A DNA stretch of 64,000 nucleotides, taken from IMG/VR virus record IMGVR_UViG_3300043438_000835; one strand, written 5' to 3'. This DNA is from an uncultured virus (IMG/VR IMGVR_UViG_3300043438_000835). Lineage: Duplodnaviria > Heunggongvirae > Uroviricota > Caudoviricetes. The position numbers were made by a program, and so were the translations under genes. Below the pieces are notes generated by a model. The model did not search any database and was not told the DNA's origin. It saw nothing but the letters and a program-made list of their open reading frames with translations. Below, piece after piece: positions 1 through 64,000 of this stretch; positions within the stretch are counted from its first letter, which is position 1; every line of letters begins with the position of its first letter.

Positions 1-5
1 CATTA

Positions 6-509
6 TTGTTGATGATTGTAGCTGCTTATGGATCTGTATCTCTATTACAATGGGCCATTGCTAACAAGCAATCTAATTATCAAGTAACAGATAGTTCCCA
101 AATTACAACAGAAGTTCGCGAAAGACAATTAGCTTGTCTCGCCAAGAACATCTATTATGAAGCAGGCAATCAGCCGTTTGAGGGCAAGGTTGCAGTTGCA
201 CAAGTTACAATAAACAGAACTGAAAGCGGGCAGTATCCAAGCGATATCTGCAAGACAATCTATCAAAAGAACATTGTCTATGAAAAGGTCCTATGCCAAT
301 TTAGTTGGGTCTGTGACAGGACTGTTCCAACTAGGGCAGTGAACAAGGCTTCTTTTAAAGAAAGCGAAGAAGTCGCTAAGAAAGTTCTACTAGAAGGATT
401 TCGCCTTCCTAGCCTGAAAGAAGCTATGTATTTCCACGGGGATTATATCAATCCAGGCTGGAAGAGAGAACGTATCACTAAAATCGGCAATCACATTTTT
501 TACAAGTAA
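6..509 (+). CDS. SleB/CwlJ-like cell wall hydrolase (Hydrolase_2); may be 5'-truncated by the window edge
   Basis: CLAKNIYYEA...EGKVAVAQVTINR...CQFSW...IGNHIFY motifs typical of the SleB-like family. Confidence 0.85.
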   Translation: MLMIVAAYGSVSLLQWAIANKQSNYQVTDSSQITTEVRERQLACLAKNIYYEAGNQPFEGKVAVAQVTINRTESGQYPSDICKTIYQKNIVYEKVLCQFSWVCDRTVPTRAVNKASFKESEEVAKKVLLEGFRLPSLKEAMYFHGDYINPGWKRERITKIGNHIFYK

Positions 510-517
510 GGACAAGT

Positions 518-838
518 ATGTTTATCATTGATCAAATTAAAGACGCAGTATTATTTCTTGTTAAATTTGCTAAAGATCACCTTGGGCATGTAAGTGCCCA
601 TACATTAGGTTGGGTTACAATTATCCTACTGCATCTGTCTAGTATTCCTACTCTTGTAGCAGTATTGATGGCGCAGAGCGATAAGCTGCCTCCTGTAGAT
701 TTAATGGTATTTGTTTGGAGTGCATTGATCACGCTGTTTTTTAAAGCTCTTATTGAACGTAACTTCTTGTACATTGCTACTATCTGTTTGGGCTTTGCGG
801 CACAGACAGTAATTATGAGTTTGATCCTATTCAAATAA
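518..838 (+). CDS. small multi-pass membrane protein
   Basis: about 3 hydrophobic segments; RBS AAGGAC upstream. Confidence 0.6.
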   Translation: MFIIDQIKDAVLFLVKFAKDHLGHVSAHTLGWVTIILLHLSSIPTLVAVLMAQSDKLPPVDLMVFVWSALITLFFKALIERNFLYIATICLGFAAQTVIMSLILFK

Positions 839-846
839 ATAAATCT

Positions 847-1098
847 ATGCGAATCACAGAACTACTTGCCGAAAAGAAAATAGCCGCACCTACTGCTAGC
901 CAATGCTCTATTGGGCGTTCTAGATTGAGTAATGTGCGCTATTCACAATGCGTGAGCCGCGGCATGCTTAAACATGATAGCAATCATACTGACGGTACGG
1001 GTACACAGGGCAAGGCAGGCAGCGGTGTAAGACTCAAAGGCAAAAAGTCTAAGAGTGAATTACACGGCGGCCCTGTTAAAGACTACGACAGTAAATGA
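847..1098 (+). CDS. hypothetical basic protein with MRITELLAE N-terminus
   Basis: ORF with TAAATA 5 nt upstream of the ATG. Confidence 0.6.
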   Translation: MRITELLAEKKIAAPTASQCSIGRSRLSNVRYSQCVSRGMLKHDSNHTDGTGTQGKAGSGVRLKGKKSKSELHGGPVKDYDSK

Positions 1099-1452
1099 TT
1101 ACCACTCGTCATTCTGATTGAGTTTCAGCACGGCCGTTTCTAACAACTCGTGATGATCTAACTCGGCGAAACACTTGTCGAGTTCATATATTTTTTCTTC
1201 GTTATTAAAATTAGTTTCCCATTCCGAAACGCCTAACATTTCCATTAGTTCTGTAAACGTTATAGTCTCTCCCCGAACCTGGCTAACCCAAATACAGGTT
1301 AAGAAACTGCACATAAAAATCACACGTTGATTTTCTATACCGTATTCTTCGCACCATTCTAAAGTTTTATTCAAATAGTAGTCGATGTCGTCAATACGAT
1401 GCTCTAACTGTATGATCCATTCTTTAGTATCATCTCTAGACCAGTATGCCAT
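1099..1452 (-). CDS. hypothetical acidic protein
   Basis: ORF coupled (TAATG overlap) to the upstream Cys-rich ORF. Confidence 0.65.
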   Translation of the reverse strand: MAYWSRDDTKEWIIQLEHRIDDIDYYLNKTLEWCEEYGIENQRVIFMCSFLTCIWVSQVRGETITFTELMEMLGVSEWETNFNNEEKIYELDKCFAELDHHELLETAVLKLNQNDEW

Positions 1453-1616
1453 TAATTGTACCCTCTGCTATTATCTAATTCTATGCACTCTGGACATTCG
1501 CAGTCCGGGCAGTATTCGCATTCAGTACAACTATGATTGCAGTGTGCAGGACATCCGCATTTGCATTTAGCTGTAAATCGTTTGTAGTTTTGAAAGTCAT
1601 CCATGTATTGTTCCAT
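1452..1616 (-). CDS. 54-aa Cys-rich metallothionein-like peptide (not in the ORF track)
   Basis: Manual translation [62 protein letters not shown]; minus-strand TAAATA at 1635-1640. Confidence 0.75.
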
Positions 1617-1656
1617 GTTTTTCTCCTGCTTGGATATTTATAGTGTAAATAGTAGT

Positions 1657-1980
1657 ATGATCAACATAACATCAAATGCTAAGACAAAGATTACAGACCT
1701 CCTAATGGAGGAAAATAATCCAAAACTTGCCTTAAGAACCTTTGTACAAGGTGGCGGCTGTTCTGGATTTAGTTACGGATTTACCTTTGATGAAGAATTT
1801 AACGAAGATGATTTCCAATTTCCAATTGGTGAATTTAAAGTCGTAGTAGATGCTATGAGTATGCAGTATCTACAAGGTGCCGAAATTGATTACAAAGAAG
1901 ATCTTTCCGGATCTAGCTTTTCAATAAAAAATCCAAACGCTCAATCCACTTGCGGCTGCGGCAGTAGCTTCTCCATTTAA
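1657..1980 (+). CDS. erpA: A-type Fe-S carrier, ErpA/HesB family
   Basis: GGGCSGFSY and CGCGSSF motifs; start moved to MINITS, 5 nt after TAAATA. Confidence 0.88.
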
Positions 1981-1982
1981 AT

Positions 1983-2027
1983 TTTGGTAAAATGTCCATT
2001 GACACTGTTCCAAAAATGTTGTATAAT
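1983..2027 (+). promoter_or_regulatory. sigma70-type promoter with upstream TTTGGTAAAA box
   Basis: TTGACA (1999) - 17 nt - TATAAT (2022). Confidence 0.85.
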
Positions 2028-2058
2028 TGTCTTATCGTAACACACTAATGAAACACAC

Positions 2059-3351
2059 ATGACAACTCCTTGCGATGCAGTAATCCGCAGTCTGGAAGAA
2101 CACTCCAGCCGACTAAACAAAGAAGCAATCCTAGAAGCAGAAATCGACAACGTAGAGTTGTTTGAAGGCTTTCAACTGGCTCTAAGTCCATTTATTACAT
2201 TTGGTGTAAAGAAAGTACCTACCAGCACAGGTGGTAGCGGACAGGGTCTGCCTTGGGTTGCATTTAAAGAACTGTGCGAACTTCTACGCACTCGACAACT
2301 AACAGGCGATGCCGCACGTGATGCAATCGAATTGGCATTGAGTGCAAGCACACAGAAGCAATGGAATGATTGGTATCGTCGTATCCTAATCAAGGATCTC
2401 CGTTGCGGTGTTAGTGAAAAGACTATCAATAAGATTAAGAAAGACGCTGTACCATTGTTCGAGTGCATGTTGGCTCACGACGGCGCCAACCACGAAAGCA
2501 AAGTCGCAGGTAAGAAACTGCTTGAGCCTAAACTGGACGGTGTTCGTGCTGTGTTGATTGTTGATGCCGATGCTAAGACTGCAACTGTCTACAGCCGCAA
2601 TGGCAAAATTTTAGAAAACTTTGGACACATTACCAAAGGCATTGAAGATAACATCGAACTGTTTGATCGCAGTATTGTCATTGACGGTGAAGTGGTTAGC
2701 TCTAGCTTCCAAGCACTAATGAAACAGGTACATCGTAAAAGCGATGCAGATGCCAGCGATGCACGACTGATGGCCTTTGATGTTCTTCCACTTAGTGAAT
2801 TCCGAAAAGGTAAAAGCATTCTGGGACAACGCCGTCGTAGTAATCTCCTACGCAGTATGCAGTCTGTACTGGATAAGATTGGGAACATTGATATTATTCC
2901 TCAACTTGAAGTGGATCTAGACACAGCAGTTGGTGAAATGCAATTTAAACAATATAACAAAGATGCCATTGATGCAGGGTTTGAAGGCATTATGATCAAA
3001 GACATTGATGCACCTTATGTCTGTAAGCGTCATGTGGCGTGGCTCAAACAAAAGCCATTTATCGAAGTAAGTTTAACCATTGTGGGCATCGAGCCAGGAA
3101 CAGGTAAAAATGAAGGCAAAATGGGCGCAGTTATCTGCGAAGGCGAAGAGGATGGCAAGTTCATCCGTGTTAATGTTGGCTCTGGCTGGACAGATGATCA
3201 GAGAGCCGAAGTTGACGATGAGGTTATTGGTCAAGTCTTGGAAGTGCGAGCAGATGCAATTACTCGGAGCCAAGATAGTGAAGACGTATACAGCCTCCGA
3301 TTTCCACGGGCTCTTCGATTCCGAGGTTTTAAAGCAGGTGAGAAACTATAA
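2059..3351 (+). CDS. ATP-dependent DNA ligase
   Basis: EPKLDGVR (KxDG adenylation motif), DGEV, EGIMIK, LRFPR. Confidence 0.93.
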   Translation: MTTPCDAVIRSLEEHSSRLNKEAILEAEIDNVELFEGFQLALSPFITFGVKKVPTSTGGSGQGLPWVAFKELCELLRTRQLTGDAARDAIELALSASTQKQWNDWYRRILIKDLRCGVSEKTINKIKKDAVPLFECMLAHDGANHESKVAGKKLLEPKLDGVRAVLIVDADAKTATVYSRNGKILENFGHITKGIEDNIELFDRSIVIDGEVVSSSFQALMKQVHRKSDADASDARLMAFDVLPLSEFRKGKSILGQRRRSNLLRSMQSVLDKIGNIDIIPQLEVDLDTAVGEMQFKQYNKDAIDAGFEGIMIKDIDAPYVCKRHVAWLKQKPFIEVSLTIVGIEPGTGKNEGKMGAVICEGEEDGKFIRVNVGSGWTDDQRAEVDDEVIGQVLEVRADAITRSQDSEDVYSLRFPRALRFRGFKAGEKL

Positions 3352-3352
3352 T

Positions 3353-3595
3353 ATGGATAAAGAAGCTGTTAAAAATTTAATGTTCGGAGGCTTCTGCGAG
3401 TTGGCCAGGGACGATCGATTCTACCACCGCAGTGCCGTAGGTCCAGAATACTGTTATTTTACTGATCGGGGCAAGATTGCCATAACGGACTTTATGATTC
3501 AAATGGCAGTAAATATACACAAAGCTGAAGTAGCTGATTTAGATAGGAGAGCTAAAGAAATGGTCATTAAAGGACTTAAAGGAGAAAGTGTTTAA
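3353..3595 (+). CDS. hypothetical protein
   Basis: ATG immediately after the ligase stop; 3' part of track ORF 3080..3595. Confidence 0.6.
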
Positions 3596-3597
3596 TC

Positions 3598-3816
3598 GTG
3601 GCTAAAGAAGATATGATCAGCCTTGAGGGCAGGATCGAAGAAGTACTACCCAACGCAATGTTTCGGGTAAGGTTGGAACAAGGTTCCGCAGTTCTGGGAT
3701 TCATCTCGGGCAAGATGCGACAGAACAGAATTCAAATACTGTTAGGGGATAGAGTTAGGGTAGAAATGAGCCCATACGACTTAACTAAATGTCGTATAGT
3801 ATATCGTTCAAAATAA
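3598..3816 (+). CDS. infA: translation initiation factor IF-1
   Basis: [24 protein letters not shown]...[30 protein letters not shown] start with GGAG RBS. Confidence 0.95.
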
Positions 3817-3828
3817 AATTTGGGTCAT

Positions 3829-3858
3829 AAAAAAAGCACCTTACGGTGCTTTTCTTTT
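3829..3858. terminator. bidirectional intrinsic terminator
   Basis: AAAAAAAGCACC-TTAC-GGTGCTTTTCTTTT between convergent genes. Confidence 0.8.
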
Positions 3859-4369
3859 ATCCTAAGTAGTTGGCCCACGATGGGTGTGGTATATCCCACT
3901 TTTGCTGTCTACGCTTGTCTACTAATTGATAGTAGGTGGGCTTAACTGGCTTGTGCTTTGGCACAATCTTCTTGTCGTTACCCTTGTTTGCATTACAGCT
4001 CGCGCAGGCGCAGACAGTGTTTTCAAAGGTAGTCTTACCACCGTGACTAACTGGCAGCACGTGGTCTAACGTGGCTGTTTTACGGCTTACATCATCCCCA
4101 CAGTACTGGCATGTATAGCCATCACGAAGGAACACATTATGTTTGGAATAACGAATTGCAGTCTTGCGCTTTTCGTACTCGCGAAGAATCATAACGGCAG
4201 GAACCTGTGTTTCCCAGTTTGCACTATGCACGACCCAATTATCGTAGACATCTAACACAGTGGCTTTTTCAAGCACTATGAACTTAATAGATTCTTCCCA
4301 GGAAATTGTGCTCAACGGTAGCCAAGAAATCGGGGCTCCGTCTGCATTTAACAATAATGTCGAACTCAT
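3857..4369 (-). CDS. HNH endonuclease (McrA-like)
   Basis: RDGYTCQYCG...TLDHVLPVSHGG...NTVCACASCNANKG. Confidence 0.9.
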   Translation of the reverse strand: MSSTLLLNADGAPISWLPLSTISWEESIKFIVLEKATVLDVYDNWVVHSANWETQVPAVMILREYEKRKTAIRYSKHNVFLRDGYTCQYCGDDVSRKTATLDHVLPVSHGGKTTFENTVCACASCNANKGNDKKIVPKHKPVKPTYYQLVDKRRQQKWDIPHPSWANYLG

Positions 4370-4445
4370 TTACTACTTTCAAAGGTTGTTGTGACCCAGT
4401 ATTTATTATACAGTCATTTACCATAAAGAGCAACTAAATAGTCAT

Positions 4446-4733
4446 ATGAGTCACTCAACTTTTATACATTCCGGCATTGTAAACCCTGCCAAACCAAATA
4501 TTACAGTAAAGGAGTCCGCAGATGCTGTTGATACAGTAACATTGGATATTCCATTACTTACTCGAATTTTAGAACTAGCCCGCGAGGACGTAAAATCGGA
4601 TGCAGACCTGCACTTTGTTATCACTAACATTTTGGCTATTAAGAACAAGGGTGTACTCACTATGCAAGATTATGACAAGATTCTAGAGAAACCGGATCAG
4701 TTAGAGTCAATTAGAAAACTAGCAGGATTATAA
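4446..4733 (+). CDS. hypothetical late protein
   Basis: TAAATA 5 nt upstream; ends [10 protein letters not shown]. Confidence 0.6.
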
Positions 4734-4735
4734 AA

Positions 4736-7315
4736 ATGACCATTCAAGTTATCAATACAGGTTCTAATGCAAACTCAGGCGACGGTGACAGCATACGATC
4801 TGCATTTATCAAAGTAAATCAAAATTTTACAGAAATTGCCACACTGCTAGGAACAACTGGTACTGATTTTACAGAAGCAGTAGCAGACGCTGGTGCTACG
4901 CTATTAGTTCATAGTAGTCATAGTGGCATGACTGCTGTATATAATGATGCATTAAATATTGTTCAATTTACTGTAGCTGCCGGTCCTACCGGCCCTGCTG
5001 GGCCACAAGGTGAGACTGGCCCAACTGGCCCTGCCGGTACCGGGGGCGGATTTTCAACCACGTCGTCTCTGGTTAACGGATCTTTTGTTACTAGTCTAAA
5101 TAGCTTTGGAAACTTAGTAACTTCCGGTAATGTATTACCCAATGCTAGTAACCAATTTAACTTAGGATCTGACCTACGTAGATGGAATACCGTCTATGTT
5201 AACACACTTACCATTCGTCAAGCTATTGTTGTTGGAGGTTATGATAGTGACAATTATAGTAGAATACGTCACTTAGAATCAACTCCATTTACCGGAGGTG
5301 AATATCGAGCATACGGATTCGCCTCGGCATACGAGCAATCAACAGTTTTAGTAAATGAAGATGCAAACATAAATCAAGTTTTATTTCTAGGGGATACGGG
5401 ACCGGGTGATTCACAGACATTATTCGGTATCGGTGTTGCTGACAATTCATTTGAAACCTATACAGTCCCTACCACCGGACAGGAAACTACCTGGGTTAAA
5501 AAGTTAGAACTAACTGGACAAGGCAATCTATACCTAAACAGTGGAACGATACATGTAGCATCTACATCCATGTACTTTGACAATTACCAAGTATCTGTAG
5601 ATCCAACAACCGGAATTAGTATAGATGGTATTAGACAAGGAAGAGTAAATCCTGGTCAATTTGGAAGATTTGCACTCTACGGAACAACTAATAATACAGA
5701 AATTTCTCCTAGTTTAGCAATGTCTTACAATTTCGATAGTCAGGTAATTTTTATTGGTGGTGCTACCTCTAATACTGGTACAAGTGTTGCTTGGTCTAGA
5801 GAACTTTTTATACCAGGTGCCGCAGGTTGGTCATTTTCACAACACTTTGATCAACCAGATGCATTAGATTTTAGATGGGTTAGAACTAGAGGAACAGCAA
5901 CTGCACCAACACCTTTGTTAGAAAATGATAATATTGCAGAGCTTGTGTTTTCAACTCGAACTCCAACACAATTCATGGCTCCCGCAAGAATACACGTTCG
6001 AGTTGAAAACACAGGGACTTTCCCCACTGCCAAGTTTATGTTTTTTACTAACTCCGGAACTACTACTACTAGCATAGTTTCATCGGAGCTTTCATCAACA
6101 GGAACATTTAAGTTTACAAAGATAGGGTCACTGGCAACAGGTACAGACTTACAAGTGCAAAACAGTTTAATTCCAACAGATGATATAAGATTTGATTTAG
6201 GTAGTGCTGATAAACAATGGCGTAGTTTGTATGTTGGGACTAGCACCGTATATTTTGGCGGTATTCCTTTGCAAGTTACACTCGAAGGTGATATAAGTGT
6301 AAATGGTATTGTAGTTGCAAGTACCGGATCACAAGGACTAACTGGCCCACAAGGACCTGCTGGTGGTCAAGGAGCTGTAGGTCCAACTGGTCCTGCTGGT
6401 CCACAAGGCGTTCAAGGAGACGTGGGTCCAACTGGCCCTGCCGGTGGTCAAGGATCGGTAGGTGCAACTGGCCCTGCTGGTCCACAAGGCGTTCAAGGAG
6501 ACGTGGGTCCAACTGGCCCATCCGGTGGCCCGCAAGGTCCACAAGGCGTTCAAGGAGACGTGGGTCCAACTGGCCCACAGGGTGTTCAAGGAGCTGTAGG
6601 TCCAACTGGTCCAACTGGACCATCAGGTGCTCAAGGAATTCCAGGCGATACAGGACCTACAGGTGCAGGCCCAACTGGTCCACAAGGACCATCTGGTGAT
6701 ACAGGACCTACTGGCCCATCAGGCGCCACTGGACCAGCAGGACCGGCAAGCGCAGTAGCAGGACCTTCGGGTCCTACTGGGCCATCGGGACCCACAGGAG
6801 TCGACGGGGCCACAGGACCCACCGGGCCAACCGGGCCATCAGGACCTAGTGGAGCAAACGGCATAGGATTTATTGGACCATCAGGGCCAACTGGGCCAAG
6901 TGGTTCACAAGGCGTTCAAGGAAACGTAGGTCCAACTGGTCCACAAGGAGTAACTGGACCACAAGGACCACAAGGCGATACAGGGCCAACTGGCCCTAGT
7001 GCTTCTATTACGTGGTCAGTATCATCTACTGGAACTAGTGATTACGTATTCAGCGGACCCGGTGTAGTTGCAGGCAACACTAATGATCCTGTGCTATATC
7101 TATACAGAGGATTTACCTATACTTTTATCAACACTACGGGTGGCAGTCATCCCTTTGCTATTAGAGTAAGTGACGGCGGCGCAGCTTATACTGACGGCGT
7201 TTCAGGCAGTCAAGCAGGCACACAGACATTTACTGTGCCAATGAATGCACCATCTACACTGTATTATCAATGCACTATCCATGGCGTAATGGGTAATGTT
7301 ATCAACATAGTCTAA
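4736..7315 (+). CDS. virion fibre protein with a long Pro-rich collagen (GPT/GPQ) helix and a C-terminal cupredoxin-like domain
   Basis: N-terminal [25 protein letters not shown] baseplate/fibre-type motif; about 75 Gly-X-Y triplets; C-terminal HPF...[11 protein letters not shown]. Confidence 0.75.
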
Positions 7316-7345
7316 TCAGTGTTAACTTACGAGTAAATACACATT

Positions 7346-7648
7346 ATGAGAGCAACTGAAATTATTCGTGGCGTACTGGATCTTATTGATCAAGTTGAGT
7401 GCGCCCAACAATCTACACAGCAAGATCCGATCGGTGGTGCCTTTGCACAACTGTTTGCACAATTATCAGCAGAACCTGTAGAAGTTAAATCTGCTGGCAT
7501 GTATGACAACAGTCCAGACGTGCATGTACAAGGCATTGACAGCGTGACCACAGCCGCAGGGCTAGGCGGACTAAACGGTCCTAAAAACCCTAGTGACATT
7601 AGATCAGACAGCGTAAGCATGTATCCAAACTTTCAAACCAAGGAATAA
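7346..7648 (+). CDS. hypothetical late protein (MRATEII N-terminus)
   Basis: TAAATA 6 nt upstream. Confidence 0.6.
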   Translation: MRATEIIRGVLDLIDQVECAQQSTQQDPIGGAFAQLFAQLSAEPVEVKSAGMYDNSPDVHVQGIDSVTTAAGLGGLNGPKNPSDIRSDSVSMYPNFQTKE

Positions 7649-7650
7649 CA

Positions 7651-7941
7651 ATGAGTAGATATCACACCCTTTATGCTAGCAATAGCGCCACTCCAAAATT
7701 CACCACACTGCAAACAGGTGCAGCCAGTGTTAATACAGCAATTACCGCAAGACGTATTACTGTAGTAACCAACGGTACTAGCCAGTTCATGTCATTCGGT
7801 ACAGGAACTGTTGCTGCAACGACTGCCAGCTGTGTAGTTCCTGCAAACTCTATGATGGATTTTAATGTTACTACAGGAACGCACGTTGCGTTTATCAGTC
7901 CAACGGGTTTAGGTTACGTTACACTTATCGACGCTGATTAA
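7651..7941 (+). CDS. small beta-rich putative virion protein
   Basis: ORF with AAGGA RBS inside the structural block. Confidence 0.55.
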   Translation: MSRYHTLYASNSATPKFTTLQTGAASVNTAITARRITVVTNGTSQFMSFGTGTVAATTASCVVPANSMMDFNVTTGTHVAFISPTGLGYVTLIDAD

Positions 7942-7943
7942 TT

Positions 7944-9656
7944 ATGGCGGTTGATCGCTATCAGAACAGCACAGCCTATGAACATCCACAGGAGAGCAAT
8001 CTTCTAAATATTCATAAGACTATGCAGTACAACAGCCAGGGGCAACCCGTGGCTCGTGTACATGTTGATGGTATCAATCTTGAAGGTGATGTTATTGTTG
8101 ACACTGTAAGTTTAAGTACATCAACACTGGCTGCATTAGAAAGCATTAGTGTTCGTCAAGAAGGCACCTGGACAGTTAGCATAGGAACCAACGGACAAGT
8201 TGTAGTCAGCAATTTTACATCAACTGTAAATATTTCTTCTCTACCTGCTATCACAGGAACAGTCACAGTAAGTAATTTTACTTCAACTGTATTTGTAAGC
8301 AATACACTGACAATCAGCAACACCAGTTTTGCTGTAACTAACTTTCCAACCACCTCCACAGTATACCAAGGTACAATACCGTGGACTATAACTGGCACAG
8401 TTGCTATCTCAAGCCTTCCGGAAGTAGAGATTAAAAACGATTCAGGTAATCCTATACCCGTCAGTGGTACGGTAACTGCCACACTAACTGGCACTAACAC
8501 ATTTACATTGGGCACAGGATCTACTGATGCGTTTGGTAGACTGCGAGTCAGTGAGCCTTATACACTGTTTGACAGTAGAGCAAGATATTACGACCACAAT
8601 GATTTTAGCAGTAGCACCAGCACTGGCGGCACAGTGGTCTACGAAACAGACAGTTCTACATTTAGACTGGCAGTGAGCACAAGTAATGGATCCAGTGTCA
8701 TACGAGAAACCAAAAGAGTTTTTCCTTATCAGCCAGGCAAGAGTCTGCTGGTGTTGGCCACTTTTGCCATGAACACTCCCAAGGCCAACCTGCGTCAGCG
8801 TGTGGGATATTTTACCACCAACAACGGAGTCTATTTTGAAAATGATGGCGCATATAACTATTTGGTAATAAGAAGTTATAGTACAGGTGCGTTGGTTGAA
8901 GATAGGATAAGACAAGACGCTTGGGACAATCCATTCGCCGCATTAAATGTAGACAGGACACAGATATTTTGGACAGACATTGAGTGGTTGGGCGTGGGAA
9001 GTGTTCGCTGTGGATTTGTTGTCAACGGTGCTTATGTGCTTTGCCACACATTCCATCATGCCAATGTTGTGAATAATACCACCACTTATATGACCACGGC
9101 TGTACTGCCAGTGCGTTATGAAATAACCAATACTGGAGCCACTGCTTCATCCAGTATGATGAGACAGATATGCTCCACTGTAATCAGCGAAGGTGGCTAC
9201 AACGCATTTACCTACAGCGAATCAGCAGGACGTGGCACCAGTGTGTTGAGATTGGTCAATGCCGGAACATACTATCCGTTGGTCAGCATTAGATTGGCCA
9301 GCACAAGATTAGATGCTATTGTGTTGCCCAGACAAGTGGATGTGCTGAGTCCCACAGTGAATTACTATCGTTGGAGATTGGTGCTAAACCCTACCCTAAC
9401 TGGTGCTACTTGGGCAGGAACCAGTACTTCAGGAACTGTTGAATATGACACGGCCGCCACAGGAGTTTCGGGCGGTATAGAACTACAAACTGGTTATGTC
9501 AGCAGTAGAGAACTATCGGAACTAGGAGCAGATGCGTTTGCGTTTCAGTTAGGCAGAACATTGGCAGGAGTCAGCGATATTGTGACACTAACTATGGCAG
9601 CAACATCAAACAACGCAGACGTGCTGGCACAAATTGGCTGGCAAGAAATTACTTAA
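7944..9656 (+). CDS. putative virion structural protein with lectin-like beta domain
   Basis: Ser/Thr/Val-rich stalk, then a DAFGRLRVSEPYTLFDS...YQPGKS...WLGVGSVR domain. Confidence 0.6.
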   Translation: MAVDRYQNSTAYEHPQESNLLNIHKTMQYNSQGQPVARVHVDGINLEGDVIVDTVSLSTSTLAALESISVRQEGTWTVSIGTNGQVVVSNFTSTVNISSLPAITGTVTVSNFTSTVFVSNTLTISNTSFAVTNFPTTSTVYQGTIPWTITGTVAISSLPEVEIKNDSGNPIPVSGTVTATLTGTNTFTLGTGSTDAFGRLRVSEPYTLFDSRARYYDHNDFSSSTSTGGTVVYETDSSTFRLAVSTSNGSSVIRETKRVFPYQPGKSLLVLATFAMNTPKANLRQRVGYFTTNNGVYFENDGAYNYLVIRSYSTGALVEDRIRQDAWDNPFAALNVDRTQIFWTDIEWLGVGSVRCGFVVNGAYVLCHTFHHANVVNNTTTYMTTAVLPVRYEITNTGATASSSMMRQICSTVISEGGYNAFTYSESAGRGTSVLRLVNAGTYYPLVSIRLASTRLDAIVLPRQVDVLSPTVNYYRWRLVLNPTLTGATWAGTSTSGTVEYDTAATGVSGGIELQTGYVSSRELSELGADAFAFQLGRTLAGVSDIVTLTMAATSNNADVLAQIGWQEIT

Positions 9657-9663
9657 ATACATT

Positions 9664-10104
9664 ATGAAAAAACTATTATTAACCCTATTATTAGCAGTGG
9701 CGGCAGTTCCTGCTCTAGCACAAAAGACACCTAAAGGTGCAACTTATGACGCACAGATTATACGTGTAAGCGACGGTGACACTATTGTGATTGCAGCACC
9801 ATTCCTTCCTGCTCCACTAAAGCCAGAACTAGCAGTTCGTATATTTGGTGTTGATACTCCGGAAAAAGGACACAGAGCACAGTGCCCGCAAGAAAACGAG
9901 AGAGCATTAGTGGCCAGCAAATTTACCACACATGCGATTCAATCCCACCCTAAACATCAAGTTATCATCTACGGTTGGGACAAGTTTGGCGGTCGCATTC
10001 TAGGAGACATCTTAGTCAATGGACAGAGCATTCGTCAAGGATTAATTGCCAACGGTCTAGCACGCGAATATTACGGCGATGCTAAACAAAGTTGGTGTAA
10101 CTAA
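9664..10104 (+). CDS. thermonuclease (SNase) family protein with signal peptide
   Basis: RVSDGDT, RIFGVDTPE, DKFGGRILG; MKKLLLTLLLAVAAVPALA signal; TAAATA 4 nt upstream. Confidence 0.88.
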   Translation: MKKLLLTLLLAVAAVPALAQKTPKGATYDAQIIRVSDGDTIVIAAPFLPAPLKPELAVRIFGVDTPEKGHRAQCPQENERALVASKFTTHAIQSHPKHQVIIYGWDKFGGRILGDILVNGQSIRQGLIANGLAREYYGDAKQSWCN

Positions 10105-10230
10105 ACCACCTTAGGTCCGTTGTCGTAACGGTTAGCCCACCGGGCAGGCGTCCGTCTAGCAAACGTAAATTGCCGGCGTAATTACACTGCTGAGCCATAA
10201 AAAATTCGGCGCCGGATTAAGTAACCGGCA
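10105..10230 (+). ncRNA. putative structured RNA of unknown class (strand uncertain)
   Basis: GC-rich intergenic stretch with several adjacent hairpins. Confidence 0.4.
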
Positions 10231-10242
10231 ACTAAATACATC

Positions 10243-10533
10243 ATGAGAGCAAAAGAATTCACCATTAATGTACCTATTACCATTACAATTAATGGTGATG
10301 AAGATCCTGTGGTTAATGCTGCTGGTCAAAACCCACCCGAGGAAGCCGATACAGAATTGCAGCAAAATCCTGTGATGATCAGCCCACAGCAGCAAGAACT
10401 AGAACTTGCTAAAGCCGCAGCAGGCAAAGACAGCCCTGTTATAGACAAACTAACAGGTCAGGAAACAGTGGGCGAAGAGCCCCCTGAGCAGAACGACATT
10501 ATTCAACAACTAAAAGCATTAATGTCAAGATAA
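10243..10533 (+). CDS. hypothetical late protein (MRAKEFT N-terminus)
   Basis: TAAATA 4 nt upstream. Confidence 0.6.
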   Translation: MRAKEFTINVPITITINGDEDPVVNAAGQNPPEEADTELQQNPVMISPQQQELELAKAAAGKDSPVIDKLTGQETVGEEPPEQNDIIQQLKALMSR

Positions 10534-10554
10534 CAGCATACGATAAATATCGTT

Positions 10555-12246
10555 ATGCCAATCTATAAAATACAAGCCGGTAGAATAATAACTGTCAATT
10601 CTTACGACTGGGTAGGGGACAAGGGCACAATTTGGTATGATGAGACATTAGGGGACCTACGCATAGGTGACGGCGTTACCCCTGGCGGCAGATTACTGCA
10701 ATTTAATGGTTCGGGTAGTGGCGTTACTATTACAGGCAGCGTATCTAATAGTACTCAATTGGAAACTAGTTACGCAGGCGATTCCGGTGATGGATTTATT
10801 GAAGAAGCCACTGGAAATTTATGGGTATGGGACGGGACAGTTTGGGTTGATGTAGGAAAAATACAAGGCCCTACAGGCTATACAGGTTCGCAGGGTAATA
10901 TTGGCTATACAGGCTCGCGTGGAGATACCGGGTACACTGGATCTCAGGGAAATCTCGGATATACGGGCTACACAGGCAGTCAAGGTTTTACAGGTAGTCA
11001 AGGGAATGTAGGTTATACTGGATCAGTTGGTGATACTGGATTTACTGGTAGTCAAGGCAATACTGGATTTACTGGAAGTGCCGGTGTTGATGGATCAGTT
11101 GGTGATACTGGATTTACTGGTAGTCAAGGCAATACTGGATTTACTGGAAGTGCCGGTGTTGATGGATCAGTTGGTGATACTGGATTTACTGGTAGTCAAG
11201 GCGATATAGGATTTACTGGAAGTGCCGGTGTTGATGGATCAGTTGGTGATACTGGATTTACTGGTAGTCAAGGCGATATAGGATTTACTGGAAGTCGTGG
11301 ATATACTGGATCACAAGGTTTTACCGGATCACAAGGTGAATTAGGATTTACAGGTAGTCAAGGTGATCTAGGTTTTACTGGAAGCATTGGATACTCGGGT
11401 TCACAAGGAGAATTAGGATTTACAGGTAGTCAGGGAAATGTGGGCTATGTGGGTAGTCGAGGTACTGACGGTACTAGTGTACAGATTTTAGGTAGTACTT
11501 CTACCTACGCAACTCTCCCCGGGTCCTATCTAGGAAATATCGGTGATGGATACATTACATCTGATAATGGCCACTTAAACATTTGGGTCGGTGATGATTG
11601 GTTAGATGTTGGAAATATTGTAGGACCGCAGGGAGAGTTAGGGTATACTGGAAGTATTGGTTTTACTGGTAGCCAAGGCATAGATGGATATACTGGTTCA
11701 CAAGGCGATGTGGGCTATGTAGGTTCGAGAGGCAACGTAGGTTATGTAGGTTCGCAGGGAGAAAAAGGCGATGTGGGCTATGTAGGTTCACAAGGCGATG
11801 TGGGCTATGTAGGTTCGAGAGGCAACGTAGGTTATGTAGGTTCGCAAGGAGAAAAAGGTGATGTAGGCAGCGCCGGTGATCTAGGTTATACAGGTAGTAT
11901 TGGATTCACAGGTAGTGCAGGTGTTGACGGTGTAATAGGACGTGATGGTTATACAGGTAGTCAAGGGGACATTGGCTATACAGGTAGTGCCGTAGAAGGT
12001 CTTGTTTCAGACGGTATCGGTTCTATTACTATACAATCGGGTTACACCCTAGTATTTCCAGATGGCTCGGGACAACTGTCAGCTGCACCTAGAATGTATA
12101 CCAATGCAGATGCTGCAAACGGATTAAGCCTAAGCGATCTTAAACCCGGTGACTATTACTATGATGATGTCAATGCTGCTATATTCATTTGTTACGATAC
12201 TGGATTAGGATATTTTGACATATTAGACTTGACAGTGAGAGCATAA
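10555..12246 (+). CDS. fibre protein with Pro-free collagen-like G(Y/F)TGSQ repeats
   Basis: two long Gly-X-Y tracts bounded by G-x-L-x-(V/I)-W-x-G-x-x-W-x-D-V-G-x-I-x-G-P knob motifs. Confidence 0.75.
11020..11295 (+). repeat. 72-bp near-perfect tandem repeat, about 3.8 copies, inside the fibre gene
   Basis: units start at 11020, 11092, 11164, 11236 ([24 protein letters not shown]). Confidence 0.9.
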
Positions 12247-12269
12247 TAAAATAGGGTAAATATAATACT

Positions 12270-15200
12270 GTGACCATTTATTACTTTCCCTATCCAACAG
12301 CTCAACCTGCACCCGCTACTGTAGCAGGTGACAATTACTTCGGTGCTCAAGACGCTTATATCAACCAAAACGGCGCTGCCAGAACGGGCGTATTAGGTAC
12401 TGGGTTGTCTGCTGGTAAGATTACACTGGGCAACTACGATTTAACAAAACCTTACCTGGGCGTAACAGGTTCTAGATTTCCCGGTCTAGCTTCACCTCCT
12501 ACTCCGCCTAATATTGTAGCAACGACCTTAGTTCCTACATTGAATTTTACACAAGGCACACTGGCCACCTTTAATCCGGTAAGTGTGTACGGCGGAAGTG
12601 CGATACCAACTGAAATTTTAAATGTTAGTATCAATCCTGCACTGCCTGCTGGACTTGCTATTAAAAAAACTAGAGTTGATCTAAATGTCTCTGGCACTGC
12701 TCCTACTATATCAGGATCTGGAACTTCGTGGTCTGTAACATATCAATATACTTCTAACGGACAAACTCCTGTTGCTGGAAGTTTTTACGCAGTAAGAGGA
12801 CAAACTAAAACCAGCTACAACGGAATATGGGAATGTACTGCTGTTACAGTATCCACAATCACGCTTAGATATAATGCTAATCCTAGTCTAAGCGGAGGAA
12901 CATCACCGATAGGACAGGTTGCGTGGAATACAGGTGCAACTGTTAGTATCACTGATGCTACTGTTAAATCGATAACAGCAGCGGACACAGTTAATTACTG
13001 GTACAACTATCTTGATATTGTTATCGCCGGAACTCCTACAGTAGCATCGCCATCTACTTCATATGTAATGACTTTTACAGATGCTAGCGGTCAAACAGGC
13101 AGTGCAACATTTACATTAGCTGTTGCCGCAGGAGCAACCCAATTGGGTTCTACACTAGACACGGCAAGTAGAACACTTACACAAAATTTATCTATTACCG
13201 CATTTAAACCAGTTAATGGTACAGGCGGAATTGGAACTTTAACATATTCTATCAATCCTGCATTACCTGCAGGACTAACATTTAATACTGCAACAGGATT
13301 TATTTCAGGAACACCATCTGTATCTTTTGCACAGAATAATTTTGTTATTACTGTTAGCGACAGTTCTGGTGCTACTAGCAGTAAGACTTTTAGTTTAGAA
13401 ATACTTCCTCCGGCGCTAATTACTGTACAAAATGTTTCTAGTAGAACTCTAATTAGAACTATTGCGTTCACAGCATTTACTCCAGTAACTGCTAGCGGTG
13501 GTATAACGCCTTTAGCATTTTCAATTAGTCCAGCATTGCCTGCTGGGTTAAGTTTTAACACATCAACTGGGGTAGTATCGGGCACGGCCACTGAAGCCAT
13601 TGCAGCTTCGACTTACACTGTATCAGTTACTGACTCTAGTAGTCCTTCACAAGTTAGCAGCAAAACTTTTAGTTTAACAGTTGAAGCATTACCTGCTCTT
13701 AATTCAACACTACTAGTTGCAACTAGTACATTCATTAAAAATACTACCATTACGGCATTTACTCCAGTATCTGCTAGCGGTGGGTATTTAACTTTATCTT
13801 ATGCAATTAGTCCGGCACTACCTGCTGGATTAACATTCAGTACTACAACTGGTCAAATATCTGGTCGTCCTACTGTTACTTCTACTCAGACGCAGTATAC
13901 AGTTACCATAACGGATCAAGCAACACAAACTACATCAAAACAGTTTACTATTCTAGTTGGCCCACCTGTATTATCAACGACACTGGCGATTTCTTCTAGA
14001 ACATTGATTCAGAATTCGCAAGTTAGTGCTCCCTTTACACCGGTAACTGCAAGTGGTGGCGAAGGTACACTGACATTTGCAATTAGTCCTAGCTTGCCCT
14101 CAGGATTGTCATTTAATACTGCGACTGGACAAATAACAGGATCTTCTACAGTTGTAAGTGCTAACACCAACAACACTGTTACAGTAACTGACAGTAATAG
14201 TACCCCACAGACTAGCAGCAAAACATTTAGTCTTAAAGTAGACCCTGCACCTATATTGATAATTTCCAGTATTGGTACTAAGACACTGGTTCAAAATCTA
14301 GCAGACACTCCTTTTATTCCAATAACTGCAACTGGCGGATTTGGTACACTGACATTTGCAATTAATCCAGCACTCCCTACAGGTTTAAATTTTAACGCAG
14401 CAACTGGACAGGTATCAGGCACCGCTACTATTTTCCGTACTGCTACCAATCATACTGTAACAGTCTCAGATCAGGCTACACAGTCTGCTAGCGAGAGTTT
14501 TAGTTTAACAGTTGAAACGCCTCCATTACAAGCACAACAATCTGTTGCAGGTTCGACACTGATTAGAACTGTACCAATTTCAGCATTTACACCAGTGACT
14601 GCTACAGGCGGGTCTTTAATTTATTCTTACGGCGTAGCACCAAATTTGTCTGCAGGGCTAGCATTTAGCACTTCAACTGGACAGATCACTGGAACCCCTA
14701 CAGTTGTATCAACAGAAACAACTTATACAGTTACTGTTACAGACAGTTTAAGTCAAACAGCCAGCAACACATTTAAAATAACAGTAAATGAGCCGCCACC
14801 ATTAACTACCACTTTGGTTATATCGTCTGCTACATTTAACAGAGTAACCGACACAATCAGCATAGTCCCGGTAAGCGCATCCGGCGGCTTTGGTTCAATA
14901 AGTTTTGCTATTAGCCCAAGTTTGCCCGCAGGATTAAGTTTTAACAGTGGCAACGGTAGAATCAGCGGTGTTGCCACAGTATTAGTTAACCAAACTTATA
15001 CTATTACGGCAAATGATTCTATTGCACAAGTCAGTAGTAAACAATTTAATTTAACGTTGAACAATCCACCTGTTACTGCAACAACGGTGATTGCTTCAAC
15101 TACTGCAACAAGAACAAAAGAAACAACAGCATTTAAACCAGTGAACGGCGCTGGAGGTATTGCTCCTTTGGTTTACAGCATAAGCCCTTCATTACCTGCA

Positions 15201-16892
15201 ACAATGACATTAAATGTCAACACTGGACTCGTTGGCGGTAAACCTAATTCTTTGTTGACAGCTACATCTTTTACTGTTATTGTGTCTGACAGTGTAGGGT
15301 CTTCAAATTCTTCCACATTCTTGTTAACTGTAATAGATCCTCCGCCAGTTAACACTGTGTTGAGTACTGCGTCAGTTGAGCTAGTTATAAGTCAAACGAT
15401 CACACCCGTTATTCCAGTTACTGCCACAGGCGGCGATGGTACACTAGTATTTTCTATCAGCCCGAGTTTGCCAACTGGTTTACAATTTGCCAGCAGCACA
15501 GGAAGAATAACAGGAACACCTGTTGCACTATTAACTTCTACTAATTTTACTGTTACAGTAACTGATAGTTTATCGCAAACCAGCAGTAACACTTTTAGTC
15601 TATCTGTAATCGCACAACCGTTAGTTGCCGTAGTTAATAATCCAACTATTGTATTGACAGAGTATGTTCAAATTACAGCAGTCAGCCCTGTCACTGCTAC
15701 AGGCGGCACTGGATCTAAAACATATAGCATTAGTCCTTCGCTTCCTATCGGATTGACATTTAACACCGCCAGCGGACAAATTACAGGAACCCCTACTACT
15801 GAATCCTCAGCAACTTATACAGTAACTGCATTGGACAGTGTGGGCATAACTGCGTCGGCTAACTTTAACTTAGTAGTAAATGATGCTGTTCCTCCGTCGT
15901 TAGTTGCTGCACCGCAAAACAGCGATGTTGCTTTAGAATTAAACGCTGAAACAGAATTTCAGCCAGTGATCGTGTCCGGGGGCTTTGGTGCAGTTACTTA
16001 TTCTATCAGTCCTAATCTTCCTGCAGGTCTAAGTTTCAACACTGCTACAGGATTTATCACTGGTATTCCTACTGTACTGACGAATTCTGCTGCTTTTACT
16101 GTGACAGTGCAAGACACAGTTCCACAAACAGCATCAGCAACGTTTAATTTAATTGTTGTGTTTACACCTGTTGCCGGCGGCAAGGGCTTTACGGGTAGTA
16201 AAGGTTATACAGGCAGTATTGGATTTACAGGTAGTCAAGGCATTACAGGTTTCACTGGTAGTCAGGGTATTGCCGGCGATTTAGGTTACACAGGTAGTCA
16301 AGGAGTTGGATTTACAGGTAGTCGAGGCGAATCTGGATTTGTGGGATCAGTTGGATACACTGGCAGTATTGGATTTACTGGTAGCCAAGGAGCTGGATTT
16401 ACAGGTAGTCAAGGTGAAACTGGATTTGTGGGATCAGTTGGATACACCGGCAGTCAAGGAACCGGATTCACAGGTAGTCAAGGTGAAACTGGATTTGTAG
16501 GATCAGTTGGATTTATTGGCAGTATTGGATACACCGGCAGTCAAGGATCTGGATTTACCGGTAGTCAAGGTGAAACTGGATTTACCGGAAGTAAGGGCGA
16601 TCTAGGATACACTGGTAGCCAAGGTATCCCGGGTGAATATGCTGCTGTTGGTTACACTGGTAGCGCCGGATCAGGATCTTCTATTAAAATTGTCGATCAA
16701 ACAACTACTATAACTAACACCGTTACAAGTATCACATTCTTAGGGGACGGAGTGTCTGCTGTGTCAAGTGGCACAGGAGCCGTCGTAGTTACTATATCGG
16801 GTGGCAGCGGCGCATCCGGTAATTACGATGGCGGGACTCCGGACTCAAATCATGTGGGCATTACTGCCTTAGATGCAGGCTACATTGTTTAG
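12270..16892 (+). CDS. large virion protein with about 11 tandem putative Ig (He_PIG-like) domains and a C-terminal collagen-like tract
   Basis: repeated PVTASGG...YSISPALPAGLSFNTATGQITGTP...VTVTD units; GFTGSQ tail; GTG start. Confidence 0.8.
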   Translation: MTIYYFPYPTAQPAPATVAGDNYFGAQDAYINQNGAARTGVLGTGLSAGKITLGNYDLTKPYLGVTGSRFPGLASPPTPPNIVATTLVPTLNFTQGTLATFNPVSVYGGSAIPTEILNVSINPALPAGLAIKKTRVDLNVSGTAPTISGSGTSWSVTYQYTSNGQTPVAGSFYAVRGQTKTSYNGIWECTAVTVSTITLRYNANPSLSGGTSPIGQVAWNTGATVSITDATVKSITAADTVNYWYNYLDIVIAGTPTVASPSTSYVMTFTDASGQTGSATFTLAVAAGATQLGSTLDTASRTLTQNLSITAFKPVNGTGGIGTLTYSINPALPAGLTFNTATGFISGTPSVSFAQNNFVITVSDSSGATSSKTFSLEILPPALITVQNVSSRTLIRTIAFTAFTPVTASGGITPLAFSISPALPAGLSFNTSTGVVSGTATEAIAASTYTVSVTDSSSPSQVSSKTFSLTVEALPALNSTLLVATSTFIKNTTITAFTPVSASGGYLTLSYAISPALPAGLTFSTTTGQISGRPTVTSTQTQYTVTITDQATQTTSKQFTILVGPPVLSTTLAISSRTLIQNSQVSAPFTPVTASGGEGTLTFAISPSLPSGLSFNTATGQITGSSTVVSANTNNTVTVTDSNSTPQTSSKTFSLKVDPAPILIISSIGTKTLVQNLADTPFIPITATGGFGTLTFAINPALPTGLNFNAATGQVSGTATIFRTATNHTVTVSDQATQSASESFSLTVETPPLQAQQSVAGSTLIRTVPISAFTPVTATGGSLIYSYGVAPNLSAGLAFSTSTGQITGTPTVVSTETTYTVTVTDSLSQTASNTFKITVNEPPPLTTTLVISSATFNRVTDTISIVPVSASGGFGSISFAISPSLPAGLSFNSGNGRISGVATVLVNQTYTITANDSIAQVSSKQFNLTLNNPPVTATTVIASTTATRTKETTAFKPVNGAGGIAPLVYSISPSLPATMTLNVNTGLVGGKPNSLLTATSFTVIVSDSVGSSNSSTFLLTVIDPPPVNTVLSTASVELVISQTITPVIPVTATGGDGTLVFSISPSLPTGLQFASSTGRITGTPVALLTSTNFTVTVTDSLSQTSSNTFSLSVIAQPLVAVVNNPTIVLTEYVQITAVSPVTATGGTGSKTYSISPSLPIGLTFNTASGQITGTPTTESSATYTVTALDSVGITASANFNLVVNDAVPPSLVAAPQNSDVALELNAETEFQPVIVSGGFGAVTYSISPNLPAGLSFNTATGFITGIPTVLTNSAAFTVTVQDTVPQTASATFNLIVVFTPVAGGKGFTGSKGYTGSIGFTGSQGITGFTGSQGIAGDLGYTGSQGVGFTGSRGESGFVGSVGYTGSIGFTGSQGAGFTGSQGETGFVGSVGYTGSQGTGFTGSQGETGFVGSVGFIGSIGYTGSQGSGFTGSQGETGFTGSKGDLGYTGSQGIPGEYAAVGYTGSAGSGSSIKIVDQTTTITNTVTSITFLGDGVSAVSSGTGAVVVTISGGSGASGNYDGGTPDSNHVGITALDAGYIV

Positions 16893-16924
16893 AATAAATA
16901 TCCTGTCAACTGGAATATATAAAA

Positions 16925-19168
16925 ATGGCAATACAGATTCAATTTAAAAGGGGGACAGCAGCGGAATGGGCTAGCGTTAACCCTGCCCTAGCTGTAGCCG
17001 AAATGGGTATAGAAACAGATACTGATCTGTTTAAAATAGGTAACGGCCAGGACAACTGGCTAGATTTAGACTACGGCGGGATTCGCGGCTATACAGGTAG
17101 TGTAGGTTATGCAGGTAGCGTGGGCAACATTGCAGTCGATAATGTTCTGTATGTTAGTGAAAGCGGCAACGATGCAAATTCTGGAACTGCACTAAATTTA
17201 AGCAAAAGAACTATCAAAGCAGCGTTAGCTATTGCTACTCGCGGTACTACAGTTTTTGTCAAGAGCGGGGACTACACTGAAGCAAATCCTATCACAGTAC
17301 CAGATTTTGTATCTGTAATTGGTGATAATTTAAGATCTGTTACAGTTCGTCCACAAACTCCCACTAACGACTTATTCTACGTAAACAATGGATCTTACCT
17401 AGCACACATGACATTTAAGGATCATGTAAGCCCCTCCGCAGCAGTGGCATTTGATCCGGACGGTAGTGCAGGTGTTATATCTACTAGTCCATATGTGCAA
17501 AACTGCACCAGTATGACCAGCAGCGGTACTGGTATGCGTGTTGACGGGGATCATGCACTGGGTACAAAGAGTATGATGGTTGATGCGTTCACGCAGTATA
17601 ACCAGGGCGGCATCGGCATACATATGTTAAACAGTGGATATGCATCTTTAGTGTCAGTGTTTACCATTTGCTGCGATGTGGGATTTTTGTGTGAAACAGG
17701 CGGATTCTGTTCTATTACCAACAGTAACAGCAGTTTCGGTAACTATGCATTAAAAGCAGTAGGAGTAAGTCCCGCAAAATACACAGGCAAGGTAGTCAGC
17801 ACATCTAGTGGTAGAACAATTACTATTGATAATTTAAGTATTAAACCATCCGTGGGAGATGCTATCAGTTTCGGTACTAGTACATACTATACCATTGTCA
17901 GTGCAACTGCATTTAAAACGGGCAACACAGACATTGTCTATCCTATATTAACAGCAGAAGATGCAGGTTTAAGAAATTCTAGACAAGTTATACTCAACGA
18001 AAAGCCAAAATTACAGGTGATGACTATTAATCATGTTCTTGAAACATTTCCAGGATTTGATTTTAATCAATTCAAGTGCAGTAGAGACGTAGGTGACATT
18101 TTAAATGCTGTGGCATACGACATGGTGTTAAACACTAACTATCAAACTGTGAAAGCAGGCACGAGTTATTATAGAGCAGCAAGTTTAGTAGTCGTAGAAG
18201 ATCAATTAACTGAAACATTAAGTGCTATCAGTTTCTTAAAAACCAAGACACTGGCTTTATTAACTCCGGCAACTACTGCCTATACACGCACATCTAATCT
18301 GTTTGATATATTATTAAACATATTAGAGAATGGCGAATCGGCAGCGCCTGCACTGGCTTATAATACACCAACAGGTGCAAGTACTTCTACTGTTAATGCA
18401 GTTACTTTACTTCAGTCTAATAGAGCATTCATTGCAGAAGAAACTATAGCCTATATTGCTGATGAATATCCTTCTCTTGTCTACAATACAGGCACCTGCA
18501 AGAGAGATGTAGGATATATTATAGATGCAGTAAGTTACGATGTATTATACGGGGGCAATAGTCAGACTGCCGATGCTGCCGATTCCTACTACGACGGAGC
18601 AGTGTTTAGAATACCATTAGAAGAAAAACCTGCTACTATTGCAGCATATGATTTTATCAGTACAATTGTAGATGATTGTATATTAGCAACAGCCGTTACT
18701 CCATTGCAGTCTAGTGTAGTGCAGAATACTAGTACCACAGCAGGAACATCTACTGAATCAGCAAGAGCACAGGCATTAGTAGCAATCGTATCTAACATAT
18801 TAGAAAACGCTTACTCGAGCACAGTTACCTTACAGTCGTCAGTTAGTCCGGCTGTTGCGGACAACACTGTGGTATCATTCCATCAATACAGTCAAATACA
18901 GAGTTCGGCACACAACTTTGAATGGATTGGTGCAGGTATAAACATCAATTCGGCCTTGCCCTATCTAGGCGGTGAACCCAACAGTGATAATCAAGCAGTG
19001 GCATTAGATGGGGGGAAAGTCTACTATACCGGTACAGACCAGCAGGGAGATTTCCGTATTGGTAATGACCTGGTTATAAATAACAGCATAGGAACAATAT
19101 CTGGTAGAACATTTACCAAGAGTCTGTTCGCAGTAATGACGCCATATATACTGGCAATAGGATCCTAA
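16925..19168 (+). CDS. virion protein: Mtd-N-like N-terminus, beta-helix region and two helical CxRD repeats
   Basis: QIQFKRGTAAEWASVNP...EMGIETDT; SPYVQNCTS; KCSRDVGDILNAVAYD and TCKRDVGYIIDAVSYD. Confidence 0.7.
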   Translation: MAIQIQFKRGTAAEWASVNPALAVAEMGIETDTDLFKIGNGQDNWLDLDYGGIRGYTGSVGYAGSVGNIAVDNVLYVSESGNDANSGTALNLSKRTIKAALAIATRGTTVFVKSGDYTEANPITVPDFVSVIGDNLRSVTVRPQTPTNDLFYVNNGSYLAHMTFKDHVSPSAAVAFDPDGSAGVISTSPYVQNCTSMTSSGTGMRVDGDHALGTKSMMVDAFTQYNQGGIGIHMLNSGYASLVSVFTICCDVGFLCETGGFCSITNSNSSFGNYALKAVGVSPAKYTGKVVSTSSGRTITIDNLSIKPSVGDAISFGTSTYYTIVSATAFKTGNTDIVYPILTAEDAGLRNSRQVILNEKPKLQVMTINHVLETFPGFDFNQFKCSRDVGDILNAVAYDMVLNTNYQTVKAGTSYYRAASLVVVEDQLTETLSAISFLKTKTLALLTPATTAYTRTSNLFDILLNILENGESAAPALAYNTPTGASTSTVNAVTLLQSNRAFIAEETIAYIADEYPSLVYNTGTCKRDVGYIIDAVSYDVLYGGNSQTADAADSYYDGAVFRIPLEEKPATIAAYDFISTIVDDCILATAVTPLQSSVVQNTSTTAGTSTESARAQALVAIVSNILENAYSSTVTLQSSVSPAVADNTVVSFHQYSQIQSSAHNFEWIGAGININSALPYLGGEPNSDNQAVALDGGKVYYTGTDQQGDFRIGNDLVINNSIGTISGRTFTKSLFAVMTPYILAIGS

Positions 19169-19171
19169 AAA

Positions 19172-19507
19172 ATGGCAACGCTACCCTTAAATTCGTTTAA
19201 AACTATGGCATTCGAGTTAACAACATCGACGCAGACAATATATGAAACGCCGGCTGATATTACTACCATCGTACTAGGCGCTCAGGCAAACAACATAGGT
19301 AATGACCCAGTTACTGTTAGATTTACCTTGATTAAAAATGATACAAATTTTGTCATGTTAAAAGATTTTGAAATCCCTGTTAATGATGCGGCTGAAGTAA
19401 CTACAGGTAAATTGGTAATCGAAACAGGTTCATCTGTTACTGCCAGCGCCGGTGCCAATAACAGTGTAAATTTAATTCTAAGTATTCTAGAAACAAGCAA
19501 TGAGTAA
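19172..19507 (+). CDS. small beta-sandwich virion/adaptor protein, distantly like 21418 and 23193
   Basis: similar ...NI(G/D)...V.V...(I/V)P..A...(L/I).(L/I)E.G pattern. Confidence 0.6.
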   Translation: MATLPLNSFKTMAFELTTSTQTIYETPADITTIVLGAQANNIGNDPVTVRFTLIKNDTNFVMLKDFEIPVNDAAEVTTGKLVIETGSSVTASAGANNSVNLILSILETSNE

Positions 19508-21416
19508 GAGCAGACTCTTCAGCGGTAAGATAAAAAAGTTAAGCGGAGGGCAACTCTCCGTTGATCGCTACGAATATTTAGATGTAAGTCAAGCGGAACC
19601 TGACTTGGGTCTACCCAACGATGACAATTCTGTATTATTAGGTAGTATCGATGGTTTAAGATATTGGTCACAAACATTAACTAATCTAACTTTAGATTTT
19701 GTTACAATAACTACAGGAACTGTAAGCGGTATCCTATCAATAGTCAATGACACAGAATCTACTAGCACTACAACGGGTGCATTGGTTATTTCTGGCGGCC
19801 TAGGAGTCGGTGGCAATATATACTTTGGCGGTGACCTATATCAGAATGGAACGTTATTCACTAGTGGAATAAATGCCAATTCTACTATAACTGCTGCCAG
19901 CATAGTGTTGACAACTGCAACACAGTCAACATCAACTGTTACGGGCTCATTAGTAGTAGCAGGCGGAGTGGGCATCGGCGGAAACCTATATGTAGGTGGT
20001 GAGATTGTTGCTGAAAAGTTAACAATACAGCTGACTACAATTACTACAACATCTATTGTCACTGATGATGTATTCACAGTGGACAATGATACTAACTCCG
20101 TATCAACAGAAACTGGTGCGTTAGTAGTTGCCGGTGGCGCGGGCATTGGTAAGGATCTACAAATTGCCGGAGAGATATTCAGAAATGGAATCAGTGTAGG
20201 CTACGGATATACTGGATCTAGAGGCTATGACGGATCACAAGGGTATACTGGTAGTCAAGGCGATACGGGATATACAGGTAGCCAAGGAGACCCGGGTACA
20301 GACGGTACTAATGGCTCAGATGGCGCTGATGGTTATACTGGCAGTCAGGGAGATATTGGCTATACTGGTAGTCAGGGATTTACTGGTAGTCAGGGATTTA
20401 CTGGTAGTCAGGGGTTCACTGGTAGTCAAGGTTATACAGGTAGTCAAGGAGATATTGGCTATACCGGAAGTCAAGGATTTACTGGTAGTCAAGGTTATAC
20501 AGGTAGTCAAGGAGATATTGGCTATACCGGAAGTCAAGGATTTACTGGCAGTGTTGGATTTGTGGGTAGTCAAGGAGATATTGGCTATACCGGAAGTCAA
20601 GGATTTACTGGCAGTCAAGGTTATACAGGTAGTCAAGGAGATATTGGCTATACTGGATCACAAGGAGTCGGATTCACTGGTTCGGCAAGCACTGTTATTG
20701 GATATACTGGTAGTCAAGGATATACTGGTAGTCAAGGAAATGACGGAACTTCTGTGGCTATCGTTGGGTCTACTTCTACTTACACTGCGTTACCTGATCC
20801 TTATTCAGGCAATATAGGCGACGGATACATTACAACAGACAATGGATATCTTAATGTTTGGACTGGTTCAACATGGAATGCAGTTGGCAGCATTGTTGGG
20901 CCGCAGGGGGATATTGGCTATACCGGTAGTCAGGGATTTACTGGCAGTGTTGGATTTGTGGGAAGTCAAGGATTCACTGGTAGTCAGGGAGTTGGATTCA
21001 CTGGTAGTCAAGGTATTAATGGATATGACGGAAGTCAAGGATTCACTGGTAGTCAGGGAGTTGGATTCACTGGTAGTCAAGGTATTAATGGATTTGTGGG
21101 TAGTCAAGGATTCACTGGTAGTCAGGGAGTTGGATTCACTGGTAGTCAAGGAGTCGGATTCACTGGTAGTCGAGGAGCAGTAGTAGCAACAATATCTGCG
21201 ACGCCACCAGTCACACCATCATTAGGTGATGTTTGGATTGATACTGACACGGGCATACAATATTTTTATATAGATGACGGCAATTCTACTCAGTGGGTAG
21301 AGTTCAGTAATCCAGGTACTCTTGGATTTACTGGAAGTGTAGGGACAGGCAGCGGGGGCGGCTTAACCGCTTCACAAGTTTATGGACTAGGCACAGTGTT
21401 TAGTTTTGGAGGATAA
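19500..21416 (+). CDS. tail-fibre-like protein with TGALVVAGGVGIG repeats and GYTGSQ collagen-like tracts
   Basis: three STxTGALVxxGGxGxG units; long Gly-X-Y tracts; ends VFSFGG. Confidence 0.75.
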   Translation: MSKSRLFSGKIKKLSGGQLSVDRYEYLDVSQAEPDLGLPNDDNSVLLGSIDGLRYWSQTLTNLTLDFVTITTGTVSGILSIVNDTESTSTTTGALVISGGLGVGGNIYFGGDLYQNGTLFTSGINANSTITAASIVLTTATQSTSTVTGSLVVAGGVGIGGNLYVGGEIVAEKLTIQLTTITTTSIVTDDVFTVDNDTNSVSTETGALVVAGGAGIGKDLQIAGEIFRNGISVGYGYTGSRGYDGSQGYTGSQGDTGYTGSQGDPGTDGTNGSDGADGYTGSQGDIGYTGSQGFTGSQGFTGSQGFTGSQGYTGSQGDIGYTGSQGFTGSQGYTGSQGDIGYTGSQGFTGSVGFVGSQGDIGYTGSQGFTGSQGYTGSQGDIGYTGSQGVGFTGSASTVIGYTGSQGYTGSQGNDGTSVAIVGSTSTYTALPDPYSGNIGDGYITTDNGYLNVWTGSTWNAVGSIVGPQGDIGYTGSQGFTGSVGFVGSQGFTGSQGVGFTGSQGINGYDGSQGFTGSQGVGFTGSQGINGFVGSQGFTGSQGVGFTGSQGVGFTGSRGAVVATISATPPVTPSLGDVWIDTDTGIQYFYIDDGNSTQWVEFSNPGTLGFTGSVGTGSGGGLTASQVYGLGTVFSFGG

Positions 21417-21417
21417 C

Positions 21418-21771
21418 ATGGCAACACCAAATTTATTAAGTTTAACAACAATTACACCAAAAACCGCAGTTCAATCAATAACAACTGCCGCAACTGCTAT
21501 TGTTACCAACAGCACTGCCAGCAACACTGTGTTGAAAATCAGCGCATTATACATTAGTAATGTGGATGGTACAAATAATGAATCCGTCACTGTAGATGTG
21601 TTTAGAAGCAGTGTTGCATATCACATTGCCAAAACTGTAGTTGTACCTGCTGATGCAACACTAGATGTAATTAATAAATCAATTTATCTAGAAGAAGGTG
21701 ATACATTGAGATTGACTGCTGGGGTCAATTCTCGTCTACAGGCAGTGTGCTCATATGAGGAAATTCAGTAA
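21418..21771 (+). CDS. small fibre-associated protein (paralog A)
   Basis: GGAGG RBS; clear paralog of 23193 (PNL...TTIT.KT...VPA.ATL.VI.K...YLEE...CSYE.I). Confidence 0.75.
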   Translation: MATPNLLSLTTITPKTAVQSITTAATAIVTNSTASNTVLKISALYISNVDGTNNESVTVDVFRSSVAYHIAKTVVVPADATLDVINKSIYLEEGDTLRLTAGVNSRLQAVCSYEEIQ

Positions 21772-22685
21772 TGGGCAGGAATAATGGCGGCCTTATAGGT
21801 TCGTTGAATACACCAGATCCTCTGCTAGGATCTTCAGGTATATGGTCTATTAGTGAACAACAGCAAAACTTTAATAGATGGCCACCGGGGTTTATCGTAT
21901 CTGAAGTTGAATATCTAGTTGTTGCTGGCGGCGGCGGCGGCAGCAATTATGGTGGTGGTGGCGCAGGAGGATTTAGAACCGGAACTTTAAGTATTGCAAG
22001 TCAAGTAAGTTATACAATAACAGTAGGTGCAGGAGGTAGTGGCGGCACTACTGCTGCAAGCGGAGTGAACTCTGTGTTTTCTTCTATAACTTCTACCGGT
22101 GGAGGTAGAGGTGGTGTTAGCAATGCCGGAGCAGGTGCTGCGGGTGGTTCAGGAGGAGGTGGCTCCTATACTAGTGGAGCTGCCGGCGACGGTAATACCC
22201 CGTCTACAACTCCGTCTCAAGGTAGTAATGGTGGACAAGGAGGTCCCGGTAGCCCACAGTTTTCAGCTGGTGGTGGTGGTGGAGCAGGTGGTACTGGATT
22301 TGCCGGCAATACTACTGGCGGCGGCGCTGGCGGCGCAGGAACATCATCGGCTATTTCAGGAAATGCCGTAACCTATGCAGGCGGCGGAGGCGGCGGACAT
22401 TTTGCTGGAACGGCTGGCTTTTTTCCTGCAGGAGGCGCTGGCGGTGGTGGCCAAGGTGGTAGAGCTAGCGGCGGGTTTGCCCCGGGAACTTCTAATACAG
22501 GTGGTGGCGGCGGTGGCGCCGGCAACACTACCAGTGCTGGCGGTGGTGGTGGATCTGGCATTGTCATCATTCGCTATCCAGACAGATTCAATGCAGCATC
22601 AGCCACAACAGGAAGCCCTACAATTACCACAGTTGGTGGATTTAGAATCTATACCTTCACCGGGTCCGGTAGCATAACATTCTAA
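21771..22685 (+). CDS. glycine-rich adhesin-like protein (paralog A)
   Basis: EYLVVAGGGGG...poly-Gly...SGIVIIRYP...GFRIYTFTGSGSITF. Confidence 0.7.
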   Translation: MGRNNGGLIGSLNTPDPLLGSSGIWSISEQQQNFNRWPPGFIVSEVEYLVVAGGGGGSNYGGGGAGGFRTGTLSIASQVSYTITVGAGGSGGTTAASGVNSVFSSITSTGGGRGGVSNAGAGAAGGSGGGGSYTSGAAGDGNTPSTTPSQGSNGGQGGPGSPQFSAGGGGGAGGTGFAGNTTGGGAGGAGTSSAISGNAVTYAGGGGGGHFAGTAGFFPAGGAGGGGQGGRASGGFAPGTSNTGGGGGGAGNTTSAGGGGGSGIVIIRYPDRFNAASATTGSPTITTVGGFRIYTFTGSGSITF

Positions 22686-22729
22686 AAAGTAACAATCAGT
22701 TATCAAACAACAGATAAGTATACAATATT

Positions 22730-23191
22730 ATGTCATTAAATTTTCCATCATCACCGGCCCTCGACGCTCTCTATACTCTAGGAACTAGAACATGGAAGTT
22801 TAATGGCGAGGGCTGGGAAGTTGTTCCACCCCAGGGAGAATTGGGATATACTGGTTCAAAGGGTGATATTGGATATACAGGTAGTCAAGGCAGCAGCGCA
22901 TCAATAAATTTTGTAACTAGAAATTACACAGGTAATGGTAGTAATACAACCTTTACCATTACGAACGGATTGACTGTAAACAGTGTGTTTGTATTTGAAA
23001 ACGGTATTATGCAGTTTCCCACAACTGATTATACTGTTAGTGGCACAAACTTAATATTTGTCACAGCACCTACAACAAATATGGCCATACAGATAAGAGA
23101 AATAATCATTAGTGGCTCTGGTGGCTCTGGTGGATCCGGCGGAACTAGCAACGCAGCAATAGCAGGATACAATTTAGTCTTTGGAGGATAA
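22730..23191 (+). CDS. short fibre-like protein with brief GYTGSQ tract
   Basis: MSLNFPSSP start; YTGNGSNTTF...VFENGIMQ...DYTVSG domain; ends LVFGG. Confidence 0.7.
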   Translation: MSLNFPSSPALDALYTLGTRTWKFNGEGWEVVPPQGELGYTGSKGDIGYTGSQGSSASINFVTRNYTGNGSNTTFTITNGLTVNSVFVFENGIMQFPTTDYTVSGTNLIFVTAPTTNMAIQIREIIISGSGGSGGSGGTSNAAIAGYNLVFGG

Positions 23192-23192
23192 T

Positions 23193-23564
23193 ATGACAGC
23201 ACCAAACTTAATCGGCGCAACAACAATTACAGGTAAGACCACCGGAACTAGTCTTACCACAACATCAACTACTACAGTGTTGAATAATCCATCAGATAGT
23301 GGAAAATGTTTGAAAGTCAACACATTGAACGTGGCAAATTATGGAGCCACAGCAACCAATGTAACTGTAAGTTGGTATAATACTGCAAGCATAGGAGGTG
23401 CTGCGTTTGCAATTATAAGTAATGCAGCGGTGCCGGCGGGAGCAACATTGAACGTTATTGACAAAACTAGTCAGTACTATTTAGAAGAAAACAATAGTCT
23501 AGGCGCTGCGGCGGCGACAGGAAATTCATTGATAGTTACTTGTAGTTATGAGGATATAAGTTAA
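23193..23564 (+). CDS. small fibre-associated protein (paralog B)
   Basis: GGAGG RBS; paralog of 21418. Confidence 0.75.
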   Translation: MTAPNLIGATTITGKTTGTSLTTTSTTTVLNNPSDSGKCLKVNTLNVANYGATATNVTVSWYNTASIGGAAFAIISNAAVPAGATLNVIDKTSQYYLEENNSLGAAAATGNSLIVTCSYEDIS

Positions 23565-23565
23565 C

Positions 23566-24504
23566 ATGGTAAAACGGTACCTTGGCGGAATAATATCGGC
23601 TACACCCCCAACTATTAGCGCAGTAGCGGCGATAAATGGAGTTTTTAATGTTACTCAGCAAATGCAGGCTAGACAAACTAATACCTGGCCGCCGCTGTTT
23701 CGTATACCTGTTGATGATATACTTATAGTCGGAGGGGGTGGAGCGGGCGGTGCCGGAGCAAATAATGCACGTGGCGGCGGAGGTGGCGGCGGCGGCGCAT
23801 ACTTAACATTGTCTTCTCAGAATTTTGAGATTGGCCAAACCTATATCATCACAGTAGGCGGCGGCGGCACAATTGGAGGCGTGGCCAGTAGAACTCAAAC
23901 CAACGGAGGTAATAGCAGTATTACAACAGCAGGAGCAGTTGCGTATTCTGTCACAGCCAATGGAGGAGGTTTTGGTGGAACTGCCGGTGGTACTGGCTCT
24001 AGTTATGCTGCAACTCGTGCCGGAAATAGTTCCGGAAATGGGTCTGGAGGCGGTGGCGCCAACTCCAGTGGCGCTGCTGGTGCAGGCGGAGTTTACGGTA
24101 GAAACGGTGGATCTACAGCAGAAACTGGCACCAGCGGCGGCGGCGGCGCAGGTGGTGGTGGAGCTGGCGGCGTGGGCGCAAACGGTGCTGGTATAGTGCT
24201 GGCCGCCGGAGGTGCAGGGTTATCTAATGGTATTAGGGGCTCTGCTGTAACTTATTCACCAGGTGGCCAAGGCGCTCCAACCGCCGCAGGTAATAGACCA
24301 GTTGCTGGCGATGCAAACACGGGTGGTGGCGGTGGTGGTGGTGGCACAGGTTCGACAGGTACCGCCGGTTCGTCCGGAGTTGTGGTACTTAGATACTCAA
24401 GTGCGTACCCGGCGGCCACATCTACTACTGGTGGTCCAACTATTACATTATTGAACGGTTTTAGAATCTACTCCTTCATTGGCTCAGGCTCTATTACATT
24501 TTAA
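23566..24504 (+). CDS. glycine-rich adhesin-like protein (paralog B)
   Basis: same N- and C-terminal frame as 21771 (WPP...GFRIYSFIGSGSITF). Confidence 0.7.
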   Translation: MVKRYLGGIISATPPTISAVAAINGVFNVTQQMQARQTNTWPPLFRIPVDDILIVGGGGAGGAGANNARGGGGGGGGAYLTLSSQNFEIGQTYIITVGGGGTIGGVASRTQTNGGNSSITTAGAVAYSVTANGGGFGGTAGGTGSSYAATRAGNSSGNGSGGGGANSSGAAGAGGVYGRNGGSTAETGTSGGGGAGGGGAGGVGANGAGIVLAAGGAGLSNGIRGSAVTYSPGGQGAPTAAGNRPVAGDANTGGGGGGGGTGSTGTAGSSGVVVLRYSSAYPAATSTTGGPTITLLNGFRIYSFIGSGSITF

Positions 24505-24521
24505 ATATTAAAGGAAAAGAT

Positions 24522-24887
24522 ATGGCACATTTTGCCCAACTAGATGAAAATAATTCAGTAATTCAAGTAATCGTAGTAAACAACGATGTTTTATTGGATG
24601 CTAACGGTAATGAAAGTGAACAATTGGGTCAAGAATTTTGTACACAGTTATTGGGTGGAAATTGGGTTCAAACCAGTTACAATGCTAATTTTAGAAAAAA
24701 TTATGCGGGCACGGGCCATACATATGATCTAGAATTAGACGCATTTATACCTCCCAGTCCCTATCCAAGTTGGGTTCTTGACACAGATACCAGCCAATGG
24801 ACTGCTCCAGTACCGTATCCAACTGACGGTGAAACATATACATGGGACGAAGATACACAATCTTGGATTCTACTCACGCTGTCTTGA
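24522..24887 (+). CDS. tail-associated hypothetical protein
   Basis: MAHFAQLDENN...WVQTSYN..FRKNYAG...AFIPP.PYPSW; AAGGA RBS. Confidence 0.65.
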   Translation: MAHFAQLDENNSVIQVIVVNNDVLLDANGNESEQLGQEFCTQLLGGNWVQTSYNANFRKNYAGTGHTYDLELDAFIPPSPYPSWVLDTDTSQWTAPVPYPTDGETYTWDEDTQSWILLTLS

Positions 24888-24914
24888 AACGTTATTTGAT
24901 CAAAATTTAAATAA

Positions 24915-25262
24915 ATGACTACTCAAATATCATCGAACAATATTCAGCCCAGTACATTGGATATTATATATATATCTGGCCCTAAAATTACCAGCGTGCA
25001 GGTTGCTAATGGTTCTTATATTGCAACAGGCGGAACCACAATAGGCACAACAGGTGGGTTCGCAATCATCAACGGATCTAATTTTTCAAGTAACATCAAT
25101 GTTGTGATAGGTACAGCACTGGCCAGCACAGTTACATTTGTAAGCTCTGTTAGAATAAATATTCAAGTACCTGCACTAGCTGTGGGAAATTACATTGTTT
25201 ATGTCACAACCACTGACAATGGAAAAGTTGCAGTAAAACCGAATGGAATAACAATAGTATAA
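24915..25262 (+). CDS. single IPT/TIG-like domain protein, paralog of the N-terminus of the next gene
   Basis: TQISS.NIQP.TL...GP..T.VQ...SVTFVSS...QVPA shared with 25265. Confidence 0.7.
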   Translation: MTTQISSNNIQPSTLDIIYISGPKITSVQVANGSYIATGGTTIGTTGGFAIINGSNFSSNINVVIGTALASTVTFVSSVRINIQVPALAVGNYIVYVTTTDNGKVAVKPNGITIV

Positions 25263-25264
25263 CT

Positions 25265-28200
25265 ATGCCTACTCAAATTAGTCAAGACAACATACAACCT
25301 GCAACATTAGCCGCGTTGGGCGGCCCTACGTTAACCAACGTACAAATAACAGATGCCAGTTATGCTATTATTGATGATACCGCTGTATTACTATCCGGTG
25401 GTTACATAAAACTCACAGGAACTAAGTTTGTTTCAGGATGTCAAGTTATTTTAGGCAGTGCAAACGCAACATCAGTTACATTTGTAAATAGTACTACCCT
25501 AAATGTACAGGTTCCTGCACAGGTTGCGGGTACATATGTAGTGTATGTAGTCAATCCCGATGGTGGAGTCGCAATACGAGTTAATGGGTTAACCTATAGT
25601 GGAAACCCTACTTGGGTAACAGGTAGTACATTGCCCGATCAACCGGCAAATACTGCCATCTCTATACAACTAGAAACAACCGGAGATTCACCACTAACAT
25701 ATGCGGTTCAAGCCGGTAGTAGTTTACCGAGCGGTGTTTCATTGTCCAGCAGTGGATTAATTACTGGATTAGTTGCAGTGGGTGTTGAAACACTTTATAA
25801 TTTTACTATAGAAGCAATTGATGTGGAATTACAAGAAAGCCCCAGAGCCTTTACTGTTACTATAACGATCGCTGACCCTTTCTTTAAAAATGTCACTACA
25901 TTGATTAGTGCAAATTCCCCTGCAACTAGTGTATTTGTCGACGATGCAAGTACAAACAACTTCCCAGTATCTATATTTGGCGATACTAGACCAAATAACT
26001 TCGGTCCATATACACCTGGATATTACAGTAATTTCTTTGATGGTACTGGTGATTTTATATCTAATCCGGGAAATGTAGCATTTAACCTAAGCTCCGGGTC
26101 GTGGACTGTTGAATGTTGGTTTTATCAAACAAGCTCAAAACAAGTTCAATTAATTTCATCAGGCGCCGCAAGATGGCGACTTGATGTAAACACATCTCAA
26201 CAAGTGACTTGGTTATTTAATACTGGCAGTAGTCAACTATCAAACAATACTGCTCCTTTGAACCAGTGGAATCATGTTGCCATGTGTTACGACGGAACAA
26301 CAAATATACTGTACTTAAACGGTGTAGCGCAAACAGCTACTGGCGCACTTGTCCCGGGCTCCGATAATGCAAGTACATTTTACATTGGTAGAAATCCAGA
26401 TGCAGGCAGTGGATGGGACTTCAACGGATATATTTCTAATGTAAGAATAGTCAAAGGTTCTGCTGTTTATACAGCTAACTTTACACCGCCTACGGTACCA
26501 CTAACTGCTATTGCAGGTACTACTTTATTAACTTGTCAGAGCAATAGATTTATTGATAACAGTACAAACAATTTTGCACTAACAGTAAATGGAAATTTGG
26601 CTATATCAGGGTTTGATCCGTTTGTACCCAATACTAGTTATAGTGGATACGGCAGTACTTACTTTGATGGTACTGGGGACTTTTTAACGGCACAATCAAT
26701 GACGCTCGGAACTAGTGCCTTTACTATAGAGTTTTGGGCTTATCCTACATCAATACCAACAAACGCTATTATATTTGGTACCACTACAAACGGAGGTATA
26801 CAATTACAAACAGATAGCGGTGGAAATTTAAATATTGGTACATACGGCGTAGGCAATACTATAGCAACATCGGGAAGTCCGTTTGTTACAAATAGATGGT
26901 TACATATTGTGGCTGTAAGAAGTGGAACAGGTGCAAACCAAACAAGTATATTTTTTAACGGTGTTCGTAATGTCAATGGTACAGTCAGCACAAATTATGT
27001 AGCAGGACCAGCAACTATAGGCGGTGCAGCTTCACAGATGTTTTTTGGTTATATTAGTAATTTTAGAGTTGTTATAGGTACAGCAGTTTACGATCCGACA
27101 CAAACTACATTAACTGTACCTACTGAACCACTAACTGCTATCGCAGGTACAAGTTTATTGACTTGCCAAACCAATCAACCAGTCAACAACAATGTGTTCA
27201 TTGACAACAGCACTAACAATTTCTTGATAACAAGAAATGGTAATACTACACAAGGAACATTCAGTCCCTACGGTGGTGGATGGAGCAACTACTTTGATGG
27301 TACTGGCGATTATTTAAGTATTCCGGACAACGCTGCGTTCACATTGGGCACTAATGACTTTACTTTTGAATGCTGGGTGTATCCAACTTCTATTACTTCA
27401 GGAAATAATAATATATTGGCACAATGGGGTACCGGTAATGCATGGATCTTTAGATATGTTGCTGCTGGTCGACTACAATTTTCAGGGGCTGCTACCAATG
27501 TAACAGGAACTACCACTGCGGTAGTCATCAACCAATGGAATCACGTTGCAATTACACGATCCAGCAGTACTGTTAGATTGTTTGTGAACGGAGTATTAGA
27601 TGCAACTACCGGCACAATAGGAGCACTAACCGACGGTGCAAGCCAAGTGACTGTTGGAGCATATTCAGACGGAACATCTGAATATGTTACCGGTTATATT
27701 AGTAATTTAAGGTTAGTCAAAGGCACCGCACTTTATACCGCTAACTTTACACCAAGCACCGCCCCACTGCAACCCATAGCTGGAACAAGTTTGTTGACCT
27801 GTGCTCGCAATCGACTCGTCGATGCCAGCCCCAACAACTTTGCCGTCACCAAGGCGGGTGATGTCAGTGTGCAAAAGTTCAGTCCTTTTACAGAAACCTC
27901 ATTACCTACACCTTATTATAGCAACTACTTTGATGGTACTGGGGATTATTTAACTGTACCATCAAATGCTGCATTTAATATCACTTCGGGTAGCACAGAT
28001 TCTTTTAGTTGCGAGCTTTGGGTAAACTTTGCTACTGTTAGTGCCAACCGAACTATCATTGACAACGGCGGATTAGATACTGTCTCTTTTTCAAACTGGG
28101 CAATATATTTAAATGCATCTAGTCAAATTGCTATAAATTGGGGAGCTTCTGGTGCACCTGGCAGCTCGGGGATCGGCGTTCTTCCTTCTAGTACCGTTCC

Positions 28201-29845
28201 TGTTGCAGGTCAGTGGTATCACTTGGCATTGGTCAAAACAAATGCAGACTGGGCTTTGTTCATCAATGGCACTAGGGCAACATCTTTCAACGGATTGAAC
28301 ACTGCTGCAAAAACCAGTGCCAGTGCTTTATATATTGGTTTTGGCATCATTGCTGGGGGCGGAGGCCATGTGGGGTATATTAGTAACGTTAGGATTTATA
28401 ATGGTGCTACTGGTTCTGCTCCCTACGCTGCTACATCTACTACGATAACAGTACCTACTGAACCACTAACTGCTATCGCAGGTACAAGTTTATTGACTTG
28501 CCAATCTAATACTTTCATAGATAACAGTACAAACAATTTTGCAATAACTGCGGTTGGTAACACGATACCATCCCAATTCGCACCATTCAACGTCGCTTAC
28601 ACTACTAGACAACGTTATACACCACAAGTGTTTGGCGGTAGTTCACGCTTTGATGGTACCAATGATTGGATTGGTTCTGCTCAGACCAATACCACATCCG
28701 TAATGAATTTTGCTTCCGGTCAAGACTTCACTATGGAGTTATGGGTTTACTCAACTAGCGGTTTGGCAGATTACACAATAGCAAACTACGGCACTTACAA
28801 AGAAGCATATAACAGTGAGCGGGTTATTTGGATTACTAACAAAAGCGCAAGTATCTTTATCAGCGGCGGCAGTAATACGAGCTCTGTACAATATACCGCG
28901 CTATTTCCGTCGTCGGCTACTTTATCAACTAATAGCTGGAACCACATTGCGCTAGTTCGTTCGAGTAATTTTATTAAAGTGTATGTAAATGGAGTAGGAG
29001 GAACAGCGGTCAGCGCACCTGGTGCAGCACAACCATTGAGTAGTCGATATGATTTAGCTGGACCTAACGGATTATGGTTAGGCGTTAATTCAACCAATTG
29101 GACTGCTTTTAACCCAGTAGGTGTTACTGGTTACATCAGCGATTTTAGATATGTCAAAGGTACCGCACTCTACACCTCAAATTTCGTACCACAAAACACA
29201 CCATTAACAGCAGTTAGAAACACTGTATTATTGATCAACGGAACCGGTGCTGGTGTCTATGACAGTTCGGGAATGAACAATTATGAAACTGTGGGTGATG
29301 CTAAAATTGACACCACAGTAGTTAAATTCACCGGCACAGAAAGCGTGAAGTTTGACGGTAATGGGGATAGTTTGACTTATATAGGCGGTGCCTCTATAAA
29401 TTTTGGTACAGGCGACTTTACTATAGAACTTTGGGTAAACATGGCAAACACTAGTACATTTTCTTCGTTTTTACGACCTGACGATGGAGGATCGGTAGTG
29501 TCATTTGGTTACGATTGGAGCACCACCCAACTGAAGCTTGACGCAAGAAACGCGGTTATATTAAATGTGACGACCACAGCAGTAGTAGCAAATACTTGGA
29601 CTCATATAGCAGCTACCAGATCAGGCACATCACTGAGATTATTTGTTAACGGAACACAAGTTGGCTCCACTACTTCTAATTCAACTAATTTTGCATCTGC
29701 TACCGGTCTTATATATATAGGTGGCAGTAGCTTTAGTGCTGCTCATAGTGTCAATGGTTATATTAGTGACTTTAGAATCACCCTAGGTATTGCCCGTTAC
29801 ACTGCTAACTTTACACCACCTACAGGTGTTTCCCTGACTCAGTAA
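25265..29845 (+). CDS. large putative receptor-binding protein: IPT/TIG and Ig domains plus six LamG/concanavalin-like domains
   Basis: six FDG(T/N)(G/N)D...(F/W)T.E.W...WxH...GYISN/DxR..KG units. Confidence 0.8.
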   Translation: MPTQISQDNIQPATLAALGGPTLTNVQITDASYAIIDDTAVLLSGGYIKLTGTKFVSGCQVILGSANATSVTFVNSTTLNVQVPAQVAGTYVVYVVNPDGGVAIRVNGLTYSGNPTWVTGSTLPDQPANTAISIQLETTGDSPLTYAVQAGSSLPSGVSLSSSGLITGLVAVGVETLYNFTIEAIDVELQESPRAFTVTITIADPFFKNVTTLISANSPATSVFVDDASTNNFPVSIFGDTRPNNFGPYTPGYYSNFFDGTGDFISNPGNVAFNLSSGSWTVECWFYQTSSKQVQLISSGAARWRLDVNTSQQVTWLFNTGSSQLSNNTAPLNQWNHVAMCYDGTTNILYLNGVAQTATGALVPGSDNASTFYIGRNPDAGSGWDFNGYISNVRIVKGSAVYTANFTPPTVPLTAIAGTTLLTCQSNRFIDNSTNNFALTVNGNLAISGFDPFVPNTSYSGYGSTYFDGTGDFLTAQSMTLGTSAFTIEFWAYPTSIPTNAIIFGTTTNGGIQLQTDSGGNLNIGTYGVGNTIATSGSPFVTNRWLHIVAVRSGTGANQTSIFFNGVRNVNGTVSTNYVAGPATIGGAASQMFFGYISNFRVVIGTAVYDPTQTTLTVPTEPLTAIAGTSLLTCQTNQPVNNNVFIDNSTNNFLITRNGNTTQGTFSPYGGGWSNYFDGTGDYLSIPDNAAFTLGTNDFTFECWVYPTSITSGNNNILAQWGTGNAWIFRYVAAGRLQFSGAATNVTGTTTAVVINQWNHVAITRSSSTVRLFVNGVLDATTGTIGALTDGASQVTVGAYSDGTSEYVTGYISNLRLVKGTALYTANFTPSTAPLQPIAGTSLLTCARNRLVDASPNNFAVTKAGDVSVQKFSPFTETSLPTPYYSNYFDGTGDYLTVPSNAAFNITSGSTDSFSCELWVNFATVSANRTIIDNGGLDTVSFSNWAIYLNASSQIAINWGASGAPGSSGIGVLPSSTVPVAGQWYHLALVKTNADWALFINGTRATSFNGLNTAAKTSASALYIGFGIIAGGGGHVGYISNVRIYNGATGSAPYAATSTTITVPTEPLTAIAGTSLLTCQSNTFIDNSTNNFAITAVGNTIPSQFAPFNVAYTTRQRYTPQVFGGSSRFDGTNDWIGSAQTNTTSVMNFASGQDFTMELWVYSTSGLADYTIANYGTYKEAYNSERVIWITNKSASIFISGGSNTSSVQYTALFPSSATLSTNSWNHIALVRSSNFIKVYVNGVGGTAVSAPGAAQPLSSRYDLAGPNGLWLGVNSTNWTAFNPVGVTGYISDFRYVKGTALYTSNFVPQNTPLTAVRNTVLLINGTGAGVYDSSGMNNYETVGDAKIDTTVVKFTGTESVKFDGNGDSLTYIGGASINFGTGDFTIELWVNMANTSTFSSFLRPDDGGSVVSFGYDWSTTQLKLDARNAVILNVTTTAVVANTWTHIAATRSGTSLRLFVNGTQVGSTTSNSTNFASATGLIYIGGSSFSAAHSVNGYISDFRITLGIARYTANFTPPTGVSLTQ

Positions 29846-29860
29846 CAGCGAAATACTATA

Positions 29861-29886
29861 GAAAAAGGACCTTCGGGTCCTTTTTC
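29861..29886. terminator. bidirectional terminator (UUCG loop on + strand)
   Basis: GAAAAAGGACC-TTCG-GGTCCTTTTTC. Confidence 0.85.
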
Positions 29887-29937
29887 ATTACTTACTATAT
29901 TATGTTTGGGCTATGCCCTAATATTATTATTATAAAA

Positions 29938-30198
29938 TTATTTCTTAGCACCAGCATTGACAAAACTATACATTTTTTCCGCTGTCTCAAGAACTTTTTC
30001 AAGTCCTGGAAACTCTGGCATACCAACTTTGGTAACGATCTGACCAGTCTTCTCGTCACGAGTAGCAGTCATTTCCCAACCTTGAAATTTGGAATGAAAT
30101 TCTTCGCTTACTAGTCCCTTTGCCATATCTAGGATATCTGTACGGATTTCGTATCCGTTTTTGTTGAATTTAACTTCTGGCAATTTTGGGGTTTCAAA
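29938..30198 (-). pseudogene. 5'-truncated diverged copy of the 34298..34567 gene
   Basis: [23 protein letters not shown]...NAGAKK; lacks the M-T-D start and the RBS of the intact copy. Confidence 0.7.
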
Positions 30199-30200
30199 AC

Positions 30201-30320
30201 TTTGGAGGCCAGGCTGGTGATTATTTGAACGGATACATTAGTGACTTCAGAATTACCAATGGTGTAGCACGTTACACTGCTAACTTCACGGCACCTGCAG
30301 GTCCTTTCCAAACTTCTTAA
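30201..30320 (+). pseudogene. orphan 3' end of a LamG receptor-binding gene (alternative C-terminus of 25265..29845)
   Basis: [39 protein letters not shown] versus ...[31 protein letters not shown]. Confidence 0.8.
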
Positions 30321-30407
30321 CTTTACAGCACTGACAGAGTCTTACCTAGATTATTAAAAGATTAATTTCACGAGCATTATCCGATCAATGAGTAAAAATC
30401 AATATCA

Positions 30408-30435
30408 TTGACCCTACTAAGATATACTGTATAAT
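30408..30435 (+). promoter_or_regulatory. sigma70-type promoter; ATG follows after a 7-nt gap
   Basis: TTGACC - 16 nt - TATAAT. Confidence 0.65.
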
Positions 30436-30442
30436 TAATAGC

Positions 30443-33400
30443 ATGAAGCTAGCTATTATAGATATTATCGGCATCCCATACGACGGAACTACGGTATTCA
30501 AACAAGGACTAGGAGGCAGCGAAAGTGCTGTTATCCTAATGAGTAGGGAACTCGCACAAATTGGATTTGATGTTACAGTGTTCAATAACTGTAACATTGA
30601 TCATGCAGTACCTGGCAAGTACGACACAGTAACTTATAGGCCACTTACAGATCTAGCTAACAATCACGAGTTTGATATTGTTATAAGCAGTCGCACAATT
30701 ATTCCATTCACTGATCCGAAAGATTATCCGAGATTAAACGATAATCGCAGTGTACCATTCATGTCTATGAATCTATACGACAGGATTATCAGTAAAGCTA
30801 AAATGCGAGTATTGTGGATGCACGACACATTCTGTCTAGGCGATAACTTGATCGAAGAGCTTGCTGTTGCAGATAGAATTACAGACATCTTTACACTAAG
30901 CGATTTCCACCTAACCTATGTTACTAACTGTCATCATGGCCGCAGACGAAACTTCGAAGTACTAAAGCGTAAGATGTTCATCACACGTAACGGTGTACGC
31001 ATCTATAATCGCGAAGTGGATATCAAAGCCAAAGATAAGAATTTGTTTGTTTATAATGCATCAGTGACCAAAGGAATGATTCCGCTGGTTAAAATGATCT
31101 GGCCACATGTCAAGCGACATATACCTGAAGCTAAACTAAAAGTCATAGGCGGCTACTATAGATTTAGCACAAATGCAGAACCTGATCAACAAGAAAAAGA
31201 TTGGCGCGAGATGGCTGCTGATCCGCAGCTAGCAGCACAAGGTATAGAATTTACAGGTGTTATACCGCAGAAAGAAATTGCCGATATACTAACTACTGCT
31301 AACTTCATGCTGTATCCGGCAGCGTTTCCGGAAACCTACGGCATTTCATCAATGGAGAGTTTATGCTACAACACTCCTATCATAACTTGCCGCTTTGGTG
31401 CATTAGAAGAAATTGCAGTGGCAGGTGCTTGTTACTTAATTGACTATGCTATTGAACCCAATGGACTGTTTCCGGATATCAGTGTACCAACACAGGTTGA
31501 ACAGTTTGTCAAGACCACGGTAGAAGCATATCGTAATCCGTATCTACATCAACAGAAACAATACTATTGCAACATTGTTAAAGACATTGCGGGTTGGGAC
31601 AGTGTAGCACTGCAATGGAAGCAGCATTTTTATAAAAAGACAGGACATTATCTAAGCAGCAGTGACTATCGTGCTGTTAGCAAAATCAACCACAGACTGC
31701 ACAAGATTTACAATCGCAAGTTTCATAATACAGTTGAATTAGAAGATTACAAGCCGGGAACAGAGCAACCTATTGTGGTTGTTAGCACATTCTACAATTG
31801 CAAAAATTATATTGCACGTTGCATCAACAGTATTGCTACACAAGACTACGACAACTATCGATGTATTTTGGTAGACGATGCAAGTACTGATAATACACTG
31901 GAAGCATTGTACACTGCACTGTCAGCCTATCCTGCACACATTCGAGCCAAGTTTGAAGTTATTGAAAATCAAAATAACGTAGGCGCAGTAAAAAATCAAA
32001 TAGATACATTTAGAAGTCTACAAGATCCCAATGCTATTGTAATGATACTCGACGGTGACGACAGTCTAGTTAATGACAACACTGTGTTCAGCTACTATAA
32101 CAATGTGTATGACGGCACAACAGAATTTACCTACGGTAGTTGCTGGTCAATGGTTGATAATATTCCATTGATTAGTCAGCCTTATCCCGAGCACGTAAAG
32201 AACAGCAAAGAATACAGGAATCATCACTTTAATTGGATCTTACCTTACACACACCTACGCACATTTAAACAACAGTTAATTGACGGTCTAGACGATAGCC
32301 TATTCCAAGATGACACAGGTGCATGGTATAAGGCAGGCGGTGACGGCAGTATTTTCTATGCACTAATCGAAAATGCTGATCCTAGTAAAGTTAAATGTCT
32401 ACAAGATATTGTATATAATTACAATGATGTTAATCCACTCAACGATTACAAAGTAAATGCTATTGAACAAAACGTAGCAGCTAAATCTATTATTAAAAAA
32501 ATGAATCCATCTAAAAAAAAGATTCTCATAGCAATTCCAACAGCTCGTAATATTGAACCGGAAACTTTTAAAAGTATCTATGACTTAATCATCCCCGAGG
32601 GCTACGAAGCAACGTTCCAATATTTTTACGGATACAATATTGATCAGGTACGCAACTTGATTGCCGACTGGGTAGTAAAAGGATTTGATTATCTATTCAG
32701 TGTAGATAGTGATATTAGCTTCCCTCCTAACACACTGTCAAAGTTGCTATCGCACGATAAGGATGTTGTCAGCGGTTTATACATACAACGTAAACCTGGA
32801 TTACATATTTTAGAAATATATGAACACAATCAGAATGGCGGAGTAAGCAATATGCCGTATGAAAAGCTAAAGGGTAGACCTTTAGTTGAAATTGCCGGCT
32901 GTGGATTTGGTTGTGCTCTAGTCAAAGCAGAAGTTATGTGTGAAATAGGTTATCCACAATTTAAGTATTATAGTGCTATCGATCATAGGAACACTGTTTC
33001 AGAAGATGTAGATTTCTGTCGCAAGGCCCGGGACAAAGGATTTAAAATTTGGGCAGATCCCAGTGTGTTATGCAGCCATACTGGCAGCTTTACTTTTAAT
33101 GTAGATAATGCCATTACTGCTGCCCCAGATGTAACACCGTTTAACATACAGGATCGTTTACGGGAGTTAGGAAGTCAACGACTGATTCCTCGTAACCATG
33201 TAGATTATCTTGCCAAACTCAAGAATGAAGGGTTTGAACCAAAGGTTATATACGATATCGGTGCATGTGTTCTGCACTGGACTAACGAAGCACAACGTAT
33301 TTGGGATCGAGCAAAGTATGTTGTATTTGAAGCAATGGACAGTAGCGAGTTCCTATATAAAGAACGTAATTTGCAATATCATATGGGTGTGCTAAGTGAC

Positions 33401-33811
33401 CAGAGTGGCAAAGAAGTTGACTTCTATCAAAATGATGTACATCCGGGTGGCAACAGTTATTACAAAGAAAACGAAGAAGTAAATCCCGAAACAGTCAACT
33501 ACTTTAACGAAACACATCGTCGTAGGCTAAAGACAGTGACCCTAGATGCTGTACGCCGCCTTAAAAACTTTCCTCCCCCAGATATGATTAAAATGGATGT
33601 ACAAGGTGCAGAGTTAGATGTGCTAAAGGGTGCTGTAGAAACATTATCCACAGTGAAACATGTTATTCTAGAACTACAGGTTGTAGAATACAATAAAGGT
33701 GCCCCGTTAAAAGATGATGTAATAGCATATATGGACACACAAGGGTTCGACTGTTTGGGTATCTTTAGCAACAACGGACCCGACGGTGATTATCATTTTG
33801 TTCGGCGCTAA
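30443..33811 (+). CDS. multidomain glycosyltransferase (GT4-like + GT2-like + GT-A-like) fused to an FkbM-type methyltransferase
   Basis: GLGGSESAV...ETYGISSMES (GT-B); ILVDDASTD...LDGDD; SVDSDI...GCGFGCALVK...SEDVDFC; YDIGAC...IKMDVQGAELDVLKGA. Confidence 0.85.
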   Translation: MKLAIIDIIGIPYDGTTVFKQGLGGSESAVILMSRELAQIGFDVTVFNNCNIDHAVPGKYDTVTYRPLTDLANNHEFDIVISSRTIIPFTDPKDYPRLNDNRSVPFMSMNLYDRIISKAKMRVLWMHDTFCLGDNLIEELAVADRITDIFTLSDFHLTYVTNCHHGRRRNFEVLKRKMFITRNGVRIYNREVDIKAKDKNLFVYNASVTKGMIPLVKMIWPHVKRHIPEAKLKVIGGYYRFSTNAEPDQQEKDWREMAADPQLAAQGIEFTGVIPQKEIADILTTANFMLYPAAFPETYGISSMESLCYNTPIITCRFGALEEIAVAGACYLIDYAIEPNGLFPDISVPTQVEQFVKTTVEAYRNPYLHQQKQYYCNIVKDIAGWDSVALQWKQHFYKKTGHYLSSSDYRAVSKINHRLHKIYNRKFHNTVELEDYKPGTEQPIVVVSTFYNCKNYIARCINSIATQDYDNYRCILVDDASTDNTLEALYTALSAYPAHIRAKFEVIENQNNVGAVKNQIDTFRSLQDPNAIVMILDGDDSLVNDNTVFSYYNNVYDGTTEFTYGSCWSMVDNIPLISQPYPEHVKNSKEYRNHHFNWILPYTHLRTFKQQLIDGLDDSLFQDDTGAWYKAGGDGSIFYALIENADPSKVKCLQDIVYNYNDVNPLNDYKVNAIEQNVAAKSIIKKMNPSKKKILIAIPTARNIEPETFKSIYDLIIPEGYEATFQYFYGYNIDQVRNLIADWVVKGFDYLFSVDSDISFPPNTLSKLLSHDKDVVSGLYIQRKPGLHILEIYEHNQNGGVSNMPYEKLKGRPLVEIAGCGFGCALVKAEVMCEIGYPQFKYYSAIDHRNTVSEDVDFCRKARDKGFKIWADPSVLCSHTGSFTFNVDNAITAAPDVTPFNIQDRLRELGSQRLIPRNHVDYLAKLKNEGFEPKVIYDIGACVLHWTNEAQRIWDRAKYVVFEAMDSSEFLYKERNLQYHMGVLSDQSGKEVDFYQNDVHPGGNSYYKENEEVNPETVNYFNETHRRRLKTVTLDAVRRLKNFPPPDMIKMDVQGAELDVLKGAVETLSTVKHVILELQVVEYNKGAPLKDDVIAYMDTQGFDCLGIFSNNGPDGDYHFVRR

Positions 33812-33819
33812 ATACTGCT

Positions 33820-34224
33820 ATGAGAGCACGTCAGTTTATTGTTGAAGGCGCAGAGGAAAATGCCAACGTTGTGGAAATGTTTCAAAAGTTTCTACCTCTA
33901 GCTATGGAGATCCTTGAAATAGATCAGTTGCCTAAGATGCAGTTTGCCCCGGATCTAAATACAGGCGAGCAGCCCAGCTTTGGTGCATACGTGCCGAGTG
34001 AGAATATGCTGTTAGTTGCCTTAAAGAACCGTCACCCTGTTGACATACTGAGAACAGTGGCACACGAGCTGGTTCATTACAAACAAGATCAGCAAGGTGA
34101 GCTAACGGATACTAGTGGTGAAACAGGTAGTCCGCATGAAAATCAAGCACATGAGATAGCAGGAGTTATTATGCGTAACTTCAATAAACGATATCCTAAC
34201 TATCTAAGAAGCAAGCCACTATAA
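33820..34224 (+). CDS. putative zinc metallopeptidase-like protein
   Basis: RTVAHELVHYKQ (HExxH) and downstream ENQA; TAAATA 5 nt upstream. Confidence 0.65.
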   Translation: MRARQFIVEGAEENANVVEMFQKFLPLAMEILEIDQLPKMQFAPDLNTGEQPSFGAYVPSENMLLVALKNRHPVDILRTVAHELVHYKQDQQGELTDTSGETGSPHENQAHEIAGVIMRNFNKRYPNYLRSKPL

Positions 34225-34249
34225 AAAAAGGACCCGAAGGTCCTTTTTT
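34223..34249. terminator. bidirectional terminator (UUCG loop on - strand)
   Basis: AAAAAAGGACC-CGAA-GGTCCTTTTTT. Confidence 0.85.
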
Positions 34250-34297
34250 ATTTTCTAGTATATTATTTTATGGGCTATGCCCTAATATTATTATAAA

Positions 34298-34567
34298 TTA
34301 TTTCTTGGCGCCAGCGTTGACAAATGCGTACATTTTTTCTGCTGTTTCAAGAACTTTGTCTAGTCCTGGAAAAGTCGGCATTGCAACAGTACTGACGATC
34401 TGACCAGTCTTCTCGTCACGAGTAGCAGTCATTTCCCAGCCTTGAAATTTAGCATGGAAATCTTCTTGTACTAGGCTTTTTGCCATGCCTAGAATGTCTG
34501 TACGGATTTCGTAGCCGTTCTTATTAAATTTAACTTCTGGTAGCTTTGGTGTATTAAAGTCTGTCAT
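34298..34567 (-). CDS. hypothetical protein, 89 aa (intact copy)
   Basis: [14 protein letters not shown]...; RBS AGGA; start moved from track 34714. Confidence 0.75.
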   Translation of the reverse strand: MTDFNTPKLPEVKFNKNGYEIRTDILGMAKSLVQEDFHAKFQGWEMTATRDEKTGQIVSTVAMPTFPGLDKVLETAEKMYAFVNAGAKK

Positions 34568-34589
34568 ATTTTTTTCCTGTATGTGTGTA

Positions 34590-34844
34590 TTAAGCCTTAG
34601 TAGTGGCTTTTTCTTTAGTCTGTGGAAATGCCTTGTTGGCAAAAGAATCCACGGAATACTTGGCAAGATCAGCGAAGTTCTTAGACAACATCTTGGCAAA
34701 TGTAGTCTGAGCATCGATGTATTGGTGTGCCGCTTTGTTCAATGTAGGATCAGTGATGATCTTATCTGTTAAACCACGCTTGGTAGTTTGAAACGCATCG
34801 ATCTGTGCCTCGAGCGTAAAGTATGGTGCAAATGCTGAAAACAT
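34590..34844 (-). CDS. amphipathic helical protein, possibly phasin-like
   Basis: AAGGAG RBS; Ala/Lys/Thr/Phe-rich helices; family call is a guess. Confidence 0.5.
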   Translation of the reverse strand: MFSAFAPYFTLEAQIDAFQTTKRGLTDKIITDPTLNKAAHQYIDAQTTFAKMLSKNFADLAKYSVDSFANKAFPQTKEKATTKA

Positions 34845-34950
34845 ATTTTTCTCCTTGTGTGTATGTTTGTATAAGCAGTATCATTACTGCCTAAGTATTT
34901 ATTATATAGATCTTGTTACGCTGTGTAAAGCGATCTGACAAAATACGATA

Positions 34951-35073
34951 TTACTTGCCAGCCAGTAATGTCTGTGCTTCTTTGTGCATGCCTGCACGAA
35001 CCATAGCAGAAGCAGCACGAGCTTGACCAATGCTTAGGCCAATTTCGTATAGAATGTTTAGTAATTTTTTCAT
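34951..35073 (-). CDS. 40-aa hypothetical protein (not in track)
   Basis: MKKLLNILYEIGLSIGQARAASAMVRAGMHKEAQTLLAGK; ATGA overlap; AAGGA RBS. Confidence 0.7.
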   Translation of the reverse strand: MKKLLNILYEIGLSIGQARAASAMVRAGMHKEAQTLLAGK

Positions 35074-35246
35074 AGATAGTTTTCCTTTTGAGAATTAAAT
35101 TGTCGGACGTAAGTTTCCAACTGTGCGGCATCGGTAATGCCTTTGGTGCTTAGATATGCGTCTAAGCGGCTTTGATAACTAGATCCCGGAAACATCTCAC
35201 TTAAACGTTCCATTAGTCCTAGCATAAATTCTGATATAATTTTCAT
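35070..35246 (-). CDS. 58-aa hypothetical protein (not in track), reminiscent of DUF3563
   Basis: MKIISEFMLGLMERLSEMFPGSSYQSRLDAYLSTKGITDAAQLETYVRQFNSQKENYL; GAGGA RBS. Confidence 0.7.
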   Translation of the reverse strand: MKIISEFMLGLMERLSEMFPGSSYQSRLDAYLSTKGITDAAQLETYVRQFNSQKENYL

Positions 35247-35366
35247 ATTTTTTCCTCTGTAAGTGTGGGTAGACTCATGGTTTCTACTGACTCTGTATTT
35301 ATATATTAGTGTTTCTACTGAGTTAAAACAAGATAGTATTTTACCAAAATATCTATTATACTTTAT

Positions 35367-35696
35367 TTGAAACTAAATATTGCAAAGGATACTAACTTGA
35401 AAAGAGCCACAAAAAGCCTATTAGAAGAACTAAATTCAATTACGCTTAAGAAAGACGGCGAAGCTATTGTAGAAAGTAGAGCTGCTCATGTCATTAATAG
35501 CGCAATTAATCTTTTAGCAATCATTAAGGAAAATTTCCCACCTGAGCAGGCGTATGAGTTAGAGCGGCGCCTCTTAAACAGCATCAAAGCAGGTGATCCT
35601 ACTAAATTTACTAGGGGTATACGTAAGTTACGTGATAGTAAAGAAACTGCTAAAGGGTTAAAAGTTATCGAGGGTGACCTAAAAGATGACGATTAA
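35367..35696 (+). CDS. conserved-looking hypothetical late protein (start possibly TTG at 35397)
   Basis: ORF with TAAATA nearby. Confidence 0.6.
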   Translation: MKLNIAKDTNLKRATKSLLEELNSITLKKDGEAIVESRAAHVINSAINLLAIIKENFPPEQAYELERRLLNSIKAGDPTKFTRGIRKLRDSKETAKGLKVIEGDLKDDD

Positions 35697-35789
35697 TCAG
35701 TCATTTGAGTAAATTTTTTTCAAAGAGACTAAATAAAAACATAACGAGCTCCATAGGGGAGTTCAAAAACGATTAAGGAGACCATTAAA

Positions 35790-36194
35790 ATGGCAACATT
35801 AACAAACAAAAACGAAAAGGTAGTAGCACCTTTTTACAAGAACGGCGTAACACTACAGTTCTTCCAAATTGACTTCGGCGCAGACGTATCTGCAATGTTC
35901 GATTCTGACCCAGTTGGATTCCCAAATGCACCACGCAGCCCAGTTGCTGTTGCTCTAGAAGCAATTGCACAAGTTGCTAGCATCGAAATTATCGGTGCAG
36001 GTGATGCAACTGGCGGTGCTGGTAATGGCCTACGTATTGCTGTTGCAGCAATCGGCGGTGCATACGGTGCTGACACATATGACGGTACAAACAGCGAAGC
36101 TTTCGCTGTTCACCTAGAAGACCTAGTTATTGCCGCTGGTACACACCAGGGTGTTAACCTTGCAAATGCTACCGTAGTTGCTTACGCACTATAA
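35790..36194 (+). CDS. putative abundant virion protein
   Basis: TAAATA promoter, TAAGGAG RBS, Ala/Gly-rich, own terminator. Confidence 0.6.
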   Translation: MATLTNKNEKVVAPFYKNGVTLQFFQIDFGADVSAMFDSDPVGFPNAPRSPVAVALEAIAQVASIEIIGAGDATGGAGNGLRIAVAAIGGAYGADTYDGTNSEAFAVHLEDLVIAAGTHQGVNLANATVVAYAL

Positions 36195-36213
36195 TCTAAT
36201 TACTTAGATAAGA

Positions 36214-36243
36214 GAAGGACGTTTTTTAGCGTCCTTTTTCTTT
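36214..36243 (+). terminator. intrinsic terminator
   Basis: GAAGGACG-TTTTTTAG-CGTCCTTTTTCTTT. Confidence 0.7.
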
Positions 36244-36275
36244 GACATAAATATCTGTAATTAAATAGGTACTTT

Positions 36276-36701
36276 ATGCAAACCATCGAAATTCAAACAC
36301 TTGTAGACATTACAGACACTAAAGTCGCTAGACCCAATCAAGGATCTGTTCTAGCACACGATCAATATCGAAACTTTACAACACTGAGACAATGTGTTGA
36401 GATTAGATCTATTATCAGCTATGACGCTAGTCCAACTGTGGAAACAGTCGACATCAAGGATCTAGGATTTGGATCACAATACAAGGGCAAACACAGGGTA
36501 TGGACATTCCGATTCTATCCAGATCGTAGTGGGGCTTACATAGAAGGAAACAACGAAGTTGGCGCACTACTCGACGATGTCAACGGAGTCCCCGTTATCC
36601 AAAAATTGACAGAAACTATAAATATGGATACGGCCATGTTTGAGTTAAAAAACGCCGCCACTAAAAATACCATCATCAAGGCAATCCAAGGCAATAACTA
36701 A
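36276..36701 (+). CDS. hypothetical protein
   Basis: TLVDIT.T motif; TAAATA upstream. Confidence 0.6.
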   Translation: MQTIEIQTLVDITDTKVARPNQGSVLAHDQYRNFTTLRQCVEIRSIISYDASPTVETVDIKDLGFGSQYKGKHRVWTFRFYPDRSGAYIEGNNEVGALLDDVNGVPVIQKLTETINMDTAMFELKNAATKNTIIKAIQGNN

Positions 36702-36739
36702 GTAGTAAGTTTCAGTTTTAAAAATTAAGGAGAGCCTCA

Positions 36740-37045
36740 ATGGCAACAACAGTAGAGCGACTTGGTATAGTAGAGACCAAGGTCACTAACTTAGATGAAA
36801 AATTAGACAATCTTAAAGTCGATGTAAAAGAAATGCACGATTGTCTAGATAAAACTCGTGATGAACTAGGAGTTAAACTTGATACTATGTATCAGGCCAG
36901 TTGCCAGCAGCACGAGGAACTGGCTAAAAAAATATCTGCCATGGAAAGATTAAAAGACAGGTGGATGTATACGTTTGCCGGCGGAATGATAGTATTAGGT
37001 TGGGCAACAGCACATGCTGACACTATCTTAAAATTTATAAAATAA
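36740..37045 (+). CDS. coiled-coil protein with C-terminal TM helix (holin/XhlA-like layout)
   Basis: heptad pattern then WMYTFAGGMIVLGW; TAAGGAG RBS. Confidence 0.55.
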   Translation: MATTVERLGIVETKVTNLDEKLDNLKVDVKEMHDCLDKTRDELGVKLDTMYQASCQQHEELAKKISAMERLKDRWMYTFAGGMIVLGWATAHADTILKFIK

Positions 37046-37046
37046 C

Positions 37047-37463
37047 ATGCGTATATTCGAACTTCTAGAGCAGATTCAACCAATTGGCAGTGTGGGCTCA
37101 ACTGCAGGCACTCCTGGTCAGGTTCCTCAAGTTAGTCAATCATCTGCACCGACCAATACTGATAATAAGGCAACCACAAATCCCGATCAAGAAAAGATGG
37201 CCAAGTTGTTGATGCCACAGGGTATTACAAACCCGGAAGATCTAAACAATGCCACATCCGCTCTGCAAGTTGCCATGCAGAATCCTAAACAATTAAGGCC
37301 TGATCAGCAAGAGCTGTTAGGTAAACTAGTTAATCCTATGATGAAGAATCAAGGATTTGCAACTGCTCTAAAACAATTATCTGCACAAAAGCCAGGTCAG
37401 CCAATGGGACAAAAGCCTGCTACCCTGCCAGGCCAAACAACTCCTGCACAGGGAACAATGTAA
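37047..37463 (+). CDS. Gln/Pro-rich hypothetical protein (MRIFELLE N-terminus)
   Basis: ORF in operon. Confidence 0.6.
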   Translation: MRIFELLEQIQPIGSVGSTAGTPGQVPQVSQSSAPTNTDNKATTNPDQEKMAKLLMPQGITNPEDLNNATSALQVAMQNPKQLRPDQQELLGKLVNPMMKNQGFATALKQLSAQKPGQPMGQKPATLPGQTTPAQGTM

Positions 37464-37464
37464 T

Positions 37465-37674
37465 ATGAAAATTGCACAACTTTTAGACGGTGTTTCAATT
37501 GCACTTACAAATGAAGAACAAAAATTTGTAAAGCGTTTCCCTGAAGCCACTATCAACGCACTAGACGAGCGAGATAAATGGATTGCTCAGAACCTTGTAC
37601 GCAAGGGCATCTATGAACTAAGTAATGACAGCCGATCAATTATAAAGAAATTAGATGAAAATAACTTCAGATGA
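37465..37674 (+). CDS. hypothetical protein
   Basis: ORF in operon. Confidence 0.6.
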   Translation: MKIAQLLDGVSIALTNEEQKFVKRFPEATINALDERDKWIAQNLVRKGIYELSNDSRSIIKKLDENNFR

Positions 37675-38125
37675 AATTTATTTAAAGATTCAACAAATCA
37701 GCACTGATGTTAAGGAAACACTTAAACGTCAGGGCATTGTTGTTCCTGTAAAGAAACGTGATGGATCTATTCAAATAGGTTCGTACAGCATCAAAAAAGA
37801 AGGGTCTGGATTTTACTCCATACTGGATTTTAAAAATGAAGTTATACTTAATCGTATAAACTTACCGCAAACCGCAGCAATACAGGCCAACAGGTTAGCA
37901 CTGGGCAAGTATATAGATGACAATATAATGCAGGCAGATACAAAATATGGCCATGCACATTTCGATGAAGAATTGCATACTCATTTAGCTGAGCGCAGCC
38001 TAGGTAAAAAAGACCTAGACAAAGCCGAAATGATGTACACAAAGTCAATTATTGCAAGACACAAAAAGAATCAGCACATGTTTGAAGTTAAGAAAGTCTT
38101 CGAGAAACTAATGCGGTTTAGATAA
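37655..38125 (+). CDS. hypothetical protein
   Basis: ORF in operon. Confidence 0.6.
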   Translation: MKITSDEIYLKIQQISTDVKETLKRQGIVVPVKKRDGSIQIGSYSIKKEGSGFYSILDFKNEVILNRINLPQTAAIQANRLALGKYIDDNIMQADTKYGHAHFDEELHTHLAERSLGKKDLDKAEMMYTKSIIARHKKNQHMFEVKKVFEKLMRFR

Positions 38126-38155
38126 ATAAATTTAACCAATTCTTTCGGAACCACT

Positions 38156-39469
38156 ATGAAGACAACAGATTTTTCAGCTACAATTACTAGTTTTAAACTA
38201 AAGGAAAACATGAATAAAATGTTTGGCCTTAACGTTCATCTTGACAAATATGACAGAGAGCAGCTAGAAGATATGCGTAACAAACTACGCACAAGGGTGT
38301 TCCAACAAGAAGGACGTGCAGGTATTAACGATCTGCTAACTAACGAAACATACCAAAAAGACAAGGCCATGTTGGACTTGCTCAACACAAGGATTAAAGA
38401 AATGCTAGGTGAAGACATCAAAAAACTACGTGACAAAATGACAGAGCTAAGTGAAGCTAAAAAGGGCGTCAAAGCACCTAAGTACAAGATTCACTCACAG
38501 GGTACCTCTGCTAAAGACTACGACGGCGATGGCAAGAAAGAAAGCCCTAAGGACGAAGTCTGGGGTAGTCGTGCTAAAGCTGCTGCCAAGTCAGGCAAGC
38601 CATTTGAAGAAGGTAAAGGATCTAAGCCAGACTTCCTCGACATGGACAAAGACGGTAATAAAAAAGAACCGATGAAGAAAGCCGTTAAAGACAAAAAAGT
38701 CAAAGAAGGTTTCCCAACTGTTGACGATGCTAAGAAAGCAGCCGCTGGTACAGCCAGTATGAAAGCAGGCGAGAAGAAGAAGTCAAGCACAGGTGGCGAG
38801 ATTACTAAAACTGCTACAGGTCTAAAGCACACAGCAGGCAAGAACTACGGTGGTAAGGATGCTCCTAAAGCACCAGACAGCGATAAGAAAGCTAAGAAGG
38901 CTATGAAAGAAAGCCAATTTAACCACAACGTTCACTTTGTAAATGAGAGCCTACAGTTCTTATTGCAAGAAGACGAAGAAGGCAAGGCCAAGGCTATCAC
39001 AGCCGCAGGCGACATGGTCAATGACTTTACAAGTTGGATGCAACGTGTTGGTCAATATCAGACAAAGACAATGATTGAATTGGCTGATGCTATCAAGGCA
39101 GACTTTGGAGCACAAGAAGCAGAAGCATTCAAGGCATCCGTAGGCCCGGCACTGAGCGCAACACTAGAAGTATTGACACAACAGCGTGAAGCAGTAAGCG
39201 GCGCAGTTGCAGTGTTGGCAGGCGAAGCTACTCCAGACATGGGCAATATGGGAATGGAGCCAGGCATGGACGCAGGTATGCCAACAGATGATCCAAGCAT
39301 GGATATTGCGGCACCAGACGATATGAATGCACCTGCACCGGCCGGTGACGAGTTTGGTGCTAGTGATGCAGCAGCAGGCATGGGCACAACAGGTCGAGAA
39401 ATGCGTGAAAGCCGTTTTGCCCGCAAGTTGGCCGAGTCTCACAGCATTATGTCTAAATTGGCAAAATGA
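38156..39469 (+). CDS. putative prohead core/internal head protein
   Basis: charged and low-complexity; DYDGDGK and DMDKDGN EF-hand-like loops; many hydrophobic-X-E sites; TAAATA upstream. Confidence 0.5.
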   Translation: MKTTDFSATITSFKLKENMNKMFGLNVHLDKYDREQLEDMRNKLRTRVFQQEGRAGINDLLTNETYQKDKAMLDLLNTRIKEMLGEDIKKLRDKMTELSEAKKGVKAPKYKIHSQGTSAKDYDGDGKKESPKDEVWGSRAKAAAKSGKPFEEGKGSKPDFLDMDKDGNKKEPMKKAVKDKKVKEGFPTVDDAKKAAAGTASMKAGEKKKSSTGGEITKTATGLKHTAGKNYGGKDAPKAPDSDKKAKKAMKESQFNHNVHFVNESLQFLLQEDEEGKAKAITAAGDMVNDFTSWMQRVGQYQTKTMIELADAIKADFGAQEAEAFKASVGPALSATLEVLTQQREAVSGAVAVLAGEATPDMGNMGMEPGMDAGMPTDDPSMDIAAPDDMNAPAPAGDEFGASDAAAGMGTTGREMRESRFARKLAESHSIMSKLAK

Positions 39470-39804
39470 GATTATTTGAAGTAGACTTAGGAAGTGCTAG
39501 GGATGTCTTAGCAGTTCTTCAAGGACAGGCAAATAGAGCAGGGCAAAGTTCAACTTTGCCTTTTGCTGTTGTCATAAAACTAATTAGACCATTTGGTTTG
39601 GGAATTAGTACTCCAGACGGGTTAATTGCTCTTAAAAATGAAGTAGATCCAGCAGGAGATGTTATTCAAGACATTGATGATCAAGGAAATGTTATCCTTA
39701 ATACAGGCGAAGCAAATCCAAATCAACCACAAGAACCCACAGGTTCCCCGGCAGTAGATGCAATGGCATCTAGCAACGCCAAACAATTATCGCCAAATAT
39801 TTGA
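39466..39804 (+). CDS. hypothetical protein (MRLFE N-terminus)
   Basis: ATGA overlap with the previous gene. Confidence 0.6.
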   Translation: MRLFEVDLGSARDVLAVLQGQANRAGQSSTLPFAVVIKLIRPFGLGISTPDGLIALKNEVDPAGDVIQDIDDQGNVILNTGEANPNQPQEPTGSPAVDAMASSNAKQLSPNI

Positions 39805-39829
39805 CCTTATAAACTTGCGATGCTATAAT
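39801..39829 (+). promoter_or_regulatory. sigma70-type promoter with extended -10; ATG follows after a 7-nt gap
   Basis: TTGACC - 17 nt - TATAAT with TGn. Confidence 0.75.
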
Positions 39830-39836
39830 TATAGTA

Positions 39837-40562
39837 ATGCAAGTTTATACTCCTCCCCCGTTCATTGAACGATTCCAATACAAAAATTGTCAGCAGATAA
39901 ATGATCCCGTAACACGGAAACGAGTTTATCAAACACCTGACGGTGAAAAGCTACCCAGCGTAACTACTATCCTCAGTGCCACCAAAGATCAGACGCACTT
40001 GATTGAATGGCGTAAACGAGTAGGTGCTGAGAAAGCGCAACAGATCACCACAGAGGCAGCAGGCGTAGGTACAGCCATGCACGCCAATTTAGAACGATTC
40101 CTAATTGGTGAACAGCGACAGCCCGGTAATAACCCAGTGCATGTGCAGGCTAATAAAATGGCTGATATCATCATTGAAAACGGACTGAGTAAAATGAACG
40201 AAGTATGGGCCATGGAACAGAGCCTGTATTTCCCGGGACTATACAGTGGTACTACTGACCTAGTTGGAGTATTCGAGGATGAGCCAGCAGTATGCGATCA
40301 TAAGCAGACTAACAAGCCTAAAAAAGCAGAGTGGGTCGAGGACTATTATGTACAGTTAGTTGCCTATATATTAGCACATAATGAAGTCTACGGAACTAAC
40401 ATTCGTAGGGGTGTTATTTTTATGTGCAGCCGCGATTTACAGTATCAGCAGTTTGATCTAAACAAAGACAACTTTAACAAGTACGAAGACATGTGGTTAG
40501 GAAAAGTAGAAGAATACTACACTAAAGGCATGCAGGGCTTAAAGCAAATGCTCACTCAGTAA
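39837..40562 (+). CDS. PD-(D/E)XK-family exonuclease
   Basis: LPSVTTILS...GTAMH...E..L...YSGTTDLVG...DHKQ...QLVAY. Confidence 0.85.
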   Translation: MQVYTPPPFIERFQYKNCQQINDPVTRKRVYQTPDGEKLPSVTTILSATKDQTHLIEWRKRVGAEKAQQITTEAAGVGTAMHANLERFLIGEQRQPGNNPVHVQANKMADIIIENGLSKMNEVWAMEQSLYFPGLYSGTTDLVGVFEDEPAVCDHKQTNKPKKAEWVEDYYVQLVAYILAHNEVYGTNIRRGVIFMCSRDLQYQQFDLNKDNFNKYEDMWLGKVEEYYTKGMQGLKQMLTQ

Positions 40563-40592
40563 GATAAATATCCCATAACGGGGATATTTTTT

Positions 40593-42524
40593 ATGGCTGT
40601 CATCGAGATTGCAAAAATCCAGGTCCGAAGAGGACAAGAAAATCAAACAGGAATACCTGCACTTGCAGGTGGCGAATTTGCTTGGGCTGCTGATACAGAA
40701 CGTCTGTTCGTCGGCTTAAGAAGAGATGACGGTGGGTCACGTGACGCAAATGTAGAAATTCTAACAGAAAATCATCTGAAGAACTTCTTCCAAGTTAGTT
40801 TCACAACATCAACTTATATCTATAGAGAAGGTTCGGCTTCTGCTGTGGCAGGAATTGACGGTATTACTGAGTATGGTGGTGCCGAATGGGATCGAACTAT
40901 ACAAGATAAATTAGATGATATTGTTAGTGTAAGAGATTTTGGAGTTTACGGCAATGGTAATGATTGGGATCTAGATAGGTTACAATTTACTATTGATAGG
41001 CTGTTTTTAAATAATGCAAAGTACAATATTGATCCGGCTAAAAAGTTGTATTTTCCAGCCGGTACATATTACATAACAGGAACTGTTTATATTCCTGCTT
41101 ATACTAATATTATAGGTGATGGTATTGGAAAGACTGTATTTGTTTTGACAACGAATACATCTGCTATGATTAAAACAATGGATAGTCGGTCCGTCAGTGG
41201 CCTTAACCCACTTACATTCGACTCAGGTGGTTTTGTAACTACAGGTACTGCAAGATTCATTCAAATGAGTGATCTTACATTACAGTATAATACAGCTACA
41301 ACTGTTACATCAGCAATGAGTTTGTTAAGTCTTGACTGTGCCGACAACTCGTTAATTAGGAATGTAGAGTTTAAAGGCAATCACACAACGGGAACTGGAG
41401 TATTAACTACATCAGGTTACGTAGGATTAAACCTACGAGGTAAGACAGAAAACGGAACACATGCTAATTCTATTATTGACAATTGTTCCTTTGATGGTCT
41501 TTATTCTGGAGTTATATCTAATCATGATATTAAAACAATTACGATTCAAAACTCAGAATTTAATACATTGGTAAGAGGCGTAACATTTAATGATCCTAAA
41601 GACGGAACAGCCTTAGTTGGACCTACCTTTGTAAAAATTGCCAACAACAGATTTGATGTTATAGAACGAGAAGCTATTTACGTAGGTAGTAATGGTTCTA
41701 ACACAGGTAGTTATGTAATAAGTCAGAACAACTTTTTTGAAAGAGTTGGCATACGACACGATGACGAATACGGTGACATAGGATCAACCGCCAGCGCGGT
41801 TATTAGTTTCTTATCTGATCAAAACTCCAGCATCAATGATCATTTTAGACGAGCACTTGTTCATAAGCAATATATCAACACTCCTTTAACTACATATTAT
41901 AGACCTCTAGTTGACGGAAGAACTACACTAGACGAAGTATTTGTTACCACTGCAACTATCTATCCTGGCAACACTGCAACTACCTTCTTAAGATTACCTA
42001 TTACAGGCAACAGTCAACATTTAGGTATTAAGTACAGTGCATTTAGACAAAATGCAGGAGCAAGTACTGCTACTGTTATTATTGGCACAATAAACGGAAC
42101 CACTGCTACTATAAATGATACTACTTCAGTGTTAGAGTTTTCTACCGTTGAAATTCTTGTAGCTTCTACAGTAACTTCAGTTATTCCACCTAATACAGTA
42201 ATTGATGCGGTTGATTATGATACAAATACGATCACATTTTCAAATACTGTTACATTGGCGGCAACTGACATTTTAGCTTTTGCTTCACAGTTAGATAGAA
42301 TGGGTAACCTAGGTGTTTACCTACAAGATAGTGCAAACCCTAATGTATTGGTCACTGACGATTACAACTTTATCAATTCAGACGGTGGCCTAGCGTTCTT
42401 TGTCAGCGTAAATAATACAGGAAGCTATTACGAAATTAGTGCAAGTTTAAATACAGACACAAATTTTGGTCCTGTTATAACAGTTCCCGTAGTTCTTGAA
42501 TTCCAAAATAAATTAATGCTGTAA
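40593..42524 (+). CDS. baseplate/tail-associated protein with pectin-lyase-like beta-helix
   Basis: IAKIQVRRG...LAGGEFAWA N-terminus; RTIQDKLDDIVSVRDFG...LYFPAGTY...IIGDG. Confidence 0.65.
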   Translation: MAVIEIAKIQVRRGQENQTGIPALAGGEFAWAADTERLFVGLRRDDGGSRDANVEILTENHLKNFFQVSFTTSTYIYREGSASAVAGIDGITEYGGAEWDRTIQDKLDDIVSVRDFGVYGNGNDWDLDRLQFTIDRLFLNNAKYNIDPAKKLYFPAGTYYITGTVYIPAYTNIIGDGIGKTVFVLTTNTSAMIKTMDSRSVSGLNPLTFDSGGFVTTGTARFIQMSDLTLQYNTATTVTSAMSLLSLDCADNSLIRNVEFKGNHTTGTGVLTTSGYVGLNLRGKTENGTHANSIIDNCSFDGLYSGVISNHDIKTITIQNSEFNTLVRGVTFNDPKDGTALVGPTFVKIANNRFDVIEREAIYVGSNGSNTGSYVISQNNFFERVGIRHDDEYGDIGSTASAVISFLSDQNSSINDHFRRALVHKQYINTPLTTYYRPLVDGRTTLDEVFVTTATIYPGNTATTFLRLPITGNSQHLGIKYSAFRQNAGASTATVIIGTINGTTATINDTTSVLEFSTVEILVASTVTSVIPPNTVIDAVDYDTNTITFSNTVTLAATDILAFASQLDRMGNLGVYLQDSANPNVLVTDDYNFINSDGGLAFFVSVNNTGSYYEISASLNTDTNFGPVITVPVVLEFQNKLML

Positions 42525-42531
42525 GGAAAAT

Positions 42532-42966
42532 ATGTTTAACCAACCTGTAGATGACAGATTAACAGAGTGGACAAATCATAGAAGGAAATTAGACGAGGTT
42601 GAGAATCCCTTACAGGTAGTTTGGGATTTTTGGCACCATGCCCCCTTCATACCATATAATAGATCAATTGATCCTTACTATCAACAAAGCTGGCCCAGTC
42701 CTTGGGAAATTATTGTAGAAAATGTCTACGACGATTTTACCAAAGCACTAATGATTAGCTGGACGCTTAAATTGACAAAAAAATTTAAGGATAGTAACAT
42801 TGAAGTCCGCACTTTAGTAGACAACAACCAAACGAGAGAGTATAATTTAGTTTATATTGATGATAAGTGGGTTGTTAATTATGACGACAACGGACCTGTA
42901 CCAGTTGATAAAGTCAACGGGTCATTTAAGATAGAAAATCTAGTTGAAGTTACTGCCCCCAGGTAA
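42532..42966 (+). CDS. hypothetical protein
   Basis: SWPSPWEII motif; TAAGGA RBS. Confidence 0.6.
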   Translation: MFNQPVDDRLTEWTNHRRKLDEVENPLQVVWDFWHHAPFIPYNRSIDPYYQQSWPSPWEIIVENVYDDFTKALMISWTLKLTKKFKDSNIEVRTLVDNNQTREYNLVYIDDKWVVNYDDNGPVPVDKVNGSFKIENLVEVTAPR

Positions 42967-43001
42967 ATACCAGCTTAGAAGAAAAATAAAGGAAGTACCT
43001 C

Positions 43002-45332
43002 ATGATTACAGTGGTTAAACGTAATGGGAATCGTGTCCCCTTAGACATAGCAAAGATACAAAGACAGGTAGCATATTCGTGTAGAGGTATAGATGGAGTA
43101 AGTCCATCCATGATTGAGATCAAGGCACAGATTGAACTACACGACGGAATGACCACTAAAACCATCGACGAACTACTGTTAAAAGCAATGGTCGACTTGA
43201 TCGACGAAACAGAAAATCCAGAAATTAATAATGTAAACTATCAACAGGTAGCTGGCAGGCAAAAAGTCAGTATGTTACGTAAAGAAGTATACGGAGAGTA
43301 TGATCCTCCTAAACTATACAGCATTGTTAAAAAGAATGTAGAGCTAGGTATGTATACTAGTGATCTGCTAGAATGGTATACACAAGAAGAATGGGATATT
43401 ATTGACCTATTCATTGATCATAGCAAAGATGAAAACTATACCTATGCAGCCGTGGCACAATTGGCTGAAAAGTATCTAGTACAAAATCGTGCTACAGGTA
43501 TAATCTATGAAACTCCTCAGGTTCGTTATGCTATTGCCGCCGCAACAGCTTTTCACAATGAATCTAAGGATAAAAGACTAAAATTAGTAAAGGAATATTA
43601 TGAGTGTGCAAGTGATGGCCACTTTACTTTAGCTACCCCTGTCCTTGCTGGCCTTGGCACCACAACTAAACAATTCAGTAGTTGCGTACTTATTAGTAGT
43701 GATGATACTCTTGATTCGATCTTTGCCGCAGGCGAAATGATGGCCAAATATGCTTCAAAACGAGCCGGAATTGGTCTCGAAATTGGCAGAATCCGCCCCT
43801 TAGGGGCCCCTATTCGCAACGGTGAGATCAAGCATACGGGTATGATACCATTCTTAAAGAAATGGTTTGCAGACCTTCGCAGTTGCAGTCAAGGCGGTAT
43901 TCGTAATGCTAGCTGTACAGTAACTTTTCCCATCTGGCATTATCAGTTTGAGGACCTTATTGTTCTAAAGAACAACCAAGGTACCGAGGAAGTGCGGGTA
44001 CGCCAAATGGACTATAGTGTTGTTGTTAATGCTATGTTCTGGAATCGGTATAAGCGTGGCGAAACAATGAGTTTGTTTGATCCAGCAGAAGTTCCGGATC
44101 TATACGAAGCCTACTACAGAGACTCAGCAGAATTTGAAAAGTTGTATCTACAATATGAACAAGATAAGACAAAGAAAAAGAAAGTTGTATCAGCGGATGA
44201 GATATTCAAAAATGGAATCCTTAAAGAGCGAACTGATACGGGGCGTATATATCTTGTCAATATCGACAACGTTATTAACCAGGGTCCATTTGATACAACC
44301 TTGGATCCAATATATCAATCAAACTTATGCCAGGAGATACTTTTACCCACCCGCCCTTTCCAGAGAATTGAAGATCCAGAGGGACGAATTGCTCTTTGCA
44401 CTCTTGGCAGCATCAACTGGGGAGCGTTCCGTAACCCACAAGAGATGAGAAAAGCCTGTCGTGTGCTGGTCCGAAGTTTAAGTAATTTACTACAATATCA
44501 AGATTTTTTAAGTGTACAAAGTAAACTCGCTAATCAAGACTTCGAACCACTTGGAGTTGGCATTACTAATCTTGCTTACTGGCATGCACGTAAAAGTTTC
44601 AAATACGGGACCGATGAAGCATTAGCTGAAGTTAAGCGTTGGACGGAACACCAAGCATACTACCTAACCGAAATGAGTGTCGAGCTTGCCCAAGAACGTG
44701 GCCCATGCGGACGTAGTCAGTACACTTACTATGGTAAGGGAGTGTTTCCCTGGGAGCGTCGTAAACCTGGAGTTAACGAATTAACTGACTTTACTCCTAG
44801 TATGGATTGGGAACCATTACGTGAAAGAATGATCAAGTACGGTATTCGTAATGCTACCTTAATGGCCGTGGCACCAGTAGAGTCCAGTTCAGTTGTGTTA
44901 AACTCTACCAACGGAATTGAAATGCCGATGGAATTGATTTCTGTAAAGGAATCGAAAGCTGGATCGTTTGTACAAGTCGTGCCAGAGTACAAACGTCTAA
45001 AGAATCGTTATCAGTTGATGTGGGATCAGAAGGACTGTGTTGACTATTTGAAGACCAGTGCTGTGCTTGCTGCCTACATTGATCAAAGCCTGAGCACTAA
45101 TACATTCTACAACCCGGCACATTTTGCTGGAGGAAAAGTGCCGGGTACATTAATTGCTAAAAATTTAATGTTAGCCTACAAATGGGGCATTAAGACAATC
45201 TATTACAGTTTAATTAATAAAATGGGTGCAAAGGCAGATGTAACAAACACTAACATATCTATCCCCATTGCAATCAATGCCGCAGATAATGTAGTATTGT
45301 ACGATGATGATTGCGAAGCCTGTAAATTATAA
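43002..45332 (+). CDS. nrdA: ribonucleotide reductase class Ia alpha subunit
   Basis: ATP cone VVKRNG; QFSSCVL; QSNLCQEI; ALCTLGS; KTIYY; C-terminal CEACKL. Confidence 0.96.
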   Translation: MITVVKRNGNRVPLDIAKIQRQVAYSCRGIDGVSPSMIEIKAQIELHDGMTTKTIDELLLKAMVDLIDETENPEINNVNYQQVAGRQKVSMLRKEVYGEYDPPKLYSIVKKNVELGMYTSDLLEWYTQEEWDIIDLFIDHSKDENYTYAAVAQLAEKYLVQNRATGIIYETPQVRYAIAAATAFHNESKDKRLKLVKEYYECASDGHFTLATPVLAGLGTTTKQFSSCVLISSDDTLDSIFAAGEMMAKYASKRAGIGLEIGRIRPLGAPIRNGEIKHTGMIPFLKKWFADLRSCSQGGIRNASCTVTFPIWHYQFEDLIVLKNNQGTEEVRVRQMDYSVVVNAMFWNRYKRGETMSLFDPAEVPDLYEAYYRDSAEFEKLYLQYEQDKTKKKKVVSADEIFKNGILKERTDTGRIYLVNIDNVINQGPFDTTLDPIYQSNLCQEILLPTRPFQRIEDPEGRIALCTLGSINWGAFRNPQEMRKACRVLVRSLSNLLQYQDFLSVQSKLANQDFEPLGVGITNLAYWHARKSFKYGTDEALAEVKRWTEHQAYYLTEMSVELAQERGPCGRSQYTYYGKGVFPWERRKPGVNELTDFTPSMDWEPLRERMIKYGIRNATLMAVAPVESSSVVLNSTNGIEMPMELISVKESKAGSFVQVVPEYKRLKNRYQLMWDQKDCVDYLKTSAVLAAYIDQSLSTNTFYNPAHFAGGKVPGTLIAKNLMLAYKWGIKTIYYSLINKMGAKADVTNTNISIPIAINAADNVVLYDDDCEACKL

Positions 45333-45344
45333 AGAGAACCACAC

Positions 45345-46445
45345 ATGAGCAAAGAACAATACAATCTATCAAAACAAACAAACTATCTAAAACGTACAAT
45401 GTTTCTGGATCCAGCTGGTCCAGTTACTGTGCAACGCTTTGAAGAAGTCAAGTACCCTAAGATTACCAAGTACGAAGAACTTGCTCGTGGATTCTTTTGG
45501 GTCCCAGAAGAGATCAGTCTTACTAAAGACAAGATGGATCACAAGGATGCAAGTGATGCAGTTAAGCATATTTTTACTAGTAACTTACTGCGTCAGACAG
45601 CATTAGATAGTATTCAAGGTCGCGCACCTAATCAAGTATTTCAACCTGTTATCAGTATTCCTGAACTAGAAGCATTAGTAAGCAATTGGAGTTTCTTTGA
45701 AACAAATATTCACTCAAAATCTTACAGTCACATTATTCGTAATGTCTATGGCGTACCTAAAGAAGAATTTAACAAGATTCACGACACGGCTGAAATTGTT
45801 GGCATGGCTGCTAACATTGGTCGCTACTATGAGGATCTTCATCAGCTCAACTGTCGTAAAGAGTTGGGCGAGGAAATTGAACTCCATACTCATAAGCGAG
45901 CCATATGGTTGGCCTTACACGCATCATATGCATTGGAGGCTCTACGCTTCATGGTAAGTTTTGCCACAAGTCTAGCAATGGTAGAGAATAAGATCTATAT
46001 TGGCAACGGTAACATCATCAGTTTGATTCTACAAGATGAGTTGTTACATACAGAATGGACTGCCTGGCTGATCAACAACGTGACTAAAGATGATACAGAC
46101 TTTGTAAAACTTGAAGAAGAATGTGCAGAAGAAGTCTATACCCTCTATATGGATGTCATCCGAGAAGAAAAAGAGTGGGCAGATTATTTGTTCAAGCTAG
46201 GACCAGTTATTGGCCTTAATGCTACTATCCTGTCTGACTTTGTTGACTACACTGCGTTTGTGCGTTTAAAGGAAATTGGTATTAAGTATCAAGGAGAGCA
46301 TCCTAAGTTTAGTCCTATCCCTTGGTTCAACAAACACGTTAATATCAATAAGAAACAGACCGCCTTGCAAGAAAACGAAAGTACTAACTATGTCATCGGT
46401 GTTATGAGTGATGCAGTTAGTTACGACGAATTACCGGATTTATAA
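45345..46445 (+). CDS. nrdB: ribonucleotide reductase class Ia beta subunit
   Basis: FWVPEE; QTALDSIQ; FETNIHSKSY; LEALRF; DELLH. Confidence 0.96.
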   Translation: MSKEQYNLSKQTNYLKRTMFLDPAGPVTVQRFEEVKYPKITKYEELARGFFWVPEEISLTKDKMDHKDASDAVKHIFTSNLLRQTALDSIQGRAPNQVFQPVISIPELEALVSNWSFFETNIHSKSYSHIIRNVYGVPKEEFNKIHDTAEIVGMAANIGRYYEDLHQLNCRKELGEEIELHTHKRAIWLALHASYALEALRFMVSFATSLAMVENKIYIGNGNIISLILQDELLHTEWTAWLINNVTKDDTDFVKLEEECAEEVYTLYMDVIREEKEWADYLFKLGPVIGLNATILSDFVDYTAFVRLKEIGIKYQGEHPKFSPIPWFNKHVNINKKQTALQENESTNYVIGVMSDAVSYDELPDL

Positions 46446-46449
46446 AACT

Positions 46450-46824
46450 ATGGCATACTCAAATAAAGTAATTGACCATTACGAAAACCCTCGTAATGTA
46501 GGTAAGTTTGAAATAGACGACACTGTAGGTACAGGCATGGTCGGTGCACCTGCTTGCGGTGACGTAATGAAATTACAGATAAAGGTAGATGAAAATGGTA
46601 TTATTAGAGATGCTCGTTTCAAGACATATGGATGTGGTTCAGCAATCGCCAGCTCCAGTCTTGTCACTGAGATGGTTAAAGGAATGCATGTGGATGATGC
46701 TAGTAACATTCGTAATAGCCAGATTGCTGAAGAATTAGCACTACCGCCCGTTAAGATACATTGCAGTATATTGGCTGAAGATGCTATTAAAGCTGCTGTT
46801 GAAGATTATCGTAAAAAACATTAA
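46450..46824 (+). CDS. iscU: Fe-S scaffold IscU
   Basis: MAYSNKVIDHYENPRNVG...APACGDVM...GCGSAIASSS...LPPVKIHCS. Confidence 0.95.
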   Translation: MAYSNKVIDHYENPRNVGKFEIDDTVGTGMVGAPACGDVMKLQIKVDENGIIRDARFKTYGCGSAIASSSLVTEMVKGMHVDDASNIRNSQIAEELALPPVKIHCSILAEDAIKAAVEDYRKKH

Positions 46825-47151
46825 ATGATAACATTAATGGAACAAGCTGCCGCTAAAGTTAAGAAACATCTAGAACGAAGAGGCAAAGGGCTAGGGATAC
46901 GTATCGGTGTAAAAACCACAGGGTGTTCTGGCTTGGCTTATACGTTAGAATTTGTAGATCATGTTCCAGTAACTCGCGATCAATTTGTCTACGAAAGCAA
47001 CGGTGTTAAAGTTTGGGTAGATGGAAAATCTTATCCGTATGTTAATGGATTGGAAGTACACTGGGTACGCAACGGACTTAATGAAGGATTTGAATTTAAG
47101 AATCCTAACGAACGTGACCGATGTGGATGCGGTGAAAGTTTTAGAGTATGA
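46825..47151 (+). CDS. iscA: A-type Fe-S carrier IscA
   Basis: [12 protein letters not shown]...[14 protein letters not shown]. Confidence 0.92.
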
Positions 47152-47176
47152 ATTATCAGTTTAAAGGAAATATAAA

Positions 47177-47401
47177 ATGAAAGCGATTGTGTGGTCTAAG
47201 TACCATTGCCCCTACTGCGATCAAGCAAAGGCATTACTAAAACAGAAAGGCATTGCCTTTGAAGAAAAGAAAATAGGTGATGGTTATACCAAAGAAGAAT
47301 TATTAGAAGCTGTACCAACAGCTAGAGCAGTTCCCCAAATCTTTTTAGATGGGGAGCTAGTTGGCGGCTTCACCGAACTAAAGGCAAAACTAAATGGCTA
47401 A
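47177..47401 (+). CDS. glutaredoxin
   Basis: CPYC, VPQIF, GGF. Confidence 0.92.
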   Translation: MKAIVWSKYHCPYCDQAKALLKQKGIAFEEKKIGDGYTKEELLEAVPTARAVPQIFLDGELVGGFTELKAKLNG

Positions 47402-47840
47402 TAGTGATGATGAACTATCCATCTCTTTAGATGATCCACTCGACAATACCATGTCAATAGACATTAGCAATACGATGAACTACTCTTTTTCATCAACTGG
47501 TGCAACAGGAGCTTCGGGATCTTATTATGTATCTACTGGAGCAGGGGGTAACGGAACATGGGCAACTAACCCTTATGTTTTTACAACTGCTAATTCCAGC
47601 GTAGCAAGCATGTCACACGCAGGGCTACACGTTACTAGCGATGCTAAGTTTGATGGCGACATTAAATGGAAGGGCCGAAGCCTTGGAGAACTGTTAACTA
47701 CTATTGAAAAGAGACTGGCTATCCTAACTCCGGATCCGGCCAAGTTAGAGCACTTTGAGGCACTCCAGAAAGCATACCAGCATTATAAAACTCTAGAAGC
47801 ACTGTGCGAGATACCTGAGAAGAAAGATGACGGATCCTAA
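47394..47840 (+). CDS. hypothetical protein
   Basis: low-complexity N-terminus; IEKRLAIL.PD...LQKAYQHYKTLE C-terminus. Confidence 0.6.
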   Translation: MANSDDELSISLDDPLDNTMSIDISNTMNYSFSSTGATGASGSYYVSTGAGGNGTWATNPYVFTTANSSVASMSHAGLHVTSDAKFDGDIKWKGRSLGELLTTIEKRLAILTPDPAKLEHFEALQKAYQHYKTLEALCEIPEKKDDGS

Positions 47841-47985
47841 AGATCAAAAGATAGCTGCACTTGAGCAGCAACTTGCTAGGCTAACTCAGCAGGTTAAAGA
47901 ATTAAATCAGCGTGTCTCTTTTATAGAAAGAGAAAACGCCCGACGTAAACAAGACATAAACATTTTAGCACAACGAAAAGGATAA
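47827..47985 (+). CDS. 52-aa coiled-coil protein (not in track)
   Basis: MTDPKDQKIAALEQQLARLTQQVKELNQRVSFIERENARRKQDINILAQRKG fills the gap. Confidence 0.65.
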   Translation: MTDPKDQKIAALEQQLARLTQQVKELNQRVSFIERENARRKQDINILAQRKG

Positions 47986-47988
47986 AAC

Positions 47989-48276
47989 ATGTTATTAGAA
48001 AAACAAATCGCTACAGGAGATGTAGTAAGTCTTAAATTATTAAACGGTGACGAAATTATCGCACGTTTTGAAGGCGAAACAGCCACTGAGATTAAATTAG
48101 ACAGACCAAAAGCATTGACTATGAATGCACAAGGATTAGGAATGATTCCTTGGTTGTTCTTGGGTGCAAAAAATATAATCACATTACAAAAAGCACACGT
48201 ATTTTGTATGGTACCTAGTCAAAAGGAAGCCGCAGATCAATATATGCAAGGTACTACTGGTATAGCAATGGCTTAA
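47989..48276 (+). CDS. Sm/LSm-like fold protein
   Basis: VVSLKLLNGDEIIAR...L..P...GMIPW pattern. Confidence 0.55.
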   Translation: MLLEKQIATGDVVSLKLLNGDEIIARFEGETATEIKLDRPKALTMNAQGLGMIPWLFLGAKNIITLQKAHVFCMVPSQKEAADQYMQGTTGIAMA

Positions 48277-48297
48277 ATACTAGTTTAAGAGATCAAT

Positions 48298-48765
48298 ATG
48301 GCGATATATTCTATTACCCCGGACATTATAGAAGTCGATGAAGGCGGCAGTGTTGTTTTTACGGTTGATGTAACTGACGGTTCTACTAGTACATACGGTG
48401 TTACTATTAAATCAGGAACCAGTACATTTGCTAATGCAACAGACTTTTCTGATGTTTTTGGGCTTTGGGGAGACATTACATTACCGGATAGTTTATTATC
48501 CGGTGTAGTTACCTTTACCAAAACAATGTCGACAAACACTACTACACCACCTGAAGGTCCAGAATTTTTCATCGTCCAATTAAGAGAAAATAACACTTCG
48601 GGCGCAGTATTAGCCGTAACTCAAAACATTGTCATTGTAGATACCCCTATTAGCATTGATCCAGATAACGGTATGATAGGTGCTGTATCCAATGATAATA
48701 GTAAGCCTGCATTTTATTTTAACGGTAACTGGTATAAGATAACCGGTACCGCTATTCCATTGTAA
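48298..48765 (+). CDS. Calx-beta-like domain protein
   Basis: VDEGGSVVFTV...DF...EGPEFFIVQL. Confidence 0.5.
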   Translation: MAIYSITPDIIEVDEGGSVVFTVDVTDGSTSTYGVTIKSGTSTFANATDFSDVFGLWGDITLPDSLLSGVVTFTKTMSTNTTTPPEGPEFFIVQLRENNTSGAVLAVTQNIVIVDTPISIDPDNGMIGAVSNDNSKPAFYFNGNWYKITGTAIPL

Positions 48766-48774
48766 ACTAAACTT

Positions 48775-49602
48775 ATGCCTTATATTCCTGGTGGTGGTAG
48801 AATTAGCGATGTATATCGCAGCGGAAATGTGTATGTAAACAATGTTCCTGTCGCCTTGTGGCTTGCACCCGGGGGCAGTTCTGCCTTTGCAGGTGTAAGT
48901 GCATCTAGTGCAATAACAATTCCGCCTGATGTAGAAGTTGCTATTGCAACTCAGACAAACGATCTTGTTGCGGCGCAGATAGCAAACCCTTCCGGACAAA
49001 ATCAATATTATACTCCAGAGGCAGCAGTTGACGGAGTAAAAGGAAATTACGCACCTATTGAAGACCAAACATTCAATACAGGTACAGTTAGCACATCGAC
49101 TTCAGCATCCGATATCGTTCCGTTCTTGCAACGCACTATGGAAGAAGCAGGTCGAGGTATGTGGAGAGAAACTGGTCAGGCCGGAGGCGTTAGTAATAAA
49201 AATATTACAGGTATATGGTCCAATCTAGGATACCCTAATTCAGGACCGTGGGTCAGTGATCAAACTGCATGGTGCATGGGTTTCATAAACTTTGGATTAA
49301 AGTGTTCAGGATACAAATATGTCCAGACTGCAAGTGCAGCCGCAATAACAACCACACCCGAACGTTGGGGTGCAGTGCAGGTACCTAAAGATCAAGCACA
49401 GCCAGGTGATATTGCATTTTGGAGTTATAGGCACGTAAACTTTGTCTACACGGCTAACAATGGAAAGTTTACTTTTGTTGGCGGGAATCAAAGTCCAAAA
49501 GCAAGTAATAATCCAAATGATGGCGATGTTACAATTTCATACCCGGGTGGTACAGCGGCAAGTAATCCAAGTTGGGTAAGTTGCTGGAGAATTACCAAAT
49601 AA
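48775..49602 (+). CDS. CHAP/NlpC-type (TIGR02594-like) peptidoglycan amidase with PAAR-like N-terminal segment
   Basis: SGNVYVNNVPVA; DQTAWCMGFIN...PGDIAFW...HVNFV...VGGNQS. Confidence 0.7.
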   Translation: MPYIPGGGRISDVYRSGNVYVNNVPVALWLAPGGSSAFAGVSASSAITIPPDVEVAIATQTNDLVAAQIANPSGQNQYYTPEAAVDGVKGNYAPIEDQTFNTGTVSTSTSASDIVPFLQRTMEEAGRGMWRETGQAGGVSNKNITGIWSNLGYPNSGPWVSDQTAWCMGFINFGLKCSGYKYVQTASAAAITTTPERWGAVQVPKDQAQPGDIAFWSYRHVNFVYTANNGKFTFVGGNQSPKASNNPNDGDVTISYPGGTAASNPSWVSCWRITK

Positions 49603-49635
49603 TCGGTTGACAAACTGGTAAAATCACAGTATAAT
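49590..49635 (+). promoter_or_regulatory. sigma70-type promoter with inverted upstream box
   Basis: AATTACCAAA - 7 nt - TTGACA (49607) - 17 nt - TATAAT. Confidence 0.85.
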
Positions 49636-49655
49636 ATAAACAAGTAGGAAGCAGT

Positions 49656-49865
49656 ATGCAGGGAAAAGTTAAATGGTTTAATAATTCAAAAGGTTTTGGA
49701 TTTATCGTTCCAGATGGTACAACTGATGATGTGTTTGCACACTTTAGTCAAATCCAAATGGAAGGATATAAGACACTGGCAGTTGGACAAGAAGTAGAAT
49801 TTGATCTAACTGAAGGTGACAAAGGTAAGCAAGCTCAAAATATTCGATCAACTAAGAAAGTTTAA
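49656..49865 (+). CDS. cold-shock domain protein (CspA/CspD family)
   Basis: [15 protein letters not shown]...DVFAHFSQI. Confidence 0.93.
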
Positions 49866-49866
49866 A

Positions 49867-50013
49867 ATGTACACATACGAAGTTTGGATCCGACTTAACG
49901 CATATCAAACCGCACACGTTCGCGTAAATGCTAACGATGACCTGCAGGCCAAGATGCTTGCAGAAGCACAGTACGGTTCAGGTAACGTGTTAAACTGGAC
50001 CCGAATTGGCTGA
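49867..50013 (+). CDS. 48-aa hypothetical protein
   Basis: MYTYEVWIRL...AEAQYGSGNV; start moved to follow the csp stop. Confidence 0.6.
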   Translation: MYTYEVWIRLNAYQTAHVRVNANDDLQAKMLAEAQYGSGNVLNWTRIG

Positions 50014-50497
50014 TGAACGTTCAAATCTTGCCAAAGGAAGAACCAGTTATGATTCTACATCTACTGGTTCGTTAATTCCGTTCTTCAATAGAAACGTCAG
50101 TGAATATCCCACAGAAGCAGGCGGTATCAAATTTGACCTAGTTCCCGTAACTAAGCAAAAAGATATCATGATCAACCATGCTAGGATATATGCCCAGCAA
50201 GAATATGATCGGATTATGCAGTTAGTATCTGTACTTGAAACACAAGCCCAGCAGATCAAACGACGGTTAGAAATAACTGACGCAGTACATGCCGCTGAAT
50301 ATCAATTCAGCCCTGTGCTAGGACAATCATACTGGTTAACTTGGGACAAGAGGAAATCAAAAACATTGTTAGTGTTTCAGGGACCGGATGGATGGTCAAG
50401 TAGTGCTCCTGAAGATTATGAATATATTGCTCACGTAAAATATATGGGTGATCATACTTGGATGGAACTTGACAGTCAAGGCAATCCTGTTGTATAA
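50006..50497 (+). CDS. DUF2452-like protein
   Basis: YPTEAG..KFDLVPV...AEYQFSPVLGQSYWL...DHTW pattern (from memory of the family). Confidence 0.55.
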   Translation: MADERSNLAKGRTSYDSTSTGSLIPFFNRNVSEYPTEAGGIKFDLVPVTKQKDIMINHARIYAQQEYDRIMQLVSVLETQAQQIKRRLEITDAVHAAEYQFSPVLGQSYWLTWDKRKSKTLLVFQGPDGWSSSAPEDYEYIAHVKYMGDHTWMELDSQGNPVV

Positions 50498-50498
50498 T
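50469..50498 (+). promoter_or_regulatory. sigma70-type promoter for the tmRNA precursor, overlapped by TAAATA at 50498-50503
   Basis: TTGACA - 18 nt - TATAAT. Confidence 0.75.
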
Positions 50499-50501
50499 AA
50501 A

Positions 50502-50920
50502 TAATAGACTTTCGCAGGGGCAAGTTTGCGTAGCAGATATGCAGTAGGTGAGATTCCTGCAGGCTTAGCAGAGGCCAAACACACCCTGGGAAGTCTGTTA
50601 AAAGTTAAGACTGTATGAAGTAGACAGAAAAGGATTCAAGACGCGGGGGCAGTGCCCGCCAGGTCCACCATAAAACATATTTCCGACAGTAGGCGGAGGT
50701 GACAATGTCCATTCGGGTGAGTATGTTTTATAATGGGCCTGACACAGGATCGATTGGGTCAAGAGTATTGAAATGGACAGTCCGGCAATGTAGAAGCCGT
50801 TAGGATTGGGGTGACCCGGTCGCAGAAGCAAAAAACCTAAATGCAAACGATGCATACTTTGGAGAAGACCGCCTAGCAGCGTGATCTCCACGAGGTAGTT
50901 ATACCTTGTCACCCAAAATA
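50502..50920 (+). ncRNA. ssrA: circularly permuted (two-piece) tmRNA: acceptor piece ending CCA at 50670, intervening segment 50671-50734, coding piece from 50735
   Basis: acceptor stem GGGCCTG/CAGGTCC-ACCA with G3.U70; T arm GCGGG-GGCAGTG-CCCGC; tag ORF 50843-50884 ANDAYFGEDRLAA*; outer ends approximate. Confidence 0.92.
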
Positions 50921-50922
50921 GC

Positions 50923-50949
50923 AGAACCCGCTTCGGCGGGTTTCTTTTT
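50923..50949 (+). terminator. intrinsic terminator of tmRNA
   Basis: AACCCGC-TTCG-GCGGGTT followed by TCTTTTT. Confidence 0.85.
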
Positions 50950-50967
50950 GGCAAAAATTTCTTAAAA

Positions 50968-50985
50968 TTGTAATCATATTGTAAT
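50968..50985 (+). promoter_or_regulatory. Pho-box-like direct repeat upstream of pstS
   Basis: TTGTAAT-cata-TTGTAAT, 11-bp period. Confidence 0.65.
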
Positions 50986-51031
50986 CGTTTTGTGTTTAAA
51001 TATTAATATCACAAACACAAGGAGACTTACA

Positions 51032-52036
51032 GTGAAAAAATTATTTGCTATTCTATTTGCAGCCGTAGCAGTGTCAGCACAAGCCGCAGACATTACAGGT
51101 GCCGGAGCTACCTTCCCATTCCCAATCTATGCCAAGTGGGCTGAAGGCTACAAAAAAGCCACAGGTACAGGCATGAACTATCAAAGCATCGGAAGTTCGG
51201 GTGGCATTCGTCAAATCAATGCAAAGACCGTTGACTTTGGTGCAACAGATGCTCCGGTAAGCGGTGAGAACTTGGACAAGAACGGACAGGTTCAATTTCC
51301 TGCTATCATTGGCGGCACAGTTCCTGTGGTAAACTTAGACGGATTCAAACCCGGAGAACTACGCATCACTGGTCCAGTTATGGCTGAAGTGTTTATGGGC
51401 AACATCACCAAGTGGAATGACCCTAAACTGGCTGCATTAAATCCAGGCAAGAACCTACCTAACGAGAACATCACCATTGTTCATCGTGCTGATGGTTCAG
51501 GTACAACATTCAACTGGACCGATTACTTGGCCACAGTAAGCCCTGAGTGGCTACAACGTGTGGGTCGTGGCGCCGCAGTCAAGTGGCCAGCAGCCACTTC
51601 AGTAGGTGGCAAGGGCAATGAAGGTGTTGCTGCCAATGTGAACAGAATCAAAGGTTCAATTGGTTATGTAGAGTATGCTTATGTTAAGAAAAACAACATG
51701 ACATTCCTGCAACTACAAAACAAGAGTGGCAAGTATGTAAGCCCGGACGACTTGACATTTGCTGCCGCAGCAGATGGTGCTGATTGGTTCAGTGTTCCAG
51801 GTATGGGACTTAGCATCGTGGATCAAAAGAATCCCAATGCATGGCCAGTGAGTTCAGCAAGTTTTATCATCATGTACAAAACTCCTGCTAACAAAGCTAC
51901 TAGTGACGAAGTATTAAAGTTCTTTGATTGGGCATTCAAGAATGGTAAGAAAGATGCTGCCGACCTAGACTATGTGGCATTGCCTGACAGCTTGACAAAG
52001 CAGATCCGTGAACGTGTTTGGACACAGATCAAATAA
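51032..52036 (+). CDS. pstS: phosphate ABC transporter substrate-binding protein
   Basis: signal peptide; ITGAGATFP; YQSIGSSGG; DFGATD; HRADGSGTT; GTG start with AAGGAG RBS. Confidence 0.96.
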   Translation: MKKLFAILFAAVAVSAQAADITGAGATFPFPIYAKWAEGYKKATGTGMNYQSIGSSGGIRQINAKTVDFGATDAPVSGENLDKNGQVQFPAIIGGTVPVVNLDGFKPGELRITGPVMAEVFMGNITKWNDPKLAALNPGKNLPNENITIVHRADGSGTTFNWTDYLATVSPEWLQRVGRGAAVKWPAATSVGGKGNEGVAANVNRIKGSIGYVEYAYVKKNNMTFLQLQNKSGKYVSPDDLTFAAAADGADWFSVPGMGLSIVDQKNPNAWPVSSASFIIMYKTPANKATSDEVLKFFDWAFKNGKKDAADLDYVALPDSLTKQIRERVWTQIK

Positions 52037-52083
52037 GATACTCGCCGGCTGACGGCGTATAATGTGATAAGTAGTCAGCACTG

Positions 52084-52106
52084 GCACCTTCGGGTGCTTT
52101 TCTTTT
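52084..52106 (+). terminator. intrinsic terminator
   Basis: GCACC-TTCG-GGTGC-TTTTCTTTT. Confidence 0.85.
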
Positions 52107-52149
52107 GGTAAAATTTTCGGTTGCAATAAAACCAGTTTTGTTGTATAGT
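52104..52149 (+). promoter_or_regulatory. sigma70-type promoter with upstream box
   Basis: TTTGGTAAAA - 7 nt - TTGCAA - 17 nt - TATAGT. Confidence 0.75.
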
Positions 52150-52179
52150 AGTGCATAGACATACACATTAGGAGGTTCT

Positions 52180-52512
52180 ATGAATAATGCTGAACATACA
52201 CTTACACAATTGAAACTTTGGTGCATTGCCCAATCTAAAGATGAACAGATTTGGTTTAATAAAGATACTACATATCAATGGAACAGAGGCAAGGATACCG
52301 CAACTGGATTGATTAACGGTGTAGTACGAAAGTTAGCAGGTATTGACCCAGCTGGCAAACAAATTTGGGTAGTAGCCGGTTCGCTTAAAATTAATCCCAA
52401 TGGTACTGTAGCACGATTTACAGGTATCCCTAGCAAGGTTCAAAAGACATTTGAGTCACATGCATCAAATACTGCCAATCCTATCAACTTCCCTCAAACT
52501 GAGCTTGCATAA
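52180..52512 (+). CDS. hypothetical protein
   Basis: AGGAGG RBS. Confidence 0.7.
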   Translation: MNNAEHTLTQLKLWCIAQSKDEQIWFNKDTTYQWNRGKDTATGLINGVVRKLAGIDPAGKQIWVVAGSLKINPNGTVARFTGIPSKVQKTFESHASNTANPINFPQTELA

Positions 52513-52904
52513 TGTCAATGCATCTGCATCACCCTAGCCTTAGTCTTAACGGCAAGAAGAAGGGCAAAGTCAAATTCCGTAATGCTGAAGAAGCACGTAA
52601 GGCACGTGAGCTCGATGAGCAATGGAACACCCTCCAAAAGAAATGGGGAGTAGAGGCAGAGGACAAAAAGCGTAAACGAGCAATGAGTGCAGAGACATTG
52701 TCATATTCATTACCGACACCTGTTGGTAGGACAAATACTCATCACATCAAAAGTTTAAATTCCGGAGCAGGCGTTGCCGCACTGGCACCAGCTAAGGTCT
52801 ATACAGGCACTAAAATTAAAGGTATCGGTACTATGCATAAGAGCAATGCTGTGCCTATTTTTAGCGATGAGGAAGCTGTGGCCATTGCCAACATGCGTCG
52901 ATAA
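52512..52904 (+). CDS. basic hypothetical protein of a type common in T4-like phages
   Basis: C-terminal VYTG..IKGIGTMHKSNAVPIF. Confidence 0.7.
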   Translation: MSMHLHHPSLSLNGKKKGKVKFRNAEEARKARELDEQWNTLQKKWGVEAEDKKRKRAMSAETLSYSLPTPVGRTNTHHIKSLNSGAGVAALAPAKVYTGTKIKGIGTMHKSNAVPIFSDEEAVAIANMRR

Positions 52905-52913
52905 ATATCATCT

Positions 52914-54188
52914 ATGCCTGTAACATTAAATGAAAAACTAATAGCCTATCTTGCACTGTTTAGCGGTCTCGCTATCAGCCTAGTCGCCGAATTCTACAGT
53001 ATCATCGGCTTTACTGCAATCTTTGCCGCCGCCCAAATTCCCGTAATCATTATGGGCATTGTATTGGGCATTGGTAAGATTGCTGCTACTCTTTGGCTCA
53101 AACAAAATTGGAAAATTGCACACTGGTTAGTTAGAACATACCTGCTGACTGCCATTGCTGTTCTCATGGGCGTTACTTCGATGGGAATTTTTGGATTCCT
53201 CAGCCAGGCTCACAGTGACCAAAGTTTAGTGTCGGGTGACGTGCAGAGTAAGATTGCAGTCTACGATGAAAAGATAAAAACCGCAAAGGAAAATATAGAT
53301 GCAAACCGTAAGGCGCTTAAACAGATGGATGAGGCTGTGGACCAAGTCATGGCAAGAAGCAGTTCGGAAACGGGTGCCGACAAGGCAGTTGCTATACGCC
53401 GCGCACAACAAAAAGAGCGTGCCCGCCTTCAATCTGAGATCCAAGCCGAACAGAAAACTATTACCTCTATTAGCGAAGAACGTGCGCCAATTGCAGCCGA
53501 AGTACGCAAGGTTGAAGCAGAAGTTGGTCCGATAAAATATATTGCACAGTTTGTCTACGGTGAAACAGATCCTACAATTTTGGAAAAAGCAGTTACATGG
53601 GTAATTATTGTTCTTATTGTGGTATTTGATCCGTTGGCAGTTATCTTATTGTTAGCTAGTCAGATCAGTTTCCAGAATTTCCGTGACCGTAAAAAGGAAT
53701 TAGTGGAGGGTAACAGCCCCGGAGGGACCACCGAGGTCGTAGACCCAGAGCCGCCTACTGTTACAGAACAACAAGAGACTACGGAGGGTGACAGCCCAAC
53801 AGGTCCGATTGATGACGTAGTCTCCACGGCAACCACTGTCACATCTATTTTAGCACACCATCCTTATCTGTTAGAGCCGTTTGTACATTTCAAAGATCTA
53901 GCACCTATGGTGTATAAGCCCGAACTAGAAAGAATGAATGATCGCTCAGCAGTTGCGCCCGAAACAGAATTACAGGTTCTAGAAGAACCGCTATTTGTTC
54001 AAAACGAAGAACAGTCAAATAGTGGCCTATGGACTAAAACAGCTAAAGCTATTAGTCAGGAAGAATATACAGAAATTAGCAGACAGGAAGCAACACTTAA
54101 CGAGTGGTTGACAAAACTTAGAAACAAAGAAATTACAATGGCAGATATTCCAGAACATCTTTTATTAGATATCAGAGCGAGAAGATAA
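52914..54188 (+). CDS. membrane protein with coiled-coil region
   Basis: 3 N-terminal TM helices, coiled coil, EVGPIKYIA...VFDPLAV TM helix. Confidence 0.7.
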   Translation: MPVTLNEKLIAYLALFSGLAISLVAEFYSIIGFTAIFAAAQIPVIIMGIVLGIGKIAATLWLKQNWKIAHWLVRTYLLTAIAVLMGVTSMGIFGFLSQAHSDQSLVSGDVQSKIAVYDEKIKTAKENIDANRKALKQMDEAVDQVMARSSSETGADKAVAIRRAQQKERARLQSEIQAEQKTITSISEERAPIAAEVRKVEAEVGPIKYIAQFVYGETDPTILEKAVTWVIIVLIVVFDPLAVILLLASQISFQNFRDRKKELVEGNSPGGTTEVVDPEPPTVTEQQETTEGDSPTGPIDDVVSTATTVTSILAHHPYLLEPFVHFKDLAPMVYKPELERMNDRSAVAPETELQVLEEPLFVQNEEQSNSGLWTKTAKAISQEEYTEISRQEATLNEWLTKLRNKEITMADIPEHLLLDIRARR

Positions 54189-54589
54189 TGAACGGAAAAA
54201 TTACACTCATCACCCCTCCCGACATTTTTGAAAATGATTCGTATAGTGTACTGTTTATGCATCTAAGCGATTCCGATCAACAATTAGTTAGTAAATGGTT
54301 AGCTGAATCAGACATCGAAGAACATATTAATGTATACTTCTACGATCACGAAATAGATTTACCTTGGCTCTTTCATGCGTTGGCTAGATGCGATTACAAA
54401 TACATCGATCTCAACGAAGTTAATGATGTCACTCGATCACTCAGTGGATACATTGTAGGGAAAAAGAATACATTCTATAAAGTTGATGATGAAAGCCTGT
54501 CCGCAGTTTATCACTACATAAACCAAGATCGGATAACTAATATTGAAACATTTTTAGAAAAGGCATTCAATGAACAAAACAGAAAGTGA
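54188..54589 (+). CDS. hypothetical protein
   Basis: ITLITPPD start; coupled to neighbours. Confidence 0.65.
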   Translation: MNGKITLITPPDIFENDSYSVLFMHLSDSDQQLVSKWLAESDIEEHINVYFYDHEIDLPWLFHALARCDYKYIDLNEVNDVTRSLSGYIVGKKNTFYKVDDESLSAVYHYINQDRITNIETFLEKAFNEQNRK

Positions 54590-55799
54590 TCACTCTTGTG
54601 ACTTCTGCGGAAAGAGCAAAGAAGATGTCGAGAAACTGATCGTAGGTGAACATGCGGCTATTTGTAACGAGTGCGTAGACCTTTGTGTCGATATACTAAA
54701 AGACAAAAAAGAAAAAGTTGCTGAACCTTCTAAACTTCTAAATCCTGTTGCTATCAAAGACTATCTTGACGAGTACGTTATAGGACAGGATGATGCTAAA
54801 ATTAGCCTTAGTGTTGCAGTTAGTCAGCATTACAAACGCATCAATAATCCTAGTAAAGATATTGAGCTCGAGAAAACCAACGTGTTATTGTTAGGACCCA
54901 CGGGCTGCGGTAAGACCATGATGGCACGTAAAATTGCACAATATTTAGAATTACCTTTTGCCATATGTGATGCCACAGGTATTACAGAAGCAGGTTATGT
55001 CGGTGATGATGTTGAGAGCATTTTAACAAGATTAATCAACGAAGCAGATGGTGATCTTGATAAAGCGGCTCGTGGCATTGTCTACATTGACGAAATTGAT
55101 AAAATTTCCAAGAAGGGCGAAAATGTTAGTATTAGCCGAGATGTTAGTGGAGAAGGTGTACAACAGGCCTTGTTGAAAATGATCGAGGGATCGATTATGC
55201 GAGTGCCATCGACTGGTAAACGAAAACATCCCGGAAGTGATATGCAGGAAATTGACACTAGGGGTATATTGTTTATATGCGGTGGAGCATTTGTAGGCTT
55301 GGACAAAATCATTAAACAGCGTAAGGGTGCAAAGTCAGTCGGATTCCATGCAAATGTAGACAACATCGACGAAGACGCAAGTGTTCTACAAGACATCAGT
55401 ACAAAAGATCTTATCAAATACGGTCTTATTCCCGAGTTTGTAGGACGATTTGGGCTTATTACTAATGTAGACGAATTGTCAGAGGATCAACTAGTCAATA
55501 TCCTTACTGAAACTAAAAATAGCCCAGTTAAACAATATCAGTATATGTTTGAGTTAGATGGTATTAAATTAGAATTTGAAATTCAAGCTCTAAAAGAAAT
55601 TGCCCGTAAAGCCAAAGATCTCAAAACTAATGCTAGGGGACTTAAAAACATCATCGAAAAAACATTGCTGCCATATCAATTTGATGCAGTTGACTTAGTT
55701 GCTCGAGGTTTAACAGCTATTCGCATAAGTAAAGATACGATTGATGGCAAACCTGCCATAATGATTTTTGATAAAAAGAAAAATGAGCAAACAAAATAA
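54570..55799 (+). CDS. clpX: ATP-dependent Clp protease ATP-binding subunit ClpX
   Basis: CDFC...CNEC zinc-binding domain; GPTGCGKT; GYVG; IDEIDKI; RDVSGEGVQQALLK; RKHP; VGF. Confidence 0.95.
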   Translation: MNKTESDHSCDFCGKSKEDVEKLIVGEHAAICNECVDLCVDILKDKKEKVAEPSKLLNPVAIKDYLDEYVIGQDDAKISLSVAVSQHYKRINNPSKDIELEKTNVLLLGPTGCGKTMMARKIAQYLELPFAICDATGITEAGYVGDDVESILTRLINEADGDLDKAARGIVYIDEIDKISKKGENVSISRDVSGEGVQQALLKMIEGSIMRVPSTGKRKHPGSDMQEIDTRGILFICGGAFVGLDKIIKQRKGAKSVGFHANVDNIDEDASVLQDISTKDLIKYGLIPEFVGRFGLITNVDELSEDQLVNILTETKNSPVKQYQYMFELDGIKLEFEIQALKEIARKAKDLKTNARGLKNIIEKTLLPYQFDAVDLVARGLTAIRISKDTIDGKPAIMIFDKKKNEQTK

Positions 55800-56016
55800 A
55801 GCAGTCGGTAATAAAGTTATCGTTGGCGACTTGCCATTAAATGTGGCATTAAGAAAATTCAAACAAAAGGTAGAAGATAGTGGAGTACTAGAAACACTCC
55901 GATCTAAAATGTTTTACGAAAAACCAACTACCGAAAGAAAGCGAAAAAAAGGCGCAGCTAAATCTCGTTGGCAAAAGAAACTACGCGATAACGAACTACC
56001 TAAAAAAATGTATTGA
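55783..56016 (+). CDS. rpsU: ribosomal protein bS21
   Basis: ALRKFKQKV...G....LRSKMFYEKPTTERKRKKGAAKSRW. Confidence 0.88.
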   Translation: MSKQNKAVGNKVIVGDLPLNVALRKFKQKVEDSGVLETLRSKMFYEKPTTERKRKKGAAKSRWQKKLRDNELPKKMY

Positions 56017-56041
56017 CAAAGATCATTAAGTGTGTTATACT
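56013..56041 (+). promoter_or_regulatory. sigma70-type promoter; ATG follows after a 6-nt gap
   Basis: TTGACA - 17 nt - TATACT. Confidence 0.75.
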
Positions 56042-56047
56042 TACAGT

Positions 56048-56578
56048 ATGGCAAAACACTTAATGATTGATATGGAGACTATGGCTGTCTCCCCAAACGC
56101 AGTTGTCCTTAGTTTAGGCGCTGTACACTTTAATCCCTGGGGCAACGGATATGGAGAGAAGATTTATTTCCGTGTTGACCTCGACGACCAAGATAAATTG
56201 GGTAGAGAAATTGACCCAAACACACTAGATTGGTGGAGTAAACAAGATCCGGTTATTATGGAAGAAGCCTTTAGTCCAGACAATCGAATTCCACTTGCGG
56301 ATGCAATGGACCAGTTTCACAAGTTTGCTTGGGGATGTGATGCATTTTGGTCACACGGTGCTACCTTTGACTTAGTAATTATCGAAAACATCTATCGCCA
56401 ACTTGGTAAGCCGTTGCCGTGGAATTATTGGCAGTTACGCGACACTCGCACTCTGTTTGATCTAGGATTTGATCCGGACATGCCCAAAGGTGGGAAACAC
56501 GATGCTCTGCAAGATGCTATCCGACAAGCAGTAGGTGTCCAAAATATCTACAGTAAAATGAAGATCCGTCCTAGATAA
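56048..56578 (+). CDS. DEDDh 3'-5' exonuclease (DexA/Rv2179c-like)
   Basis: HLMIDMET...WSHGATFD...RDTRT...HDALQDA. Confidence 0.85.
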   Translation: MAKHLMIDMETMAVSPNAVVLSLGAVHFNPWGNGYGEKIYFRVDLDDQDKLGREIDPNTLDWWSKQDPVIMEEAFSPDNRIPLADAMDQFHKFAWGCDAFWSHGATFDLVIIENIYRQLGKPLPWNYWQLRDTRTLFDLGFDPDMPKGGKHDALQDAIRQAVGVQNIYSKMKIRPR

Positions 56579-56624
56579 TTTGGATAAACCAGTTCTTGAC
56601 AGGACTGGTTTTTTCTTGTATAAT
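56579..56624 (+). promoter_or_regulatory. sigma70-type promoter with upstream box, overlapping a terminator-like hairpin
   Basis: TTTGGATAAA - 7 nt - TTGACA - 17 nt - TATAAT; AAACCAGTTCT/AGGACTGGTTT inverted repeat. Confidence 0.8.
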
Positions 56625-56651
56625 AAAGACTTACACACAAAAGGATTTGAT

Positions 56652-57872
56652 ATGGCTTTTAATCAACATGCTGACCCTAAAGATAATTTTGGGCAAGACT
56701 TAATTCAAATTTTTGGACCACGCACTGCTCGAAAACATATTTCTAAACTCACTCCTGCTGAGAAAGAGGCTATTTTAGATAAAGTACCGGAATATGTAGA
56801 AACAGACGACCTTGGCCCACGTCCTAGCTTTTATCAGGTTGCAAACAAGATTCTGTTAATACTAAAGAATACCAAGGCACTAAATGGTATTGACCTTAAC
56901 TGGTGTATGTCCTTGTCAAATGGGGGAATTTTCCGCGACCCTTCTCATTATATTCACACTGCCAAGGCATATAAAAACAATTCTGTTCAGCGCGGCATTC
57001 AGTTACGCCATCTATTGCAGGACATCCTCTTTGAATTTGAGCCTAGTCATGTATTAATGGGACTGGCTCGGCAGCTCAGTGACGGTACTTACAATCTTAA
57101 TAATGGTCAACATCGAACACTTGCATGTATTATTATTGGGGTACGTGAAGTTCCGGTAGAATGGAAAGTTAGTGATTTTGAAAGTGTAGACGTTGACCTG
57201 TATGCAACAGACAATCTGCATACATTGTCTGCTAGCCCTTTTGACGAGTTTCGAATTAAGGTTCGACGAAATCAAGTACGTAAGGCAGAAGGTCGAACTG
57301 ATTTAATTGCCGAAGATATCAAATGTGAACATGTGTTTGACATTCATGCTCGATACGGAAGTCGATTTGTAGAAAAAGGTAAAGGCACGGATAATGTGTT
57401 ACCAAAAGAATGTACAGGCGTGGGTAACATGCTAAAATACTACGATGTTTACGGAGCCGACATCTACGAACGTGCGGTGGGAATAGTATGTTCTATATTT
57501 GCCAAAGCACCGTTCTCTACTGCAAATGCGTGGGGAATTATGGAATACTTGCGTGAACAAGAAAACAACGGACCCATCTCTGATTCAATGGAGTTGGATT
57601 GGAACATTCAGGAAGCAATTACTTACAAGTACACAGATCCAGTTCGTAGTGGCATGCACTTAGATATTAAAAAAGTATTTCGTGAGTTTTTGGAAAATAA
57701 TGCTAAAGCCGGTAAGTTTCTAGACTGCTCCGAGCCAAGATATCTTGCGGCCGGTATTGGTAAATTGTGCAAAATTGTACATCCTACAATTAATTGGGCA
57801 CCAATTAATTACAATGGACAAGATGTTGAAGTTGCACTTGCAGGATTTAAAGCAATTCCTAAGAAGCCATGA
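56652..57872 (+). CDS. ParB/Srx-like (DGQHR-type) domain protein
   Basis: VQR...YNLNNGQHRTLA motif; AAGGA RBS before ATG 56652. Confidence 0.6.
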   Translation: MAFNQHADPKDNFGQDLIQIFGPRTARKHISKLTPAEKEAILDKVPEYVETDDLGPRPSFYQVANKILLILKNTKALNGIDLNWCMSLSNGGIFRDPSHYIHTAKAYKNNSVQRGIQLRHLLQDILFEFEPSHVLMGLARQLSDGTYNLNNGQHRTLACIIIGVREVPVEWKVSDFESVDVDLYATDNLHTLSASPFDEFRIKVRRNQVRKAEGRTDLIAEDIKCEHVFDIHARYGSRFVEKGKGTDNVLPKECTGVGNMLKYYDVYGADIYERAVGIVCSIFAKAPFSTANAWGIMEYLREQENNGPISDSMELDWNIQEAITYKYTDPVRSGMHLDIKKVFREFLENNAKAGKFLDCSEPRYLAAGIGKLCKIVHPTINWAPINYNGQDVEVALAGFKAIPKKP

Positions 57873-58408
57873 ACCACATTGATATCAACAAGGCTATAAC
57901 TAATAGATCCCTCTTTACTGGGCGTGAAGAAGGTACCTATTTTACAGGCGAGCTTTATGACTATGTATGTGATAACCATGACGACCCGTTTATTCTTTTT
58001 AAACTAGCAGTCTACGGTTATTACGCAAAAGAATATAAATGGACTAGAGAGCAAGCAGATCAATTTATTGAAGATCATAAAGAGAATTCAATAAAATGGA
58101 CTGACGGAGTAAATGAATATTATTACGATTGGGGCAAGGGCAAAAATTTGATTACCTCAGATTATCTGCATGTTCCTAATCTAGACCATATTGTTCCAAA
58201 AAGTCTCGGCGGCAAGGATGTTCCAGGAAATCTACGTATCCGATGCAGGCGTCTGAATGAAAATAGAGGAAATACTAATTCGGATAAAGAACGCAGAGCC
58301 ACTATCATTGATCTTTATCAAGATATGTCGTCAGATGAGCAACAAAAGTTAATCATCTACCTAGAAAGTTTGGGTAAATTAAACATTGACAACTTGAACA
58401 ATAAATAA
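57869..58408 (+). CDS. HNH-type nuclease
   Basis: PNLDHIVPKSLGG...NLRI.CRRLNENRGN; ATGA overlap. Confidence 0.75.
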   Translation: MNHIDINKAITNRSLFTGREEGTYFTGELYDYVCDNHDDPFILFKLAVYGYYAKEYKWTREQADQFIEDHKENSIKWTDGVNEYYYDWGKGKNLITSDYLHVPNLDHIVPKSLGGKDVPGNLRIRCRRLNENRGNTNSDKERRATIIDLYQDMSSDEQQKLIIYLESLGKLNIDNLNNK

Positions 58409-58414
58409 TACACT
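58369..58414 (+). promoter_or_regulatory. sigma70-type promoter with upstream box
   Basis: TTTGGGTAAA - 7 nt - TTGACA - 17 nt - TACACT. Confidence 0.75.
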
Positions 58415-58432
58415 AAACACAAGGAGATAATC

Positions 58433-58507
58433 ATGGCACGTAGATCAGATAGGGCAACAAGTCCAATTAAAGTTGCAGTTCGCCGCCAACTTAGAAAGAA
58501 AAAATGA
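58433..58507 (+). CDS. 24-aa Arg/Lys-rich peptide (not in track)
   Basis: MARRSDRATSPIKVAVRRQLRKKK; AAGGAG RBS. Confidence 0.75.
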   Translation: MARRSDRATSPIKVAVRRQLRKKK

Positions 58508-58581
58508 TGGCTAAATTTAGAGCACATCATCCTCGATCAGTACGTGCTACTGCACGTCGAATTGTCAAAAAAAGGAAATAA
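58504..58581 (+). CDS. 25-aa Arg/Lys-rich peptide (not in track)
   Basis: MMAKFRAHHPRSVRATARRIVKKRK; ATGA overlap. Confidence 0.7.
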   Translation: MMAKFRAHHPRSVRATARRIVKKRK

Positions 58582-58584
58582 CTT

Positions 58585-58686
58585 ATGCCAAGCCCGCGCA
58601 AAGTCAGTCAAATCTTAAAAGGCAAAAAGCCCCCAAAGCCAAAGACTGTAAACGAAATGGCTCGTCGAGCCGCAAAAAAGCGTTAA
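58585..58686 (+). CDS. 33-aa Lys/Arg/Pro-rich peptide (not in track)
   Basis: MPSPRKVSQILKGKKPPKPKTVNEMARRAAKKR; AAGGA RBS. Confidence 0.7.
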   Translation: MPSPRKVSQILKGKKPPKPKTVNEMARRAAKKR

Positions 58687-58731
58687 TAAATTTTATGCTG
58701 TGAGAAACGGCATTTTACAAGGAGAAATTGT

Positions 58732-59013
58732 ATGAAAGAACATAATGTATTAATTCGTCACTACCGAGACGGCTCAATCGGTATTCACGCCCGCAAAAAC
58801 GTGGGCGAAAACAAAGTAGAAATTCACGAGTCTTGGGCACAAGCATCTCTAGATGTTATGAGCAAGACTTACCAAAAGATTCGAGCAGGAGAATTGGTAA
58901 GAGTTGAAACAGTTATCCAAAATCTAAGCAAATCTGATGCACAGGCCGCTAAACGATTTCTAATCATGTATTTCCAAAATCAGGGTATTTCTGTAGTTAA
59001 TCCAGAATCTTAA
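58732..59013 (+). CDS. hypothetical protein
   Basis: AAGGAG RBS. Confidence 0.65.
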   Translation: MKEHNVLIRHYRDGSIGIHARKNVGENKVEIHESWAQASLDVMSKTYQKIRAGELVRVETVIQNLSKSDAQAAKRFLIMYFQNQGISVVNPES

Positions 59014-59023
59014 TTTGGATAAA

Positions 59024-59069
59024 TTTGGCAACGCCTGGGTCTGACATTCCTGCCGCTGACCAAGATAAT
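59024..59069 (+). promoter_or_regulatory. weaker sigma70-type promoter with upstream box
   Basis: TTTGGCAACG - 7 nt - CTGACA - 17 nt - GATAAT; second box TTTGGATAAA at 59014. Confidence 0.55.
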
Positions 59070-59082
59070 CTAGGACGTTAAT

Positions 59083-59403
59083 ATGTTTGACTGGTTTAAA
59101 AATTTTAAAAACTCTAGAGACGAGAACCAAAATCACGGGTATACAAATATGGAAAATAAAATTAATCCAATCCCTCCTATTCCTAATATTCCAAAAAATC
59201 AATTTCGTGATCACTATAGAGTAGGTTACGACAATGAAACAGGATCAACTACTTTAACTCTACATACTGATGTAACCAGTATGACTTTAAGTCTAGGACC
59301 CCCTGATGTTCTTAGGCTCATTCGGATGCTAGGTGCAACACTAGACGATGAAGATATTATCGGACATATGCATGACGGAGATCTCGATGAGGATGACGAA
59401 TGA
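59083..59403 (+). CDS. hypothetical protein
   Basis: AGGAC RBS. Confidence 0.6.
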   Translation: MFDWFKNFKNSRDENQNHGYTNMENKINPIPPIPNIPKNQFRDHYRVGYDNETGSTTLTLHTDVTSMTLSLGPPDVLRLIRMLGATLDDEDIIGHMHDGDLDEDDE

Positions 59404-59693
59404 TAGCGATTACCTTTGCCATACAGAATCCTCGATTTAAAGGTTGGAAGAGTTTTAAGAACATCCGACATTGGCATGGTGCTACTCCTTTTAAAAATAA
59501 GCATTGGGAGTTCGAGCTGCTTAAAAATGGTTGCATTGTAGAATTTGATTTTACAGTAAGAACACGATGCGACCATTCTGGTGCAACATTAGGTCTGGGT
59601 CTGTTTGGCTACAGCATTAACGCAACTCTTTATGACAATCGTCATTGGGACGTTGAAAATAACTGTTGGAAAGTATATGGGCAATCAAACTGA
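59400..59693 (+). CDS. hypothetical protein
   Basis: ATGA overlap. Confidence 0.6.
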   Translation: MIAITFAIQNPRFKGWKSFKNIRHWHGATPFKNKHWEFELLKNGCIVEFDFTVRTRCDHSGATLGLGLFGYSINATLYDNRHWDVENNCWKVYGQSN

Positions 59694-59925
59694 TTATTTT
59701 AACAAGATTGGATACAAGCATACCTATAACATAGGTGATCGTGTATTTGGTCACTATAATAAAATCCCATTTGTTGGTACAGTAGGTAATGACCGCAAAA
59801 TTAACGACATCGACGGGCCGGAAGTAACTATACACTTAGATTTGCCTATACGAGTTAATGATAAAATAACTTTGTTTATCATAGTCAAACATAAAGACAT
59901 CAAATTTAAATTAAAAGAAACATAA
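59677..59925 (+). CDS. hypothetical SH3-like protein
   Basis: IGDRVFG.Y..IPFVGTVGND; start moved from track 59605. Confidence 0.55.
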   Translation: MGNQTDYFNKIGYKHTYNIGDRVFGHYNKIPFVGTVGNDRKINDIDGPEVTIHLDLPIRVNDKITLFIIVKHKDIKFKLKET

Positions 59926-59926
59926 T

Positions 59927-60145
59927 ATGAAATCAATTATAATTATTACAGCACTGCTCTTAACGGGATGTGCAACAAATCCAGATGTAGAGAAAAGTGT
60001 CAGTCGTGATAAAACTATGAACGACATGGCAAAGACAGCACTGATTAACGAGATGCTTAACAGTCGAGATCCTGCTGTGAGATTAGAAGGTGCTAGAATT
60101 GCCAAAGACTTCGTCGCACCGAAACGAAGATTATTTGATTTTTGA
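59927..60145 (+). CDS. putative lipoprotein
   Basis: MKSIIIITALLLTGC lipobox. Confidence 0.7.
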   Translation: MKSIIIITALLLTGCATNPDVEKSVSRDKTMNDMAKTALINEMLNSRDPAVRLEGARIAKDFVAPKRRLFDF

Positions 60146-60150
60146 ATAAC

Positions 60151-60225
60151 CTATTATTGACATAGGAAAAATCAATGGAAAACCATGAGTTTTTAGTTGA
60201 TTGCTATTGTAAATAACTGTACAAT
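60151..60225 (+). promoter_or_regulatory. OxyR-like site and sigma70 promoter upstream of ahpC
   Basis: CTAT-N7-ATAG-N7-CAAT (60151-60176); TTGATT - 17 nt - TACAAT. Confidence 0.5.
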
Positions 60226-60280
60226 AAACACACGCAGAATAATTCTGCAAATTTTTCATTTCACACACAAAGGAGATATT

Positions 60281-60820
60281 ATGAAAACAGTTGGCGACAA
60301 ATTAGCCCCATTCGCAGTCACTGGTGTTAAGCCAGGACAACCAGAAGACGCTTTCTTTACAATTACAGATGAGAGCTGGCCAGGCAAGTGGAAAGTAATC
60401 GTATACTACCCAAAAGACTTTACATTTGTATGCCCTACAGAAATTGTGGCATACGACAAACTAACAGATGACTTTTTTGATCGTGATGCCGTTCTATTGA
60501 CCGGTTCAACCGATAACGAATTCTGTAAGACAGCTTGGCAAACGGCTCACCCAGATTTAAAGAAGATCACACACACTCAATTTGCTGATACACAGCGTGG
60601 TGAGTTGAGCTTGATTGAGCAATTAGGCGTATTCTACGCTCCAGCAGGTGCTGCACTTCGTGCTACATTCATTGTTGATCCAAACAACGAAATCCAACAC
60701 GTCACAGTCAACAACTTGAACGTTGGTCGTAGTCCAGAAGAAACCCTGCGTGTGCTTGATGCCCTGCAGACTGGCGAACTGTGTGCATGTAACCGCACAG
60801 TTGGCGGCGAGACTCTGTAA
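60281..60820 (+). CDS. ahpC: peroxiredoxin AhpC
   Basis: YPKDFTFVCPTE; VGRSPEETLRVLDALQTGELC; AAGGAG RBS. Confidence 0.93.
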   Translation: MKTVGDKLAPFAVTGVKPGQPEDAFFTITDESWPGKWKVIVYYPKDFTFVCPTEIVAYDKLTDDFFDRDAVLLTGSTDNEFCKTAWQTAHPDLKKITHTQFADTQRGELSLIEQLGVFYAPAGAALRATFIVDPNNEIQHVTVNNLNVGRSPEETLRVLDALQTGELCACNRTVGGETL

Positions 60821-61470
60821 TGTTAGAGACTATATGCGATACTTTGGTTGAAGCATATAGACGCAACTGGATTACCAGTCGTGATGGCAATGTTTCGATT
60901 CGCCATCACGACCGTGATCACTTTTATATCACACCCAGTGGCGTCCGTAAGCAAACCATGCAGCCAGACCAGTTTAAGAAGATTGGTATTGAACAAGGCT
61001 ACTATGACCAACCTCCTAGGCCATACTATTCTTGGAAAGAATTGGCATATACTGACATCAGTGAGAAGCTAAAACCTAGTGGAGAATTACCTCTGCATTT
61101 TGGCTTACAAAAGAATATGGGTCAGCATAGTAATGATGTTAGAGTAGTAGTTCACTTACACCCTACCTATTGTATTGCGGCCATGCATGCCGGCATTGAT
61201 TTAAGTACTATCAGTTCAGCATTTCCAGAATTAAATCGTTACACTAAGGTAGCACCTAATGTGGGTGATGTTGCTCCAATTAGTCAAGAGCTTGCTGACC
61301 GTTGCCATGAGAATCTTAAGTTAGACAGTGCGGGTAACATTAAGTATGATATTGTGGGCATCAAGGGCCACGGCGTGGTAGCAATTGATACAAGTCCGTG
61401 GCGTGCATTTGAACACATTGAACGATTGGAACACATTTGCCAAATCGTATTAGCATCAGGAAAATATTAA
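60820..61470 (+). CDS. class II aldolase/adducin family protein
   Basis: GNVSIR...ITPSG...KPSGELPLH...VVHLHP...GHGVVA. Confidence 0.85.
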   Translation: MLETICDTLVEAYRRNWITSRDGNVSIRHHDRDHFYITPSGVRKQTMQPDQFKKIGIEQGYYDQPPRPYYSWKELAYTDISEKLKPSGELPLHFGLQKNMGQHSNDVRVVVHLHPTYCIAAMHAGIDLSTISSAFPELNRYTKVAPNVGDVAPISQELADRCHENLKLDSAGNIKYDIVGIKGHGVVAIDTSPWRAFEHIERLEHICQIVLASGKY

Positions 61471-61471
61471 A

Positions 61472-61978
61472 ATGAGCTTTATTGAATCAGTAAAAGGTGC
61501 GTTGCCAGACTATGCCAAAGACACTAAGTTAAATCTTGACGCTGTGCTACTTCGTAGCACATTGGATGCAGATGTGGCCATAGGTTGTGCTGTGGCTGCA
61601 TTGGCTGCAACTGGTAACGGTAAGGTATTGGGCATCTTGTTAGCGGATGCTCCTGTCCACGCAGAGTCAGCTATGTGTGCCGCTTCAATTATGAGCCAAA
61701 ACAACACGTGGTACCCCTTTGTTGAAATGGCTGATGATCCTGGTCTAAAAGGATTGCCGGCACAGTTGCGAATGAACGCCATTGCCAATCATGGCGGAAC
61801 TACCAAGAGCAACTTTGAAGCATTCAGTTTAGCCGCAAGCATTGTCGGTAAGTGTCACTTCTGTGTGAAAGCACATTACGAGACATTGAAGACAGAAGGC
61901 TACACAGTGGAACAACTTCGTGATATTGGACGTATTGCCAGTGTCATGAATAGTGTTGCTAAAGTATTAAACAGTTAA
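61472..61978 (+). CDS. ahpD: alkyl hydroperoxide reductase AhpD
   Basis: LPDYAKDTKLNL...LAASIVGKCHFCVKAH. Confidence 0.9.
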   Translation: MSFIESVKGALPDYAKDTKLNLDAVLLRSTLDADVAIGCAVAALAATGNGKVLGILLADAPVHAESAMCAASIMSQNNTWYPFVEMADDPGLKGLPAQLRMNAIANHGGTTKSNFEAFSLAASIVGKCHFCVKAHYETLKTEGYTVEQLRDIGRIASVMNSVAKVLNS

Positions 61979-62024
61979 TTTGGCAAAATAACCGGTTTAC
62001 AGGGTCCGTAAAACCCTGTATAAT
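61979..62024 (+). promoter_or_regulatory. sigma70-type promoter with upstream box and spacer inverted repeat
   Basis: TTTGGCAAAA - 7 nt - TTTACA - 17 nt - TATAAT; TACAGGGT/ACCCTGTA. Confidence 0.8.
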
Positions 62025-62080
62025 AAATACATACAGCAAAGAGATAGACTCCGAGCGTACATTATACAAAGGATTTTTGT

Positions 62081-62437
62081 ATGTCAAAAGCAACTACATT
62101 CACCATCAAAAAAACCTATGCGTTGTCAGCAATTGACAAGGCAGGCAAGCGTGTCTATTACGACACTGATTCACACTCAGGCGGTTATCCGTATTGGAGC
62201 CCTTACTTCTCCCAAGACAAAACTTGGGAATCGCTGGACAAGATTCCAATATTCTCCAGCACAGACTACATGCGTCGAGACGTTGTCAGTATCGAAGTTC
62301 TGGAAGTCGAGATCCAAGCTAAAGTGATTCTAACTACTGAAATCATGTCAGAAGCCCGAGCAAAAGCCAAAGCAGAGATTACCCAAATTCGCAAAGAATT
62401 GGCCCGCAAACTTGCCATGTTGGAAGGCACAAAATGA
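62081..62437 (+). CDS. hypothetical protein
   Basis: AAGGA RBS. Confidence 0.65.
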   Translation: MSKATTFTIKKTYALSAIDKAGKRVYYDTDSHSGGYPYWSPYFSQDKTWESLDKIPIFSSTDYMRRDVVSIEVLEVEIQAKVILTTEIMSEARAKAKAEITQIRKELARKLAMLEGTK

Positions 62438-63453
62438 CTAAAAAATATCACACCCTAGTGCTCATTGGGCGCTTTCAACCATTTCACAGTGCTCACCTTG
62501 AGATTGTAAAACGTGCCACTGCCCTATGCGAACAGTTAGTAATTATCACTGGTTCTGCCGCACAACCCCGTACTTACAAGAATCCGTTCACAAGTGCAGA
62601 ACGTGCGGGCATGATCAAATCGGCTACCCGTGGATTGAATATGCAAATCTACATTGAACCCAATGTAGACACTATCTATAACGATCAAGCCTGGGCAGTG
62701 CGTATCCAAGGCATTGTCAGCAAGTATGCAGTCCTTGGTACCAAGACTGGTATTATTGGACACAAGAAAGACGACAGTAGCTTCTATCTGGACATGTTCC
62801 CACAATGGGGATATGAAAACGTGGAACTGATTGAGTTCCTTAGTGCTGTTGACATTCGTGATCTTTACTTCAAGCGTGATGTCAACATGAAGTTCATTAA
62901 AGGTGTTGTGCCAGAAACTGTGTTTGAGTTCTTGGATGAATTCCGCCACCATGCCGAATATGAACAAATTATCCGTGAGCGAGAGTTTGTTGCAAACTAT
63001 AAGAAACAGTATGCGTCATTGCCATATCCTCCAATCTTCAGCACTGCTGATAGTGTTGTGATCTGTTCAGGTCATGTGCTGATGATCAAACGCCGTGCAG
63101 AGCCCGGCAAGGGCTTGTGGGCACTGCCAGGCGGCTACGTCAACGCCAATACCGACAAGTCAGTTGAAGATGCGGCTATCCGTGAACTGCGTGAAGAAAC
63201 TATGATTAAAGTGCCTGCTCCGGTGTTGCGTGGATCGATTGTTCGCAGTAAGGTATTTGATGCGGTTGACAGAAGTCCTAGAGGACGTATAATTACACAT
63301 GCGTTTCACATCCAACTGCCAGACGGTGAGTTGCCAAAAGTAAAAGGCAGTGACGATGCTGAGAAAGCACGTTGGGTACCTATTGCAGAGGTTCGAAGCG
63401 AAGAATGCTTTGAAGACCATTTTGAAATCATCTCACATTTTGTAGGAGCATAA
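62434..63453 (+). CDS. bifunctional NMN adenylyltransferase / Nudix ADP-ribose hydrolase (NadM-Nudix, NatV-like)
   Basis: IGRFQPFHSAH; NPFT..ER; Nudix box GGYV...EDAAIRELREET; GSDDA; EDH. Confidence 0.93.
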   Translation: MTKKYHTLVLIGRFQPFHSAHLEIVKRATALCEQLVIITGSAAQPRTYKNPFTSAERAGMIKSATRGLNMQIYIEPNVDTIYNDQAWAVRIQGIVSKYAVLGTKTGIIGHKKDDSSFYLDMFPQWGYENVELIEFLSAVDIRDLYFKRDVNMKFIKGVVPETVFEFLDEFRHHAEYEQIIREREFVANYKKQYASLPYPPIFSTADSVVICSGHVLMIKRRAEPGKGLWALPGGYVNANTDKSVEDAAIRELREETMIKVPAPVLRGSIVRSKVFDAVDRSPRGRIITHAFHIQLPDGELPKVKGSDDAEKARWVPIAEVRSEECFEDHFEIISHFVGA

Positions 63454-63454
63454 T

Positions 63455-63697
63455 ATGAACGAACGAATTCGAGAACTTGCTGAACAGGCTACTTCCCACA
63501 TGCCCGGACATCCTCCATACGACGGCTTGACATTTGACGTGTTCGATAAAGAAAAGTTCGCCGAGTTGATTGTGAGAGAATGTGTGGAACTTGTATCTGC
63601 CAACAGAGACCTGGCTATTGAAGATGGATGGAATGTGGATGAAGCAATGTCCACAGCAATCAATGATATTGAAGAACATTTCGGAGTTGAAGAATGA
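63455..63697 (+). CDS. hypothetical protein (paralog 1)
   Basis: MNERIRELA...EKFAELIVREC...IEEHFGVE. Confidence 0.7.
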   Translation: MNERIRELAEQATSHMPGHPPYDGLTFDVFDKEKFAELIVRECVELVSANRDLAIEDGWNVDEAMSTAINDIEEHFGVEE

Positions 63698-63945
63698 ACA
63701 AACAACTGATTAGAGATTTAGCCATCACAGGCGGCATTTATGATTGTATTTGTGATCCATACGACAAACTAGAGAACGGTGATTACTACAGTAGTGTAAT
63801 GGTTGATTTGGAGCGTTTCGCTGAGAAGATTGTGAGGCAATGTGCTGAGATTGCTGATACGGAGAGACCCAATTCAGTTGGTTGTGGATATATTACCAAA
63901 ACAAACGGTATGAGAATCAAAGAACATTTCGGAGTAGAACTATGA
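63694..63945 (+). CDS. hypothetical protein (paralog 2)
   Basis: MNKQLIRDLA...ERFAEKIVRQC...IKEHFGVE. Confidence 0.7.
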   Translation: MNKQLIRDLAITGGIYDCICDPYDKLENGDYYSSVMVDLERFAEKIVRQCAEIADTERPNSVGCGYITKTNGMRIKEHFGVEL

Positions 63946-64000
63946 CATTAAAACATACTAAAGGCAATCTGCTCGACCTGGCAGAAGCGGGAGACTTTGA
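63942..64000 (+). CDS. partial ORF, possibly a macro-domain (ADP-ribose-processing) protein
   Basis: MTLKHTKGNLLDLAEAGDF resembles macro-domain starts; only 19 codons visible. Confidence 0.45.
   Translation, partial: MTLKHTKGNLLDLAEAGDF

Follow-up and report, generated by a model that had tools for sequence, protein, structure and literature searches.

Coupled arrays of polycationic micro-genes in uncultured lake phages and their putative link to the translation apparatus

In this work, we are presenting a family of phage-borne micro-proteins, so far undescribed and carried by uncultured lake phages, which in the stretch of DNA studied here is encoded by three tightly coupled open reading frames (ORFs). 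That these three ORFs are real, separately translated genes we regard as practically certain. This class of micro-genes is widespread in lake phages, a single viral collection containing 78 different arrays, and belongs to the most strongly conserved sequences of their otherwise mosaic genomes; it is missing from phage annotations because standard gene callers do not pick up genes as short as two of these three. As for function, we tentatively favor, with somewhat less than even confidence in the functional reading as a whole, putative early polycationic RNA-binding peptides that would act on ribosomes or tmRNA. If this is true, the micro-proteins, short enough for chemical synthesis, would provide a simple experimental entry to translation reprogramming by phages equipped with tmRNA, tRNAs and bS21. 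If they act on neither ribosomes nor tmRNA, they would still constitute a putative new family of minimal nucleic-acid-binding peptides.

Organization of the array

The window, i.e. the whole stretch of DNA analyzed, comprises 64,000 nucleotides of an uncultured virus of the class Caudoviricetes (IMG/VR record IMGVR_UViG_3300043438_000835). The array and its signals are as follows:

58386..58414, + strand: predicted sigma70-type promoter, TTGACA at 58386-58391, 17-nt spacer, TACACT at 58409-58414 (10/12 matches)
58421..58426, + strand: Shine-Dalgarno sequence AAGGAG, 6 nt before ORF1
58433..58507, + strand: ORF1, Fam A micro-protein gene, 24 aa
58504..58581, + strand: ORF2, Fam B micro-protein gene, 25 aa from the ATG at 58504
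58585..58686, + strand: ORF3, Fam C micro-protein gene, 33 aa
58695..58717, + strand: 7-bp hairpin with GAGAA loop, then TTTT (ATGCTGT-GAGAA-ACGGCAT at 58695-58713)

Three coupled Arg/Lys-rich ORFs behind an AAGGAG ribosome-binding site had been proposed in a first-pass annotation, and the positions, the peptide sequences and the site at 58421-58426 were all confirmed in the window. The full AAGGAG is rare here (3 of 68 genes), and AGGA is located 8 nt upstream of ORF3. The end of ORF1 and the start of ORF2 are joined by an ATGA overlap, while ORF2 and ORF3 have one frame in common and are separated by TAA and one codon. ORF2 probably starts at its second ATG (58507), which gives 24 aa, because 20/20 other Fam B homologs begin with MAK[FW]. 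When both strands of the window were filtered for basic ORFs (ATG start, 17-45 aa, K+R of at least 33%, at least 4 K/R among the last 8 residues), exactly ORF1, ORF2 and ORF3 passed, so that the trio is far from chance. The earlier statement that all three genes fall below gene-caller thresholds applies to ORF1 and ORF2 only, since ORF3-like proteins are present in protein databases.

Conservation and selection

The collected set consists of 98 different peptides of 21-38 residues in 78 different arrays, with a net charge of +8 to +15, a K+R content of 41% and acidic residues almost absent. Fam A, Fam B and Fam C are represented by 20, 21 and 27 different peptides, respectively; motif scans returned 40 Fam A and 53 Fam B loci, and an ORF3 homolog is present at 36 viral loci. 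Among 1.84 billion representatives, phmmer with ORF3 gave 5 matches (E 8e-9 to 3e-4) of 66-85% identity, and the database proteins of 45-71 aa which match ORF3 have only the Fam C part in common. In the ESM Atlas ORF3 is present letter for letter, its neighbors there being unnamed and scoring at most 0.87.

The peptides share a predicted helical C-terminal module, Ala-(Arg/Lys)-Arg-x-(Leu/Val/Ile)-(Lys/Arg)4, followed directly by the stop codon. Such a shared basic motif had been noticed in the first pass, and profile comparison proved it to be real: hhalign gave 90% probability (E 1.4e-6) for A against B/D, 69% (E 4.5e-5) for C against B/D and 79% (E 1.5e-5) for E/F against C. By these profiles, Fam A, B and C are related families of one phage-specific micro-protein superfamily. 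No further E/F-type genes were found in the two largest available fragments of this phage.

The first-pass annotation had named dN/dS and conserved synteny as checks. The former came out clearly, with dN/dS of 0.02-0.18 overall and synonymous sites saturated across families. For Fam C (pS 0.67) dN/dS is 0.048 when 28 codons are taken and 0.023 when only the first 20 are used, with 26/28 third positions variable vs 9/28 second positions; for Fam B it is 0.068 (pS 0.73) and for Fam A 0.16-0.18. As to synteny, conserved arrays recur in relatives, but only near-identical copies carry the array at the same place as in the window. Compared with these, the segment 58301-58800 has one SNP only, a synonymous one in ORF3; no indels at the array were seen in 3 DNA runs, and 23 DNA runs labelled lake water contain this phage's copy of the array.

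In most arrays the gaps between adjacent micro-genes are -4 to +3 nt. Each homolog is a gene by itself, having a start and a stop codon of its own, and order and number are shuffled; any family can stand last, and all of them end in the same basic module. This arrangement bears on the view that the ORFs are not genes at all, being chance ORFs or debris of one frameshifted gene. Such a view would be in line with the very small size of the ORFs, with A-runs at both junctions (the ORF1/ORF2 overlap lies at one of them) and with ORF2 and ORF3 being in frame across a TAA. Still, each ORF has homologs standing as genes of their own, dN/dS is low, TAA is the usual stop codon of this phage (53/68 window genes) and the fused form was not found among the relatives examined, so we give this view next to no credence. 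One broken gene or stop-codon recoding, in particular, is ruled out by the conservation as separate genes together with the normal use of TAA.

The micro-protein sequences are highly conserved across phages with differing flanking genes, as expected with a conserved host target, and the arrays, present in many genomic contexts, behave like mobile cassettes. Genes of this kind, phage-specific, early and short, could encode inhibitors or decoys of a host protein or another polyanion, e.g. a defence or RNA-degradation factor, in which case the link to tmRNA described below would be incidental. The sequences, however, contain no pointer to a particular protein target, and a positive charge as extreme as theirs is more often met with in ligands of nucleic acids; we consider inhibitors or decoys decidedly unlikely.

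Database searches and resemblance to DNA-binding domains

In Pfam, NCBIfam and PHROGs, neither the three ORFs nor the relatives searched had a match above cut-off. For 14 representatives, PHROGs yielded nothing meaningful at E up to 1, and Pfam and NCBIfam had no ribosomal family for ORF1-ORF3; the ribosomal Pfam families matched 0/69 peptides. PDB profile searches yielded 0 matches for Fam A and Fam C, and with the E/F profile the only natural matches were bL35 N-termini (first 12-13 residues, 4 distinct sequences, E 0.49-1.9). Foldseek of the ORF3 model against PDB gave 0 matches at E up to 10. The Fam A and Fam C motifs had no homolog in 185,579 bacterial and archaeal species (one genome each), and 50,697 records of cultured phages gave no match in blastn of 57800-59100 or in tblastn of ORF3 and its 430-aa neighbor, with the reservation that the BLAST low-complexity filter may hide part of ORF3 in this search. 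Rfam returned only two sub-threshold chance matches on the array region. With conserved families and no match to a family of Pfam, NCBIfam, PHROGs or PDB, the early suggestion of an undescribed micropeptide module is borne out.

Two likenesses were considered and rejected. Identity with bL35 is contradicted by 0/69 peptides matching the Pfam family and by PDB matches at E around 0.5 only, and the likeness of Fam B to Dap1b (E 0.84) was treated as chance.

At E up to 10, the sole Pfam match of ORF1-ORF3 was a weak HTH_31 match for ORF3 (13.8 bits vs 27), covering positions 27-52 of 64. Weak matches to PF01381 HTH_3 (best E 9.4e-4) were obtained for 27/28 Fam C members, over a part that we interpret as the recognition helix plus the next helix, an XRE-type resemblance which points to DNA and thus speaks against an RNA reading. 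Moreover, a protein of an actinobacterial MAG has the 11-residue Fam A tail exactly where its weak HTH_38-like match ends, and Fam C peptides carry Ser-Pro-Arg-Arg and Lys/Pro-rich stretches, presumably recalling DNA-binding motifs of the histone-tail type. Together with the charge and K+R content given above, this would suit general nucleic-acid, mainly DNA, binders: early polycations coating or condensing host or phage DNA, or minimal recognition-helix peptides. On the other hand, every HTH match is below its curated cut-off and a whole domain is impossible for a 33-residue peptide. An XRE-type HTH (PF01381/PF13560) is recognized above the gathering cut-off over its whole domain of ~55 residues, while Fam C stays below the cut-off on about half of the profile and the AF2 model of ORF3 (pLDDT 88) has two helices, at 4-11 and 22-32. 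Binding of DNA also leaves unexplained why arrays recur as tmRNA/tRNA leaders, and the early-type promoters speak against capsid DNA packing, a late function. We therefore hold DNA binders to be unlikely.

Promoter, hairpin and cassette form

The predicted promoter and the upstream HNH-like gene overlap at the 3' end of the latter, whose stop codon is at 58406-58408. By itself the match is unremarkable, as there are 22 promoter-like sites in 5 kb vs 13.7 +/- 3.8 in shuffles. In 10/29 non-redundant arrays the same architecture recurs, with an exact TTGACA-17-TAnnnT that ends 18-31 nt ahead of the first ATG; this upholds the sigma70 (early-type) promoter assigned in the first pass. The sequence AATAAATA at 58400-58407 raised the idea of a T4-late-type promoter; it was set aside because the conserved feature is the sigma70-type boxes. 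In one lake metatranscriptome run, two 151-nt contigs cover 58444-58738 and nothing else in 57500-59500, at a depth of 2 and with DNA carry-over in the RNA library being possible.

Folded alone, the hairpin at 58695-58713 has -7.6 kcal/mol and is statistically ordinary (z = -1.5; equally good folds in 18/200 shuffles). Even with up to 3 mismatches allowed, it is present only once in the window, and it is absent from all diverged relatives compared, which at its position have tmRNA, tRNA, canonical terminators or the next gene; in a search for single hairpins, 11 relatives carry strong A-tract/GC-stem/T-tract terminators 0-5 nt past the last stop. We read the hairpin with its TTTT as a putative weak terminator or 3'-end stabilizer of the cassette, not as boxB. 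It had previously been called boxB-like, in connection with lambda-N-like antitermination, in which an Arg-rich peptide binds the GAGAA hairpin in nascent RNA and RNA polymerase reads through terminators. A purine-rich pentaloop hairpin just behind genes for Arg/Lys-rich, predicted helical peptides is indeed what such a mechanism would use. Both claims fail on a hairpin that is unique in the window, ordinary in fold and absent from every diverged relative, and on peptides that are too short for the part contacting the transcription machinery and have no above-cut-off Pfam match; antitermination is thus highly improbable.

The pair formed by the 430-aa and HNH genes upstream is kept in 24/24 loci, with the array behind it only in 4 near-identical ones, while all 20/20 diverged loci have other genes downstream and no array there. 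Synteny traced via the 93-aa downstream and 430-aa upstream genes likewise recovered the array only in near-identical copies. The window array is best explained as a self-contained cassette in which a sigma70-type promoter and a strong RBS precede three translationally coupled ORFs, with a weak terminator hairpin at the end; it would have been inserted behind a gene pair conserved among relatives.

Link to tmRNA, tRNA and other translation genes

In relatives, the arrays are frequently followed by tmRNA. Among 77 unique arrays with at least 120 nt of downstream sequence, taken from all three ascertainments (Fam A, B and C), the distance from the last stop to the start of the tmRNA acceptor piece is at most 40 nt in 21 and at most 900 nt in 36, counts that refer to related phages and not to independent events. 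In those 21 arrays the distance from the last stop to the first tmRNA helix is mostly 1-13 nt. For the Fam C-ascertained relatives, 11/28 non-redundant ones have a tmRNA above cut-off (RF04321/RF01850) 4-30 nt past the last stop; the tmRNA scores in relatives are 75-167 bits, with ARAGORN tags. Two loci (L087 and L105) have tRNA-Trp 3-5 nt past the array and then tmRNA. Other neighbors are an IscU-like gene directly downstream of 16/78 arrays and a CspA-like gene adjoining 12/78; 21/78 are without a translation-related neighbor within the available sequence.

Translation-related genes of the window's own phage are:

50555..50945, + strand: permuted two-piece tmRNA, tag ANDAYFGEDRLAA at 50843-50884, with terminator
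55768..56016, + strand: bS21 gene (phrog_21469, E 4e-16; PF01165, 51.5 bits vs cut-off 27; TIGR00030, 51.5 bits)

This tmRNA, previously undetected and not reported by ARAGORN, scores above the Rfam gathering score with RF04321 (101.9 bits vs 47) and RF01849 (55.5 vs 50) and below it with RF01850 (59 vs 84), and its tag frame ends in ...AA, as in permuted two-piece tmRNAs. It does not adjoin the array, being located 7.5 kb upstream, so that tmRNA and bS21 are both within 8 kb of it. A gene for SmpB was not found in the available fragments of this phage (13-58% of the genome).

Because tmRNA starts just past the last stop, the micro-genes of these relatives form the 5' leader of tmRNA/tRNA operons. 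The best explanation of the gene order is that the array, placed between an early-type promoter and two-piece tmRNA, sometimes with tRNA, would be translated from the 5' leader of a stable-RNA precursor. The available text of PMC9004378 describes a marine phage with two-piece tmRNA directly behind an early promoter. In the searched literature, we found no description of protein-coding ORFs as the leader of a tmRNA precursor. The RNA-acting module of the first-pass annotation thus keeps its link to RNA and translation, which co-transcription with tmRNA/tRNA in relatives supports circumstantially, and loses boxB antitermination. The linkage may also reflect only a shared strong early promoter, or structured RNA serving as a stable 3' end.

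The same geometry suggests leader ORFs acting in cis, whose translation, stalling or slow termination at the polybasic end would control how the next element (tmRNA, tRNA, iscU or, in the window, the 93-codon gene) is folded, processed or transcribed. Where no more than 40 nt separate the last stop from the first tmRNA helix, that helix would be covered by a ribosome terminating there; the same basic module ends whichever family stands last, and at termination peptides of 21-38 residues would still be in the ribosomal exit tunnel. However, such a leader needs no array of 2-4 different ORFs, and many arrays are free-standing and end in terminators. Arrest peptides are usually most constrained near the C-terminus, which we count against control in cis, and leaders of the attenuation type can drift outside their regulatory codons and have runs of, or rare codons for, the amino acid sensed, while here dN/dS is low over whole peptides. 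Nor are rare codons or poly(A) favored: the micro-genes use Lys and Arg codons as the phage's long genes do, and A-runs of at least 8 occur in 2/98 of them, which gives no sign of stalling on poly(A) tracks or rare codons. All in all, action in cis seems improbable.

Proposed mode of action

According to the favored reading, action in trans on RNA of the translation apparatus, host RNA polymerase would transcribe the array early, together with phage tmRNA and tRNAs, and the hairpin would end or stabilize the array transcript. The micro-proteins would then bind rRNA/ribosome or tmRNA in trans as polycationic alpha-helical peptides, and translation or ribosome rescue might be stabilized, protected or retuned during infection. 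Against this reading, polycations bind any nucleic acid, no significant similarity to a ribosomal protein or rescue factor was found, the window array stands 7.5 kb from its tmRNA, and some arrays have an IscU-like gene behind them or no translation-related neighbor. A bolder proposal, possible and rather doubtful, is that the phage-only 21-38-residue polycations from tmRNA/tRNA leaders form a putative new ribosome- or tmRNA-binding class, acting either as 'micro ribosomal proteins' or by binding the mRNA channel, by which lake phages would, within minutes after infection begins, seize translation or ribosome rescue.

Comparison with known systems

Lambda N, a protein of ~100 aa, has an Arg-rich RNA-binding motif joined to a region contacting NusA and RNA polymerase. 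Like lambdoid N, the micro-proteins are Arg-rich, helical peptides encoded just past an early promoter; unlike N/boxB systems, which have a long contact region and a conserved boxB, typically at more than one nut site, they are 24, 24/25 and 33 aa long, with no region for the transcription machinery and no conserved hairpin partner.

Morons are cassettes of promoter, gene and terminator inserted between conserved genes. The window array resembles an autonomous cassette of this type in having its own promoter and hairpin with TTTT, and in standing behind the conserved 430-aa/HNH pair, where it is absent in 20/20 diverged relatives. Morons, however, usually occur in temperate phages as single genes of ordinary size, whereas the cargo here is an array of micro-genes.

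In ribosome rescue, the empty mRNA channel is occupied by basic tails, namely the C-terminal tail of SmpB, ArfA and ArfB. Micro-proteins are comparably short and Lys/Arg-rich, and a possible analogy is that the tails are tied to tmRNA and ribosome rescue functionally and the arrays to tmRNA genes physically; PDB searches gave no sequence similarity of the micro-proteins to such tails.

Very small basic proteins or segments of the ribosome include the N-terminal arm of bL35, bL34, bL36, bTHX, bS22 and eL41, to which the micro-proteins are similar in size and charge. In contrast to bL35, bL34, bL36, bS21, bS22 and bTHX, they match no family profile above cut-off, so membership in these families is unsupported, and a similar way of working is possible by analogy.

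The closest setting is that of the phage-encoded translation parts of aquatic myophages, bS21, two-piece tmRNA and tRNAs, described in the available text of PMC6375957 and PMC9004378, which does not mention the micro-proteins. Phage bS21 and tmRNA are copies of cellular genes, unlike the micro-proteins, for which our scans revealed no cellular homolog. Like these translation parts, the micro-genes belong to large aquatic phages, are small and basic, stay under purifying selection and occupy the same genomic neighborhood.

Layout and genomic setting of the array

In the window, three short ORFs, each belonging to one of several related families of tiny basic phage peptides (Fam A-F), form a compact array, and the layout described in the first-pass annotation (promoter, AAGGAG, three ORFs, hairpin) is present:

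58386-58414, promoter-like TTGACA-17-TACACT (sequence inspection)
58421-58426, RBS AAGGAG (sequence inspection)
58433-58507, ORF1 (Fam A)
58504-58581, ORF2 (Fam B), probable start at 58507
58585-58686, ORF3 (Fam C)
58695-58713, hairpin, then TTTT

Taken alone, the promoter match is statistically ordinary, as is the hairpin; the ORF trio is unusual, a composition filter applied to both strands of the 64-kb window returning exactly these three. The start of ORF2 is probably 58507, because all other Fam B homologs (20/20) begin with MAK[FW]. The source is a large phage whose genes nearly all lie on the + strand; near-identical IMG/VR records extend to 208 kb (estimated completeness 58%), and contigs with the exact protein of the array's neighbour gene are up to 376 kb long. 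All 24 listed runs with the array stretch (23 DNA, 1 RNA) are labelled as lake water metagenome.

Upstream of the array lies a conserved gene pair:

56580-58408, +, genes for a 430-aa protein and a 179-aa HNH-like protein (alignment A1 of the former, 24 viral loci)

The two genes stay together in 24/24 loci (L012-L035), so the HNH-like protein is part of a conserved pair and not a free homing endonuclease. The 430-aa protein has no Pfam match, shows invariant N..QHR columns in the alignment, and probably starts at Met25, since its homologs begin at this residue. An array follows the pair only in four near-identical loci, while the other 20 continue into unrelated genes; hence the array of this phage behaves like a cassette inserted after the pair. 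Lake DNA runs also contain short contigs of related variants matching 58422-58457 and 58511-58581, one with the array start attached to a different upstream sequence, another with a Fam B gene carrying 7 changes and leading into a synonymously changed Fam C start, so within the same lakes the cassette occupies different contexts. Downstream of the array, 60197-61978 (+) contains a run of genes of auxiliary metabolic type (AhpC/TSA peroxiredoxin, class II aldolase, CMD-family protein). Elsewhere in the window are RNR genes (43002-46445) and a PstS-like gene (50990-52036).

Conservation of the micro-genes

In searches with the sequences alone, ORF1-3 fell into no family of Pfam, NCBIfam or PHROGs, and cultured phages contained no match to the array sequences. 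With ORF3 as query, a full phmmer scan gave five matches (E 8e-9 to 3e-4, identity 66-85%), whose alignment led to 36 viral loci where ORF3 homologs are flanked by further tiny basic ORFs, including homologs of ORF1 and ORF2. Motif scans added 53 loci for Fam B and 40 for Fam A; with identical arrays removed, 78 distinct arrays remained, with 98 distinct peptides (A 20, B 21, C 27, D 8, E 5, others 17) of 21-38 residues and net charge +8 to +15, with 41% K+R and 0.7% D+E. Comparison by hhalign relates the families to one another through a shared C-terminal module, which bears out the similar basic C-terminal motif noticed in the three ORFs. Gene number and order differ among arrays (ACD, AC, EACD, FBCF, FCB, EABC, BC, CE, CA, AB, AD, single genes), and inter-gene spacing is mostly -4 to +3 nt, close enough for translational coupling of adjacent micro-genes.

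In codon alignments, synonymous change is at saturation while the protein stays conserved. The dN/dS comparison proposed in the first-pass annotation returned a purifying pattern (0.023-0.18): 0.048 for Fam C (0.023 in its first 20 codons), 0.068 for Fam B and 0.16-0.18 for Fam A. Conserved synteny, also proposed, gave no help around the upstream gene pair (array in 4/24 loci). Chance ORFs are ruled out by the homologs, which occur as separate, varied genes, and by low dN/dS; a single frameshifted gene is ruled out by the homologs, the variable order and number, and the codon evidence. Array indels were absent from the three DNA runs compared. Stop-codon recoding is excluded because TAA terminates 53 of the 68 window genes. 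That the ORFs are not genes at all is scarcely credible, given homologs in 78 arrays and saturated synonymous sites with the protein kept. The micro-genes are real, conserved, extremely basic and, within the scans made, phage-specific, as expected of the undescribed micropeptide module that had been proposed. No description of the peptides was found in the searched literature; Fam C may be listed, uncommented, in bulk catalogues of small proteins.

Linkage to tmRNA and tRNA

Many arrays are followed 3' by a conserved sequence that at its end resembles the acceptor arm of a tRNA. According to ARAGORN and Rfam it is a permuted two-piece tmRNA, with RF04321 and RF01850 scores of 75-167 bits in relatives, exceeding the cut-offs, and tags ending in ...LAA or ...IAA. 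Among 28 non-redundant relatives ascertained through Fam C, the tmRNA starts 4-30 nt past the last micro-gene stop in 11, about 350 nt past the array in three, with a CspA-like gene between, and 896 and 2071 nt past it in one each. An nhmmer profile that we built from the acceptor piece, run on all three ascertainments (Fam A, B, C), placed the start within 40 nt in 21/77 and within 900 nt in 36/77 unique arrays with enough downstream sequence; all 36 tmRNAs are downstream and on the same strand as the array. A tRNA-Trp lies 3-5 nt after the array in L087 and L105, followed by tmRNA and two tRNA-Met, and the Fam C gene of L069 lies 35 nt past the end of a tRNA-Thr. The complete unit, an exact TTGACA-17-TAnAAT, the array and a tmRNA within 30 nt, occurs in L039, L050, L056 and L070. 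About one quarter to one half of the arrays are joined physically to transcription units of tmRNA/tRNA. No description of a tmRNA leader with ORFs was found in the searched literature. The window trio is thus one copy of a phage micro-protein superfamily that is widespread, has gone unannotated and shows a striking tmRNA link; the original observation proves better than it appeared.

CspA-like genes neighbour 12/78 arrays. An IscU/NifU-like Fe-S scaffold gene, which a role in translation does not explain, is directly downstream of 16/78, mostly Fam B (L083, L086, L088, L092, L099, L100, L102, L110, L114, L122, L123, L052, L058, L067 and others). In L070 (5753-5828) and L163, at 0.7-1.6 kb from the arrays, ARAGORN also reported a CTA-anticodon tRNA under the label tRNA-Pyl; it would be an amber-suppressor-type tRNA. 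The sequence examined held no tmRNA/tRNA, IscU-like or CspA-like neighbour for 21/78 arrays, the window's included.

The window phage has its own tmRNA, apart from the array:

50555-50945, +, two-piece tmRNA with tag ANDAYFGEDRLAA and own terminator (RF04321, 101.9 bits)
54570-55799, +, ClpX-like ATPase with N-terminal zinc finger, between tmRNA and array
55768-56016, +, ribosomal protein bS21, directly after the ClpX-like gene, between tmRNA and array

This tmRNA sits in a 492-nt inter-ORF 'gap', deviates from the usual GGTTCGA in its T-loop region and was not reported by ARAGORN. The three genes make a block for translation and quality control.

The hairpin and expression

A boxB-like role of the hairpin, with the peptides acting in lambda-N-like antitermination, had been suggested from the arginine-rich ORFs. 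It is very improbable: the hairpin occurs once in the window and is absent from all diverged relatives, its lack of change in near-identical ones being uninformative. Fifty arrays lack a tmRNA or tRNA within 100 nt; 11 of these carry, 0-5 nt past the last stop, a strong A-tract/GC-stem/T-tract terminator with a folding energy of -10.7 to -14.7 kcal/mol. The window hairpin (-7.6 kcal/mol, then TTTTAC) has the same position, so the boxB assignment was wrong, and the hairpin reads as a putative weak terminator or 3'-end stabiliser.

Early genes of T4-like phages are driven by sigma70-type promoters. Early-type promoters like the one noted ahead of the window's micro-genes recur ahead of other arrays, with exact box matches in 10 of 29 non-redundant arrays, and this conservation is the main argument that arrays are probably expressed. 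One lake metatranscriptome run, picked by sequence words from 57869-59013, yielded two 151-nt contigs of depth 2 (58444-58594 and 58588-58738) and no others across 57500-59500, a weak hint of expression, with DNA carry-over possible.

Possible mode of action and comparison with known systems

We tentatively favour that the micro-peptides would act in trans as helical polycations, binding RNA of the translation apparatus. The main weaknesses of this reading are that the window's own array is free-standing, that IscU-linked arrays lack an obvious tie to translation, that array counts were drawn from related phages, and that tmRNA linkage could do no more than supply a strong promoter along with a stable 3' end. 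General or DNA binding by such basic peptides is a less likely account, and another host target a somewhat weaker candidate still. Where the stop-to-tmRNA distance is 1-13 nt, the micro-genes must be on the tmRNA precursor; that they serve as cis-acting leader ORFs is rather unlikely, with proteins kept at saturated synonymous sites.

As to the favoured binding of translation-apparatus RNA, none of 69 peptides matched ribosomal Pfam families. PDB profile searches gave no matches for Fam C or Fam A and only chance-level rows for Fam B/D, among them an 18-residue stretch of Fam B (alignment A4) resembling Dap1b (7oya chain s1, E 0.84), a dormant-ribosome factor of vertebrate eggs; this similarity is probably chance. 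The sole natural matches of the E/F profile were the first 12-13 residues of bL35 (E 0.49-1.9), below designed repeat proteins. An AF2 model is a helix-loop-helix (pLDDT 88), for which Foldseek found no match, and 27/28 Fam C members weakly matched HTH_3, below cut-off. Pattern scans for the Fam C and Fam A motifs in 185,579 species, one genome each, revealed no homolog.

One report (PMC9004378) places a phage tmRNA immediately behind an early promoter. The only exact Fam A-motif match in the species scan was inside a 192-aa actinobacterial HTH protein:

L170 1180-1758, -, MAG protein with the exact 11-residue Fam A tail

There the tail ends a weak HTH_38/HTH_23-like match and is followed by a good Cro/C1-type HTH, a position suggesting that the shared C-terminal module resembles an HTH recognition helix.
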